DNA of 63,582 bases, counting the filler, from Reticulomyxa filosa (lineage: Eukaryota > Protista > Foraminifera), in the NCBI GenBank assembly GCA_000512085.1. It is 10 parts of 10 records of this genome, joined end to end, with 100 filler letters (N's around TTAATTAATTAA, not from the genome) between each part and the next. Parts side by side here need not be neighbours in the genome. Positions count along the whole stretch, not along the records: positions 1 to 22,137 come from ASPP01002699.1; 9 more parts are not named here. The stretch is one strand, 5' to 3'. Shown here piece after piece: positions 1-63,582 of this stretch. The translations under genes and the position numbers were made by a program. Numbering within the stretch: the first letter of the stretch is position 1; each line of letters opens with the position of its first letter. The notes beneath the pieces were generated by a model. It saw only the letters and a program-made list of their open reading frames with translations. It ran no database searches and was not told the origin of the DNA.

Positions 1-642
1 TCTCTCAAAATGACTTGAGTAACAGCAATAGTGTTGCCGAATGAACTAAGATATTAATCTAAAACTTTTGAATGAAAAGCATTGTTTGTAGCCCATAAGA
101 AAATGCAATAGTACAAAAATGAATTTTATCAGATTTTTGCTTATATTAATCGGCCCGAAAAAAAAAAGTAAATAAAAACAATTGGAAGATTGATTTGTGG
201 TAACTCATTGTCAATGAAGCAGTTTGTATTTTTTTTTCAGAGAGTCAGTGAAAATTTCTGTCATAGTTTCTCCAAAGATAATTCATGGTTAGCATGTGTC
301 ACTTGTTGTGTTCAAAAAAAAAAAGTCATCTTTTTATGCAACTTTGTAACGAGAGAATACAAAGATCAAAGTAAAAATTGGAAAAAAATCATTTAAAAAA
401 GTTGGTTAAAAAGAAAGCGCAATTTTTGTAAAACAGCTTATATTTTGCTAAATCAACAATGAAATGATCTTAATGAATTTGTGGCCATATTAACAAAACT
501 AGAACTCTGCATGGGATTAATTATTAATGTAAATCTTTATTGCTTTAATAATTAAGTTATTGAATATTAGTACTAGTGTCCCTCGAATTTTTTAAAACAT
601 ATACATCATAATTTTCTCCTTGTTGTTGGGAACGAGCAAGAT

Positions 643-1741
643 ATGAGCGAAGAAAAAGGAGAAAGTGAAAAAAATGTGGGTTCGGGAAAAGCAAAACGTT
701 CTTCAAATGAGACAACAGTGGCACAAATGAACGAGATTGAAAAATGGTTGCTTGAAAACAACCTGCCAACATTTTTGGAGAAGTTTTTAAAAACGCAAAA
801 CATAAACTCGTTGGGAGACATTTACACATTAGAGCAAGAACGAATTGACGCGATTGTGAAGTTATTGCCACAATATCCAGTCACCAATCAGTTGAAGAAG
901 TCATTATATCGATCTTCAGATCGGGTAATTATGGATGGTACGTCTATTTATTTATAGTTTATTTTCCTTTCTACCCTCTCTAACGAGTTTTCGGTCCACA
1001 CAAAATGTAGGATAAAAATTTTTTTTTTAAAAAAAAGAAATTGAATCCATTTATTCCAAATGGCGATTGGCAACGGAAGAAAACAAACAATTGAAAAAGT
1101 TCAAAGACTTGTTAATCCAACAAGTTGGAGAGCGAAATTCCGTGATAAAAAAATTGCAAGAACAAAATGCAAAACTAACAAAAGACGTATTGCAAGCCAC
1201 GTTGGCATTGACGCAGGTCCAGTTAGATTTAGCCAGACAAGGTGTAATGATTGACTTGGGTCAGAATGCACTGAATTTGTCTGCCCTTTCTGCGCCATCT
1301 CAAGGTGCACAATCTGACGCGAACGCAGCAGACGCAGATGCAGATGCAGAGGCTGAGGCAGAAGTGAACGCAGTTCATCCCAATGCAAGTGCTGGTGAGA
1401 CACAAGTCGACGAAGATGATACGGCCAATGATAATGTCAATGCAAATGCCTCCGCCAATAATGACAATGACAACACTGGTGAAATGAAACAGTGTGATTT
1501 GTGTGAGATAGAATATGACCAAACCATTTGCGTCAGTGATACTTGTCGTCATGTTTTGTGCGTGAATTGCTGCACAAACAGTGTCACTGGGGACATAAGT
1601 AATAATCAACAACCCCAATGTCCAGTGTGCCAAAATGCTGGAAATCACACCAGCATCGCAGCCAGCTCGCAACTTTGGCGGAAATTCATTGACGCTGATG
1701 TATGGGCATTGTTTCAACAATTGTCAGATAATCCTGTTTAA
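643..1741 (+). CDS. SAM-like domain / coiled-coil / C-terminal RING finger protein (2 exons: 643-937, 1038-1741)
   Basis: A GT..AG intron at 938-1037 joins the two ORFs in frame (..MD-E-IESIYSKWRLATEEN..). The N-terminal WLLENNLPTFLEKF..NINSLGDI resembles a SAM domain. The C-terminal CDLC..CRHVLCVNC..CPVC fits a C3HC4 RING spacing. Confidence 0.65.
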
Positions 1742-4700
1742 AATTATAATAATTCTTTAAAAAAATAAACACACGCATAATGCGAATAACAAAATCGTAT
1801 TGTTAGCCAATAACATATGCATTTTTTATGTTAACTATAATAATTTCGATGGTGTTGAAAACTGTTGGATTATTGTATCAATTTTTCAGAAGTGACATTT
1901 TTAATCCAAGCCAAAAAAAATCAAATTGTCCAATATCTTTTTTTAATAAAGTGTAGATACACATAATTAAAACACAGCAAAAAATTAATTAAACAACTAT
2001 AACACTTTTAAAGACTATCAAAAGATTGTACCAAAAAGCAAAATACAAAAAAGTTGTTGTGATAAACAATATAAAATAAACATTTAACATTTCATATGTT
2101 ACTGTAAAATCGATTTCAGTTTTGCAAGTGTGATTTATTACTCTTCTATCAATTGGTGCCATTCAACTTTGAAAAAAAGCCAACTGAATTAATTAAAACA
2201 GAAATTTCAATACAATTATTGTGAACTTGTATTTCTAATAAATCCAACATATGGAAAAACTATATTTCTTGAATGTGGCAAGATAATTATTAAAATTAAA
2301 CACATATTCATTCAATTAATTCAACCTTTTCTTTCGTCGGCAATTGTGTATTTTACTAATTTTTTCAATTACAAATTTGAAAAGTCAATTTTGAACATAA
2401 ATTTCGTTAACAAAAATCATACATTTTTCAAAGGCAAATTCTATAAAAAGTGTATTGCATGTGATGATGTCAAAAGGTATAATTAAATTTTAAACTTGTA
2501 TTTATTAGACGAAAATACGCCCAATTATTGTCCAAGTTAAGGGCATTTCATTTACATGTATATTTTTTTTTCGAAATTATAACAGTTGTTTGGATATAGA
2601 AAAAGATCAACTATTTATATAACATGAACAACACTTTTTTGAATCTTTACAAAATATTATTTATTTTATCTTTCAAAAAAAAATTGATTTTTGGTTTTAT
2701 GATAACATATTTTGCATGACAGAATGATAATCCAATCAAATGATTTGATTATTAGACGAAAAAATTGTAACAATTTACAGTGTACTTTTCAATATTATCA
2801 TCAAGATAAGATTCTGCCAATATATGTGAGTACATTGTTTGAGTATCTGATCGTTTTGCTTGTGCTGTAAGTGTTGAATGAAATATGGACAAAACGGCGG
2901 CTGTTTGTAGAGAAAGATTTTTTTAAGATACCTTGAAATGATTTCATTTTGATCAAAATTCTGTGAAAGAGCGACTACTCAAACTTTGTCAATTCGAACC
3001 ATTACAAAGTTTTTTTGCATATCCATTTACTTGAGTTTAAATTACGAAATAATATTTCATTGTGAGAAAATATTGTTTAATTCAATTAAATCTGTTTTGC
3101 AAAAAAAAAACATGTCATCTATATTATTCTCTTCGATTGGAGACTGTTGTCAATTTTTTGCCATAATTTATTCCAAGATGAATGATATATTGTTACAAAT
3201 ATCGAGTTTTTCATTTTATCATCTTGGATGAAACATTTCTACTTAGAATTTGTCTGAGATGTTTTATCACGATAGCTTTTTCAACACTTGAATCTGTTTT
3301 TAGATGGCCTGTATACTGTACAATAAAAGTAACAACTATTGATTGACTTATATTGATAACTTGATTCCGCTGAAATAATAGCAAATGATATTTGTTTCAT
3401 ATAGAAGCAAATTCGTACATAAAGATTGCACTAATTGAAAAGATCATAGTCAGATAATTTATTTCTTAATTAATTTTTGGATATGCAAAAATTTAAACTC
3501 TCGATCCACATTTTTGATATTGGGAATCAATACACAAATAGCAAAAAAAAGGAAAAATTAGCATTCATAATTTGTCATACTAAAAAAAGTAGTTAATGTT
3601 TCGTTTCTAGCAAGTACGCAATATAGAGTATAATTGACTATAAACATTAGCAAATATCTTAATGACGATCTAAAATGAAAAAACAAGGGATCTCTTCCAA
3701 CGGTAAAATTTTATTTGTTGGAAAAAAAAGAAACAAAAATCGTTTTTAATAAAAAGATTAAAGTTGGTATTTTTTTTGCAAAAAATGTGTTCACTTTCGT
3801 TGGTAACCCCATGTAAAAAAACTTGTTTTTGTTGGGTTTTTTTTGCAATTTGGAAGAAGATATTATTACAGTAAGTTACTAATTTTTTTATGTAAAAGAA
3901 AATATTATAATATTGTCTGGGAATCGGAAAAAGCTTGTGATGCGAACAAGTGATGCATCTCTTGATATACCGTTCCAAGATAAACAAGGTTTTGTGCAAA
4001 GAGAGACATCATTTCATATATCTTTCTTGCTATCTAACCTTTACAATATTTTTTTCAATGTATTGTAATGTGATTTTTTTAAAAAAGAAATTCTGTATGT
4101 TTTTTTTAGGATCCGCTTTCGCGTAGCGCAAAAAATTATTTAGAAATTTAAGGGGATTTGTGCAAAAAAATTTTAAAGAAATGATTTTGTTTTTTAATTT
4201 GTAAACTTGATGGTGAGGGTAAAGTGTAATTTTAATTATTTTTTATGGGAAAATAAATTCTAACATTGATAATTGCAAGCCAACAAATTGTGTGATATCG
4301 GGAAATTCTTTATTGATAACTTTTTGTGTTGTAATCAATTTTCTTATTGCAAAATTTCAAAAAATATATAATTATTTACAAGTTAAAGCTAAGTTTATCG
4401 TTGGTGCATTTTCTTTTTTGATGTGTTTCTTTTGGGTATAAAATTTTGCTTATTCAATAGGTTAATTTTGGAACTATATTAAGACTAAAGATTGATGAGA
4501 TTCGCCTTAAAGTATGTATTTCTTTGAAACTTTGATATTTGTTGCTGCGCAACAGGCCCAATGAAGTGTATTCAGGTTTAGTTTGTTGTGTTCATTTCAG
4601 AGTTTTATGTCGATTTCAACAAATATTGCAGTAAGACTCACTACGCAATAAGAGTTAAAACTGACTCTAAACAATGTTTCGTTTCAACTTTTTTCTTTCG

Positions 4701-4756
4701 TCAAACAAAAATACTATCCGATCAAAGGTTCCATTTTGCTTGAATGCGAATAAAAA

Positions 4757-6794
4757 ATGGATTCCCTTGGGTTTCAACTGAAAGTAAGATGCGTTTATTG
4801 CAAAACTGAGATTGGAAAAGATGATAACTTTTGTCATTCGTGTGGATATTTGCAACTCAACAAATTGTCTCAAAATTCAAACGTCTGCACACAAGATTCA
4901 AACAAGTATCGCAAGGAAGAAATATGTGAAGGAATTATTCACTAAAATCTCTTTTCATGGCGATTTATTGTCACTAGTCACTGTTTAGATTTTTCAATAG
5001 TTTTTTTAGATGGAATATGTACAAATTTCTTGTCAACGTTTGTATTTTAAACAATTTGTTAGTTGCACGAACCGGCTGTTCAAAAAAACAAACAACGGAG
5101 GGAAACTATCAACACGTTACTAAACTATTTTGGCAAACGAAGCAAATTAGAACGAAGTTATTTGGATCAACTCCAAAACCTCCGTCAACAATGTAATCTT
5201 GATAAGAATTTTTCAACAAGGTAATACTTGCTCGCAGATGTTCATTTTAATTTTAAGAAAAGGTTTTGACAAAAAAAAAAACTCGTCGGTACATAACTCC
5301 CTGCGTAACTATTTTCAGTATATGAATCGATCTTTAGAAATGCGATGTAAAGAGATAGAAAGTTACCATCAAACAAAGGTGACATTGAAAAAGCAATTAG
5401 CAGAAATTGACAAAACTATTGACGCTTTCGATGTCAACCACACCAAACAAATGCAGATTTTGGTTGCATCTTACAATGAAATAAAACACGTTGAGTTATA
5501 TACATACAAACGCAAGTTTATTCATTTATTTTTGTGTGACCCTTTTATTTAAATAAGTTAATTTTATTATTGTTAACTTATTGACCATAGAAATTTGATG
5601 AAAAGCAAATCACTGACGATGTGTTTACTTCGTTAAAAACAAACTTTGGGAAAATTGGAACTGCTTTATTTCAACCGAGTTTTCAGTTTGTTTGGAAAAT
5701 GTTTTTAATATATTTTTTGTTTCATGATCAACGAAATAGTCGACAAAAACCTTACCAATAGTTTTTTGCAAATAAAAGTGTCAAACGATCACAAAGACTG
5801 ACAGCACTTTTAACTTCGCAGGTGCTTTGTGAAATCGAGTGTGCTGGAGAAAAAAATCTCCTCGTCAAAGGTATGTATCTTTAAGCAACGACCAATTTCA
5901 AAAACATGACGCAATAAATACATAAATTTTTTTTAAATTTAACATATCAACCCGAAAGAATTTTGGCCCAAAATTCAATGTGTGGACCCTCTCCAAGATC
6001 TGAAACAGTTTAAAATTCAACTTGGTATTACTCCTCGTATAAATTTAGAAAGCTTGGTTGAACAAGCACAAGTTGAGTGAATTCCTTTGCGCTCTTACGT
6101 TACGTTTTTCTTTTTTTTTTAAGTGGTCGATACTCGACTCTTTCTTTTTTTACAAGAAACTCGCCAAAATTGTAACTGCAGAACAGAATCTTAAAATGTT
6201 TGAAAAATATAAAACGGCTTGCTCCTTTTTCTTGAAAAGAAGTTATGTCAAAAAATATGTTGTGTAATACTTTTTTCTTTTGCAAACAATATAAGTTGGA
6301 TTAAATTTGTACAAGAGTTTATGAAATTTGCTACGAACAACAGAAAAATTTAAACAAAAACGCTCGAAATTAATTTTGCAATAAGCTTTACCAGAATTTG
6401 AACGCCAACGTGTTTGGGGACATCACTTACAAAAAGATTTTGTTAACACTTTTGCTGCTTTATTCACTTAACTTGTTAGTCTTATTGACAATGAAAAACT
6501 TTTTAACACGTTGTTGTTTGGTATGTTTTTCTTTGTTCTTTTTTGTGGTGCTCGTCTGAAGACAGATGCTAATTTTATTTACTTCCATCTGTCTAGTTGC
6601 TAACACCACAAGAATAATTGCAATCACCGCACAACGAAAGACAATAATTCATTTGTTTTTGGTTTTAGTGACGCACACATTTATTATTATTATTTTACTT
6701 CGGCTTTTCGCTTAAAAAAGTGCTGTTTTCTATAGAAATGAAACAAGAAGTGCAATCGTATCAGCCGTGTGATTATAATTCAAAAGTTGAGTAA
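4757..6794 (+). CDS. multi-exon protein with N-terminal zinc ribbon and F-BAR/FCH-like helical domain (exon structure approximate)
   Basis: CVYC..NFCHSCG zinc ribbon. Reconstructed exons give WNMYKFLVNLHEPAVQKNKQRRETINTLLNYFGKRSKLERSYLDQLQNL, resembling the FCH motif F..R..(I/L)E..Y...L..L, followed by coiled coil. Last exon EMKQEVQSYQPCDYNSKVE*. Confidence 0.45.
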
Positions 6795-7143
6795 ATTTTT
6801 ATGTTGCTTTTGAAATGATGGCAAGCAAAGGCAATTTACGTCTGAAAAACAATGTTGCTAATTTTCTGCTCTGACTATAAAATTATAAAAGATTTTCTGT
6901 ATGCGATTGTTGATCAAAACTGAAGGAAATCTAAGATTTTGTGATTTGCTTGAATAGATTGAGGCTTAATAAAGGATTGCAACCTGTTTTAAAATTGAAT
7001 TTTTTACATAAACCTTAATTGTTGTTAGCTTGAGTGAATTGTAAAAATTCAAATATCTAATTTAAATTTATTTAACAGTAATTTTACTTCAAATATTTTC
7101 GAATGAACTTCAAGTTTTTTAAAGAGGAAAAAAAAGTTTAATT

Positions 7144-8473
7144 TTAAGGCAAAGATCGCACGTTACTTATTTCGGCTTGAAGTTGTTCTTGTTGATATTT
7201 TTCAAATGACTTAAGCTTTCTTGGTGCCTTATGAAAACGTTGAGGAGTGTTTGAAAAGGGTTTTTGAAAAAGCCAATTTAAGGTGGCATAGCGACGAGGG
7301 GCTTCTCTTTGGGTTTGTCTCAACGTTTCTTGTGCCTTTCATCCAGATTATATATTGTTTAGTAAAGACTGTTAAAGGTAGAAAGTAAAAAAAAGATGAG
7401 AAAAAACGCACCAATTTAGGTGAGGACCATACAATATGTGCATTAGCCTGATTTTGCGAAGGGCTTGTTGGTAGTGTATATTTTGGGTCTAGTGGATTGA
7501 GATGACGATGAGTTCGAAACATTTTTTTAGTCCATGGTTGCGTTCCAGCAATGTCACTGATAAAATTGGGATCTTTTGGATTATCCCGCTTCCATTTGAT
7601 AGGGTTAGCAACTGCCCCTGCAACGTCGTCTGTTTTGAGAGACGTGAATATCTTGTTGTGACCTCGCATTCGTTCCGATTTGTTTGCCCGGGAACCCTCA
7701 ACTGGGCCAATGATATTGACACTAGCAATTGGTTTGGAGCCAATATTCTTTCCACGTGTAAGAGAAGTTTTTCGATAATTATCATATTGATATACCGGTT
7801 CTAGCGGATTTGTGCATCGAGAACTACGAAAATAATTGCATCCATTTTGATCATTATTGATATCACGCACATTCAATGAATTTTTCTGTTCGCATAGCCC
7901 AATTTTTTATTTTTCATTAATTAACAATACAAACAAACTCACTCCATAATATATATGTGGCAAACACATTTTGGGAGGATACACCAAACTAACGTTGGTG
8001 GACCACTTGCGATGGTTCATTTTCCATCCTGGACAAGATCCTTCTATATCCCCATGGTACATGATATTTTTGGATGTCTGACATTGGCTTTGTATTGATT
8101 TTTTAGGCTGGCAGCCCTCAATATCACTTATGTTTAGTGTATTTCGACCAGGTTTTGGAGGAGTGTTCAATCTCTGGTTCAATACACTCAATGGAACACT
8201 CGGATATTGATATACTGGCTCCAAAGGGTTTGTTTGCCGATTGCCAAAATGTCCTTTTGGTTTTGGATGTGCTCCTTCAATATCGCTGATATCATAGGCA
8301 TACTTAGGTTTGTTTGGAAATGATCGGCGCTTTAAGCATATATCGCCGGTCGTGAGGATTCGATTAGGATTTTTTTGCGGAAATTGCAGTGACCCTGTAC
8401 GATCTACTTTCATCACAAGATACTTTTTTATGTCTTTCAGTAATATTAAGATGCTTCCATGTAATACTTCCAA
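7144..8473 (-). CDS. multi-exon repeat protein with alternating (L)xxxDIEG(A/C)xP and TNPL(E/D)PxY motifs; start uncertain
   Basis: ORFs 7907-8473 and 7229-7876 contain DISDIEGAHPK, TNPLEPVYQYP, LNISDIEGCQPK, HGDIEGSCPGW, TNPLEPVYQY, KTDDVAGA, ISDIAGTQP and LNPLDPKY. A last exon ..QAEISNVRSLP* ends at 7144. Confidence 0.7.
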
Positions 8474-9070
8474 CGCCGTAAAAATTATGGTGTCACAGTT
8501 AGCTCATCACTACTTTTACTGGATACTTCATTTAGTACTTGCATTTAAAAGTATACCACTTAGACTCAAGCATTAATTGCAAAATATGGTATTATGATTT
8601 AAATATGCTTATGGTGCACTACCAAAATTAAAATTAAAAAGTAGAATTATTGGAAAGACCAGAAATCATAAACCGATAAAACAAACTACTCACAAAAAAA
8701 ATTTGGCATCGTTATAATTGCATACATGATCAAACATTGTTACTGTAGTCAGACTTTCACCCTCTTTACAAATTCGGGTTTCATTTGTGTTATTATTTTT
8801 AAATCTTTATTACAACTTTCAATAATTTTTGCATACTAGAAAAACAATTTTCAGATAAAACTGAACTAGGCCAAGCTTGTTGCATTGTCTTATGTTAGAA
8901 TTTAGAAGCGAGTATCAAATGCCAAAAAGTCCAAAAAAGATGTGATTTGCTCTTTAAACTACAATAGAAGTAAAAAGGCTAAAAAAAGAGAGTAGTTGAC
9001 GAATGATTTCCACAAGACATTATACGATAAAACAAAGTGCAAGTGACTATTTACTCCTTCATAGGAAAGT

Positions 9071-9821
9071 TTACAGCTTCCCAGCGTTGTGGGACTGAGT
9101 ATCCTTTTTCTCATCATCTTTGAAAAAGTTATCACGCTGAAATTCTTCATAAGGAGATTTGCCCAATGCTTCTTTGCCAATCTCAATGTCTTTGTTGATT
9201 GCAGCTATCAATTGTTCTTATATATACACAAATGCGACACAAGAGGAAAAAAAGGGGTTAATTAATAGTTTCTAAGATAAACCGTTTCTCAAAATGTGCA
9301 AGGAAAAAACAGAGGAAAGAAAAAAATTACCCAAAGAATCAAAGGCATATTGTGGACGAATAAATGCACAAATGAGTACACGCAGTTTGGAATCATAAAA
9401 ATCATCATCAAATTTGTGTAATAAATGGCATTCCTTTTTTTTTTTCCCCCACCCCAGATTGTTTGAAAATAAAAAAATGTATTGAAAGGGTTGGGACGTG
9501 TTGATTTTTTTTTAAGTGGATCAATCAATACAAAAGTATTTAGTTTTAAACTAGTTGCAAATTTTTGTTTTTGAAATGTGGGTTGTGCCCAATGGACAGT
9601 AATGTTTTGTAAACAGGACCGTTGTCCACGCACGCCCATCCAAAATACACCCCTTCACTTAATTTCTGAAATTCGTCGTTGTTTGCATAAGCCTGTGGGT
9701 CCAAGTTAGCTGTCGGTATTCCAATTTGTCTTCCCCTCTGATAGCCTTTCACAATGGCCCCTGCCAAACGCAATGGTTTCAATTTTTCAATACCCTTCCA
9801 ATAGTCTGGCAATCGAGACAT
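9071..9821 (-). CDS. RFK: riboflavin kinase (3 exons: 9821-9552, 9433-9331, 9216-9071)
   Basis: Motifs GxIVKGYQRGRQIGIPTANL, GVYFGWA, SIGHNPHF, ECHLLHKFDDDFYD, FIRPQ..FDSLEQLIAAINKDI. GT-AG introns keep the frame. Confidence 0.93.
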
Positions 9822-12800
9822 TTTTACAAACAACGTATAATTTCAAAATTTGTACAATTTAACCACCTTTCTTTTTTACTACTAGTTCACCATGTTTTTC
9901 TCAAGCTATATTTTCTAATAGATGCACAAATTTTATTCAAAAAATCTAATTAATTTGCATGTATTTGAAAGTATTTCATTAATAACACAGTCGCATGACG
10001 ATTTGAAATAAACAAAACTTCAGTCTTTTTTAACCTAATAATATACGGACATTTTTTGTTTGCATAAAATACATTTTCAGAAAAAATATTTGAAAATTTC
10101 GTAATTAGAAAAATTATTTATGTTCTGAATAGCAAAAGACCGTTAAAATAAATAAGAATTAAATGAAAAAAAGGAAAAAATACAATTAAAAGTAACAATA
10201 ACCATTTGAGAAATAACTGCACTTGAATATTCATAGTAATGGTACTTTGTGGGATCTCATTCTTTTGGCCAGTATTCCTGAATGATGTAAAGTTTTCCAA
10301 CTTCAATAGCAACTCTGGAAGCTTGATAATTCTTATAACTAAATAAATAATAAATACTTGCTTATTTATTTTTATGATATGAAAAAAAAAATTGAATTGT
10401 GTAAGAAAAAGAAATAATTATCAAAGTGTATTGAAGGATAATTTTTTCGGTTGTGCCATTCCGTTGTTCTAGAAAAAAAAAAAAAGAAACCACACCCTTT
10501 TAAAGCACACTTTTGACTGATTTTGTTAACATATTTTTCTGATGGAATTTATAGTGTTCATTTTTTCCTTTAAAGATAGCTCTGTTAAATATGTGTTTGT
10601 TTATTTCTTTTTTTTTAACGAACTTTTTTTTAGTTCAAAATGACAAAAATAGAAATTAAATATCCATATAACAAAAACTCTTTTTCGTACAACCACATTG
10701 TCCATTATTTACCAATTCAGGTATGTTGAAATATATTTACATTCAATGAATGTTGCAATCGCTTGTTTTCTTCTTTCACAATTTTATCGTCAAGTTTGAG
10801 CAAAACAAACAAAAACCCAAAAGAGCAAGCATGTATCAAAGCTTTATAGTTTGTTACGAAAATAAAAAAATTAAACTACACTATATCAAAATAAAATTAA
10901 TAAAAATAATTAATTAAAGCAAAGATAAATAGCCCAATATAATCCAATAAATGAATAAAAAAAGTATTACAAGAGTTTCTCAAAAAGGGCGTGGTTACAG
11001 ATTTTTTATTTTTTTATGTTGAATCATTCGTTTAATTCTTTATTTTCAAATTTTAAAAGAATAATCTTTTCATTCCAGGATCGTCGAAGAAATTTTCTGT
11101 ACAAAGGTATTTTTGATTGTTCAAAGAGACGATCATGGTATTTTTTCTTTAGTTGAAAATATTATTTGTTTAATTTAACAGCAACGTGATATTTACTTTT
11201 TCTTTTCCATAATCCAATTTTTTTTTGTACTTTTGTGCATTATCAATAATATCATTTTATGCTTTTTGGAAGAAATCATAGATGTAATTTTTTGACTTAT
11301 TATTTGGAACAGTTGTGTTGTTTGTAGATCTCAGAAAAATCATTTACAATGATATGAGTTTGTTCTTTATATTCCATAAATGCCATTTAAATCCTTTTAA
11401 ATATTTCATATTCCATATGTGTCCCTTTGGGGGACTTTTGCGTTATTCAAAATCTACTTTGCAACCAAAATGGTAGAAATGATAAATTATCTACAAATAT
11501 GAATGCCAAGTAATATTATGAAAAAAACTGCATAGTACATTGAGATAACCAGACAATTGAATAACTATCTGTTCTTTACAAAATAAATTAAATATTATAT
11601 CAAACAATACATCATTCTACTGATAATTAGATTAACCAAGAGAATCACAAATTGAGATGACAGATAATAATAGAATTTCTTTTACATGAATATATTCACA
11701 CTTTTTTTAGTTGATCAAGACCAAACGTGATAAAGACAACACAGATGCTATTGTAATTAATTCTACTTCTAAAGTTGTGCGCATTAACTTCACAACAACT
11801 GTCTTCACTTTACTGTACAGCTCCATGACAGAAAAAAACTGGAACTACGTTCCCCTACAATTAAAAAAAAACGTCAATTTTTCTTTTGTAATTGCGTTTC
11901 CAAATGGAATAATTATGCAATGAATTAAGCTGGAAAAAGACTACGTATATGACATATAGATTGTTTTTACAAAAAGTTGTATTCGTTTAAAAAACGTTTA
12001 GAAAGGTGGCATATTTTTTTTTTGAAGAATTTTTCTTTATCATGTGAACAATGTTTTTTCCAACTTGGTAGAGTCTCGTGCCCAATGATGTCTGGGAAAA
12101 GTGGATGCAAACACTGCAACATAAGTAAAGGTAACCTTGAACACTCGAAGAATTAAGTACAAAAGTAAAGGAATACTGGAAACATTTGTGAATCGAATAT
12201 TTATATTGGAATTATTGTTAACATTATTTACAGTAATAATGTCAGTATTTCATGTAAATCCTTATTTATTGCGAGTGATAATAGTTAAAAGTGATTAACG
12301 TGCAAACCAACTTGCTGCAATGACAGCCTTTTTAATTGCACGTTATCTTCGGCAACTATTATAGTATTTTGATGGATATTAAGTTCTAATATTGGTTTAC
12401 TTACTACTATTCTAATTCCTTGAATAATTGTCTTAATTGAAGTTATCACTTTCATTTTTGTTGCTTCCATTTGTACTTTATATCATTGGACTGATAATTA
12501 TTTCTCTTTTGTTATGTTCATCAATGTTTATCTTTATTTTGGAATCAACAACAATATTTATATTTATCTGCTTCTAAATTAAAAAATAATGATTAGTCTC
12601 ACAACAATTTGAAAACATTTATCGTTTTCTTTTCAACACTTTCTTGTTATTGATGATGTGAGAAAATATTTGACAAATTAGAAATATATTTTTACAAAAT
12701 ATTCAATTACTTTGTGATACTAAACAAATTAATCAAATATATAATAATCTATTATTCACACAGCGTCTGCTGTAATTTCGCTTTGACCAAAAAAAAAGTT

Positions 12801-13502
12801 TTTTTAAACTGATGATTGATGACCTTTTTTTATTTTGTTTTGTTTTTCTTGTTCGTTTTTTTCTGTTTTTGAAGTTATAAAGTAAATTCTTGTTAGTATT
12901 AAAAAAAAATAACTATTGTTCTATTATATCTTCAAATGTAAACGTGATTTTTTTATTAGGACAGGTTTTTCGCAAATAAAAATTACATAGCTTAAAAAAA
13001 ATTTAAAAATTATATTTTATATACTTTTTTCATTAGCATGATTAAAACATGCTGCCAATGAAAAATATGATTCAACAATAATATGATATTTTATAAATAT
13101 TTTATTTTTTTTTAGAAATAAAGTTATTATAAACAGTTTGTTTTGTTTGAACAGAAAATTTACTGGTTCGTAATTTGAAAAAAGAAATCGAAGTGTGTTT
13201 GCCTTTGACATTGTAAATATTATTTGCAATTGTCATAATTTTTTTAATTTTTTTTAACTTGTTAAACAATGATAAGTGTTATCGGTTTGTCTTCTAAAAA
13301 GAAGATACTTTCTTAAATATGATTATCAACTTTACACATTGCACATAGTCGTCTTCAATGAAGTTTTACTTTTTTTCTAACTTTTATCAAACAAAATTTG
13401 ATCATCACTTAATCTCGTGGAACAACCAAGATTTTGAGCCGTAAAAAAAGCTTTAATTTTTTTGTTCTCCCCAGTAAATCTAAGATATTGACCAAAGTGT
13501 AA

Positions 13503-14523
13503 ATGTCCGATATGGTTGAATCTTTAAGAAATAAGAAATTGATAGTGATTGGATTGATGAGTGGGACATCAATGGATGGAATTGATTGTGCACTTTTACA
13601 AACAGTTTTTTTTTTTCACAACATGCAATCAAAATGAAACAACTAAGCCAAGCCAAGACAAAACAAAACCAAACAAAAAAAAAAGGACGGGGAAACAATA
13701 AAGTTACAACAACCAAATTATTATGAATGCTATGAGTACAGCCGAGAGTTTAAAGAGCGGTTGAAAAAGATATTGGGAAAGACGAATCGAACAGAGGAAT
13801 TGACAAGTGTGGAAACCGAGCTGACAAGACAGCACATGGAAGCAGTGAAGAAATTTCTGAGAAAGTATAGGTTATCAATGGACGACATCGATTTGATATC
13901 ATTTCATGGACACACGATATATCACGAATCCAAAGATAACATGAGCAAAGCCGAAAAAAAACCCCACGAGATACCGTCAGACGTGATAATAGGGCGCAAT
14001 TGCGCATCTTGGCAAATCGGAAACGGTGCACTTTTATCGAAGTTGACAGGGAAGCCAGTGGTGTATAATTTGAGGAAAAATGACATTGTGCACGGCGGAC
14101 AGGGTTGTCCATTGGTGCCATTGTATCACGCGGCCATTGCAAAGTATGTAAAACAGGACCACCCAATGGCATTCACATTTCCGGTTGTATTTGTGAACAT
14201 TGGCGGAGTTGCCAATGTTACATATGTGGACGTGACCACGGACAAGGAAAAGGGTTCCATCCAAACATTGATTGCGTTTGATTGCGGGCCTGGCAATGCC
14301 ATCTTGGACGACTTTGTGACCCAAGTGAGTGGCAATCGACACTCCTTCGATCCCAACGGCTTGCTTTATTGCTACAAAGGCATCCACGATATACGTTTCG
14401 ATGTCGTTAACAAGTTTCTGCAACACAAGTTTACTACCAACAATTTATCATCACAAGGCTTGCCAAAGTCTTTAGATCGTAATCAATGGCATTCATTTAT
14501 TTTTAATCTTTTAAAAAATTATG

Positions 14524-14556
<33 letters not shown>

Positions 14557-14935
14557 TTTATGCACAAGCAGCTACAATTGCAGAATGCACTGTTCAATCC
14601 ATTGTTCATAGTGTAGATTACTTTGGACTTGCAAAGGAAATCAAACCCATTCCCAAAACTTGGCTCTTGTGTGGCGGAGGACGGCACAACCGCTTCTTCA
14701 AAGAACGCATTCACACCGTTTTGAACGACAAGTACTCACCGCTGCTTCGCGACATCTCGGTACTTAACATTGACGACTTTGGGCTCAATGGGGATGCCGT
14801 CGAGGCACAGTGCTGGGCTTCTTAGGAGCTCGAGCCGTCAATCGCTTACACTTGAGTCTTCCCACCACTACCACTGTTCCCTCTCCTGTCACTGGAGGAG
14901 TCTTTGCTTTCCCTTCTTCCAATGCAAAACTTTAA
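13503..14935 (+). CDS. anmK: anhydro-N-acetylmuramic acid kinase (AnmK/levoglucosan kinase family); exon 1 13503-13604, exon 2 13686-14935 with a 1-nt frameshift at ~14820
   Basis: Exon 1 IVIGLMSGTSMDGIDCALLQT is spliced to DGETI. Internal motifs: FHGHT, GGQGCPLVP, NIGGVANVT, AFDCGPGNAILD, PKSLDR, CGGGRHN, GDAVEAQ. The conserved tail (F)LGARAVNRLHLSLPTTTTVPSPVTGG lies in the shifted frame and ends ..NAKL*. Confidence 0.93.
14526..14555 (+). repeat. (AAT)10 coding microsatellite, poly-Asn insertion inside anmK
   Basis: Direct reading: YD-N10-VY. Confidence 0.9.
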
Positions 14936-15326
14936 CCCGGAATAACTCCAATTTTTGTTTTCTTCCTCCTTTTTTTAAAAAAAATATGTACTTCCAACAA
15001 GTCGCTTTGTAATTGGATGTGTATTTTGTCCAGCTGAATTGTAATAGTTATCCTTCTTCCACATTCTTTGGAAATGTAGTAATGTAAGTGATAGCAGATT
15101 GCCGAAGAAAAAAGAAGAGTATCTCAGCTTTTAACAAAGTCAAAGCAAAAAAAAGTGGTCAAACAAATAAACGCAAACATTTAATCCTCTTTATGGGCTG
15201 CTTTGTTAAATAGTTTTTTTTTATTGATTTTGGGGCGCCAATGTTTGGAGGTACAATAAGAAGAGCAGAGCACACCTCCCAAACAAACAAAAAAATAGTG
15301 ACTCGTTCTCCCTTTCTTATGTTCTT

Positions 15327-16272
15327 TTAATCCAACAAAAACATTCTCGACGCAATATCTTTGACTAACCAGTCCACTCCCTCTCTTAACCCCTTGCCTG
15401 TGACCGCACTGCAAGCTTGAACATAGTAATGTCTGGACTTTTCCAATTTTTTCAACTCCAAAGTTTCGACAATGTCCTTGACATCAAGAGCGCCACTCAA
15501 ATCTTGTTTGTTGGCAAGTATTAACAAAGTCGCGCCTGCCAATCTCTATTTCACACACATACGTATGCATTTGGTTTATTGCATTGATATGTGTTTCTTT
15601 TTTTTAAAAAAAAAAAGGAACGGAGCGGAAACAAAAAAAATCATAATTGAAATTGTTTGAATCTATTCCGATAATTGCATTTTTTGTATTAGCATTGAAT
15701 GAAAGGATTATATTTAACTTCCTCTTGCAACAAACTGTGCAACTCTTTTTTGCACAGAGCCAATCTTCGTTTGTCGGCACTGTCAATCACCCAAATCACA
15801 CCATCAGTCGCCTCAAAATAATTTTTCCAATAAGATCGTATGGTTTGTTGTCCACCAACGTCCCAAATGTTCAATTTGTAACTTTATTTATTTTTGTTTG
15901 TTCAACAAAAAAAAAGGGGGCAAAAGCACGAAAGAACTTTTCTTTTTGCTGATGAAACAAATAAAAAAAAACAAGTTGACGGTTTATATGTTAATCTGCT
16001 GCAAAAAAAAGAATACAGTGGATGTCACTTACTCAGAATATTCTAATGTGCGGATGGTGAAACCCAAGGTGGGCGCAATCTTGGTTATGTCTTCACCGTT
16101 AAACCGCATGACTACTGTCGTTTTGCCTGCGTTATCTAAACCTCTACGCCAAACACAATCGTGTTTGCACTAAATGGGAATGAAATAAAGCAAAACCAAA
16201 CACTTACAGCATCAATATTCGCATTTCCTTCTCTTTTCTTTTCAATTTTTTCAAAATAGCCAACAGACCCAT
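15327..16272 (-). CDS. ARL2: ADP-ribosylation factor-like GTPase 2 (4 exons: 16272-16208, 16143-16033, 15881-15719, 15545-15327)
   Basis: [96 protein letters not shown]. These are ARL2-diagnostic sequences. Confidence 0.96.
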
Positions 16273-16690
16273 ATTGTTTAGAGTATATTTACGTTCGATG
16301 AAAGATTATTTATTTCCAAAAAAGGTTCACTTTATTCTTTTTTTGACCGAAAAAGTAAAAAGAATTTTAGATAACCAACTGTTAATTAAAGCAAAGTGTT
16401 TGCCACAAAAGAGCCTTGGAGTTGTAACTAAAACATTTGTTATGTTTATTAGATAGTTTACTGACTCCAACACTATGAAACACTCAAAAGATAGTTTTCA
16501 AAACATGCAATGTTGAGGAATAAGACCGGTTATTCTTTTGCATCAATTTTTAATTTTGTTTGCTATATTACGTGGAATTAAAACGTCACTGTAAACTCAT
16601 ATCGGGAATAATATGTATATGCATGAATAACTATCATTTGCAATAACTTATAAGAGGAACTAATATTTACAAATTTTTAACGAATGCAAA

Positions 16691-19600
16691 ATGACAGCAA
16701 AAAGGCATATAAGAGGTGTGAGCTTGAAAAGTTATGTTATTGAATTGTTTAAAAAAGGACATCATAATAATACTTTGTGATAAGATCCTGAATATGAAGA
16801 CAAATTATTCCGGATGCGTGATGTGAATGAAGATTTGCAACTAAAAACAAAAGAATTAAAACAAGAATTAGCAAAGTTGAAAACAGTGAATTTTTTAATG
16901 CAACTCTTTGGCAAATTTACTTTCAGGCTTGTTTGTTTATATGTTACAGGGCTAATTGGGAAGCTTCTTATTTTCGAAAAAAATCACAAGCTTCTAAAAC
17001 AGAAGAAATTGGTAATAAAAATATTTGTTGGTGTAAAACTTTCTTTTCTTAATATGAAAGTATGATAAAAAACAAATATAAAGTTGAACTGAAAAAAATG
17101 GTTGAAAGTCTACAAGAACAAAACTGCGATTACAAAAAAAGAAATGGTCGTTTGCAAAGCACACTACGAAAAACATTCATCCGTCAACCAAGAGGGAAAA
17201 GCCTATATAGACAAGAAAAAGCTCGACAAAAAATGGCGAAAACTGAATGCCTTACAAATGAAAGTAACATACAGAATAGTTTGAATTCATCGTGTATTAA
17301 GGCAAATACTCAACCAAATGATGCTGAGATTTTAGCAATGTTTGATAAGATTCGGCAACAAATTGAACAAAGTGTAAATGCTGAAAATACTGCAAAAGTA
17401 CCCGTTGCTCCCCCTTGTGCATTGAACGGACGACAGGAAGAAAAAAACAATAGTGACAAAGAGAGTAGAGTATTGAGTAAATCAGAGGAATTTGCTTTGG
17501 AAGAAATTTGTAAAGAATTAAAAGACAAAAAGACACAAATTGCAATGTTAACATCACAGTATGATCAATTGCAAGTTATGCAAGCATAGTTCATTTTCAC
17601 ATTTCAAATCAAAAGAAATTTTTTAACTAAAAAATTGAAAAAATAAACTTATTAAGAAAATTTTAAGTATTTTGACATACATATTACACTTTTAAAGTCT
17701 TATATTGTGTTTTGCTTGTAATTTAATTTTATTTTTAAACTTTATTATCAATTGGAACGCAGAAGAGTATGAAAGCAGACAAGGCGATACAACAAAAAAC
17801 ATTAGAACAGTGCGAGAAATATAAACAACTACTGCACGAATCAACTGACAAAATGAATGCTTTACAAACTAAAGTTGGCGAGTTGGAAATATCACAAGAC
17901 CAACTTGAATCTTTACAATTGTACACTCAAAATTTGAAAGCAGAAAATGAATCGTTAACTCATCTCGTTGACAATTTAACACAAACCACATTGCAAAACG
18001 AGCAAGTTGAATCGAAGCGGATTAACCAATTAGTGCTACAATATAAACAGGAAATTACCGAATTGCAATCTGCTATACAACAGGCCAATACTGATAACAG
18101 TTATTTTTTCTTTAAAAAAGATCATTGTTTGAAAAAGAATATGCAAATCTTTCTTTCAGCCAAGATTAAAGAAGAATTGTCAAAAACAAGCACAAGTTTA
18201 TCTGACGCACTGAAAGAAAAGGCACAATTGTTGAAAAACAAAGAAACGGTATATGACAGTCACTTTTAAAAAAACTTGCTGATCAGTTTTTAAAACCTTG
18301 TTTGGGCTACAGCTTGAGAGTGAAGTCGAAGCAAGTAAAAATGAAATATCGAAATTAAAACAACGCACATCCATTTTTGAAACCAACAAGGACATTACCA
18401 TGAAAGATTTACAAGATGCTTTGGCACTAATTCAAAAAGCAAAAAAAAAAAATATACTGAACTTTTTAGAACCTACTGAACTTGATACATGGTAATTGTT
18501 TAAGCAAATCTGATGTTATTTATCTGATAAAAGAACTAGTAATAACGAAAAAACAAAATATTTAGCCAGGACATTGTGAAACTAAAAGAAAAAATGGAAG
18601 AGTTACAGAGCCACAATCGAGATTTAATATTGGAATCTAAACAATATCAGACGTTATTAGATACACAAATAAATATTAACAAAGTATGAAAGAAAGTTGC
18701 TAATATTGTAACAATATCAAAGCTACATTATTTATGTTTTTGACAACACTTACAGCAATTGGAAAGCGATAATCGTCGTTTAGAAAAAAATCTTGAATTA
18801 TTGCATTCTCAAAAAAATACATTTGTATCTAATCCCAACGTTTTGTAAATTTCCAGAAAAAAAAACAACATAAAGCTTTTATTTGACAAAAAATATATAA
18901 TACTATTCCTACAGAGCTCGGTCTTTGGAGGCAAGCAATTATTCAACCAAAATGACATTGACGAAGTCGCATTTTCAACCACAGAAAATATGCTAGTGAT
19001 TCAGGTCACACAAGCACAATTAAATCCCGACTTTATCGGCAATGACCCACTCACTATGATTGTCGTAGATTTTTTTGAAGTTAAGAAAGAAAACGAAAGA
19101 TTCAGAATTTAAGTATAAAATTGAACAAAAATAAAATAACAATAGCACGAGTCAAAATTCAGTAAAATTTGCGGAGGCACTACCCCCCATTACAATTTGA
19201 TATGTTATTACAAGTTCATGGTTGACGACTTTTTTATAGAATATTTGACAAAAGATTTTTTTTCTGTTGATCTTGTGAAGCAGGTTTGCAAATTCAAAAC
19301 TCGTTAAAAACTTTTTGTGCAGGTTAAAACGAGCTACACTGTAGTGACTATGCAAATAGGAATTAGACAATTTTGAAATTATTTGTTCTCAAAAAGTATC
19401 TTTGGCCAATATATTAGTATCGATAGATGGATTGATTGAAGATACATTTGAGCTTTTCAAAGTTAAAAGTTTGCGTGAACCCAAAAACCCCCAAGTTTTT
19501 AAGTGCACAAACAACTTTAGGGAGAAAAAAAAGTCGGCACATTTCAGTTCTTTGCAAAACTCCTGCGACGAATTGATATAAGTGGCAGTGCCAGAAATGA

Positions 19601-20167
19601 TATCTTATTAGCTGAAAATAATTTCAGTAAAACTCTTGAATCATCAACAAAAAAAATTAAACCTAAATTATACCAAACAACACTACCATTGTTTATTCCT
19701 CAAAATGAAATAAGAATAAGTTAACAGCGAGACAAAAGTTTCGATACATGAAAAATTGTGTTATTTTACAAAAAAAACGTAGATATTGAAGATGAGAAAA
19801 CATTACAAAGTACAATGGCACGATCAAATAAAAAATTAAAAACAAATGAAAAAATGGAGCCTATTCAAACTGAGGAAATTTGTAAGAGAGCAAAAGAAGT
19901 AACTCTGACAAAAACACCCAAGAGCCCCATAATACATGAACGAGCCATGCAATTTGACACAAAAGATAAAACAGACACTCAAAATCTTGTGTCACCTACA
20001 AATTTTTCGGTCCATTCGCACCATACAGACTTAGTTTGTACTATTTTGGAGTACTTATTCATTTCCTTTGAAAACCAACTGCAAATATTTTTTTTTAATA
20101 GGATGAAAATGACATTGATGATTTACTTGACAAAGGCCTAGAAACATTAGAAAGTGATCAATTTTGA
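16691..20167 (+). CDS. RPGRIP1L: RPGRIP1/RPGRIP1L (fantom/NPHP8)-like ciliary transition-zone protein; many exons
   Basis: N-terminal EDKLFRMRDVNEDL..KQELAKLKT, long coiled coils, and LQDALALIQ. A C2-like region ENMLVIQVTQAQL..PLTMIVVDFFE/HESKFSKICGGTTPHYNLICYYKFMVDDFFIEYL resembles the first RPGRIP1 C2 domain (ENLFEIHI..PxTF..FYDFE..G..P.YNFTSQY.V.V.D.FL.YL). Confidence 0.72.
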
Positions 20168-20421
20168 AAATGTTGTGGAAATATTTTATGTCGGCTTAAG
20201 AAATTGTAATTGACGAAGTAAAATTGCAAAATGAAATGTCAGAAAAAGTTCCAAGTTTTTGATTTTTCATTACAAAATACCTTTCAACTTGAAATTTTTT
20301 AAGTAAGCAGAGGTATTTGAAAACTGGCTTACCTCATTAAACATTTTTAACCGAAATCTTTTCGGTGCAGTGCATGAAAAAAAAAATTTGATATTCTTTT
20401 CCTTTTTTTCTTGATTAAAAC

Positions 20422-21439
20422 ATGGTTCACAATGATAAATACCTTGCACTATATATACTCTCTCCAACCCAAGCACTGCTACTATGCAGTATTTTGGCAA
20501 TATTGTTGGTAGCTTCCTTGTATATCTGGGCACTTGCGGGCTATGAAGTTAGCAATCGCAACGATCCAACAGTGATCAAGCAAAGATTTATAAGTGTGGT
20601 TGTGTGGTGTTTGATATGTCCAATAATTATCGCGCAATACGTGCACGTGGTGGATCCGCATTTGATCCATCGAAACGGAATAATCAAAGACAAAGTGAAA
20701 AACCCATTAACGCAAGATACAGGATTTATAGACACATTACTGTCCATGGTATTTTGGGAAAGTTTAGGGGTCCGTTTGGACATAGCTCACAACATTAAGT
20801 CAGTGTTGGTAAGCATTGGATTAAATCTCCTTTGGTTTTACGGACCATTGGTCGAGGATTGGCAGTACGTGTTGATTCATCAACACAAAGACACACCACC
20901 ATTACACGTCATCCGAGGGTTCATCATTGGACCTGCTGCTGAAGAATGGATTTATCGATGTTGCATATGTTCGGTGTTATTAAATTCCGGTAATTTCTAT
21001 TTTTTTTTTATTATTATAAAAATTATCTTTTTTTTTTTTTAAAAAAAAAAATGATAAAGGATTTAATCAAGCGTTCTCAATAATCATATCCCCGATATTA
21101 TTTGGACTATCTCATGCACATCACTTTTATTATCAATACTCCACGGTGCACGCGGCAGAAGAGAAAAATATCCGCAAAATATTTTTATCGGTATTGCTTC
21201 AGTTGACTTACACAAGCATTTTTGGTGGGGTCGCTGCTATTATCTTTGCCAAAACAAGAAATTGCTTTGCTCCTGTTGTCATGCACGCCATGTGTAATTA
21301 CATGAGTCTCCCACGATTTAGTTGGGTGCGTTTCAAATCTCAGAAAGATTACTTGAATTGTGCCGCCTACGTCTTTGGCTTATTCTCATTTCTTTTTCTT
21401 TTGTTCAGTCTTGATCCTCGCACTTTTAGCGGTGTTTAA
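20422..21439 (+). CDS. RCE1: CAAX prenyl protease 2 (2 exons: 20422-20989, 21060-21439)
   Basis: Multi-TM protein with RNDPTVIKQRF, GPAAEEWIYRCC, FGLSHAHH, QLTYTSIFG and HAMCNYMSLP, the Rce1 catalytic E/H/H motifs. Confidence 0.92.
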
Positions 21440-22137
21440 ACTATAACAATTTTTAAAATACCTCCTTTTTTTTTTAGACCTCTTTTTTTTCTCTCACATG
21501 ACCTACTTTCTTTCGAAGATTATCGAACGTAAAAAAAGGCTAAATGACTCTTTTATGTCTAGAAATACACTGCAACACAATGTTTCTTTCAATAGGATAT
21601 GGAGGGTTGATTGAGCCAATCTTTTCTTCATGATAACAATAAAGCAATAGATATAAATTTATTTATAAAAAATAAACTTATAACATTTTTATTTAATTCT
21701 ATTATTTTATAAATTTTCTTGTTTAAGTTTCTTTGGAAATGTTTTAAAGTTTATATTAAATAATAGTTTATCTTCTTACATAAATGTTATATACATTGAT
21801 ATAATTAAATTGTTTAATTTTAAGTGATATTTTGTCACAATTCAATGAAAAAAATATTTACAGTTTTGCAGTAGTTTTTTTGAATTGATTTGATAGTTTT
21901 GAACTTCATTTCTAAAAAAAAAAGAAACATTTGGAAAAACTATAAGAATATAGTTTAATCATATGTTTCATTAGCAGATGTTTTCATCATTGTTCATACA
22001 CAAAATCCAATTTTTAACTTTTTTTTAAAAGTCAATTTATTGTTTGCGAAAAGTCTAACTAAATAAATAAATAATATTTTTTATTAAAATATTTTAATAA
22101 TATTTCATATTTTGTTTTTTTCCATAAATAAAGTCCA

Positions 22138-22237
22138 NNNNNNNNNNNNNNNNNNNNNNNNNNNNNNNNNNNNNNNNNNNNTTAATTAATTAANNNNNNN
22201 NNNNNNNNNNNNNNNNNNNNNNNNNNNNNNNNNNNNN
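22138..22237. other. artificial contig linker (N44-TTAATTAATTAA-N44); identical linkers at 33266-33365, 35169-35268, 36486-36585, 42388-42487, 44065-44164, 51669-51768, 53591-53690, 59370-59469
   Basis: The same 100-nt spacer, with stops in all six frames, occurs nine times. Confidence 0.98.
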
Positions 22238-22285
<48 letters not shown>

Positions 22286-22310
22286 TACACATATACATAT
22301 ATGTATATGT
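22238..22310. repeat. (TA)n/(TATACA) microsatellite in an intron at the contig edge
   Basis: Direct reading; it ends in the AG acceptor at 22311-22312. Confidence 0.9.
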
Positions 22311-22312
22311 AG

Positions 22313-23062
22313 TCATTGCCAAATGGAAATCCTCAGTCGCAGTATACGTTTTCACACGATCCATGGCCGACTCCGCGAGACGAAGAAGTTGACACAGCAG
22401 AGATGTCGCCCAACGCAGCGGGGAACTTGACTCAGAGACACATGCGTCGAGCCCCGTTCCATTTGCTGAAAGAGGCATCGAATGGCCGACTAGTGTACCC
22501 CGACGGAAATGAGCGTCAACTGTCGATTGCATCAGGCACGAGGGAGTCATTGCACAATGGGAGCATATCCAATGGCTCTCACGCCGTTCACATTGTCGAA
22601 GACGCCGAGGGGTCCGTGGTAAGCATCGCCGAGTTGGAGAACAGAGAGGATCACATCGAGCAAACGTTGACCGGCAGAGAAATCGAGTTCCCGACGGAAA
22701 TGATTGATGGAAGCAAAGAATGGAACAGAAGCTACAATGCGACTCTGAAACCGATCGCCGTCGAGCCGGAGGAACATAGTCAGTCGTTGTCCTCTCAAGA
22801 TAAGACAGTGATCCAAACCAAAGAGAAAGTAATGCTCAATGAACAATATACATTATATTTGGCACACATTTATGAAATCATATCCGCAATGATGCGAGCG
22901 CACAATATGCAAACAAAAGAGCACGCAAAAAGGAGATCCGCGTTATTTGACCCTACCATTTTGCTTCCGCCCATTTTGCGTCCAAAAACAAATACTGATA
23001 ATAACTCTTCTTTGTTAGAAGATCGAAAGGATATGTTACTCATGCAATGGTTTGGTTTGTCC

Positions 23063-23107
<45 letters not shown>

Positions 23108-24847
23108 CGGGGGTTCTGCCTCCAAAACTCATTGCAACTGCTTCGTCAATGCACAATCTTTGATTACACTCCGTACGCCAGAGATCTACCGATTTGGTAT
23201 TCATCATTTGTGGTGCTGGTGTGCGACTTGCTTTTGAAATTGGTAAAAAAGTCAGACTCGGTGTTGCGCGAATTGATGGAAAAACATCAGCTCATTCATT
23301 TGCTGTGCGTCGACATTGTTGGCGTGTATCATGCCGACATTGACGTGATGTCGTTGGTATTCAACATGCTCCGGCAGCTGCTGAACCACAAGGAATGGGT
23401 GGAGTCGCTGCTGAAGCCGGACCATTTTGATTTGATTATTCGCGTGTGCGAGCAATGGTGGACGAGGTCGATCACACCTTACAATGACCCACCCCAATCC
23501 AATACCTCCTCCACTGATAATCACACCTCTCTGCGCGTCGAAGCCATTGACGAAAACGCCGAAGTGCAACTCCCTCCTCATTTGGCTGCTGCTAATCCCA
23601 ACACCAAGACTTCGGCAAATGCAAAATACACTGACGACAATCACGTCATTTACGAACGAAAAGAGTTTCACACGCAGATGGATATCCTCAAGTTTTTTGT
23701 CGATTTGTCTGCTGTCAACCCCTTTGACCTATTGGAGTATGACATTACAAACAAAGTTTCGTTATATATATATATATATATACACATATACATATATGAA
23801 AGGGAGGGAATTATATACGTATACATATATATATATATATGTATGTTTATGTGTATGTATACGTATATATAATGTGAATAGTGCTTGTCGCTGCTGAGCC
23901 AAGGGTTAGATGAAGAGCCGGCGTTGATTTGCTTGAAAATGATCGGGCAATTTGCTACTCTTTCGCACATTGCAGAGGAGTTGGTAATATGTCGCGCTCC
24001 GGAAATTGTCGCAGACACTCTTTGCAAGAATAAACAGAATCCCTATTTACTGAAACTAGGCTATGAGACGTTGGGGAAATTGATGATCACTAGACAATGC
24101 GCACAACAATTGATGAAAATGGATGACACTGCTACTGCGTCGGGGGTGGCAGAAAATGCCAGTCCAAGGGCAAATGCCAAAGCTGACGATGACCGGGCGG
24201 CTTCCCCAGAGGCACACAGTACTTGTGAAAATGGGTCACAAAGTGTACGATTGATGAAACAAATTCAAGAGATGATTGAATATGGCATTGAAAATCGTAA
24301 CACTGGGTGCGTCACAAACAGCTTGTCCTTTTTTGTCAAGTTGCTGCAATATGACGAGTCGTCCATGCTTGTTGTCGATCATTGTGTCCCGTTTTTATTC
24401 GAAATCATTGAACGCAAAAATATCAATAGTATCATTTCTTTACTTATCGTCGACATCTTCGATCGATTAACCAAAAGTAATGAAGACGTTTTACACGCGT
24501 TTTTGGAATATGAGAATTGCTGTGGATACATCTTGGGCCTCATTGAGTTACTTTTTAAATAAATTAATTAATTAATTAAATAAAAAAAAAAACAAATATG
24601 AGTTGGATAGCAAGTTGCTTTTTAAATAATAAACAGAGATCAAATGAACTCCAACAGTATTGTGATCAGAGCATTAAACACATTGAAATATTTAAGTGAT
24701 CAATGCAGTAGAGATGTAAGCAAACAGTTAAAAAGTAACATTAATCATAATTTGGAAGTATTGGTGAATGTACAGAATAAATATCAAAATAGTCATGATA
24801 TTCAATCATTAACACGATCTTTGATGCAGGCATTATCGAGTCGATAA
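22313..24847 (+). CDS. 5'-truncated alpha-helical (ARM/HEAT-like) protein with poly-Asn tract (exons 22313-23755, 23882-24546, 24637-24847)
   Basis: Long ORFs are joined in frame by GT-AG introns. Leucine-rich amphipathic helical segments; (AAT)14 at 23066-23107. No specific family recognised. Confidence 0.7.
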
Positions 24848-26687
24848 TTACTTTTTTTTTTTTTTTTCTTTTTTCTTATTTTTTTCTTTTGTATACTTGT
24901 ATGTTGTTTATTTTTTTCCTTGAGGCAAGTTCCATATATCCCAATTTGTTTAATCTTCTTGCTGATGTAATAAATCACGACATTTGTACGATCATCGAGT
25001 TCCCCTATTGCAAAAAAAAAATTTCGTAACAGTCATGTCCTCCCTTTTGTTGTCAAGTATTTTGTTTGGTGGTTTTTTCTTGCGGAAATATTGTATGTTC
25101 ATCTAAAGTTGGTTTAGACCGTCCATAAAAATTACACTCTAGTTGCACTTCCTTCGTGTTAACAAAGCTAGTTTTTATAAATACAGTGTTTCATCGTTCA
25201 CTCACTATCAAAAAAATGTTCTACCCAGACATTTATATTGAAATTCAGGGCTATGACAACAACGGCAAATTTCTATAATAGTACAAGTTCAGCAACAATG
25301 GCAATTTTCAAGATAATTTTAAAAACTTAATTTGCTAAAATGCCATTTCAAAACTAATAAATTTTTAAAATTAAAGATGTAAACATAAAAAACAGCAGTT
25401 GGACAAAGAAGATCATAGTTCTTTGTCAAAGCGTGTGCTTTCATACTGTCAGGTAACAAATAAACATTTTTAAGTATACTTTAAAAAACTACACTTTTTC
25501 TTTCACTCAATGGCAAATCTTTGCTATTCATCACGAATGAACTATAGACATTCTGGCGAAAGATCTTTGCAATAATACGTTGTTCAAATGTATTTATTCT
25601 TGTTCAGTAAATTATAATCACTTACTTCCACTTTGTCTCTATAGCAGTGGCTTCATCTTCATATACTTCCTAAATCAAACATGACAAATATTCTTTTTTA
25701 TCTTAAAAAACAATTATTATATATGTATATCCTAAAACCAATTAATAAACTGCATAAAATATAATCTTATTTGATCGTCAGCATATTAATTGTAACAATT
25801 TTTTTACATTTATTTTAGTTTATTATTTTTTTTCTTTTTCTAACGAATGAGTATTAGTCAATTATTCTATAATTTATTATGAATCAATCAAATTCAATAT
25901 TGACTTTCTTAAAATTTCTTTACCTGAATAAACTGCACTAATTGTCAGTCTTTTTTTTTTTTACAATAGTTTTGTTTTATTATTATATGTTTTTTATACA
26001 AACTTTTTTTTTAACTTTTTTTGCACAAAATAATTTCTTTAGTTAAAAAATGAAAAAATAAACTAAATAACTAATTGCGTTATACATGCATCAAATTGAA
26101 ATGTTAGAGCTCAATTTTTCTTTTGTTTCTATTTCTTCTTAGTCTTGATTTTTTCTATTTATCACTGTCATAATATATATGTTTCATAATTTTTAATCAT
26201 TTTTTTCTTCTTGAATTAAAATAATAATAAAATTTCATAAAATTTAATGATGAATATAAACAAATTTCAAAAAAAGTTCATGAACTTTATACCACAACGT
26301 TCACAAAACCCAATATTTCGTTAGTTTCAAAAAAGAAGATTAAATAATTTTTTGAATATAAGTTGAAAGGAAAATTCAATGTTATGTAAAATTAGATATT
26401 TTTTAGTCCTTTCCAAAAAAAATAGTACAATTCCCTTGATAATTTTTAAAAACAATCAATTCAGTATCCAAAACAAAAAAAAAGATCTCACTGAGTTGTG
26501 TAGCAACGACAGTGTTAGGACTTCTTTGAAACAAGCTGCAAGTCAGTTAACATCATAAAAACTTTCACGTTTTTTGGAATTAGATGGCAATCCTTCCATA
26601 GTAACAAATTAATTGTTTCAAAACGGTTTTCGCTTTTTTGAGGGGCGTGGCAGTATGAGATCCAAATAAAAAACTTTTCCAAAGTTC

Positions 26688-28556
26688 ATGCTTGAAATAC
26701 CAGTTTTAATATTTGTTGTATTGAGCAATTTGGTGCTGGCAGGTTTTATCACCTGGCTCCTTAAGCATTTTGCTCATCCATCAGTGACATGGGACGTATT
26801 GTTGGTAGTCTGGGCTTCGTGGGAACTGGGTACAGTGATAATAACAATATTGCCGTTGGACATGAGACCAGGAGTGGTTGACACAAAAGCATTGCATCCA
26901 TTTTATGCATTTTCATATTGGACATGTTTCTTGCTCACATGGTTTATCGCTCCCGTGTTGCAAGGGTTAATTTGGGATGTGTGTCTATTCCATCAAATTT
27001 TTTAAAAAAATCTTTCATCCTCTCCGATAATGACAACACTATCAAAATGGACTATTGAGATGGGGGGGGGATGTGTGAAAAAAAAAACCAAAAATGGAAA
27101 AAATAAAAAATTTTTAAAAAATAGATACAAAATATCTGGTAGTTTCACACCTCGTAGCAAGCTGATTGATTCACTAAAATTGAATATTATTTTTTATGTT
27201 GTCGTTAAGTTTGTTTTGTTTTGTTTTTTTTTTTAACAAAAAATAAAAATAAGTAATTAAAATACTGACCTGTAGCGAAAAAAAAAAAAAAAGTCAACAG
27301 TGGCAATGCTAATCGGATTTTTGTATTTATTATTTACAACACATTTAAGTGCAGTTCGGTTGGTGGCGCTTGCACAATCGTTTGGAAACTTGTGGGGGTT
27401 GTCACTTGCGATCATAACGGTGGGCTATGGGTTGGTGGAGATCCCCCGTTTTTTTTGGTACCACTCGAACTACGAAAAGCGCATTCAATATTTGCAATGG
27501 AACTTGGCGCAGTTGGAGAACGAGAAGGACGAAGCGTATGATCGTGTGGAGGAATACGTATACTTATTTCAATGCATTTGCAAAAAATATGGTGCGAAAC
27601 ATGCGTATTTGAAAGAGCAAAGAGAAATTGTGTCGAACCAATTGAAAGAGCATAACTTGTATGACAAAGTGATCGCGAAGCCGGACATTACGCAAGACGA
27701 TTTAAAAGACAAAATTGACCAAGAGAAGATTGATGAAAAGCTGCTTGCGAAAATCCATTCGGAATTGAAAATATGGATCTTTGAATTGGAACGAAGTCAA
27801 TCGTGGTGGCTGAAGATTGCCCACGATATTTTGGTCTTGCAAATGTCCTTACAACAAAGAAACAGTCTGCAAGGTAATGTTGCATCGTCCGTCTCTTTGT
27901 CTTCCATGTCGTCACGTCCCCTAAACAAGAGTCGCCATCGCCAACGTCGAAAGCGCAGCAAACGTGGACATTCATTCGATAAGAAGACACGAGTGAAGGA
28001 CGATGAAGATGATGAGGATGACGATGACGAAGAGGATGATGAGGATGATGAGGAAGAAGAAAGAGGAAGGTCTGGTGATAGTGCTGAAGATAATGATGAT
28101 GACAATAATGATGACAATAATGATAGAAAGAATGCCAATAATACACGTCGTGGCAATGCGAACAAAAATAATAAGAAGGATAATAGCAAGGATCACAAAA
28201 ATAAACATAAAAATAAACATAAAAATGACAATGGAAACAAAGAAGATCCTTCCGAAGAAAGCAACTTGGATTTGGTGTTGAATGTCTCGCAAATCCGTCC
28301 GTCCAGTGACGAAATGCAACGACTCAATTGTTGCAGTAAAATGTATTGGTATGCCCATACCTATCTTATCCCGCTCGTGCAAAAGGCATTTGCTGTATTT
28401 TTGGCCTTGCTGTCGCTGGCCATCATCTGGTCCGAAATTGCCCTGGCCTTTGATGTTCGACTCTCCATATTCTCCATTGTCACCAATGACACCAAGTTAT
28501 ATTATATGGTCCATTATATATATATATACATATATATATGTACATATACATACATA

Positions 28557-28593
<37 letters not shown>

Positions 28594-29426
28594 GTGTGTG
28601 GTTGTGGCTATCTTTCCAGTAATACCATTGGCGTACTCATATTCGGATCCGTGACGTTTGCATATATCAGCGCATGCTCGCTATTTTCGTTGTGGCGATT
28701 ACACTTGGGACAACTGTATCACATGCACTCGCATCAATTGACAGATGACAATTCTTTGTTAACAAATGCCACATTTAGCGCGCGTTTAATGTTCCCTTTG
28801 GGCTATAATTTCATCTTGCTCTGCAACACGACAAAGCAGTCATCGTATTCCAAACTGTTCACGCAAATGGAAAAACTCCCATTGCTAGGAAATCCAGCCA
28901 ACACCTTTTTGCCTTTACTCATCTTTTTGTTTTGTTTGGCCACTTGGTTCAACGTGTATGGGAGGGTGCTTAAATGCTTGCGCATTTCGCGCTTTGAATT
29001 TGGCGACCCCAAAACCTCTCCCGACGTGGCTCAGCAAATTGCCAATGGCCAAGAGTTGATGCACAAATTCAAACGGACACTCAAGTCCAATCCCGAATTG
29101 CGAGAACAATTTGAAGCTTTGTTTAGTCAGTGGACTTCCCATTCTATTCAGTCCACTTCTCCTCGGGATATCACTCGACTTGTTGCCAATCAAATGAATC
29201 CACAAAAACACACATACAATGACAAAACCAATCAAACACTCATCTCGAAACATTCATTCAAACACAAAGGTTTTCTTTACATTGCAATATCTGATATCGC
29301 GATAATAAAATTATATATATTTTTTTTATGTCCATTTTTATAGGCCGTCCGCAACATCACATTCTTGAACTGGAGCCAATTGGCAAAGACAAAAATAACT
29401 TCGATGATGATGCTGCTTTGGAATAG
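26688..29426 (+). CDS. LMBR1-domain membrane protein (LMBRD2-like), about 5 exons
   Basis: Motifs ILPLD, YWTCFLLTWFIAPVLQGY..SGSFT, GNLWGL..GYGLVEIPR..W, IIWSE, and TDDNSLLTNATFSARLMFPLGYNF. There is an acidic/Asn-rich insert in the central loop. Confidence 0.88.
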
Positions 29427-30036
29427 TCTGCAGAACAAAAAACAAGTGTTTCCTTTTTGCTGTTGTTGTTCTATTATTTTTCATTAAATTGTTACGCTGA
29501 TCTAATTTTTTTGTTTTGTTTTGTGCCAGAAACAAAAAGAAGGGGAAAAGGGCCATTTTTATTTTTTATTTTAGTTCACTTTCTTCTTGTACAAGGTGAG
29601 CACAAGAAGATTCTGAAACAATGATATTAACATATTTTATTTTTTTTAAATACGAACGGATATGTAGACAATTGAAAAACAAAATTAAATAAACTTCTAA
29701 GTCTCCAACAAGTGAATGAATTCAATGGTAACAAGCTCTGGAAGTTTCAAGTATTGTCTTTTTAAAAGTTTTCAATTTTATTTTAATTGTCTGTCTATTT
29801 AAGACTAAATTAAAGATTTTTAGATATTATGGATTTTTATTTCTTTTTAAATAAGGGCTAAATATCGGCTAGTTTGCACTCTTTCAATTGACTTGATGTA
29901 CAAAAACTTGGGTAAACTTCTTATATCTTTATTTTCTGTTTTTTCCAGTAGTATTTTGAAGGGAAAAAAGGGACTACACTGTAAAAAAATTCTTGTTTTC
30001 TAAGTTTTCTTCAAATTCGTCTTAACATAAATATCG

Positions 30037-31106
30037 ATGACTCAAACAGACAACACTGAAGAAGAATTAACAAAACTCTTGACAGACGAAAAAAATAAAT
30101 TTGAATGGAGTTCCCACGTTCCATGGAAACAGTACAAAAGTGTGTTAGTAATTGGAATGGGTGGTGGTTGTGATGTCTTCTCCGCATATGCGATGAAAAA
30201 CATATTGTCTAGTTCTTTTCCTTCAATAAAGTTTTTCTTCGGCAATTGCATTGGGCTAAGGGACCTATCGAAACATAAAAAACTCACCGAGTGCTTGTAC
30301 CAGGTCCAAGTACACTCAGAAATATCTCCAAATGAAAACTATTACACCACCACGATTTTAGAGGAAAGTTTGTACAAAAATCCAAACAGTGACAGCAAAG
30401 AAGACGACAAAGAGAGATTTTTTGAAGGTCCCTATTTATTACTTGTCAAGCACAAAAAGCTTAATGCAAAAGAGGACAAACTCTCCACGATTGAAAAGGT
30501 CACTGCCGAAAACACCAAAGGATTATTGGAAGCATGGAGTCACTTAAAAGTGGATTTAATCATCAGTATTGACAACGGTGGTGATTCTCTCACCGGTTAA
30601 ACAAATTCTTTTGAAAAGTAAATTAAATGTTTTTGCTGAGTCGACAAAATTTGTAAATACACAAAACAAAAAAAAAAGGCGGAATAGACTATGTCGAACA
30701 TGTAGAATTGGGGCGGGATAAACAAGTGAAATATGCTTTGGAAAGTCAAACAAACATTGACTACTTGTATGTGGTAATGGGTCCAGGTTGCGACGGTGAG
30801 AGCGAAAAGAGTAGCCTTTCAAAGGGCCTGCTCGACAATATTCAATCATTCTTAGGTTATTTCATGTTGACCGAATCACTCGTTTCACAACTTCGAAGTT
30901 GCGCCAAGTTTTTGCCTCCTCAGAGGACACCCAACATTATCTTTGATGCTTACAACAAGTTCCAAAACCAAGACAAAAAAACCATTCTTTTGGACGATCT
31001 GATTCAAATCGACAGAGGAGTTAAGCCTTTCATCCCTTTGCGCTGGCTTATCAGCGCATGGGTTTTTTCCAAGTGCAAAATCTTTGCAAAAGGGACAAAT
31101 TCCTAA
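30037..31106 (+). CDS. DUF1152-like protein (2 exons: 30037-30595, 30679-31106)
   Basis: VLVIGMGGGCDVFSA, DLIISIDNGGDSLTGG and MGPGCDGE resemble the GGGxD / VDxGGD / GxGxDG motifs of prokaryotic DUF1152. The intron 30596-30678 restores the frame. Confidence 0.7.
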
Positions 31107-31400
31107 ATTTTTGTTGGATATTTATTTGACACAGTGGAACTATACTTGCTTTTTGGGTTCTATTTTGAAAAGTTCCACGTTATAACCCCTGTTTCATTTT
31201 TTTGAAAAAAACAAAAGTTTGACAAAAATGTGTACGTAATTTTTTGGTGAAAATACGAAATTAACAGAACAATTTTAAACATTTTCATTACCACCAAGAC
31301 AGTGATAATCAAAGTTATTCAACAACGAGTTATTTCTTTTCGGACAATAGAAAAATGCCTTTTTGTCGTCTCACAACTTAAACAAATAAATAAAAGTTCT

Positions 31401-31847
31401 TCAGTGACGAGGTAAATCAGAATCGGACATAAGATATTCAGTGTCTGACATTAGTTTCATCCAACGGAGTGCAACATGCAAAAAATACATGCCCACAACA
31501 AACCACAAAAGAGCAGCTACCCAACAGTAAATTGTGTAGGTTTTTCCTCTGTTTCTAAATATGGCTGCTGCAAGGTAATTGGCTGTAACTAACGCATGAG
31601 TGATGCCAGTTGCCACTAAGTAACATTTGCTTCTCCACTTTACATTTTTATGGTTTTTGGTTGCAAACCAACCTATGATACCTGCACTGATTGGCAATAA
31701 AAACGAAACACTACCAGCGTCAAACTTGACTCTAGTGACAATATTTACTATTGCCCAGACCCAAAATATCGCTCCAGTTAGAATTTGTAGTGTACTTTGG
31801 ACTTTTATTCTTCGGGAAAGCGATCCATTGAATACTTGAGAATTCAT
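31401..31847 (-). CDS. small four-TM membrane protein, unknown function
   Basis: Intact 148-aa ATG-initiated ORF with four hydrophobic segments. Confidence 0.7.
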   Translation of the reverse strand: MNSQVFNGSLSRRIKVQSTLQILTGAIFWVWAIVNIVTRVKFDAGSVSFLLPISAGIIGWFATKNHKNVKWRSKCYLVATGITHALVTANYLAAAIFRNRGKTYTIYCWVAALLWFVVGMYFLHVALRWMKLMSDTEYLMSDSDLPRH

Positions 31848-32212
31848 TCCGTCTCTTGATAGTGAGCGTATTTTTCTTCATGAATCCTTGGTGTCACTTT
31901 TTTTTTTGCAGCTAAAAGAGCTTGCAGTTTTCAAGATTTTTGAGAAAACAATAAGAAAATAAAAACATTAAAAGTGTGTTTAAGGAATAGAGAAATTAGT
32001 CACTTTATGAACGTACAAAACAACAAGAAATATCAAATAAATAAAGTAAATAATATCGGTGTTGCAGTAAACAACATTAATTACACACAAAAAAAATAAC
32101 TTCGATGACGAAATTTTTAGTGCTTGGTATGTTTAATTTGTATGTTGGTGAATGAATCTCCCAATAACAAACATTTCAATCTGAAGTAGTTTGGTTGTTG
32201 TTTGGCTGATGT

Positions 32213-33265
32213 ATGCAAATATTTCAAATGAAATTTTTGGAAGGCCGGACTGCACATTCAAGTGCTCGAACCTGCCAGAAATTGCGAAGCAGCTTACTCT
32301 TGTCAAGGAGGATGGTGTCAAGAAAGATCAGCTATAAAATCGGAAAGCACGGGCAAGTGCGAAGCAATCACACGAGTAAAACAGTATTTGAGTGTGATGA
32401 ACTGCATAAAAAAAGTGTAATAAAGAGGGATGAGCATATGACAATGCGCAATGAAATGAAGTTTTATTGCACCTACAAAAGTGAAAGTATGGTGGTATTG
32501 TCAATATTTAAGCTATATTTTATGAAGCTGTTCGGAGACATAGGAAAGAGGAGTTGGTATAAACAATTGGGAATAAAGCATGGTAGTGAGATCCAACACG
32601 TGATAATATACTTTGTGAAAGATAGTCGTGACTTGATGGCATTGGAAGTATTGGAATATGTGGATAAGAATTCGATGATGAAATGGATGGAGCGAGACAA
32701 ATTGCCACAAAGCAATCAGTCGTTGAACATGGTGGTGTGTGACAAGGATATGTCGTCGATGGTATTAACCCATCAACATCCTTACTACGTCCCCATCCTT
32801 CTCAAGTCGATCTACGTCCGCACCGACACTATCGACAATGTGTGTCTGACAATGGAGCGACTCATCGACTACTTTTCGCCTTTGTCCGAACACGACAAGT
32901 TGTTGTGTATTGCCAGCGAATTCCCCAATGGCATCCCCTTGACGCAATTTAAAGATTATTACTTGCATTTGTACAACCGTCCATTCGAACACACCGTCCT
33001 CTCATGGCTTCACAAACAAGAACAAGAAAAAGAAAAAGAAGGAGATGGAGGTGGATCACAATGTCCGGAATCAACTCCATCTCTTGCACAACCTTGTCAA
33101 CCCATTTTGTCCATTCAACATTTGTCCAATTACTTTCAAATGTATTCCTCCAATATCTTATTGTGTCAAACAACTGAACAACCTTCACTTCACGATTTTT
33201 TGTTACTGCCAAATTCATATCAAGTTTTTTTTTTTTTTTTTCACTTTCTAATAACAACAACAACA
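32213..33265 (+). CDS. 3'-truncated hypothetical protein with a possible LOTUS/OST-HTH-like segment
   Basis: About 340-aa open frame running to an intron and the contig end. LLCIASEFPNGIPLTQFKDYYLHLYNRPF resembles the LOTUS pattern. Confidence 0.5.
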
Positions 33266-33590
33266 NNNNNNNNNNNNNNNNNNNNNNNNNNNNNNNNNNN
33301 NNNNNNNNNTTAATTAATTAANNNNNNNNNNNNNNNNNNNNNNNNNNNNNNNNNNNNNNNNNNNNCGCAAACAGCGCTTCTATCACCATTAAGGCCGGTG
33401 CTAAGCCATGCAATGACAACTCACCAGTAATTGCAACTGGTCTGTCCATTTGTCAAGTCGTCCGTCCATGCCCAATTTGAACTTCTCCATATCGTATAAT
33501 CTATCTATTTTTTTGTTGTTTGTTTATATTTAAGAAAAAAAGATGTTGTTAAAAAAAAAAAAAAAGAACATAACATTGCAAAGTCGAATA

Positions 33591-33878
33591 TCATTGTAAA
33601 TCGATTTGTGCATTGGCGATTGAAGAGTAGACGATGGTGTAATAGTGATGATATGCACACCACTGTCGAATGGATATATTTGCACGAACACTGAATTTTA
33701 ATCCCAATGATATATACAGTTGCAGCAATTCCACATTTCCAACGTGTCGTGTCACAATTAAAACGAATTGTGATTTTGAATTTGTGCAAAGTCCAACATC
33801 TGCACCCAAGCCATTGTTTTCAACACTCGCAATTTTGTTCTTCATCAACAAGATTGTGATATATTCGCCAACCGCCAA
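33591..33878 (-). pseudogene. possible degenerate ankyrin-repeat remnant
   Basis: GADVGLCTN..VLIVTRHVGNVELLQLYISLG loosely resembles an ankyrin repeat; the flanks are interrupted. Confidence 0.25.
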
Positions 33879-34845
33879 GTCACTATGTTTTTGTTTTTTA
33901 AAAAAATCAATCTTAAATCAAATCAGCCATATATACAATCCATCATCCCCCTTATCATCTATTGATATACGTAAACTCCTTTTTTTTTTTCATGAGCATT
34001 TTTTTTCTTCCATTAAATCTTTTAATCCACTGTTATTTACCTGTATTTTGATTTGAAGATTAATGTGTATGATGTTGATGATATGCTCGATGTGGACGTG
34101 AAAATATTCATTGCCGGAATTTTTGTATGTACACTTTCATTGGATTGTATTGGGTCGATCATTAAGGTGCTTTTGAGAATGAGTATACGTGAGTTTTTTA
34201 ATTACATCAACGATACTTTTCTTACATTGTTACAGAGTTGTGGAGATTGTACATCCGTCCACATTTTCGATTTTTGTGTGTGTTTGAGAGAGTAGCTGAC
34301 AAATGTATTCAATGATGTTGTAGTGCACATGTTGCCGTGATTATTCGAATGCATTTGCACGGTTTCCTTTGAACTTTCTGTAGTCACATATTTTGCACTT
34401 GACACAACCGGAACTACAATTAAGACTTGCAATGCTGTTAATATATTTTCATACACCAGCGACGAGTCCATGTTGCTGTTTAGAGAGCCAAGTTTCCACT
34501 CAGTCGTTTCTCTTTTGTTTGTCCCCTCTTTTACCGGGCACTTTGAAATGGAAATACGTCAAATGATAATAACAAAATAAGTTTTAGAAAATAATTTCAG
34601 AATCAAAAGTAATAATCAATTTTCTTTTTTTTTTGAAAAAGTTATGTTCTTTGTGAATATACTCGCACAAATTCAAAATAAAATCGAGGTCCTTCTCCAA
34701 AGAAAAATAACAAACAAAATTGTGCAATTGCTCAACTGAATATATTTGCTAATAGATTGTGTCGTCGGCTTATCATCTTAATTTTTTTTAAGTACAAACA
34801 AAAAAAGCAAGAGGCAGTTAAGGTTACCAAAAAAAAAAAGACTTC

Positions 34846-35112
34846 ATGCAAAATTGGTTGGAAAAGTTAATCGACGAAGATGAAAATAAAGATAAAGAAA
34901 ATGGAAACGAAAAGGAAAATAAAAAAGAAGAAGCGAATATAGCTTCCAATGAAAGCAACAAGAAACAAGAAGCAAGTACTGCTACAACTGATAATGAAAA
35001 ATCTAAGCCTCGGCAAATCAGTGAAAACGAACGAGGTCACTTTTACCAAATAAAAAATTTTTTTGGTTCTTTTGGCATCGCAAAAAAAAAAGGGATTCTT
35101 TCTCTTGACTGA
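34846..35112 (+). CDS. short charged low-complexity ORF / gene fragment
   Basis: 88-aa E/K/N-rich ORF near the contig end. Confidence 0.3.
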   Translation: MQNWLEKLIDEDENKDKENGNEKENKKEEANIASNESNKKQEASTATTDNEKSKPRQISENERGHFYQIKNFFGSFGIAKKKGILSLD

Positions 35113-36591
35113 TGAATATGATATTTCAACGAAAAATTTGCCCAAACTTCTTTTGATCAGCTTTTTTTNNNNNNNNNNNNNNNNNNNNNNNNNNNNNNNN
35201 NNNNNNNNNNNNTTAATTAATTAANNNNNNNNNNNNNNNNNNNNNNNNNNNNNNNNNNNNNNNNNNNNAATGAAATTTTGTTTTGATTTTCATTTTTTAA
35301 TTTATTCAATTTTTACTTTGTATTGTTGTTTAATTTATTTTTGAATTTTTGGTCATTTAAGAAAAAAAAGTTTTATAATATTTTTGTGCGCTTTTAATAA
35401 GATATTTGAGAAAATAATTTGCTCTAAAACTGAATTTTGATATTTGATACTTTGAGAAGCAAGAAATATGTATCATTTAAAAAATGTACAAATTTTTCAA
35501 ACATTAACCACAATAAGCAACAGTTTCTCAAGATTAAATTGAGACCTACCAATGCTTGTTGTATTGAAGTAGTTTTCTTTTAGTACTTTTTTAGGATTGA
35601 AGTACAATTTTCAATAATAGAGACTTTACTACTGAATTAGCACTACTAACAAATTGCAAATAAATTTAAAATTAAACTTAAACAAACGAATTAAAATATT
35701 TTTAAAAACTATTCTTTTTTTTCTATATCAAGTCGCCACTATTATGTCACGCAATTATACAATATCATCTATATCAATCTACAATTCCGGTATTATATTT
35801 GCATCGAGTCCTATGTCCCTGTGGAAGTCCACTTAGTTCTGTGCTATTCACATTCAAAGACTTTACAAAGTTTTTTTGTTGGTAATCTTCAAAGGGCAGT
35901 TTGTTTTTTGAAACATTTGATGAATCGGTAATGCGCGGAAACATCAACACAAAAAAGATAAGGAAAAGGAAGAAAAGAACAAAAAACAAGTAGTGATGAT
36001 TCTGTTTGAAAAAAAAAAGCGATAAAAGAGCAGCTCAAAGCCAATGGTGATAGTGTTGCATCAAGTAGCAATGTATCAAATGAAAAAAATTTTGATGTCC
36101 TTTATAATATAACAGAATTAAATAAACAAGTATTTACATATAGATATACATTTTAAATGAAATATAAATAACAAATAATACTTATAGATATTTCATGAAA
36201 ATAAAAACGGAGATAAAAGAAAAAGTATCGTGTTTATATAGTATACATTGAGACCCATAAAGTGGAGTGAACAACTACTTCAAATTTTAAAAGTGAGTCG
36301 TATTTGGATTATCCATGTTGTTGAATTTTTTAAGTAGTTTTAACTTTTTTGAAAAAAACAAAATGTAATAAATAAAAACAACAAATTCAAGGTTGAATTG
36401 ATGTCTTTTTGTTTTTTGTAAGGAGGCAAAGGTGTAAACATACTTTCTAAAAGACAATAAATTTTCCCATAAGTACAAGCAAACANNNNNNNNNNNNNNN
36501 NNNNNNNNNNNNNNNNNNNNNNNNNNNNNTTAATTAATTAANNNNNNNNNNNNNNNNNNNNNNNNNNNNNNNNNNNNNNNNNNNNATTGAA

Positions 36592-37504
36592 ATGCAAGCA
36601 ACATTAAAAAATTTTACAACATTAGAAGGGTATACTATAATTGAGAATCCAAAATTAAGTCATTTATTTTATGAACATATTAGAACATGGCAACCAAAGA
36701 ATGTTGAAGAAGAAGATTTAAAGCAAGCAAGTGATGAAGCATTAACAAAAATGAATGATATTATATATAAATAGAATAATTATGCGTCTGATTCAAAAAA
36801 GGCTATTCTTGTTTATATTTCATTTACAAAATTTTATAACAAACAAAATGAAAAAGATATCATTTTGCAAGCATTACAAGGTAGACATATTAACAAAGAA
36901 AGTATGGACGCACTTCGTGAAAAAGTACCATTTGTATATATTATGGACAGATTTGACGGAATATTTGATGTTTATAGTCAAAATCATAATGAAAATGAAC
37001 AATATTTATGATCATTTTAATTTGAATCAATGGAATGCAAAAGTGATTGTTACTTGTCGAAGTAGTGCATCAAAAGAAGAAGATATTAAAACGTGCTTAA
37101 TTGATAATAATAACCAAAATCATATCAATGATTGTATTTGTGGCCATTTACAAAAGTACAGATATGTGATTATACTGACAAGTTTGGAGCAATGAAAACA
37201 AATAATAATAACAGCAACAATAACAATTGGACATCACAACAATATGAAGATGCATTGGACAATTATCCAAATTTACAAAAAATGGTGGAAGAACCTTTTC
37301 TTCTTCAGCTCATTTTGGATGTTTTGCCATTATTGCAAAAAAATTATGAAAAACACAAGGATTTCAAGATCACAAGTATATCAAGTATTCAATGATCAAT
37401 GGATTAATAATCATGCACAAAATATTATTTTGAAATTAAAAGAATTAAAAGTACAAATGAGGAAAAATATTTTCAGGCAAGAAAAGAACAAGAACATAGT
37501 TTGA
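36592..37504 (+). pseudogene. frameshifted NACHT/P-loop NTPase fragment
   Basis: Spread across several frames: degenerate Walker-B-like PFVYIMDRFDGI, KVIVTCRS, YLWPFTKVQICDY, YPNLQKMVEEPFLLQLILDVLP. Confidence 0.65.
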
Positions 37505-38165
37505 AAGAAAAAGAAAAACACAAGTTAAAAAATTTGACCAAATTGAACAACATGACCAACTTGAATCTAACTATATGAACATGAACAATCTGAATCTGAA
37601 AAATCTGAACATGAAAATAAATAAAAAAAATTCAACAAAAATTTTAGAAATTTTTTGTAAACATGTCACCTTTACACTTAAGTATCATTTAACTGCTTTG
37701 CTGGATTGAATCAAAAGATAAAAGCAAAAAATTAGTAATTCAAAAGACAAAAATAAAAAGTCTAATATACTTACGCTGATCCAAATACAAAAAACAAAAT
37801 TTACTCTAGCTTTATATTTATCAATTTAAAAGCAACAAGTTGCATCAATTATGCTCTTTAAAACAAAACACAAAAAAATTGTTACTTGCCTGCCAAATAA
37901 TGTCATAAGTACTAACAATTACACTATTCAAACATATAAAAAAAAATTAACGGCATATCAGCACATCAATGTATATATTTCCATTCCACATAAATGTTAT
38001 GATCATTTTGTTTTTTTTTTAAGTGCTTCTTTAGATTTAGATAATCTTTTGCTTTTGTTTTTCACTAATTGAACAAAGGTAGAAACATTATCAAAAATTT
38101 ACGATAAGCCAAGCGAAAATAAATTTAAAAGCAAAAAATGAAAAAATAAAATTATATATTATCTA

Positions 38166-38950
38166 TCAGCTCGCCCTCCTACATCTTTTTCCGAGGATAC
38201 ATGGCCATTGAGTGCATTTGCTCTTTAATCTATGTTATACGCTTTGAGAGATTTTTAATTGCGCCAGCTTGCTCAATTATCACTGCAGCAAAGAATATAA
38301 TGAAAAAAAAAGAAAACTTAATAACAATTGTATGATATATTGAGATGAACGCTCCTGTGAAATGGTGAAACAAATGTGCGAAGAGAAGTTGAAAAGATGT
38401 CATTTTTTTTTAAAGCGACTGCCATGGGAAATGAAAAGAGCTGTTCGTGTTTGTTCGAGACAAAGTCACTTTTTCATGCAAATTCGTTTTGAACTTGCCA
38501 AACGGCACTTTAGCAGCCCATTCCCAACGGTGTCCGACATGCAACGATCAAGCCTTTTTTCTCCTTCAAAAAAAGGAAAGTGTTGACCTCGTCATGACAT
38601 TATACAACAAGACGTTAATAATCACTTCAGTATGTTCATATTGTTTTAATAACGCTCCGCAAAAACAAACTTCAAACTACCCAAATGGCATTCGCTGCTT
38701 TCAATGCATACACAAACGATGCCATTTGGCTGGTTTTCAGTTACTATTGTTTTTTTTACTTTTATTTACACGTCCAAAAAAGAATCTGTCAGTTTTAATT
38801 TACATCACAACTTTTTGCAGTACACCAAAAGTTTCTATGTTTGAATATGTTCATGCTTCGAAAAACAATAATTTGTTTTTTTTTTAAAAGTGATCTAAAC
38901 TTAATATCTTGGACCTAACAACAGCAAGCTTTAGTGCTTGTTCTCAAGCA
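38166..38950 (+). pseudogene. fragment resembling the C-terminal Cys-rich zinc-binding region of DNA topoisomerase III
   Basis: CKFVLNLPNGT..RCPTC..VCSYCFNNAP..IRCFQCIHKRCHLA resembles the TOP3 C-terminal repeats (LP.NG..CP..CPYCY.HPP..C..C.H..C). There is no intact upstream catalytic ORF. Confidence 0.45.
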
Positions 38951-40420
38951 TGAATGCAATGGAAAAGTGTAAAAGATTTTTCACAATCGTTAGTGCGTCA
39001 CATTTCGCTTGTACACTTCATCCTTATCCGTCACAAGCACAATCGACGTAATTGGATTGTCAAAACTCAAAACTATCAATCTCTCTTCCTCTTTGTCATT
39101 TCTCAACGTGCAAAGTTATGTGACGGACATTGTGTGCATTAGAAAAAAAAAGACTTGTTCTCTTATTTAAAATTATTGGCTTGCACTAACTACTATTTTT
39201 TTCACTCAAACATAGAAATTAGGCTAATTCGACAAATGAGAGCAATGTTTTTTAAAAATGCATCTCACAACTCCCAAGGGGTAAAGAAATGCCCCTTTTT
39301 TTTTATGCAAGAGTAAAAGTATATTGTCAGTTGTGCACACCAACACTTTTTTTTTAAACAAGTATCCCCTTTCAAAAAAAAATAAAATTGCTAAACATCA
39401 GCTGATTTTTTTTTTGTCAAAAAGGAAACAACGTATAGACAGCTATTGCGAACATAAAAACAAGTCGTTGCACCCTTTTCTTTCCGACTTATCGCACAAA
39501 CCCTTTTTCAGACTTTGTATGGCTGCTTAGCCTGTTTTTTTTTTAAATAGCCGTTAAGCCGAATGTCATCAGATCAGATTAGCTTAGCTTAGCTTAGCTA
39601 TCTATTACTACAATTAAGTCATTCTTTTTTTTTTCTCCGTTTTTCTGTCGCTTCTTAAAAAAAAAAAAATTGCACAAATAACGACAATTTACAGGAAAAA
39701 TCGTATTTGCGAAAGTATGTCATTATTCGATGCAATTATTGAAGAAAGTTAATGTAACAAAACTAGTTTTGCACCGTTTAAAACAAAGAACAACGTACGT
39801 ATATAGAGTGTCTTTTTTTTATTTTTTTATTTTTATTTAAAACGATAGACTCTCAATACACACATGCGCCTTTGTGTGTATGTGGGACAAAAAGAAACAA
39901 CATATGTCTACGCAAATAATAAAGCAAGTATCCGTGGTCATCAAAGTATGATTGCGTGTATTCAAAGTGGAGCCATACACACCATATTTTTTTTTTATAA
40001 ATTCAAGTTTTTGTAAAACTAGATAGTGGAAGGTGGTGAAGGTGATGAAAAAAAAAAAATGACTACTTGACAAAAAACAAAAAATTAACATCTTTTAATT
40101 AAAAAACGATGCAAAATTTTTTGTTTTTTTTTCCCTCATTGTCGGTTGATTGTACATACAAGTTCCCAATCCAAATGTATTCGTGTATGATGATTATATT
40201 TATGTATGAAAAAGGATTTATGGACAACATATGTTTTTAATGGTCACATAACAAAAAAACATGTTGTTTTGTTGAAAATGATTTGAACCACATTCGCGAC
40301 ACCAAATACAAACAACAAAAAGGTTTTGTGAAGAATGATGCGGAAACCAGGACTCAAGCATTCTTTTAAAAAAAAAAATTACAACAAATACACAATATGT
40401 AATTAATATTCGATTGTGAT

Positions 40421-41150
40421 ATGATTATTTATCAGGAGACAAAAAGCAAAGATGGTCGCTACAGTGTGATCATCCGTATAACGAAAGAAAACGTTGCATA
40501 TGGTGCGGATGTGAGAGATTGGAGTGCGTGTGGTGTTGTTTATTATAACTTGCCAGTATTTTTTGAAAACAATTCAAATGCCATCGCATCCAATAATTAT
40601 TGGAATATCAATATCAATGAAAGTCTTAATGTACACGTCGTGTTTATGGATAAAAAAAATGCAGGTGATAAAGTAAATGGATTTGTATTTATTTATAGAA
40701 TGAACACTCGTGGATGCATGCAAACCAAAGATACAAATAATGTGAGTGTCGATAATGATCGATATGCAAAAGGAATTGATTTATTGATGGTCTTTTGTAG
40801 TAACGTTACAGATAAGAACGAACTGATGAGTAAATTTGAAGAATTTAATAGCATTGTATCATCTGTCATCTCATATCTTGCTTCAAAAGACCGTTCGATC
40901 AACGTTAAGTCAACACAAATTCAATTATCTTTCCGATAAATTTGAAATTTTAATAAAAATAATAAAAAAGTAAGTGACGAAGCGAAAGAAGAAATAAAGC
41001 CTCAAAATGAAATAGGACAGGTTTCACAACAACTCTTTTTGATCCGTATTTTATTGTATTATAAAAATACAAAAAAAAAAAGGTAAAAGAGATTAAAGAC
41101 GAGGAAACAGTAGCAGCGAAGAAAGAAGTAAACGAAAATCAAATTGAAAA
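40421..41150 (+). CDS. hypothetical protein (172-aa main exon plus probable short charged exons)
   Basis: Non-repetitive ORF 40421-40939; no recognisable motif. Confidence 0.4.
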
Positions 41151-41464
41151 AGAAGAAAAAAAGGCGGAAGTGGGACAAACAAAACCAGGAGCCAATTTGC
41201 AAGGCTATTGTACAAATGGAGATAATTCTCTTTTTTTTATGTACAAAAACAGAAGATTTTTCTGTTCAAAAACAAATCCAAACTCATAAAAGTCGATCAT
41301 TATTACTGTTCGTCTTTTTTTCAACATGTTTGCATTGCAAGAGGTAGTTAAAAAATTTTCACAATAAACTCCTTTTGTCTGAAGATTCAATTAACAGCTT
41401 CCTTCCCCTTCTAAGAAAAGAGTCCTCGTTATTAGTAGAAACAGCCGAAAAAAAATCAAAAACA

Positions 41465-42387
41465 ATGAGTTTTAATGACCATATCCAAGCAATAAAAAAT
41501 GTGAATTTTTCATTGCAAAAAAACGTTACAATTCAAACAAATTATTTCTATCAAACTCAAACGAGCCTTTATTAATTAAAATCAAAGGTATACAAAAGTG
41601 TGTTTTATTTTTAAAAACAATCAGTCAAAATGAAAAGAATGAATTTTATTGCATTGATATTGATTTGTACGTAATCAAAGATTGTAAATATGATAATGAA
41701 TGGGAAATATTATTTAAAGAAACATCTGTCTCTAATTACAAAAATCAAATTTTACAGTCTTCAAAAGAAACAACAGTTAAAAAATGAGATAATATGTATT
41801 ATTCAAAATTGGATTCGAATTTTAAAGATAAATTTAGGATGGATTGATTATTTTGATCACATTATTTTCAAATTCAGTGGAATGAAATAAATTTTGAACA
41901 AGTACAATATGGTTTTGATTTTAATTTTATTTCATGAATTTGTCAAGTATTTTCAAAGATATAAAAAAAGACTCGGCATTGTAATTCAAAGTGCCAAAAT
42001 ACTTGTACGCTTTTGATAAACAAAATCCTAAGCGTCCACTCGCATTTCTTTGCATCATTTTCAATGGACAATCTACAATGGAGTACATTTTTATTTGAAC
42101 TCCAGAAACAGGTTTTATCAGTTATATCAACAATACACAATAATATGAGGTATATAACTTTTTATTAAAGTCTATTTGAAGCAAGTTCATATGATAAAAT
42201 GATGAACAATTGAAATTTTAAAAAGCATTGTTGAAATGCACCACAAATACAATTTATTTTTGAACATCATCTTTTTTGTGATAATGCAAGTAATTTGGAT
42301 TGTTAAAACTCTTTGGATCAGAATCTCAAAGAAGTAATTTCACCTGATGTCATTGCAAATATTATTTGCTCACAAATGATTTTGTAA
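41465..42387 (+). pseudogene. decayed member of the lineage-specific WD40 family
   Basis: Contains the family leader EIICIIQNWIRILKINLGWIDYFD, also seen at ~52270-52340 and ~53030-53120. It is followed by stop-ridden sequence with a remnant ASSYDK. Confidence 0.55.
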
Positions 42388-42487
42388 NNNNNNNNNNNNN
42401 NNNNNNNNNNNNNNNNNNNNNNNNNNNNNNNTTAATTAATTAANNNNNNNNNNNNNNNNNNNNNNNNNNNNNNNNNNNNNNNNNNNN

Positions 42488-42519
<32 letters not shown>

Positions 42520-44022
42520 AAAAGAAAAAAAGAAAGGGACGGAAGAAGGTGCAACGACAGATAGAAAGGAGAAGAAAAATGGATCAAGATGGGCACTGAC
42601 ATTCGAAAAGACGAAAAGCCAGGATAGAGAAAAAAATAAAGAAAAAGAGAAGAAGACATCGAATTCGATAGAGTCTGATGTGAAACGTTCGAAAAGCAAA
42701 GATAGAGGAGGAAGAAGAAGAGAGGATGAAGAAGAAGAAGAAGGAGGAGAAGAAGAAGAAGAAGAAGAAGAAGAAGAAGAAGAGAAAAGAAAGAAGCAAA
42801 AAAAGAACAAAGAAAAAACAAAAGAAAAAGAAAGAAAAGGCAAGCAAGAATTGCAGCAAAATAAAAAAAAGAAACAGAAACATGATCAAGAAAGCGGGAC
42901 AAAAAAAAAGGAAAGACTTTGGTCTCCCAAATCAATGGACCATCGATGGATATTCGCATCATCAGCCGAGCAAACTAATGAGCCTTCCAACACGGCCAAT
43001 ACGAATAGTCATGATCCAACTCAAGTCAATTCTAATGTTAATGTAAATAATATTAATATTAATATCAGTGTAAATACCAATCTCAATACCAATTCCAATT
43101 CCAATTCCAATTCCAATTCCAATCCCAATACCAATTCCAATCCCAATCCCAATATCAATACCAATCCTAATCAAATGCTTGATAATAACAAGAAACTTAC
43201 ACCACCTTTATGGCCGACTGCGACGTCTGCACATGTGCAAGGTGGCAGTGCAGATATCCTGGATGTCAATCCGCTACCTTTAAACTCGAGACACGAGTCT
43301 ATATATTTCTCGTCGTCAATGGTGAATTTGAACACCCCTACGACACATAAGCTCATGAAAGCTCAGTCGCTCAATCCAGACGTCCTCCTCACACTCGACA
43401 ACATCAACACCTTTGATTCCACCGCCCATCACCACAATCTTCCTCACACTGCCAACTCAAACGAGGCTCAGCTCGTCCGTAGCAAGACCTCCTGGTCCAA
43501 GGCTGTCACATCACTTCCTTCTAGGCACAACAATCTTCCCAAAAATAAGCCTCTTGCCTTGGCAGGTGTGTATGTGTATACGTCGTTGTTTTTTTTTTTT
43601 TATTATATATGTCCTCCCTGGCGAGTGCGGGATGGAACGAACGTGCAAAAAAAAAAAAAAAAAAAAAAAAAAGAGGGGGTATAACAATTGATTGAGTTGA
43701 GTAGCTTTTTGGAATGAATAGGTGAACATGATGAAATGGTAGTGGAGATTCGGATTGACCACACGGAGACGGGCTATTTGTTTGTCGGCGTTTTGAACAG
43801 TAAGAAAGAACGCGTCAACGTTGCAAAACCAGGGTTCATGCTCGGCTTCAATGATTACTCGTGGAGTCTGTTCGGATACAATGGCACCGTGTACCATAAC
43901 AGCATCAGGGAACCCTACATTACCAGCCGAAAAGGGAAAGAGCAGCCACGCACGGACAAGTCAAAGTTGACACATACATTGAGTATAACATATAATATAT
44001 ATGTATATATATGTACATATAC

Positions 44023-44059
<37 letters not shown>

Positions 44060-44064
44060 TATAT
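42488..44064 (+). CDS. internal fragment: K/E- and N-rich low-complexity region followed by a SPRY/B30.2-like domain
   Basis: ORF 42680-~43565 is spliced to ~43722: VVEIRIDHTETGYLFVGV..GFMLGFNDYSWSLFGYNGTVYHNS is a typical SPRY pattern. Coding (GAA)n and (AATTCC)n repeats are present. Confidence 0.65.
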
Positions 44065-44252
44065 NNNNNNNNNNNNNNNNNNNNNNNNNNNNNNNNNNNN
44101 NNNNNNNNTTAATTAATTAANNNNNNNNNNNNNNNNNNNNNNNNNNNNNNNNNNNNNNNNNNNNTAATATAATACATATATATATATATATATATATGTA
44201 TTATATTATTATTATAATTATTTGTTATTATCAAAAATAAAATAATATATAG

Positions 44253-45725
44253 ACTCTCCGAAAAATTCGGAGGACTATGGATCAGTACCGGATGTGGTTC
44301 CATTTTATCGTTATGGCAGCCGACCCTCGGATCCTTCTTGGGGATTGGCATTTCCACAAACTGTCAGCGCGTTGAATCAATACTTCAATTTGTATGGAGT
44401 GATGCAATCGTACATGAACGATCACACCCTACTCAATTATTTGACCAACTTACAAAATCGAATGCCACCAAAAAACGATATTAAGCAATATCCTGCCTCT
44501 TATGGCGATTGGGTTATGTACATATATATGTATATATGTATATATGTATATATGTATATTGATCAATTTATTCAAAATGTTTGTTGTTTGGACGGACGGG
44601 GAAAATAGTGTCCTCCCCCGCCAGCACCAAAGATTGACAACCCATTTACAGGTGCGTTCAGCTACATTGAGGCGGTACGTATTGTGTCATCGTTTGCGGA
44701 AGAGATGGACAATCTGACATTGGTAAGCGAGCTGAACTCGTTGTACAGCAATTTGAAGGGACTGTTTTTGAACGCGTGGTTCAATAACCAGACCAACAAC
44801 TTTGACGTTGGCATTCAAACATCGTATGCGCTGCCATTGCACGCGCATATCTACGACCCTGCCCGTTTGGCGCAAATTGAAAACAACTTGCTGACACAAA
44901 TCTCCACCGACCACAACTTGTTGACCGTGGGCATTTTGGGATGCAAGTTCTTGTTCCCGGTGTTGTCGACCTTGACCATCGGAGATCACACCTCTTTGGC
45001 ATTGTCCATGATTGTTGGAGGGGACAATTTCACCTATCCTTCCTACAGCTATGAAAGCTTCAACACTTATGAGCCTGCCACTGGTCTTTGGGAATTGTGG
45101 GATGGTATGATTTCTGTTTTTCAAATCTCTTTTCTTTTTTAAAAAAAAAAAAATTGTGATATATCCTTTTGTAATTCCATCATATATACATATATATGTA
45201 TGATATGTATTATATAAATGAATAGCTCCAAGTGAAGGCCCTGGAATGAACAGTCGAAATCATCATATGTTTAGCAGTGTGTCAGGTTACTTGCACTCGT
45301 ATGTTGCTGGATTGGTGGTTGCTGATCGAGGACATAAACACTTGTCGAAAGTGCAAGGAGGCCCACGACAGATGTACTATCGCGTTCGAATTGGCCATAT
45401 CCCATCGCAAGTGCTTCAATGGTCGGAGCTGCAATTGGATGATATTTTCTATCGCTGGGAATGGAGCTCCTCCACAAACACAAACACTCGGTTGCAATTT
45501 CAATTGCATGTACCCGTGGGCGTTCATGCCGTTTTGGAAGTTGCTCATCCTTGCACAGAGTATCTTTTCAAAGATCGTGCTGGTGGAGTATATTCCTCAT
45601 CCTCTTCCATTGACAATGCACAAAACAAGCTGTTTTTGAGCACGTATCAAACAGTTGTAGGTAAACATGGATGGCTCGTTGTTGGTTCGGGAATTTATCA
45701 TTGGGACTTTGTGTGTTTGTTGTAA
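44253..45725 (+). CDS. alpha-L-rhamnosidase (GH78) C-terminal part, 5'-truncated, 3 visible exons
   Basis: GSVPDVVP..DPSWG, YGDW/CPP, QTSYALPL, LTVGILG.KFLFPVL, YPSY..ATGLWELWD, MNSRNHHMFSSV are the GH78 catalytic-domain motifs. Confidence 0.9.
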
Positions 45726-46081
45726 AGTTATTTCAAAGTTTGGGAGGACAAAAAAAAAAAAAAAAATTATATATATATTGATAGAATTTCAAATTTTTCA
45801 AATACAAGTGCTCTTTTTTTTTTTGTCTTGTAAATTATACATTACAACAACCAGTTTTAGTATCCACACAAATACACTCAATAATTTTTGGTTGCTATTT
45901 TTGAAAAGTTTCGTCTCTCACTTTTTAAAAAATAATTTAAAGCTTATTGTAAGCATTGAACAATTGAAAATTTCAAATCAAAACTTTTGTTAAACGCTGT
46001 ATGTATTCTTTTTTATGTGTTCAGTTTAGAGCGTTTTTTTTATAGTTTTTTTTTGAAATTGTAAGTAACTCCCATGTAGAA

Positions 46082-47115
46082 ATGGGTATCAATAGGTCTA
46101 AGCATAATTATTTGAATAACTTGTTTGATGGACTTACCCTAGCGTTATCATTAGCAGATGTAGTAACAGATCTGCTAGTACTGAAATTTTGGTATGAAGA
46201 AAAGGAAAGAGTATTATTTTGGATGGGTGTGACAAATTTGTTGGTGGTTCAATTGTGTTATTATGTGGAATTTTTGGTGAGGTATTTGACAACAACAAGT
46301 TGTGGAAGACATTGGATATCATTTGTTTTTATGTTTGTAATATCTCCATTGTTGCCATATGTGTTTTATTTGGCGTCTTCTCCAAGAGATAAACTGTATC
46401 ATATGCTTAAAGCGATGGGATTGTATCGAAGTTTATATGGCTTTTCATGGAAAAATGATAACGAAACAAAGGTAGGAGAATGGGTGACGGAAAAAAAGAG
46501 ACAATACCATGGTTTTTTGTTGCAAGCAATATTGGAGAGCATGCCTCAAAGTGTCATTCAAATGACTGCCTTATTATATTTCAATCAAATCAATTCGCTC
46601 ACACTTTTTTCTTTATTTGTTTCGTTGGCCAATGTGTCCACCAAGTTTTTTCTGTTCTGTCCATCCAGCAATATTTGGTGGTTTATCTTCACCTGGGTCA
46701 CAATGGTGTGTGATTTTGTGGGGGTCTTTGTGGTCCTCGCGTGGATATTTTTTGTTCCGTCACATGACAGTGGTGATGTAAATAAGATTACTATGATCGG
46801 ACAATTGTGGCTTTATAAGGCATTGCTATCCATTGGTCCACTGGCAATATATGGCGCCATTGCATTTCCATTGTTTATTCGAAAGATTTATTTGCAGCAA
46901 TCATCTTTTGACGATAGCATCATGCCACGGTTTATTATCATTTTACTTGCCTCATGTCATTGTCTCATTGCAATGTCTCTCTTTTTTCTTGCCAGCATTA
47001 TGGGGATCTTGCTTTTGGAACTCCCTTTGTTCACTCTTTTTGCATTTGTCTTTAACATCTCTTATCGGTTCCATGTCAAGTTTTGTTTTACACGCTTTCT
47101 TTTTTTTTTTAATTA

Positions 47116-47148
<33 letters not shown>

Positions 47149-48312
47149 TTTGTCGCTATTGTTATTTGCTTTGCCCTGATGTTTAAAAGTGAAGATGATG
47201 ATAAAACTTTGGAAAAAGTTATGGAATTTGTAAATGAATCCAACGCCAAGTATCAATATTGTGATATTTTGAGATTGACATTGAGTTTGTGTTGCTATCA
47301 TTGTTGTCGAAGGCACTCCACAAATCAATCATGTTGTGTTTGTTTGCCTCAACGATTAATGACTGGACGCAATCTGCAAGCACATAAAGGGACGACGGAT
47401 ATGTCAAAAGATTTGTTATTGGAAGACAAATTGCTATTGGAATATCCAAAACTCTGGACACAGTATTTCAATCACAAATTTCAGGATATTGTGCTGAGAT
47501 TAGCAGCCGTCAATTGGATATTGAGTGCCCCAACTGTCCATAACCATACAAAATTGCATACATTTTTGAGTGGTGTGCTCATAAAGGACACTCAACAAGA
47601 ACATGAGAAACAACGGAAAAAAGAGCTGCAAGGAGATTGGAAAGATGGGCGCAATTTGGCATGGAAAGATTTGACGTTTGCACATTTAAGCGTGTTCACA
47701 AAAAAGGCTGGACACTCTACAATTGCCACTTGTTTGAAAGATGAGCTCATGTCTTTGTTGACAGGCTCCAAGTTTTTCCCGCGAGACAGAAATGAAAGAA
47801 AGAACATTACAACCAGATGGATAGAAGGAATGGTCAATGTGGTCTTCCCATTGTATTTGCTTCAAAGGATTATTAGTATTTTTTTCCCTTTTGCTTGTCT
47901 CCTTTATGCTTTGATTGTTTCGCCAAATTGCATTCACATTGCTGTTTTGCAATTATCTTTAACTGTCATCTACACTGTAATCATAGTTTTGTTGATGGTT
48001 GCTATATTACCCTATACCTTTTGGTGGTTTTGGTTGTCCTGGAACGTCTTACCAGGTTATCATTTTGTTTTGTTTTTTTTACTATTTGCTATCCCTCTTC
48101 AATTGCTTCTTCAATGGGGCTTTGGATTGAACACAGGAGAACATAGGGAAATTGACAAGATAACAGAGAATGCAAAAAATGTTTATTGGCTGGTTGTTGC
48201 AACTTCAAAAAAAGTAGAAGTAGTTCAGGATGTATTTGGTCCACACATTGCAGAAATTGTTTGTTTATATTTGCCTCCAGATCTGACTTTACAGCAAATT
48301 CAACAGTATTAA
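46082..48312 (+). CDS. large polytopic membrane protein with XK-related-like N-terminal domain (two long exons, junction uncertain)
   Basis: LSLADVVTDLLVLKFWY and LLQAILESMPQSVIQM resemble the XK/Xkr-family motifs D..TD and E..PQ..LQ. There are many TM segments. Confidence 0.65.
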
Positions 48313-48869
48313 TATATCAATGTAAAATTTTCTAACTTTGATGCTGTTTATGTTTGTATTCCGATATGATGAAATTCTGGGTAAATATATGCAACACTCA
48401 AGTTGAAACGAAGTAAGCACAACGATCTACGTTGTGGGCGTTTTTTTTGAGAGGGTTAAGCCAAAAGTAAACTTTAGCAACACTAATGCAGTACTTCAAC
48501 AAACAAAAACAAAACAAATTAAATACTGCTCTTAAAAATTTTTTAAAATTTTAATAAAATGACGCTTTATATCTTTTTTAAAGAATGATGCTTTGACATG
48601 CAAAAAGTTATTAAAACAATAATTAGATCATAGTAGTTAATAATAACTGACTCCTGGACATATTTTAAAAAAGACTGGATATTGTATTCATTTTTAGCTA
48701 CTTGAGAAATAGATTAAAATTAAGACATCACAAAAACTGTAACAAAACAAAATAATAATATAACAAAGCAATCAACCAAAAACTGTGTACAAAACAGCAA
48801 TAATTTACTTGCTATTCTTGACAAAGAAAAAAAGTTATAAAGATTAAAAAAATACATTATAGTTCACGA

Positions 48870-50837
48870 ATCAAAGGACATTACTTGATTTCTGATCATC
48901 CACAGGAAGAATGGCCAAGGTTTGTTTGATCCTGCACTTGTGGCTCATGAAGCAGCTTTTATTTAAAAGAGAAAAAAAAAAATGTAAAAAAAATAAACAG
49001 ACATATAAGAAAAATAAACTTGAGGGGGAAGGGTGACATGTTTAATGATGGAAATAACGGGAACTGGTCTTGCCGGACCAAAATTTGTTACGATACGATC
49101 ACATGCACTGGCAATTTCTGTTTCGTCCAAAAGATGGTAACCAGTATTTGAATCATCAGTAATCATAATACTGATTGGTGAATTATGTGTATCCGACATT
49201 GGTACAACCATCATCGCCGTTCTTGTCAGTGGTGTTGATATTGCCAGTATCTTCAGCGTCGTCGGGGTCCCCAGAGACAAGGGGGTACCAACTACAGAAT
49301 GTGGAGTACGTTGATCTCCCGTCCCAGTACTCCTATTGTCATCTTGATCCACCGGACTACTTACGCTATTACACGTTATATATAATAGATATCGGAGTGT
49401 AAATAATTTATTATTGATAACGCAATACGAGACAAATATATATATATGTATTTACAAAACAAGGAATTAAGAGTAATATAAGAAAGGGAAGAGCTATAGC
49501 GATGTTGTGGAGTCATGTTTGTAAGATTAGCCGAGCCAGACAGATCACGTTGATTCACACTGGATGATAATATGTCCTGCTTTTCATCATCTTGGCTATT
49601 GTCCGTGGAACTGAAGCGAACTATTGCTGGATCCATATTCGCATTAGTGGCAGCGGTAGATACTTGTTCATTGCTTTTATTTGCCTTTCCTGGTCTGCTT
49701 TGATTTTCATAACGGACCGCTGAACTTTGACCCTTCCTACGATACCCCCCCCCCTTTTCTCTTTTACAATCCCTTCTTCAAAAGATGCACTGCACTGTGC
49801 CAAGGTATACATGGCCGAGTGCGCGGCATCTATGTGTATGTGCAAAAAAAAAAATACACAATATAAAAAAAATAACGAAACTGTGGAGTAAGAGAAGGAT
49901 ACAGATTCGAAGAAAGGGGATATGGTATATAACAAAAAGTATCATGTTTCCATTTTGGCGTCTGTAATTTTTTAAAAATGAAACATACGTATGTATTTCT
50001 TTCCTTCTTAGGAACTGTCAATATACAATGAACTCACTTTTTTTTTTTTTTTTTTTGGCCCCTAATTACAAAGTATACTACACGATTGACTTTAAAAAAA
50101 AAGTTAAAAAAGATATAAATATAAACCCGAGCATCAAAATTGGCCAATTGAACATGCAAACCCGACTCGTCAACGGCGCAAGAGGCAGCAGAGTGATCCA
50201 TTTCTTCACAAGCTTGTACTGCTTCAGCAACTTTAGAAAAAGAAACCCAAGCCACCTTTTCTTTACTTTTCTTTTTACTCAAGTTATTGTGGTTGCGGTT
50301 GATCGGTGATATTTTTTTCAAAAGTTATGTTTATGTTTATGATTTCGCCGCATAATTTAAAAAGGTTGCTTACTTCCTCTTCGCATGTACTGTACGTACA
50401 ATGTATGGTTGTGTATGTACAAATTTATATTTTTATCGCTGAGTACTTAAAAAAAATATATACATAAAAAAAGGGACATACTGAGGTAACAAATTGGAAA
50501 CTCGCACCGTTGACAATGTTTCATCTTTACTCCAAACAAGGAATACTCTCATTGTTTCGCCATCAAAGGTAGCATAGTCCTTTTCTATTTTTTTTAACAA
50601 TGTTAATTCGACCTTTTTTTAAGTTTGCTCAAATTAATTGAAGAAAAAATATTAACTAATTGCCGCCTTGCGAGCATTCTGCGGTTTTGAAAATCGAACT
50701 AATGCGACGTTGTTTGGTAACCTCTCACAGTTTGTTACTACCCTTTCAATTGGGCCAACACCACTAAAGAATCGTTTCAAATCTGACTTAACCAACCTAC
50801 GCTGCGACTGTGACGAGACTATGACCTGTCGACTCAT
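48870..50837 (-). CDS. multi-exon RRM-containing RNA-binding protein (3' end approximate)
   Basis: MSRQVIVSS..LKRFFSGVGPIERV..VALVRFSKPQNARKAAI; TVRVSNL; VAWVSFSKVAEAVQACEEMD. These are two or more RRM-like units followed by a disordered tail. Confidence 0.65.
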
Positions 50838-51392
50838 TTTCCTTTTAAGCAAACGGCTGATCCTTCTTTTGAACAAACAAACCAAAAGAACTAACAAAAA
50901 AAAACTTCCTCCCTCTTTGAGTTTCAAGCATTTTTTGTTGATTAGTTGTACCTATATTCTTAAGATTAATTGTTGCATCCAATTCTTGTTGTCTATTTTT
51001 AATCTTCTCCTTGCACCATTGGCAATTAAAAAAAGAGATGTAAAAAAATGTCTCACTATTCAAATGTAAAAATATTATTATTGAAAAAAAAATTGGTGAC
51101 ACTACATAAAAAAAAAATTTTTAATTCTTCAAATAAATTTTAAACAATTTAATCTTTGTATACTTTTTTGATGACACATTTTATTCCTGCATGTTACTTT
51201 TTTATTATCTTGTAAGTAGTAATAACGTTCCAATCTCCGATCAAGAAATTGGATTAATTGATTTAAATAACTCACACCACCACAAAGACAAAGCACGTCC
51301 AAAAAAAGTAGAGGAAGAGGGAAAAACCGTGCTGAAGTTTTTTTGTGTGTCTTTTTCAAACAAGTTAGCTGACCAAGAAGTGGAAAAAAAAA

Positions 51393-51555
51393 ATGAGCGA
51401 GTGGGTCAAGGTTGTGTCACCATCAAAGCGTGATTATACTGAAGATCAAATAACAAGTTTCTTTCGTGACATCGGACCTGTTACACAGGTGGTAAAAGAG
51501 GATGGTATATTGGCCCATTTTTCAAATCCTCAGAATGCTCGCAAAGCAGCCATTC
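51393..51555 (+). CDS. first exon of a divergently transcribed paralogous RRM gene (truncated by contig end)
   Basis: MSEWVKVVSPSKRDYTEDQITSFFRDIGPVTQV..ILAHFSNPQNARKAAI, followed by a GTTAAT donor at the same position and phase as in the neighbouring gene. It is below the ORF-track size cutoff. Confidence 0.7.
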
Positions 51556-51768
51556 GTTAATGCCTTTTTTGGTGTATATTGATTTGTTAAAAGATTGAAA
51601 TTAATAATAATAAAAAAAAAAAAAAAAAAAAGAGAAAACGAGAAGAAATTTAGAAGATGAAATCTTGGNNNNNNNNNNNNNNNNNNNNNNNNNNNNNNNN
51701 NNNNNNNNNNNNTTAATTAATTAANNNNNNNNNNNNNNNNNNNNNNNNNNNNNNNNNNNNNNNNNNNN

Positions 51769-52446
51769 TAGTGTGTCAAATGATGTAGAACATAAATATC
51801 TACCACCATTAAATTGTGAAAATTCAATTCCATAAATACCATTTGCATGCCCACTGATTACTTGCAATTGTTGATTATCTTTGATATCCCAAAAACGAAT
51901 GGTTTTGTCATATGATGACGAACAAACCACAGTACGATGATTGTTATGATAATGATATGGTGAAAATCTTGCACAGCCTACAACATTTGAGTGTCCATTG
52001 AATAATTGGATTTGTTTATTTGTCTCTACATTCCATACACGAACTGTTTTATCTTCTGATCCAGAACAAATGAGTTGACAATCACCAAAAGGTGAACAAT
52101 CAATACTGGTCACACTACCTGTGTGTCCAGTGAATGTTTTGAGTAGTTTGGACGATGAACAAAACATATCAAACTTGAACACGTTAGTCGCCTATAAATT
52201 GTAAATCAAAATTTGTTATCGAACAATACAAATTAACAAATACACTTAACATATTTAACAACAATTCTGTCAAAGTCATGTATCCATCCAAATTTAATTT
52301 TTGATATTCGAATCCAATGTTGGATAACTAATTGGGTCTCTTCTGACTAGTTTAGTATCACACAAATCGCATACAATAACAAACTTAAAGATAACTAAAT
52401 ATTGAAACATTAAAAAGAAGTTTACCAATGATAGTTGTATGGACAT
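51769..52446 (-). CDS. lineage-specific WD40-repeat protein (3'-truncated)
   Basis: GHTGSVTSID..CSGSEDKTVRVWN, GHSNVV..CSSSYDKTIRFWD, GHANGI; two small upstream exons carry the HWIRI..GWIHDFD leader. Confidence 0.85.
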
Positions 52447-52908
52447 TTCTTTTTTGCTTTTTCTTGAGATTTTCTTAGATGATTTGAACTTTTTATCTCA
52501 AAATCGATGAAGCGGTAAAAAATTTTGACGATACAAATTGAACAACGCACTGCTTTTTTTTGATGAGAAAGAAAATATTATTCAGAATTGAGTGCAACAT
52601 GTACTCATCAGTTTTTCCAATTGAAAGACTTCAATAAATGTGAAACAAAATGTAATTGTTACATTCATAAACAACATTAAATTTGTTTTTGGTCTTTACT
52701 TTAAAGCCAATTTAAGTACTTTTAAGTTTTAATATAATTACAAAAAGTTATAATTACTTTCTTTGTATTTTCTTCATTAAGAAAAAACACAGATATTGCA
52801 AAATTCTATTTTTGAAGTCCCTTAATTGAACTTAAAAAAAAAAGTTAAAATTTTCCATTTTGCGTCATTGAAGACAATCCAAGCAAAAAAACAAAAGCAG
52901 TTGCAAAA

Positions 52909-53590
52909 ATGACAGATCTTGAACAAGCTTTAACTCAACTAGTAGTGGCAAGTTTTATTACAAATTTAAAAAGTTTATTATCTTCAGTTTTTATTGCGTG
53001 GACTTGTGATGAATTAGCCAGAGAAAAACGAAATCCAAATCATTATTCAGCATTGGGTTCGAATATTAAACATTAAATTGGGGTGGATAAATGATTTCGA
53101 TAAACTAGTTGTCAATTAGTTAAGTTTTTTTTTATTTTTTATTTTTGTTTTCATTAATTACAACAAAAATAAACAAATATATTTGTTACTTTTTGTCATC
53201 ACTATTATACAGGCAACTACGCTCATTGTGTTTGACACATTTCTTTCATCATCCAAATTAATCAATACATTCACTGGACATACAAGGGCTGTGCATAGCA
53301 TTGATTATTCAACATTTGATGATTGTCAATTCATTTGCTCTGGATCAAAAGATAGCAAAGTTTGTGTATGGGATATAAACAAAAACAAACAAATTAAATC
53401 ATTCCATGGACATTTCGACTATGTAAATTGTGTGGAATTTTCACATAGCATTATCATAATCATCGTCAAAGTGTCATTTGTTCTTCATCGGATGACAAAA
53501 CCGTCGTTTTGGGATTTCAAACATAATAACCAATTACAAATATTCAAAGGACATACACATAGTGTTAATGGAATTGAATTTTCACCATTT
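52909..53590 (+). pseudogene. divergent paralogous WD40 gene with frameshifts (pseudogene or low-quality sequence)
   Basis: Same leader (QIIIQHWVRILNIKLGWINDFDKLVVN) and GHTRAVHSID..SGSKDSKVCVWD. Frameshifts scramble the HYHNHRQSVICSSSDDKT segment near 53445-53510. Confidence 0.75.
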
Positions 53591-53696
53591 NNNNNNNNNN
53601 NNNNNNNNNNNNNNNNNNNNNNNNNNNNNNNNNNTTAATTAATTAANNNNNNNNNNNNNNNNNNNNNNNNNNNNNNNNNNNNNNNNNNNNATCATA

Positions 53697-54813
53697 GAAT
53701 CACCAACAATGGAGAGAAGTCGACGTAATGAAATTAAGACCCTCCAAAGTAAATTTAACGGACAAAGGAATCCGATCAGTAACGGATACACGGTTGAGTG
53801 TGCCAAGACTGCAATATACTCCAAGAGAGAGATCTTGAAACTGACTGAAAGGCCAATAACAATGACAACGAATTTTGAGAATTTTGCGCAACTGGATGCA
53901 CAGAATGAAAACATTGCAACAAAGACACCACGAACTAGCACCTTCTTATATCTTTTCAAATAAATTTGTAAATAAAGTTACACTGGATCAAATTGCAAAA
54001 TGCTATTCCATCATTCACAATCGTCGGCTCGCCAACTTTGACGACAATGATGTGAACCAGCCGTCGATGATCTTGCAAGTGCAAGATCGTACAAGAAATC
54101 ACTATAATGACCCATACTACCCAACTACTCGTGTCTATATCGTCAGTAATCGAATTGGATTGACTAACAATAGAATAGGTATTTTTTTTTAAACATACGT
54201 ACATATTATGTGTATTTATAATGTACATGAACACATGCCAATGTTATATTGTAATCCCTTTTTTTTCCAGTTCTTTATTTGTTGAATTTCATGTCAATTT
54301 TTGACAGCTTCAAAAAAAAAAAAAAAGTATACGTACATACATGTAAACATACATATTCTTATGTATACGTATGTAGTTATTACAGCTGTTAATGACCCCA
54401 AGGTAAAACTTCAAAAAAAATTGTATCGAATAGCCTGTGGTCTAGTATGCCTCTTCTATCTTCCATTAGGAGTGACCCATGTGATTCCAGGGTTTCTTGT
54501 TTTTGCAATAGTGTTTGTTCTTGTATCTGGGATTATTTTTTACCTCATACACCGTTTCATATTTCCTTGCATAATAAAAATAAATGTGATGGGCAAACTT
54601 ATTATTGGCATTTCTTTTATTTCTGTCGTGATGATCGCTTTTTTAATTGTTTTTTCTGCTTTGGCCATTATCGAATTTTATCAGGGTGTTGAGTGGGAAA
54701 GTTGTCTTCGAATCGTGTGGAATCGAAGATCATGGAAGGACTATGCTTATGAGTACACTGATAGATTGACCAAAGCGCACTCCATTTTGCAGATGGTTAC
54801 CATGATCCTTTGA
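53697..54813 (+). CDS. 5'-truncated membrane protein with 3-4 C-terminal TM segments
   Basis: Overlapping ORFs 53709-53963 and 53875-54192 imply a frame change. The final exon ~54378-54813 is hydrophobic. Confidence 0.5.
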
Positions 54814-56439
54814 AAAATGTGTCAAATAACTGTCATCTTGAATCACAATTTATTCTGTTGTCAAGAAAATACAATAAATGACAAATGTGTTTGTACATTA
54901 TTAATGTAAATCACCTTTTTTTTTAACTATTGGCTCTCTTTTTTGATAAAAACGGAAAAACAAAATCGACCTTAACAAAAAGTCACTTTTTTTTCCGTTC
55001 TATTTTATTTACGCACAAAAAACATTAGCAATTTCAACCCTGCTGTACAGGTTGAACGCAGTTTTTGTCCAACTCACTCTTGCTTGGTTCTCAGCTTAAA
55101 ATCCCTTCAAAAATTGAAGAGATTTTTTAAGAGGCCAGAGAGGAGAACAGAAAAACCTTTAAATGGGTGTGAAGATTCGTTAAGAGCTTATCGTACACTA
55201 TAGTTAATCGTCTTGATGGGTCTTGCTTGACAATATTTTATTTCGTTCATGTTATCATCAAGTCTTCCTGCAACTTCTAGTTATGACTTTGAAAACCGCA
55301 AAATAAAAAATTTATAATTGCAAGAAGTATTGTAAATGACTCATTACTTTTGGTTGAGTCGTGATAATTTAGTAAAAAATTTGAGTATACAAATATCAAA
55401 CCATAAATATTACCGACGTTTAAAAACCTTTCTCTCCATTTACAAAACTGTATCTATGATAGTTGTGGTTAACTGATTGATAGCTTTTGGAGAAAAACTC
55501 ATGGTTAATACTCTGAGAGTATATATTGGTAATTTTTTATTATTTTTATTTTGATTGATCTTCGACAACAAAAAAAATGTAGAGTAGAACAAAAGAGATG
55601 AAAATATTTTTATGTATGTTATACGTACTTTTTGCACATGATATTTTTCAATGCAATTTTTGTTTTTTATTATATAAAAATAGCCTGATGAAAGATTTTT
55701 CAGATTCTATGCCAAAATGAGATTAGTGGTATTGGTGCACTTTTGGTTTACTTTCGACTCTATACTTCCCAGTATTAACCACTCATTGGATACCGAGCTT
55801 CTTTTTTTTTGCAATTGTGTTTACATATGCCTTAGTCTTGGTTTTAAAAACAAGATATTAGTAATAATACGCACGCAACCCGATACAAGGTGTAATATCT
55901 TGCAAATAATTTTCATTGACTACACAAAAATCATTTGCGAATCTGCTCATTTTTCAACTCTGATGACCTGGAGCTGCTCTACAAATCGGTTCCACTTTTC
56001 AAAATGATAAATATATACTCTATACATTTTAAGTTTTGTTGTCCATGGCCTAACCCTATATCAGCTGTCAATTTCCACCTTCATTTTTGTGGTATTTTCA
56101 TGTGTTTTGCTGTTTCATTGAACTTTTTAATTGTCACCCCTTTGTGAAGAATTTGAACACTTTTGTTGACGTTGAACTTTTCCAAATTAGGTAGAAATTT
56201 GCAAAAAATGGTTGCAATGACAGTAGTCAAGTTATAATACGTGTTACCGTCATATATCATGACCTGTTAAAATTTATAAAAATATGTGTATTATAATAGT
56301 GAAGAATATTCGAAACACCACCGTCGATGGGCTCTTAAGTGTTTCTTGCTTTTACTGTTCCGTTTAACACTTTTTGATTTATAATCCTTATCCGTTCAAG
56401 CATAGTCAAAAAGTAACAGAATTGAAACATTTTTAACCA

Positions 56440-59369
56440 CTAATGATTATCATTCATTTTTAATGTATGCAATTCCAAAACGACACCACCATTATTTTGA
56501 CAGCATTTCAATTGATCGACATATTTTGCAAAAATGTCAGACAAAAAATATAAAATGGACTCGATCAAAGCAACAGATACCTCCCACTTGTGCATAGAAA
56601 TTATAAAAAACATTATGTTAGCGACAACCGCAGCTTTATGTGATTGGTTCAAATTGTATTTGGCTGCAATAATATCCATTAAATACATTCGACAGTGTTC
56701 AATATCACATTTACTCAAAAGCTTCAATGCATTTCCACCCTCGTCTATTAACACTCCCAGCAACGTTGAACTTTGAATTATTTTATGATAATTTTCTAGT
56801 TTAATCCTAGTTTTTTTGTCATTGCCGTTTTCGTGTTGATATTTATAGTCACACTTATTTTCATTTTCATTGCATCTTTCAATTATAGCAACAATACTGG
56901 TCAACTTGGAGCAGCACCAATTATGAAAAAAATGACTCCATGGGAACATGGCCTCATATTGGATACTAACTGGGTGTAAATCTGGCTTAACACTCACTAA
57001 TCTATGCAACACATCTGTTAAGCGAGGAATTGTTACGATTGAATTATCTTTTGCTGTTTCAACGAATAACCGAATCAAATATTCAGAATGTTTTCTAACG
57101 GCATTAAAAAATACCTTTATTTTTTGGTGTTGATCTCATATGTATGATCAAAAAATTGTATATACATATATTATAAATTAACTTGGAAATAACAATTTTC
57201 ATAAAACACTGACAAAATATTCATGCAAGACATGGTTAATAGTCTGTCAATAACATTTTCATATCTTTCAAAAAAGGGGCAATCTAATGACAACGTCCAT
57301 ATTGCCAGGGTTTTTAACTTCTTTTTTATTTAAAATGCATGTAATTGGTTGAGATAGTACAACCTCTTGTGTAAATAATTGCTTCAATCTCGAAATAATT
57401 ACTTTTCGGCACTCCTCGAACCCAACCAATTCTTCAAACGAAGTGAAGAATTTTTGTATTTCACCGCCTCCATTTTTATGGACAGGGAACTGGAGCCACT
57501 CAAACGCTTGCCGAATTGCTTTGTGTAAGCGGCTATCTGATAAATTACTTTCAAGCACATCTGATATGGTTTGTGAACACAAAGTTTTCAATTGTATGGG
57601 CTCGATCAAACTTAAGTTAGCAACATATGTCAATTTCCATTTTCTTGAGAAAATCAATGGGAATGTGTCTTTAAAAAATGGTTTAATATGGACAAGCAAA
57701 ACGACTAATTTCTGTTCCACTTCTTTTTTCTCTTCTTCGTTGCAACAATAGTATTGGTGATGTGCATGTTCCAACATATATTTGATGTGCATGAAATGGT
57801 CGACACGTTTAGGATCATGCACATACTGCAAAATCAGTAGATCTTGAGTTGTGTTGTTTGAACTGAAGAAATGATTAATGGTTTGTTCAAAGTCACTCGA
57901 CTTTTTGAATGACTCTATTTTTTTTGTTGCATCACCCCATTGATCCGATAAAGCGAACTCAGAATTATCAGTGAGTATCAATGCAATTTGTTTGTTCGAT
58001 TCCATACGCTGTAATTCGATAACTTTGTTAAAAGAAGAAAATTCTTTTTGCCCAGCTTTTTCATCATCAAATTTTCCTTTTTGATCAATGGCAATTTCGA
58101 GAATTATTTCTGGATTACACAAAGGTTTAAATAAATCCACAACAGCATTTATCATTTTTTCATCAACTACTAATTCTTCTATTTGATTTCGACCAACAAT
58201 ATCTGTTAACTCTTGCTCATCTTTTTTTTGTGCTAAAATGCTGAATAATGCCGAAGGAGTGGTGTCATCATTAAATCCATAAAATAATTTCGTCAATTGT
58301 TTGAAAGACACTCCAAACATTTGGGATAACCTATCTTCGATTTTTGATATCAATGGCTCCATTTTAGAGGATAACGAAGTACGATACGATATCAATTGTT
58401 TTTCAAAGCGATTTAAAAATGCAATTGGCATTTCAGGTGAATATGCCACGTTCTTATTCACAATTACAATGCATTTGAATTCGTCCTTCACAAAACAATC
58501 TATATTTTCGCTTCCCAGAGTCACTCGACAGTACATATTTCCTGTTTATTTATTTATATTTACAGTGTACACAAAAATATTGACTTTTTTTACAAATAAT
58601 TTTTACCAGAGGGCTTTCTTTGATATCTTTGATTAAGCATATCGTATAGATTTTCATAAATTGAATCCAAATTATACAAAACAACCCTTTTTCCAGTGTC
58701 CATACAATCAATAATTTTATTCAAATGCTTATAATCCGAAATGCTTGAATCTCGATCATGTGCAAAATTACTTTTAAATAAAAACACATCATCATATTTT
58801 AAAATTCCATTTTCTAACAAAACTTGCCAAGAATGCTCTAATTCACTGATCACCATACAATGACGACTGACAATATAATTATCCTCAAACAATTTTGAAT
58901 TATTCGTTTGAGTATCCAAAAGATTACGTTGCACGCAATCCATTGGCGTGAATTTACTCATTTTTTCGAAAACTTCTTCTCTACTAAATCCTAACACTTT
59001 GTAAAAAATATATCCTAAATTTCGGAGCAAGTCCTCTCTTGAAATGCCTCCAAAATTTCTCATAAACCCTTCAAATGATAGGTTATAAGAAGGACTTTGG
59101 AGTTGGTATCGGATTAAAGAATAAAAATCACGAGCTCCAAAAAAGTTTTTCTTTTTCATCGGTTCAAATTCATTTGACTTTTCGATTACTTGATTGTACA
59201 CATAGGCAATATTTTCAAGTTCACGTTCTAACCATTCGTTTTTCGGTTGTCCTCCGAACAACATTAAATTCTCTCGATAGTGTTTCATCATTTCCAAAAC
59301 AGTGTTTTGTAACGCTTTTATCGTTATTGGTGGGATTTGATGCATAATCACTCGATTCATTTTGGCAGC
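56440..59369 (-). CDS. RNF213 (mysterin)-like dynein-type AAA+ ATPase protein fragment; frameshifted, possibly pseudogenising
   Basis: AAKMNR, FFGARDFYSLI, RNFGG, SRHCMVI, CMDTGKRVVLYNLDSIYENLYDMLNQRY, YCRVTLG, F(K)CIVI and PIAFLNRFEKQ are collinear with the RNF213 AAA core. Frameshift at ~57280 (continuation DCPFFERYENVIDRLL). Confidence 0.85.
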
Positions 59370-60329
59370 NNNNNNNNNNNNNNNNNNNNNNNNNNNNNNN
59401 NNNNNNNNNNNNNTTAATTAATTAANNNNNNNNNNNNNNNNNNNNNNNNNNNNNNNNNNNNNNNNNNNNTTCATTAAGAAAATCTATCATCTTCATAAGG
59501 TGACATTTTAGGTTTTCAGTTTTTTTTGCAACCTACTGTAGTTAAAGTTTTGTTAATATATGTGAACATCCTCACAACAATCGTTATCATCATTGTTTTG
59601 TGATTCATGATTTTTGTAGTCAAATGGAAATAATTTACAATGCTTTCCAGTTTTGGGCCACCAGTCAAATCATGTTATGTATATTTCTATTTAATCAAAC
59701 CTTTTTAATATAAAGGCTAATACAAATGACAAAAAGACAAAACATCATTTTTGCTATACATTTTGGAAAAATGTAATGATTTGCTTCAAAAAAAAAGGAT
59801 TGGTTTTGTTATGTTCGTTCGCCTAAAAAAGAAATTAGTTTTGTTATTTTCGTTAGTCACAAAAAATATTATTTTCAGATGTGACTAGAACAACTAATAA
59901 CACCAGCCACGAAACGTGGCCAACTTGTACACGATTGGCAAAACCCAAAACCAACAATAATCGCCAGTAAAAAAAAAGATTGATGTTGTTATTTTAATTT
60001 GCAGAAAGCTTATGCTTAATTTTGCGTGACCAGTTGTATTCAAGTGAATAAAAAAAAAGTTTAAAACTTATTCGTGAGTTTTTGACAACTAAAATATTTT
60101 ATAATATTTTTACATTTTTACATTATATTTGTGCAATTGAATTTGTTGCACTGGTTGTTTTTGTCCTTGTGGTTGTTCTTGAGATTATTGTTATTCTTGA
60201 TATTGCTTTGCTTGAATTTGTTTTATTGTTTTTTCCTTTTATCTCCATGCTTTGTTAAATTTTCATTTTGTTGTTCGATCAGAGTTTGTTGAATCTTTAT
60301 TTTGTTTTATTTCCTTTTTCGCTTTTCTT

Positions 60330-61100
60330 TGATATCACATTAATCATTGTTTGTAATAATCATTTTTTTGAAATCGATATTATATTCCAAGTTGTTCCAT
60401 TCAATATAATATCTTACTGATTGCAAAAATAGTTTAGCATTTTCAACACTGAAAGAATTGTATGTTTTGGATATTTGTTAATTTCACTAATTTTTACATT
60501 CACTTCACTAAAGTATTGTATTATTTCACTACATTCGATATTTGAACATTGGTAGAAAATGTATTCATGACAAATATAATCTTTTTCATTTTCATATATT
60601 TTTTCAGTACATATGGATTCAATTACTTTTTAAACTAATTTCCATATTCTAATTTTGTGATTTTGCCTTGATATTTCTATTTTTCAATTAACTCGTTATG
60701 TAATAATTTGATTTATTATGGCCATTTATCATATAGATTGTACATTCGATAAAGATACGAATAACATCGCATAAGTAATGTCCACAAGGTAATATCCAAA
60801 TTTTTTCATATCTGTGATAAATATAAAAAAATGTACTACATTTAATATATATTCTCTTGAGCAATCTGCTTCAATCAATGTTCTATAAGGAAATGGAAAG
60901 CCATTAATCAATTTTTGTATTATCTGGATTACAAAATTTGTAAGAATGTTCTAATGTTGACAGCAAAAAGATCACGAATATCACTTTTGTAATTAATAAA
61001 ATCTGATATATTAATCTCTTTTTCACAAAAGTTTTTTATCTTTTTCAATTCGGCATCATTTTTGTCTTCTTTGTTTCGATAGAAAACATCGTTTTGTGAT
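60330..61100 (-). pseudogene. decayed coding-like sequence with multiple stops
   Basis: Protein-like reading (INGFPFPYRTLIEADCSREY..) interrupted by repeated stops; family not recognised. Confidence 0.3.
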
Positions 61101-61429
61101 GTTTGTTCTTAAATATCTTTTTTCAATATTATTTTTGTTTTATTGTTGAATATTAATATCTAATATATTATTTTCGTCACTGATACAAACTTGTGTATTT
61201 ATTCATGATAGTTCACTTACATTTTTGTTATATAAAAATATGATCAAATAATTTTTTTTAAAAGGACATTCTACTAGATAAAAAAAAAGGAGATGAAACA
61301 AAAAAATAATAATTTCACCAAATAAACTTCTATGATTATAATGTACAGTATCACATATAGACAAAACATAAAAAACTTAATAATGCTTCAATATTTTTTT
61401 GTTTTTTTACTAAAACATAGTCTATTTTT

Positions 61430-61756
61430 TTGCGAGGTCCATATTGTATCTTTTTCATCTTCTTAATGTAAAACTTGTCAGGTGTGCCAGCATTCAAATA
61501 TCTCAACAAAACACAAATGCTCTAGTATCGTACGTATTCGTGTTACTCGACTTACGAGATCACCACAAAGAGTTCGTAAATCCACCAAATACAAAACCAT
61601 ATATTGACTGCACTATTGTGAGTGTTTTTCCAGCTCTGTTGCAGTTATCATGAAACATTTCTGTGTCAAATAAATCTTCACTTGCGTAATAAAATAATTT
61701 CACATCACTGTTTGTACCTTTTGGTAAAAATAATAATGGAAATATTTCTTCATTTT
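61430..61756 (-). pseudogene. TLDc-domain pseudogene fragment
   Basis: KLFYYASEDLFDTEMFHDNCNRAGKTLTIVQSIYGFVFGGFTNSLW*S..YDTRAFVF matches the TLDc consensus (LLY.AS.DG....FH..C...G.TL.II.S..G..FGGFT...W). There is an in-frame TGA at 61560-61562 and a later frameshift. Confidence 0.75.
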
Positions 61757-63582
61757 TGACTATTAAATAGATCTAAACGCTTAGTAACGTAAAATGTAGT
61801 AATGTTCGAAAAGGGTTTATGGTAACTTCAGTTTTCCTTGATTTTGTTCGATTGTTGAAATAAGGTTCGTGTCTTTGTATTGTTGCAAAAAGGTTTTACA
61901 ATTTTTGTATAAAATCGTATTTATCATATTGTTGCGCACTATTTGTCCATAGTTTAATCTTTTGTTTGTCAAGCATACTTAAAATTAATGTTTATGTATT
62001 TCGTTTCATAGACAAATATGCTATGCTTATCAACTGTTTGTGAGGATTGTCGTGACATTTGCATGTCCCAAAGTTTTATTCGTCAGTCCACAGAACACAA
62101 AACTTTTGTCCTTTTTTTGTTTAAATAATTTTTTCTAGCAAATTTATACATAATGCCAAATTATTTAAACAAAATTTAAAAAATTTATAAAATTTTTTTG
62201 TAGATGTTTTTTTAGAGTTTTTTTTGTTTGGATTGATCTTATTGACGAAACTTGTGATTTGACGAATACCAGAACAAACACAGTCACAAACTTTAAATAA
62301 ACGTAAAGATTTTGTCAATAACAGGCAAAGCAATAACATTTAAGATATAATCGACTGGTGGCAAACTCAGCTAGTGAAACACCAAGAATATATGAAGCAT
62401 ACTAGTAATCGCGCTTTGACACAACAGCATTGCATTATAAAGCAACTTTCGCAAATGGATAATTAATCTAAATTGCAACACGAAATGCAAACGTGTTGAC
62501 GTTACTATGCCATTTGCCTCAGCAAACGTGAAGCGTAGACTAGACAAACATTGATACTGCACTTACATAATACGCATATATGCTTTTACCTAAATGTACT
62601 ATTAGTATTGATGCTATTCAATGGAAAGTGCAAGCCAATCAAGTCAAAACTAGAATACAAGTAAAACTGAAAAAATGTGTTTATCTGACATTATTGTATT
62701 TTTATTTTCGTTAAACAGTATGATGAAATTGATTGAAATAAAAAAAGAATTGCATTGAACAATATAACTACATATACAAAAGAAAAGAATATCACGCTTA
62801 TGGAGTATTCTCAATATATGCAAAAGTGTTCGCAACAAATGCAAGCACAAATTGAGTTGCTAGATAATATATCTAATTCAGGAGACTTTGCAACAAATAA
62901 CTACACTTCTTTTTAACGATATCAAACAATGTACTATCATGATATGTCAGTTAGTCTTCACTAATGTGAAGACAAAATTTTTTTTTCTAAAATTTAAACC
63001 ACTACTTGATCAACAACTGATTATATTTAAAAAAGGAACAGTCCAAGTGACTGTCATACTACAAAAGTTTATTTGCTCCAATGGCTTCAGTACAGTTTTG
63101 TGAGTAAGGTATAGTAAAAACTATGAAGTTCAAGACTACACAAATTTTGCAGTTAGACTCAATTTCAGATTGCAAGAGATTAAAGTATATTTGCTGGCTT
63201 GAAGAAAAATTTAAAACATTGTATATTATTTTATGAGTTTTTTCCTCCATATAAAAAAATTGATACAAGCATTTTTTATCTATTTAAATTGGTTTTACAT
63301 TTTAGGAAAAAAACATTTTTTAATTTCTTTATTGGTGGGCAAAAGAAGTGGTACTAGAATTTTGATTTTTCAAAACGTATTTCTTTGCAAAAATATTCTT
63401 TCTATGAAACTAATATATGATATTGTTTTCAATTATAATTACCAATTCATTAAAATTATTTAATTGGAGATTACAAATAAAAAAACTTGTGAATACGAAA
63501 GTTGTTCTAACTCTGAAAAAAAGTGATCATAATGTATATCATGATATTGCTTTGTTTTTTTAATATTTTATTTGATATATTA

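What the first reader, a model, noticed from the sequence alone, without database searches (positions are those of the whole stretch)
13503..14935. Bacterial peptidoglycan-recycling kinase AnmK naturalised in a protist genome
Seen: a full set of AnmK motifs, a spliceosomal intron (13605-13685), a host-style poly-Asn tract, and eukaryotic neighbours (RFK, ARL2) on the same contig, which argues against contamination. Established: AnmK converts 1,6-anhydro-MurNAc to MurNAc-6-P in bacterial cell-wall recycling, and the best-known eukaryotic relatives are fungal levoglucosan kinases. The TDGE, PKSLDR and CGGGRHN motifs look more like alphaproteobacterial AnmK than the fungal PKTTGRE type. Inference: a horizontally acquired pathway for salvaging cell-wall sugars of bacterial prey.
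Basis: partly seen in the sequence, partly recalled or inferred. Interest (0 to 1): 0.8.

Follow-up and report, generated by a model that had tools for sequence, protein, structure and literature searches.

The report
Bacterial-type AnmK kinase gene in Foraminifera
The freshwater foraminiferan Reticulomyxa filosa carries, between ordinary eukaryotic genes, an alphaproteobacterial-type anhydro-N-acetylmuramic acid kinase gene that it shares with at least one other foraminiferan; this adds a case to a known kind of bacteria-to-eukaryote gene transfer, and the copy in this assembly has a one-base frameshift.

Summary
Window 13503-14935 (+) encodes an AnmK-family kinase (PF03702, E 4.5e-39). It has one GT-AG intron (13605-13685), an (AAT)10 poly-Asn tract, and intron-split Arf/ARL2-like, riboflavin-kinase and Rce1-like genes as neighbours.

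The contig is Reticulomyxa filosa. The gene is already deposited as RFI_02801, which UniRef names AnmK.

It puts TAG at 14823-25 and shifts the last 40 conserved codons into the -1 frame. Reads could not be consulted, so assembly error and recent pseudogene remain open.

The closest relatives are a Bolivina argentea (foraminiferan) transcript and three metagenomic proteins, two of them on contigs with eukaryote-like neighbours. They form one clade (SH-aLRT 99) and share an insertion after FHGQTIYH. That clade belongs to the alphaproteobacterial AnmK subtype (NF007141), but the donor is unresolved. The transfer therefore probably predates the Reticulomyxa-Bolivina split.

All nine PaAnmK catalytic and ligand-contact residues checked are retained.

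A prey cell-wall salvage role is plausible but inferred. MurQ and the other pathway genes could not be searched. AnmK transfers into ticks, rotifers, ciliates and fungi are already published, so this is a new member of a known kind, of moderate interest.

The parts
13503..13604 (+). AnmK exon 1 (34 codons). It holds the GLMSGTSMDGID phosphate-binding motif, equivalent to PaAnmK S12 and D14.
   Evidence: It matches NF007141 positions 4-25 and aligns to 3qbw_A residues 5-22.
13605..13685 (+). Spliceosomal intron, GT...AG, 81 nt, 28% GC, with an in-frame stop inside. The GenBank model uses an earlier acceptor (AG 13651-52) and so adds 11 residues that no relative has.
   Evidence: It is inferred from homology and not verified by RNA.
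13686..14822 (+). AnmK exon 2 up to the frameshift (379 codons). It carries FHGHTIYH (T97), YNLRKND (R129), NIGGVAN (N168), FDCGPGN (D182), ILDD (D191), SFDPNG (F202), PKSLDRN, CGGGRHN and GDAVEAQ (E326).
14526..14555 (+). (AAT)10 microsatellite encoding Asn x10. It lies in a loop that is variable and low-complexity in the orthologues.
14817..14825 (+). Frameshift site. The sequence gct-tct-TAG reads A-S-stop in the exon 2 frame, whereas all relatives read W-A-F/Y-L. One base is missing at about 14818-14820.
14819..14935 (+). C-terminal segment in the -1 frame (FLGARAVNRLHLSLPTTTTVPSPVTGGVFAFPSSNAKL, then TAA at 14933-35). It is as conserved as the rest of the protein.
   Evidence: NF007141 positions 335-367, E 7e-6; 39-49% identity to orthologues, against 40-43% for exon 2.
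15327..15871 (-). Context: the downstream neighbour, an Arf-family (ARL2-like) gene in at least two exons (15327-15539 and 15689-15871).
9546..9830 (-). Context: an upstream riboflavin kinase (Flavokinase) exon.

Best explanation
This is the Reticulomyxa filosa copy of a foraminiferal AnmK-family anhydrosugar kinase gene. An alphaproteobacterial-type anmK was transferred into a foraminiferal ancestor before Reticulomyxa (a monothalamid) and Bolivina (a rotaliid) diverged, and has been inherited vertically since.

It has become a host gene. It has host-like base composition, loop insertions shared by the clade, lineage-specific low-complexity tracts and, in Reticulomyxa only, one spliceosomal intron.

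The encoded enzyme most likely still does what bacterial AnmK does. In the cytosol it uses ATP and an Asp-activated water to open the 1,6-anhydro ring of anhMurNAc and phosphorylate O6, giving MurNAc-6-phosphate. The inferred role is to feed cell-wall amino sugar from phagocytosed bacteria into GlcNAc-6-P metabolism.

Shown: family, fold of the orthologue, retained active-site residues, genomic integration and the clade with other eukaryote sequences. Inferred: substrate, physiological role, and that the one-base frameshift in this assembly is an error or a very recent lesion rather than old decay.
For: - Family and completeness of the three pieces.
- Identity of the contig and of the deposited protein RFI_02801.
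- A full-library HMMER search finds only four proteins above the bacterial background: Bolivina argentea EukProt P0121 (E 1.5e-65), P0122 (1.7e-61), P0002 (7.6e-57) and the fragment P0125. The bacterial background starts at 1e-42.
- The P0122 and P0002 contigs carry eukaryote-type or low-complexity neighbours: HMG box, V-ATPase subunit e, a Kelch protein and poly-N inserts.
- The clade has SH-aLRT 99 in two trees. Its internal order (Reticulomyxa,(P0002,(Bolivina,P0122))) is compatible with the species tree.
- A shared insertion after FHGQTIYH ends in the conserved xVIxG[KR]NxxxWQIG. Those columns were not used in the trees.
- Alphaproteobacterial subtype: NF007141 is the best model for the foraminiferal proteins (317-320 bits against 227-234 for the next). 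It is also the model that named Alphaproteobacteria hit at 470-517 bits, while E. coli prefers NF007138.
- PaAnmK residues S12, D14, T97, R129, N168, D182, D191, F202 and E326 are all retained.
- The orthologue model has pLDDT 92.9. Its TM-score is 0.87-0.89 to solved AnmK structures and 0.75 to LGK.
- GC and GC3 (0.42 / 0.47) lie within the range of neighbouring host exons.
- The segment after the frameshift is as conserved as the rest and ends at the homologous C-terminus.
Against: - In this assembly the reading frame is broken 40 codons before the end. The lost part holds nearly invariant residues (R413, T425, T426 and G435 in Bolivina numbering). If the lesion is real, the Reticulomyxa protein is probably inactive.
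- There is no expression or read evidence.
- No foraminiferal protein reaches the NCBIfam equivalog cut-off: 317-320 bits, and about 297 for the three Reticulomyxa pieces summed, against 352.
- The clade-specific insertion begins about five residues after the T97 equivalent, which contacts the N-acetyl group, so specificity may have changed.
- T97 and R129 are also present in LGK, so they do not discriminate between substrates.
- The tick precedent retained only weak anhMurNAc activity.
- No downstream enzyme (MurQ) was shown.
- The position among alphaproteobacterial AnmKs is a polytomy, and amino-acid composition bias was flagged.
Confidence: 0.6

Rival explanations
1. The gene is a recent pseudogene in Reticulomyxa. 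The one-base deletion is real and the truncated product lacks the conserved C-terminal helix and strand, so it is inactive. Other foraminifera keep a working copy.
For: The frameshift and premature TAG are in the deposited sequence and in the deposited protein model, which ends ...AQCWAS. The lost segment contains nearly invariant family positions.
Against: Nothing else is damaged. There are 413 intact codons upstream, all catalytic residues are kept, and the 40 codons after the shift are open, end at the homologous position and are as conserved as exon 2. The deficit lies in a short T run (gcTTc where gcNTTc is expected), a plausible base-calling or assembly slip. The assembly is described as highly fragmented.
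Confidence: 0.3
2. The foraminiferal enzyme has changed function. It keeps the anhydrosugar-kinase chemistry but acts on a different substrate (levoglucosan, another 1,6-anhydro sugar or an anhydro-muropeptide), or it serves host-bacterium interactions such as endobiont control or removal of muropeptide signals rather than nutrition.
For: The clade scores below the equivalog cut-off of every AnmK model. It has a conserved clade-specific insertion next to the sugar pocket and replaces DFR with YNLR. Tick AnmK, another domesticated copy, is about 500-fold less active on anhMurNAc and has a reproductive role.
Against: [quoted passage not shown] The protein is far closer to alphaproteobacterial AnmK than to LGK. 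The insertion has low model confidence and looks like a surface loop. YN[FL]R also occurs in Pelagibacter AnmK.
Confidence: 0.25
3. The gene is not a later transfer. It descends from the mitochondrial (alphaproteobacterial) endosymbiont, was retained in Foraminifera and was lost from almost all other eukaryotes.
For: It is of alphaproteobacterial subtype. In the reduced tree the clade sits in the basal polytomy of that subtype and not inside a specific modern order. In the larger tree it falls with Rickettsiales, Pelagibacterales and SAR116.
Against: The full-library search found no other eukaryote-like sequence between the foraminiferal clade and bacteria. Published eukaryotic AnmKs trace to other donors: Chitinophagaceae for ticks and rotifers, and CPR bacteria and others for ciliates. 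This reading needs very many independent losses. The grouping with AT-rich bacteria may be a composition artefact (warnings).
Confidence: 0.07
4. The gene is bacterial contamination, or the contig is a chimeric assembly.
For: None beyond the bacterial affinity of the protein. Reads could not be inspected.
Against: The best bacterial identity is only 31-37%. The gene needs a GT-AG intron to be read. It has an (AAT)10 tract and AT-rich flanks of 23-34% GC typical of the contig. Intron-split eukaryotic genes lie about 400 bp downstream and on both sides. Orthologues occur in a foraminiferal transcriptome and on two independent contigs with eukaryote-like neighbours.
Confidence: 0.02

Closest known systems
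Alphaproteobacterial AnmK (NCBIfam NF007141 / PRK09585.1-5; Pfam PF03702), for example from Rickettsiales, Rhodospirillales, Micavibrio and Pelagibacterales
   Same: It has the same domain over its full length and the same subtype signatures (TDG, PPKSLDRN, CGGGRHN). All catalytic and ligand residues are kept. Identity is 31-43%.
   Different: It is encoded in a eukaryotic nucleus with an intron. It has a 12-40-residue insertion after FHGQTIYH and further low-complexity loops. It scores below the equivalog cut-off. There is no operon or recycling context.
Pseudomonas aeruginosa AnmK (PDB 3QBW/3QBX/4MO4/8CPB) and Shewanella SO_1313 (3CQY)
   Same: The fold matches (orthologue model TM-score 0.87-0.89). 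S12, D14, T97, R129, N168, D182, D191, F202 and E326 are conserved.
   Different: These are gammaproteobacterial subtypes. Sequence identity is about 24-28%, and their motifs are PKSTGRE and GGGxxN.
Fungal levoglucosan kinase (Lipomyces starkeyi LGK, PDB 4YH5/4ZLU) and fungal AnmK-like kinases
   Same: They belong to the same superfamily and use the same chemistry. They are also eukaryotic, and also have an enlarged loop after HGQT.
   Different: They are much more distant (E 1e-16 to 1e-13, TM-score 0.75) and have the PKTCGRE motif. They are not the source of the foraminiferal gene.
Horizontally acquired anmK of ticks and bdelloid rotifers (bioRxiv 10.64898/2026.03.13.711553), of anaerobic ciliates (PMC13198582), and AnmK listed in Naegleria (PMC9928731)
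   Same: A bacterial anmK became fixed in a eukaryotic lineage, gained introns and shifted codon use towards the host. For the ciliates and Naegleria the proposed role is use of bacterial peptidoglycan.
   Different: The donors differ (Chitinophagaceae; CPR bacteria and others) and the events are independent. The foraminiferal clade is of alphaproteobacterial type. The ciliates also acquired murQ and NamZ, which could not be checked here.

Membership tests
AnmK / anhydrosugar kinase family (Pfam PF03702) | Domain match above the gathering score, covering the whole domain | tested here: met
   Exon 2 scores 135 bits against a cut-off of 24. The three pieces tile NF007141 at 4-25, 26-335 and 335-367.
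AnmK / anhydrosugar kinase family (Pfam PF03702) | Two-lobed ASKHA-type fold, as in solved AnmK structures | tested here: met
   Tested on the intact orthologue P0121, not on the Reticulomyxa protein, because its pieces were not joined. pLDDT is 92.9, pTM 0.92, and TM-score 0.87-0.89 to 3CQY, 3QBX and 8CP9.
AnmK / anhydrosugar kinase family (Pfam PF03702) | Catalytic base Asp (Pa D182) and the ATP/Mg ligands (S12, D14, D191, F202, E326) | tested here: met
   FDCGPGN, SGTSMDG, ILDD, SFDPNG and GDAVEAQ are all present.
Bona fide anhMurNAc kinase (EC 2.7.1.170) | Residues contacting the N-acetyl and lactyl-carboxylate groups and the sugar (Pa T97, R129, N168) | tested here: met
   HGHT, YNLR and GGVAN are present. 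Caveat: T97 and R129 are also present in LGK, so this does not prove specificity.
Bona fide anhMurNAc kinase (EC 2.7.1.170) | Score above an NCBIfam AnmK equivalog cut-off | tested here: not met
   The best model is NF007141. The Reticulomyxa pieces score 240.9 + 30.6 + 25.1 bits and the intact orthologues 273-320 bits, against a cut-off of 352.
Bona fide anhMurNAc kinase (EC 2.7.1.170) | Uninterrupted reading frame | tested here: not met
   There is a one-base frameshift at about 14818-14820 and a TAG at 14823-25 in this assembly. Whether it is real is unknown.
Bona fide anhMurNAc kinase (EC 2.7.1.170) | Conversion of anhMurNAc plus ATP to MurNAc-6-P | not testable with these tools
   This needs an enzyme assay.
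Levoglucosan kinase (fungal LGK) | Closer to LGK than to AnmK, with LGK-type motifs (PKTCGRE) | tested here: not met
   LGK scores E 3.6e-16 to 1e-13, against 2.6e-48 for alphaproteobacterial AnmK. The motif here is PKSLDRN. TM-score is 0.75 to LGK and 0.87-0.89 to AnmK.
Peptidoglycan amino-sugar salvage pathway (AnmK, MurQ, NagA/NagB, with NagZ/NamZ/amidase upstream) | Presence of MurQ and the other pathway enzymes in the same genome | not testable with these tools
   The window's genome is not held. No such gene lies in the 22-kb window or beside the orthologues.
Prokaryote-to-eukaryote horizontal gene transfer | Nearest non-self relatives are bacterial, the gene is physically linked to host genes, and it shows host-like gene features | tested here: met
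   The intron is inferred from homology only.
Prokaryote-to-eukaryote horizontal gene transfer | Strongly supported nesting inside a specific donor group | tested here: inconclusive
   The subtype is alphaproteobacterial, but the sister group is unresolved (open forks), composition bias was flagged, and E. coli was the only outgroup.

The most novel reading that the evidence does not exclude
AnmK was fixed at or near the base of Foraminifera and has been kept for hundreds of millions of years, with a conserved clade-specific loop inserted next to the sugar-binding threonine. The most novel reading is that this marks a changed substrate or role: processing anhydro-muropeptide fragments to manage bacterial endobionts or prey signals, rather than simple nutrition. 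It would be a foraminiferal parallel to the tick case.
Probability: 0.15. Interest if true: 0.6.

Novelty: new member of a known kind. Interest (0 to 1): 0.4.

Why it matters
Foraminifera are major bacterivores and sediment recyclers, and many live with bacterial endobionts. A stably inherited bacterial cell-wall-sugar kinase would show that they metabolise a peptidoglycan-specific compound in their own cytosol. It would also add an independent, ancient instance to the recurrent capture of anmK by eukaryotes (ticks, rotifers, ciliates, fungi, possibly Naegleria). That recurrence suggests 1,6-anhydro-MurNAc is a widely exploited resource or signal.

There are two practical corrections to the deposited model RFI_02801. 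Its splice acceptor is probably wrong, adding 11 spurious residues. Its C-terminus is cut off by a frameshift.

Tried and rejected
The frameshift, the splice site and expression remain untested, and no other route to reads was tried.
- The spliced, frame-corrected protein was deliberately not assembled or searched. All searches used exon 1, exon 2 and the C-terminal piece separately.
- The profile word search with the foraminiferal alignment and the JGI metagenome scan gave only bacterial AnmKs of 37% identity or less, and no further members of the eukaryote clade.
- The third word search, on the DMT_YdcZ neighbour of the TARA orthologue, was meant to name that organism. It returned one unnamed paralogue and was uninformative.
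- Other foraminiferal orthologues that are 50-90% identical to P0121 would be hidden by the 50% clustering of the representative library, so they could not be enumerated.
- The C-terminal piece against PDB gave only a chance match to haemoglobin alpha.
- The 'careful' tree did not finish, so only SH-aLRT supports are available.
- Bacik et al. 2015 on LGK specificity is not held.
- Considered and rejected for the frame break:
  - A second intron. There is no room, because the orthologues align without a gap across the break.
  - Stop-codon reassignment. The downstream exon 2 frame is non-homologous and soon hits TGA.
  - Programmed -1 frameshifting. There is no slippery heptamer at G-GCT-TCT.
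- The guess that ORFs 7229-8473(-) are sperm-tail PG-rich repeat proteins got no Pfam support.
Full report
**What is in the sequence.** Window 13503-14935 (+) holds three collinear pieces of one AnmK-family gene.

- Exon 1 is 13503-13604 (34 codons, MSDMVESLRNKKLIVIGLMSGTSMDGIDCALLQT).
- It is followed by GT at 13605-06, and the frame hits a stop at 13635-37.
- After AG at 13684-85 the frame reopens as DGETIKLQ... and runs 379 codons to 14822.

Pfam PF03702 matches exon 2 at E 4.5e-39. NCBIfam NF007141 matches exon 1 at profile positions 4-25 and exon 2 at 26-335, so the two abut exactly. The orthologues also read T-DG without a gap across the junction.

The deposited protein (P0001 = RFI_02801, 424 aa, Reticulomyxa filosa) uses an earlier acceptor at AG 13651-52. 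It therefore carries an 11-residue insert, PRQNKTKQKKK, that no relative has.

The poly-Asn tract is ten AAT codons at 14526-14555.

The exon 2 frame ends ...GDAVEAQCWAS-TAG at 14823-25. The family's conserved C-terminus (FLGARAVNRLHLSLPTTTTVPSPVTGGVF...) continues in the -1 frame to TAA at 14933-35.

- It matches NF007141 positions 335-367, exactly where exon 2 stops.
- All relatives read W-A-F/Y-L across the break with no gap.
- One base is therefore missing in g-c-t-t-c at about 14818-14820.
- The 40 codons after the break are 39-49% identical to the orthologues, against 40-43% for exon 2. A random 41-codon frame of this composition stays open only about 8% of the time.

The lesion is thus either an assembly or base-calling error or a very recent one. 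The deposited protein model is truncated at this point.

**Genomic setting.** The contig is eukaryotic on both sides of the gene.

- Arf-family (ARL2-like) exons lie at 15327-15539 and 15689-15871 (-), about 400 bp downstream.
- A Flavokinase exon lies at 9546-9830 (-).
- An Rce1-like CAAX protease lies in two exons at 20422-21436 (+).
- Flanks and intron are 23-34% GC. AnmK coding GC/GC3 is 0.42/0.47, inside the range of the neighbouring host exons (0.33-0.44 / 0.24-0.48; ARL2 exon 0.43/0.48).

Contamination or a chimera is very unlikely, although read pairing was not checked.

**Relatives.** The word-index search returned about 8,000 AnmKs. The best bacterial ones are 31-37% identical, and every named one is alphaproteobacterial or Micavibrio/Pseudobdellovibrionaceae. 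The named genome scan gave the same picture.

The exhaustive HMMER search of 1.84 billion representatives found four proteins well above the bacterial background:

- P0121 (E 1.5e-65)
- P0122 (1.7e-61)
- P0002 (7.6e-57)
- the fragment P0125

The bacterial background begins at 1e-42.

P0121 is EukProt EP01084, Bolivina argentea, a rotaliid foraminiferan. P0122 lies on an ENA contig between a V-ATPase subunit e gene, a Kelch protein and an HMG-box protein. P0002 lies on two assemblies of a TARA sample, next to N-rich low-complexity proteins. Both of those genes are single uninterrupted ORFs, so the Reticulomyxa intron is lineage-specific.

All five share an insertion of roughly 12-40 residues after FHGQTIYH that ends in a conserved xVIxG[KR]NxxxWQIG. 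They also have YNLR where most bacteria have DFR.

**Trees.**

- In a 114-row tree (LG+C20+F+G4 PMSF, quick search) the five eukaryote rows form one clade (SH-aLRT 99, stem 0.38). The clade lies inside a weakly supported set of Rickettsiales, SAR116, Pelagibacterales and unnamed rows.
- In a 60-row tree the four full-length rows again form a clade (99), ordered (Reticulomyxa,(P0002,(Bolivina,P0122))). That clade sits in the basal polytomy of the alphaproteobacterial-type sequences.
- Composition heterogeneity was flagged, the careful search did not finish, and E. coli was the only distant outgroup. The donor is therefore unresolved.

Independent support for the subtype comes from NCBIfam. Among 14 AnmK models the foraminiferal proteins prefer NF007141 by about 90 bits. 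NF007141 is the model that Rickettsiaceae, Rhodospirillales, Azospirillum, Oryzicola and Pseudobdellovibrionaceae AnmKs hit at 474-517 bits, whereas E. coli AnmK prefers NF007138.

**Function.** I used the residue list for P. aeruginosa AnmK given in the tick preprint and the numbered PDB alignments. S12, D14, T97, R129, N168, D182 (the catalytic base), D191 and F202 are all conserved in the Reticulomyxa pieces. The E326 equivalent is present in GDAVEAQ.

An AlphaFold model of the intact Bolivina orthologue is confident (pLDDT 92.9). It superposes on solved AnmKs at target TM-score 0.87-0.89 and on LGK at 0.75. The clade-specific insertion is the least confident stretch. By sequence, LGK is about 30 orders of magnitude more distant than alphaproteobacterial AnmK.

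The chemistry is therefore almost certainly ATP-dependent opening and 6-phosphorylation of a 1,6-anhydro sugar, and anhMurNAc is the most likely substrate. There are four cautions:

- No foraminiferal member reaches an equivalog cut-off.
- T97 and R129 also occur in LGK.
- The new loop begins about five residues after T97.
- The domesticated tick enzyme is only weakly active on anhMurNAc.

The physiological reading is salvage of amino sugar from phagocytosed bacteria. The substrate would come from glycan-strand 1,6-anhydro ends or from prey lytic-transglycosylase products, which is established knowledge of peptidoglycan structure. This reading is inference. The next enzyme, MurQ, and the upstream hydrolases could not be searched, because the genome is not available to the tools. 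None lies in the window or next to the orthologues.

**Comparison with what is known.** AnmK capture by eukaryotes is already documented:

- Ticks and rotifers acquired it from Chitinophagaceae. The tick gene has gained an intron and ameliorated codon use, and the enzyme has weak activity.
- Anaerobic ciliates acquired it together with murQ and NamZ, explicitly proposed as a peptidoglycan-degradation route.
- Naegleria gene lists include it.
- Fungi have both AnmK-like kinases and LGK.

The Reticulomyxa protein itself is in NCBI, and UniRef labels it AnmK. I found no paper in the searchable library that mentions AnmK or N-acetylmuramic acid together with Reticulomyxa or Rhizaria. The Rhizaria LGT preprint does not mention it in its main text.

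New in this report are the foraminiferal clade, its alphaproteobacterial subtype, the shared insertion, and the two defects of the deposited model. This is a new member of a known kind.

**Limits.**

- There is no read, expression or whole-genome evidence.
- Trees carry SH-aLRT support only.
- The organisms behind P0002, P0122 and P0125 are inferred to be foraminifera only from the gene tree and the eukaryote-like neighbours.
- Further foraminiferal orthologues may be hidden by database clustering.

Noticed in passing
window 13605-13685, compared with the GenBank model: The deposited model RFI_02801 splices to AG 13651-52 and so contains 11 residues (PRQNKTKQKKK) absent from every relative. 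The acceptor at 13684-85 fits homology better.
   Followed up: yes
L001:3762-5108 (-) and L198:1684-3114: Next to the TARA AnmK orthologue lies a duplicated DMT_YdcZ (PF04657, a bacterial-type inner-membrane exporter family) protein with poly-Asn inserts. A 64%-identical paralogue sits on another scaffold of the same sample. It may be another gene of bacterial origin in that eukaryote.
   Followed up: partly
window 7229-8473 (-): Two long ORFs carry repeated NPL[ED]P.Y / DI[EA]G motifs and have no Pfam match. This is an unidentified repeat protein gene, probably split by an intron.
   Followed up: partly
L001:1614-3518 and L003:2325-3584: The marine orthologues are intronless single ORFs. P0002 has a roughly 90-residue N-terminal extension (if its GTG start is real) and several very long N/K/D-rich loop insertions at the same loops where Reticulomyxa has smaller ones.
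   Followed up: partly
window 14810-14932: The short C-terminal piece gives a chance PDB hit to haemoglobin alpha (LSFPTTKT against LSLPTTTT). It is meaningless, but it shows how short fragments can mislead.
   Followed up: yes
L006, L007, L012, L013, L015, L024, L026: Several of the nearest bacterial AnmKs come from Micavibrio and 'Pseudobdellovibrionaceae' (predatory bacteria) and from Rickettsiales (intracellular bacteria). Both lifestyles bring bacteria into close contact with protists, but no specific donor link is supported.
   Followed up: no

What the first reader, a model, noticed from the sequence alone, without database searches (positions are those of the whole stretch)
14808..14935. 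Hidden anmK C-terminus behind a 1-nt frameshift ends in a peroxisomal PTS1-like -AKL
Seen: the ORF stops at EAQCWAS*. Adding one T at TGG GCT T(T)C TTA gives WAFLGARAVNRLHLSLPTTTTVPSPVTGGVFAFPSSNAKL*, matching the conserved AnmK tail plus a short extension ending AKL. Established: (S/A/C)-(K/R/H)-L is the PTS1 consensus. Inference: the acquired enzyme may have been retargeted to peroxisomes, giving a compartmentalised amino-sugar salvage route I am not aware of being described. The frameshift is most simply a homopolymer sequencing error; a real lesion or recoding are alternatives.
Basis: partly seen in the sequence, partly recalled or inferred. Interest (0 to 1): 0.8.

Follow-up and report, generated by a model that had tools for sequence, protein, structure and literature searches.

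The report
Foraminiferan AnmK gene, broken tail, AKL end

Summary
The window is Reticulomyxa filosa contig ASPP01002699.1, and the gene is RFI_02801, whose annotated model ends ...EAQCWAS.

**The break**
- The main frame stops at TAG 14823-14825.
- The -1 frame from 14822 encodes the missing AnmK C-terminus. It matches NCBIfam NF007141 positions 335-367 (E 7e-6) and aligns without gaps to the homologues.
- The tail is as conserved as the body of the protein: 45.5% against 41.2% identity.
- A single missing base in the Tyr/Phe codon at 14820-14821 explains it.
- Nothing supports recoding: there is no slippery site and no RNA structure.
- I could not get reads. An error in a very fragmented draft is the likeliest cause. 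A recent real lesion is not excluded.

**The -AKL ending**
- The restored end ...GGVFAFPSSNAKL fits the PTS1 consensus.
- None of 191 bacterial AnmK sequences ends this way, and the chance rate is about 0.2%.
- No orthologue, Pex5 or partner enzyme of this species could be examined, so peroxisomal import is a hypothesis at roughly 20-25%.

**Context**
- Bacterial anmK in eukaryotes is already reported in ticks, Naegleria and ciliates.
- Amino-sugar steps inside peroxisome-derived glycosomes are also described.

Interest is low to moderate.

The parts
13503..13604 (+). Exon 1 of anmK (RFI_02801): MSDMVESLRNKKLIVIGLMSGTSMDGIDCALLQT. It carries the N-terminal phosphate-binding motif. The AnmK profile starts at about residue 13-15, so there is no N-terminal presequence.
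   Evidence: NF007141 positions 4-25, E 2.4e-7; annotated protein P0001.
13605..13685 (+). Spliceosomal intron (GT..AG) holding in-frame TGA and TAA stops. The deposited model uses the acceptor at 13652 (48 nt). The acceptor at 13685 (81 nt) removes the 11-residue low-complexity insert PRQNKTKQKKK and joins ...LLQT|DGETIKL, which matches the invariant T-D-G of the homologues.
   Evidence: (invariant T34 and G47 separated only in P0001). The mean R. filosa intron is 87 nt. The choice of acceptor is inferred from homology, with no RNA evidence.
13686..14819 (+). Body of the AnmK coding sequence in frame 0. It includes HGHT, FDCGPGNA and CGGGRHN motifs, a eukaryote-style poly-Asn tract (about 14526-14553), and ends ...EAQCWA.
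   Evidence: Pfam PF03702 134.6 bits, cut-off 24. NF007141 238 bits, E 1.2e-70, profile positions 39-335. Invariant columns. Solved AnmK and LGK structures at E 1e-13 to 1e-16.
14820..14825 (+). The break. A two-base codon remnant TC (14820-14821) stands where homologues have Tyr or Phe. As deposited, frame 0 reads TCT TAG, so the annotated protein ends ...WAS*.
14822..14932 (+). Hidden C-terminal 37 codons in the -1 frame: LGARAVNRLHLSLPTTTTVPSPVTGGVFAFPSSNAKL. They correspond to the second half of the last long helix, the invariant TT(G) turn and the final strand of AnmK.
   Evidence: (NF007141 positions 335-367, E 7e-6). (gap-free alignment). (45.5% identity). (AF2 model of homologue P0065: helix 316-329, 337-340, strand 350-352).
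14924..14935 (+). GCA AAA CTT TAA = Ala-Lys-Leu-stop, a PTS1-like C-terminal tripeptide. It is encoded across an A4 run and a T3 run.
   Evidence: 0 of 119 and 0 of 72 bacterial homologues end in [SAC][KRH][LM]. Chance is about 0.2%.

Best explanation
RFI_02801 is a nuclear, intron-bearing gene of Reticulomyxa filosa for an AnmK-family sugar kinase of alphaproteobacterial type. AnmK uses ATP to open the 1,6-anhydro ring of anhydro-N-acetylmuramic acid and phosphorylate it.

In the organism the gene is most likely intact and about 450 codons long. The deposited draft contig lacks one base in the conserved Tyr/Phe codon at 14820-14821. The annotated protein is therefore cut 38 residues short, in the middle of the last helix.

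The true product ends ...TGGVFAFPSSNAKL. It has no N-terminal targeting sequence. By default the enzyme would act in the cytosol on muropeptide sugars released from digested bacteria. The -AKL end makes Pex5-dependent import into peroxisomes a real but unproven alternative.

Shown here:
- the gene identity
- the break
- the conserved tail
- the AKL ending

Inferred:
- that the break is an assembly error
- the substrate
- the compartment
For: - **Identity and context:**
- **All closest relatives are Alphaproteobacteria** at 32-37% identity. The gene sits on a long, unsupported branch near Rickettsiales-like rows.
- **The catalytic and nucleotide motifs are intact**.
- **The break lies exactly at profile position 335.** The tail continues at 335-367 without any gap.
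- **The tail has not decayed.** It is 45.5% identical to homologues against 41.2% for the body, and it is open to a stop at the natural end. The frame was therefore under constraint until very recently.
- **The truncated product would be crippled.** A high-confidence model of homologue P0065 (pLDDT 95.6) shows it would lose 33 ordered residues, including half a helix, the invariant TT turn and the last strand. That outcome is unlikely for a gene otherwise kept intact.
- **The assembly is a very fragmented draft:** 50,809 contigs, N50 3,609 bp.
- **From memory, not verified here:** the project used 454 plus Illumina reads.
Against: - No read, transcript or second assembly could be inspected, so a real one-base deletion is not excluded.
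- The most common residue at the break is Tyr (TAC). Restoring it needs an A that is not part of a homopolymer, which weakens the 'homopolymer miscall' argument.
- R. filosa carries no second copy in its annotated proteome. No orthologue is known, so the gene could be dispensable and decaying.
- The pieces score below the NCBIfam equivalog cut-off: 238 bits for the body and about 293 summed, against 352. The substrate is therefore not assured.
Confidence: 0.62

Rival explanations
1. The one-base deletion is real. The gene is a very recent pseudogene, or one broken allele or nuclear lineage, of a horizontally acquired, dispensable anmK. The AKL end is never translated.
For: - The deposited sequence is the only direct evidence, and it shows the break.
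- The gene is single-copy and lineage-restricted as far as the searches reach.
- The missing base need not lie in a homopolymer.
Against: - The downstream frame is still open to the natural end and is more conserved than the body.
- There is no second lesion anywhere in about 450 codons, and all motifs are intact.
- The draft quality of the assembly makes a consensus error more likely a priori.
Confidence: 0.22
2. The intact protein is imported into peroxisomes through its C-terminal -AKL (PTS1, Pex5), placing anhydroMurNAc phosphorylation inside the organelle.
For: - AKL matches the strict PTS1 consensus and sits at the very end, followed by TAA.
- The eight residues after the last predicted strand (FPSSNAKL) contain no acidic residue and include Pro, Ser and Asn, so they look like a free tail.
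- None of 191 bacterial AnmK sequences ends this way, and the chance rate is about 0.2%.
- Foraminifera express Pex5, Pex7 and other peroxins (10.1101/2022.07.20.500910).
- There are precedents for PTS1 on bacterium-derived enzymes and for amino-sugar steps in glycosomes (PMC8629394, PMC7909634).
- There is no competing N-terminal signal.
Against: - The evidence is a single tripeptide in a single species.
- From general knowledge, only a minority of proteins with a consensus tripeptide are peroxisomal.
- Conservation cannot be tested, because there are no orthologues.
- Pex5, MurQ and other pathway enzymes of R. filosa could not be examined.
- The tripeptide is read only after assuming one assembly error, and it is itself encoded across A4 and T3 runs.
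- Tail length is within the bacterial range.
- The one eukaryotic AnmK that has been localised, in a tick, is not peroxisomal.
Confidence: 0.22
3. Programmed recoding. The ribosome slips -1 at GCU-U, or UAG is read through or reassigned, to make the full-length protein from the sequence as deposited.
For: A -1 slip after GCT would give exactly ...WAFLGARA....
Against: - There is no X XXY YYZ slippery heptamer in frame 0 (TGC TGG GCT TCT TAG).
- The 124 nt downstream fold no better than shuffles (z 0.11).
- Reading UAG as sense gives QELEPSIAYT*, which has no similarity to AnmK.
- No intron can restore the frame without deleting conserved residues.
Confidence: 0.02

Closest known systems
Bacterial anhydro-N-acetylmuramic acid kinase AnmK (PF03702; solved structures 3CQY, 3QBW, 8BRE)
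   Same: - Same family and domain order.
- The SGTSxDGID, DxGPGN and GGGxxN motifs are conserved, as are the C-terminal helix, TT turn and final strand.
- The closest sequences are alphaproteobacterial.
   Different: - Only 32-37% identical, and below the NCBIfam equivalog cut-offs.
- It has a spliceosomal intron, a poly-Asn tract and a roughly 20-residue insert.
- Its C-terminal tail is about 5 residues longer and ends in AKL.
- It is encoded in a eukaryotic nucleus.
Horizontally acquired anmK in other eukaryotes: ticks (bioRxiv 10.64898/2026.03.13.711553), anaerobic ciliates with murQ (PMC13198582), Naegleria (PMC9928731)
   Same: A bacterial anmK integrated into a eukaryotic genome and 'eukaryotised' by gaining an intron. 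The proposed role is handling bacterial cell-wall sugars.
   Different: - The acquisition is independent. The tick donor is reported as Chitinophagaceae (the source text spells it 'Chitinophagacea'), whereas this gene is alphaproteobacterial in type.
- None of those reports mentions a PTS1.
- Tick AnmK localises near the oocyte plasma membrane.
Fungal levoglucosan kinase (PDB 4ZXZ, 4YH5)
   Same: A eukaryotic member of the same fold and family. It matches the query at E 4e-15.
   Different: The R. filosa protein scores best against the AnmK equivalog profiles, not against LGK. The substrate is untested.
PTS1-targeted enzymes of bacterial origin and peroxisomal or glycosomal sugar metabolism (Entamoeba myo-inositol dehydrogenase, PMC8629394; T. 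brucei glycosomal UDP-GlcNAc pathway, PMC7909634, PMC2414269)
   Same: A cytosolic-type or bacterium-derived sugar enzyme carrying a C-terminal [SAC][KRH][LM] tripeptide.
   Different: Those cases have localisation experiments, and their PTS1 is conserved among relatives. Here there is only one sequence, read through a frame break.

Membership tests
AnmK / levoglucosan kinase family (Pfam PF03702) | Domain match above the curated gathering score | tested here: met
   134.6 bits against a cut-off of 24 for the main ORF. Exon 1 on its own gives 21.2 bits at profile positions 3-21.
AnmK / levoglucosan kinase family (Pfam PF03702) | ASKHA nucleotide and phosphate motifs (N-terminal SGTSxDGxD, DxGPGN, GGGxxN) | tested here: met
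   D25, G26, D28, F243, D244, G246-N249 and G375-G377 fall in invariant columns of alignment A1.
AnmK / levoglucosan kinase family (Pfam PF03702) | Complete C-terminal helix, TT turn and strand in one reading frame | tested here: not met
   As deposited, the frame ends at profile position 335. Positions 335-367 are encoded in the -1 frame.
AnmK equivalog (NCBIfam NF007141, same function as bacterial AnmK) | Whole-protein score above the curated equivalog cut-off | tested here: not met
   238.3 bits for the body, plus 30 and 25 for the two end pieces, against a cut-off of 352. Substrate identity is therefore inferred, not assured.
AnmK equivalog (NCBIfam NF007141, same function as bacterial AnmK) | Kinase activity on 1,6-anhydroMurNAc | not testable with these tools
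   This needs an enzyme assay.
PTS1-bearing peroxisomal matrix protein | C-terminal tripeptide [SAC][KRH][LM] directly before the stop | tested here: inconclusive
   AKL-TAA is present at 14924-14935. It is translated only if the break at 14820-14821 is not real.
PTS1-bearing peroxisomal matrix protein | Accessible, non-acidic upstream residues (-4 to -12) | tested here: inconclusive
   FPSSNAKL follows the last strand predicted in homologue P0065 and has no Asp or Glu. No PTS1 predictor was available.
PTS1-bearing peroxisomal matrix protein | Pex5 receptor and peroxisomes present in the organism | not testable with these tools
   The species' own genome is not held. Other foraminifera express Pex5, Pex7 and Pex19. 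No paper was found that reports peroxins of R. filosa.
PTS1-bearing peroxisomal matrix protein | Signal conserved in orthologues | not testable with these tools
   No orthologue above 38% identity turned up in the word search, the JGI metagenomes or the short-fragment search.
Programmed -1 ribosomal frameshift site | Slippery heptamer X XXY YYZ and a downstream stimulatory structure | tested here: not met
   There is no heptamer in frame 0. The downstream fold has z 0.11.

The most novel reading that the evidence does not exclude
Reticulomyxa filosa has fitted a horizontally acquired alphaproteobacterial AnmK with a new PTS1 (-AKL) and imports it into peroxisomes. The first committed step of salvaging peptidoglycan-derived anhydroMurNAc from eaten bacteria would then take place inside the organelle. 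That would be a peroxisomal function not described so far, and another example of foraminiferal peroxisomes with unusual content.
Probability: 0.2. Interest if true: 0.55.

Novelty: new member of a known kind. Interest (0 to 1): 0.25.

Why it matters
**Practical.** The public protein RFI_02801 is truncated by 38 residues and probably carries 11 spurious intron-derived residues. Comparative or structural work that uses it would inherit both errors.

**Biological.**
- This is a further, independent case of a bacterivorous protist keeping a bacterial peptidoglycan-recycling kinase, alongside the reports for Naegleria, ciliates and ticks.
- If the AKL end were shown to drive import, it would extend the known metabolic range of protist peroxisomes. 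It would also give a compact example of how a three-residue change re-addresses an acquired enzyme.
- That step is at present only a testable hypothesis.

Tried and rejected

- Own genome: not held. I could not search for a second copy, Pex5, MurQ, NagA/B or other PTS1 enzymes.

**Searches for a second copy of the locus, or for orthologues**
- JGI metagenomes by protein: 264 pattern hits, none related.
- JGI metagenomes by a 28-nt exact pattern just upstream of the break: 0 hits.
- Word search with the last 89 residues, to catch short assembled fragments: no candidate.
- Main word search: only P0001 from R. filosa, with the next hit at 35-38% identity and bacterial in length.

**Readings considered and rejected**
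- Intron rescue of the frame. The conserved residues EAQCWA-x-LGARA are contiguous in the DNA. The only GT..AG nearby is 16 nt long and leads into the wrong frame.
- UAG as a sense codon. It gives QELEPSIAYT*, unrelated to AnmK.
- -1 or +1 programmed frameshift. There is no slippery site and no structure, and a +1 shift leads to the wrong frame.
- Contamination by a bacterium. The gene has an intron with stops, a poly-Asn tract and intron-split eukaryotic neighbours.

**Uninformative analyses**
- GC by codon position of the tail: only 37 codons, and Pro/Thr/Ser/Gly-rich.
- Phylogeny: no supported sister group. R. filosa sits on a long branch with deviant composition.

**Literature**
- No paper was found reporting peroxins or PTS1 proteins of R. 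filosa.
- The genome paper (Curr Biol 2014) is not held.
- No supplements are held for the foraminiferal peroxisome preprint.

Full report
**What the window is.**
- The word search returned a 100% identical protein, P0001. It is "hypothetical protein RFI_02801 [Reticulomyxa filosa]", named anhydro-N-acetylmuramic acid kinase by UniRef, 424 aa, on a 22,137-nt contig.
- The contig is ASPP01002699.1 of assembly GCA_000512085.1.
- The surroundings are eukaryotic:
  - an Arf-like GTPase split into four exons on the minus strand
  - a flavokinase
  - an intron-split Rce1-like protease
  - AT-rich intergenic DNA at 25-35% GC, against 43% in the gene
- The gene's first exon (13503-13604) is followed by an intron containing TGA and TAA in frame. 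The coding sequence also holds a poly-Asn tract.
- This is therefore an integrated nuclear gene, not bacterial contamination.

**The observation.**
- In frame 0 the codons GCA CAG TGC TGG GCT TCT TAG (14805-14825) end the protein at ...EAQCWAS. The deposited model ends there too.
- One base back, the frame reads TTC TTA GGA ... GCA AAA CTT TAA (14819-14935), giving FLGARAVNRLHLSLPTTTTVPSPVTGGVFAFPSSNAKL.
- The main ORF matches NCBIfam NF007141 to profile position 335. The 41-codon piece matches positions 335-367 of 370 with E 7e-6.
- I built a read-through with X at the break. It aligns to 40, and then 119, bacterial homologues with no gap across the junction.
- At the X column the homologues have Tyr in 108 of 119 and Phe in 9 of 119.
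- The remnant T-C (14820-14821) can be completed to TAC as well as TTC.

No other copy of the locus turned up in JGI metagenomes or among short protein fragments. The argument is therefore indirect.
1. The tail is 45.5% identical to homologues, against 41.2% for the rest of the protein, and it is open to a stop at the natural end. Constraint on this frame lasted until very recently.
2. There is no other lesion in about 450 codons, and all family-invariant motif residues are present.
3. A confident model of the homologue P0065 (pLDDT 95.6) places the break in the middle of helix 316-329. The truncated product would lack 33 ordered residues, including the invariant TT turn and the last strand. 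It would probably be non-functional.
4. The assembly is a very fragmented draft with 50,809 contigs and an N50 of 3.6 kb. From memory, it was built partly from 454 reads.

My estimates are roughly 0.7 for an assembly error, 0.2-0.25 for a recent real deletion, and 0.02 for recoding. Recoding is disfavoured on four counts:
- There is no slippery heptamer.
- The downstream RNA folds no better than shuffles (z 0.11).
- UAG read as sense gives an unrelated peptide.
- No intron can restore the frame.

**What the gene is.**
- It belongs to Pfam PF03702 well above the cut-off.
- It is closest to AnmK equivalog profiles but below their cut-offs, so the substrate is inferred.
- Solved AnmK and levoglucosan kinase structures match at E 1e-13 to 1e-16.
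- The 80 best matches among species-representative genomes are all Alphaproteobacteria, at 31-37% identity. They include Hyphomicrobiales, Rhodospirillales, Rickettsiales and Micavibrio.
- In a quick tree the R. filosa protein sits on a long branch nearest Rickettsiales-like rows, without support and with deviant composition.
- The likely role is that of a phagotroph feeding on bacteria: phosphorylating 1,6-anhydroMurNAc released from peptidoglycan. The same proposal has been made for Naegleria (PMC9928731) and for anaerobic ciliates that acquired anmK and murQ (PMC13198582). A tick anmK of bacterial origin has been shown to be active (10.64898/2026.03.13.711553).

**The AKL end.**

In favour:
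- AKL is a canonical PTS1 tripeptide. From memory, human SCP2 and HSD17B4 end in AKL.
- It sits directly before TAA.
- None of 119 word-search homologues or 72 GTDB homologues ends in [SAC][KRH][LM].
- The chance of such an ending, given this protein's composition, is about 0.2%.
- The eight residues after the last predicted strand (FPSSNAKL) are non-acidic and rich in Pro, Ser and Asn.
- There is no N-terminal presequence.
- Foraminifera express Pex5 and other peroxins.

Against:
- It is three residues in one species.
- The tail length, 11 residues after GG, is within the bacterial range. The median is 6, and 12.6% of homologues are as long or longer.
- From general knowledge, many proteins with a consensus tripeptide are not peroxisomal.
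- The tripeptide is reached only by assuming an error at one site while trusting the A4 and T3 runs that encode it.
- I could not test conservation, the presence of Pex5 in R. filosa, or a PTS1 on partner enzymes.

I put peroxisomal import at about 0.2.

**Comparison with what is known.**
- Acquired anmK in eukaryotes is documented.
- Myo-inositol dehydrogenase, whose eukaryotic forms trace to lateral transfers from bacteria, carries a PTS1 in Archamoebae and acts in Entamoeba peroxisomes (PMC8629394).
- Amino-sugar nucleotide synthesis inside glycosomes is documented in T. brucei (PMC7909634, PMC2414269).
- A peroxisomal AnmK itself has not been described in what I could search.
- The finding is a new member of a known kind, plus an annotation correction, with a modestly interesting and cheaply testable targeting hypothesis.

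**Verdict.** Interest is 0.25. The most novel reading not excluded is a peroxisomal AnmK, at probability 0.2 and interest 0.55 if true.

Noticed in passing
window 13605-13685 (+): The deposited gene model splices 13605-13652 (48 nt) and so keeps an 11-residue low-complexity insert (PRQNKTKQKKK) between the invariant Thr and Asp-Gly. An alternative GT..AG intron at 13605-13685 (81 nt, close to the species' mean of 87 nt) joins ...LLQT|DGETIKL, exactly as in the bacterial homologues.
   Followed up: partly
window 16272-16207 and 16142-16038 (-): The annotated Arf-like GTPase gene (152 aa, window 15327-16109) appears to lack its first exon. [22 protein letters not shown] lies at 16272-16207. The P-loop exon GLDNAGKTT... 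lies at 16142-16038, so its start is outside the annotated span. Together with the exons at 15877-15719 and 15545-15330, these would make a full-length Arl protein.
   Followed up: partly
window 7229-8473 (-): A 375-aa annotated gene with no Pfam match carries at least four copies of a short motif, x-(I/G)-(S)-D-I-x-G-x-x-P (YDISDIEGAHPKPK, LNISDIEGCQPKKS, MYHGDIEGSCPGWK, NFISDIAGTQPWTK). It is an unexplained repeat protein.
   Followed up: no
window 14526-14553 (+): A run of AAT codons (poly-Asn) sits inside the AnmK coding sequence, at a loop that is short in the bacterial homologues. A further insert of about 20 residues (NMSKAEKKPHEIPSDVIIGRNC) follows the HGxT motif. Both are eukaryote-style expansions in an acquired gene.
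   Followed up: no
window 14826-14834 (+): Overlapping SacI and XhoI palindromes (GAGCTCGAG) lie directly after the stop of the deposited frame. They encode the conserved G-A-R-A of the hidden tail, so they are natural coding sequence, not a linker.
   Followed up: yes
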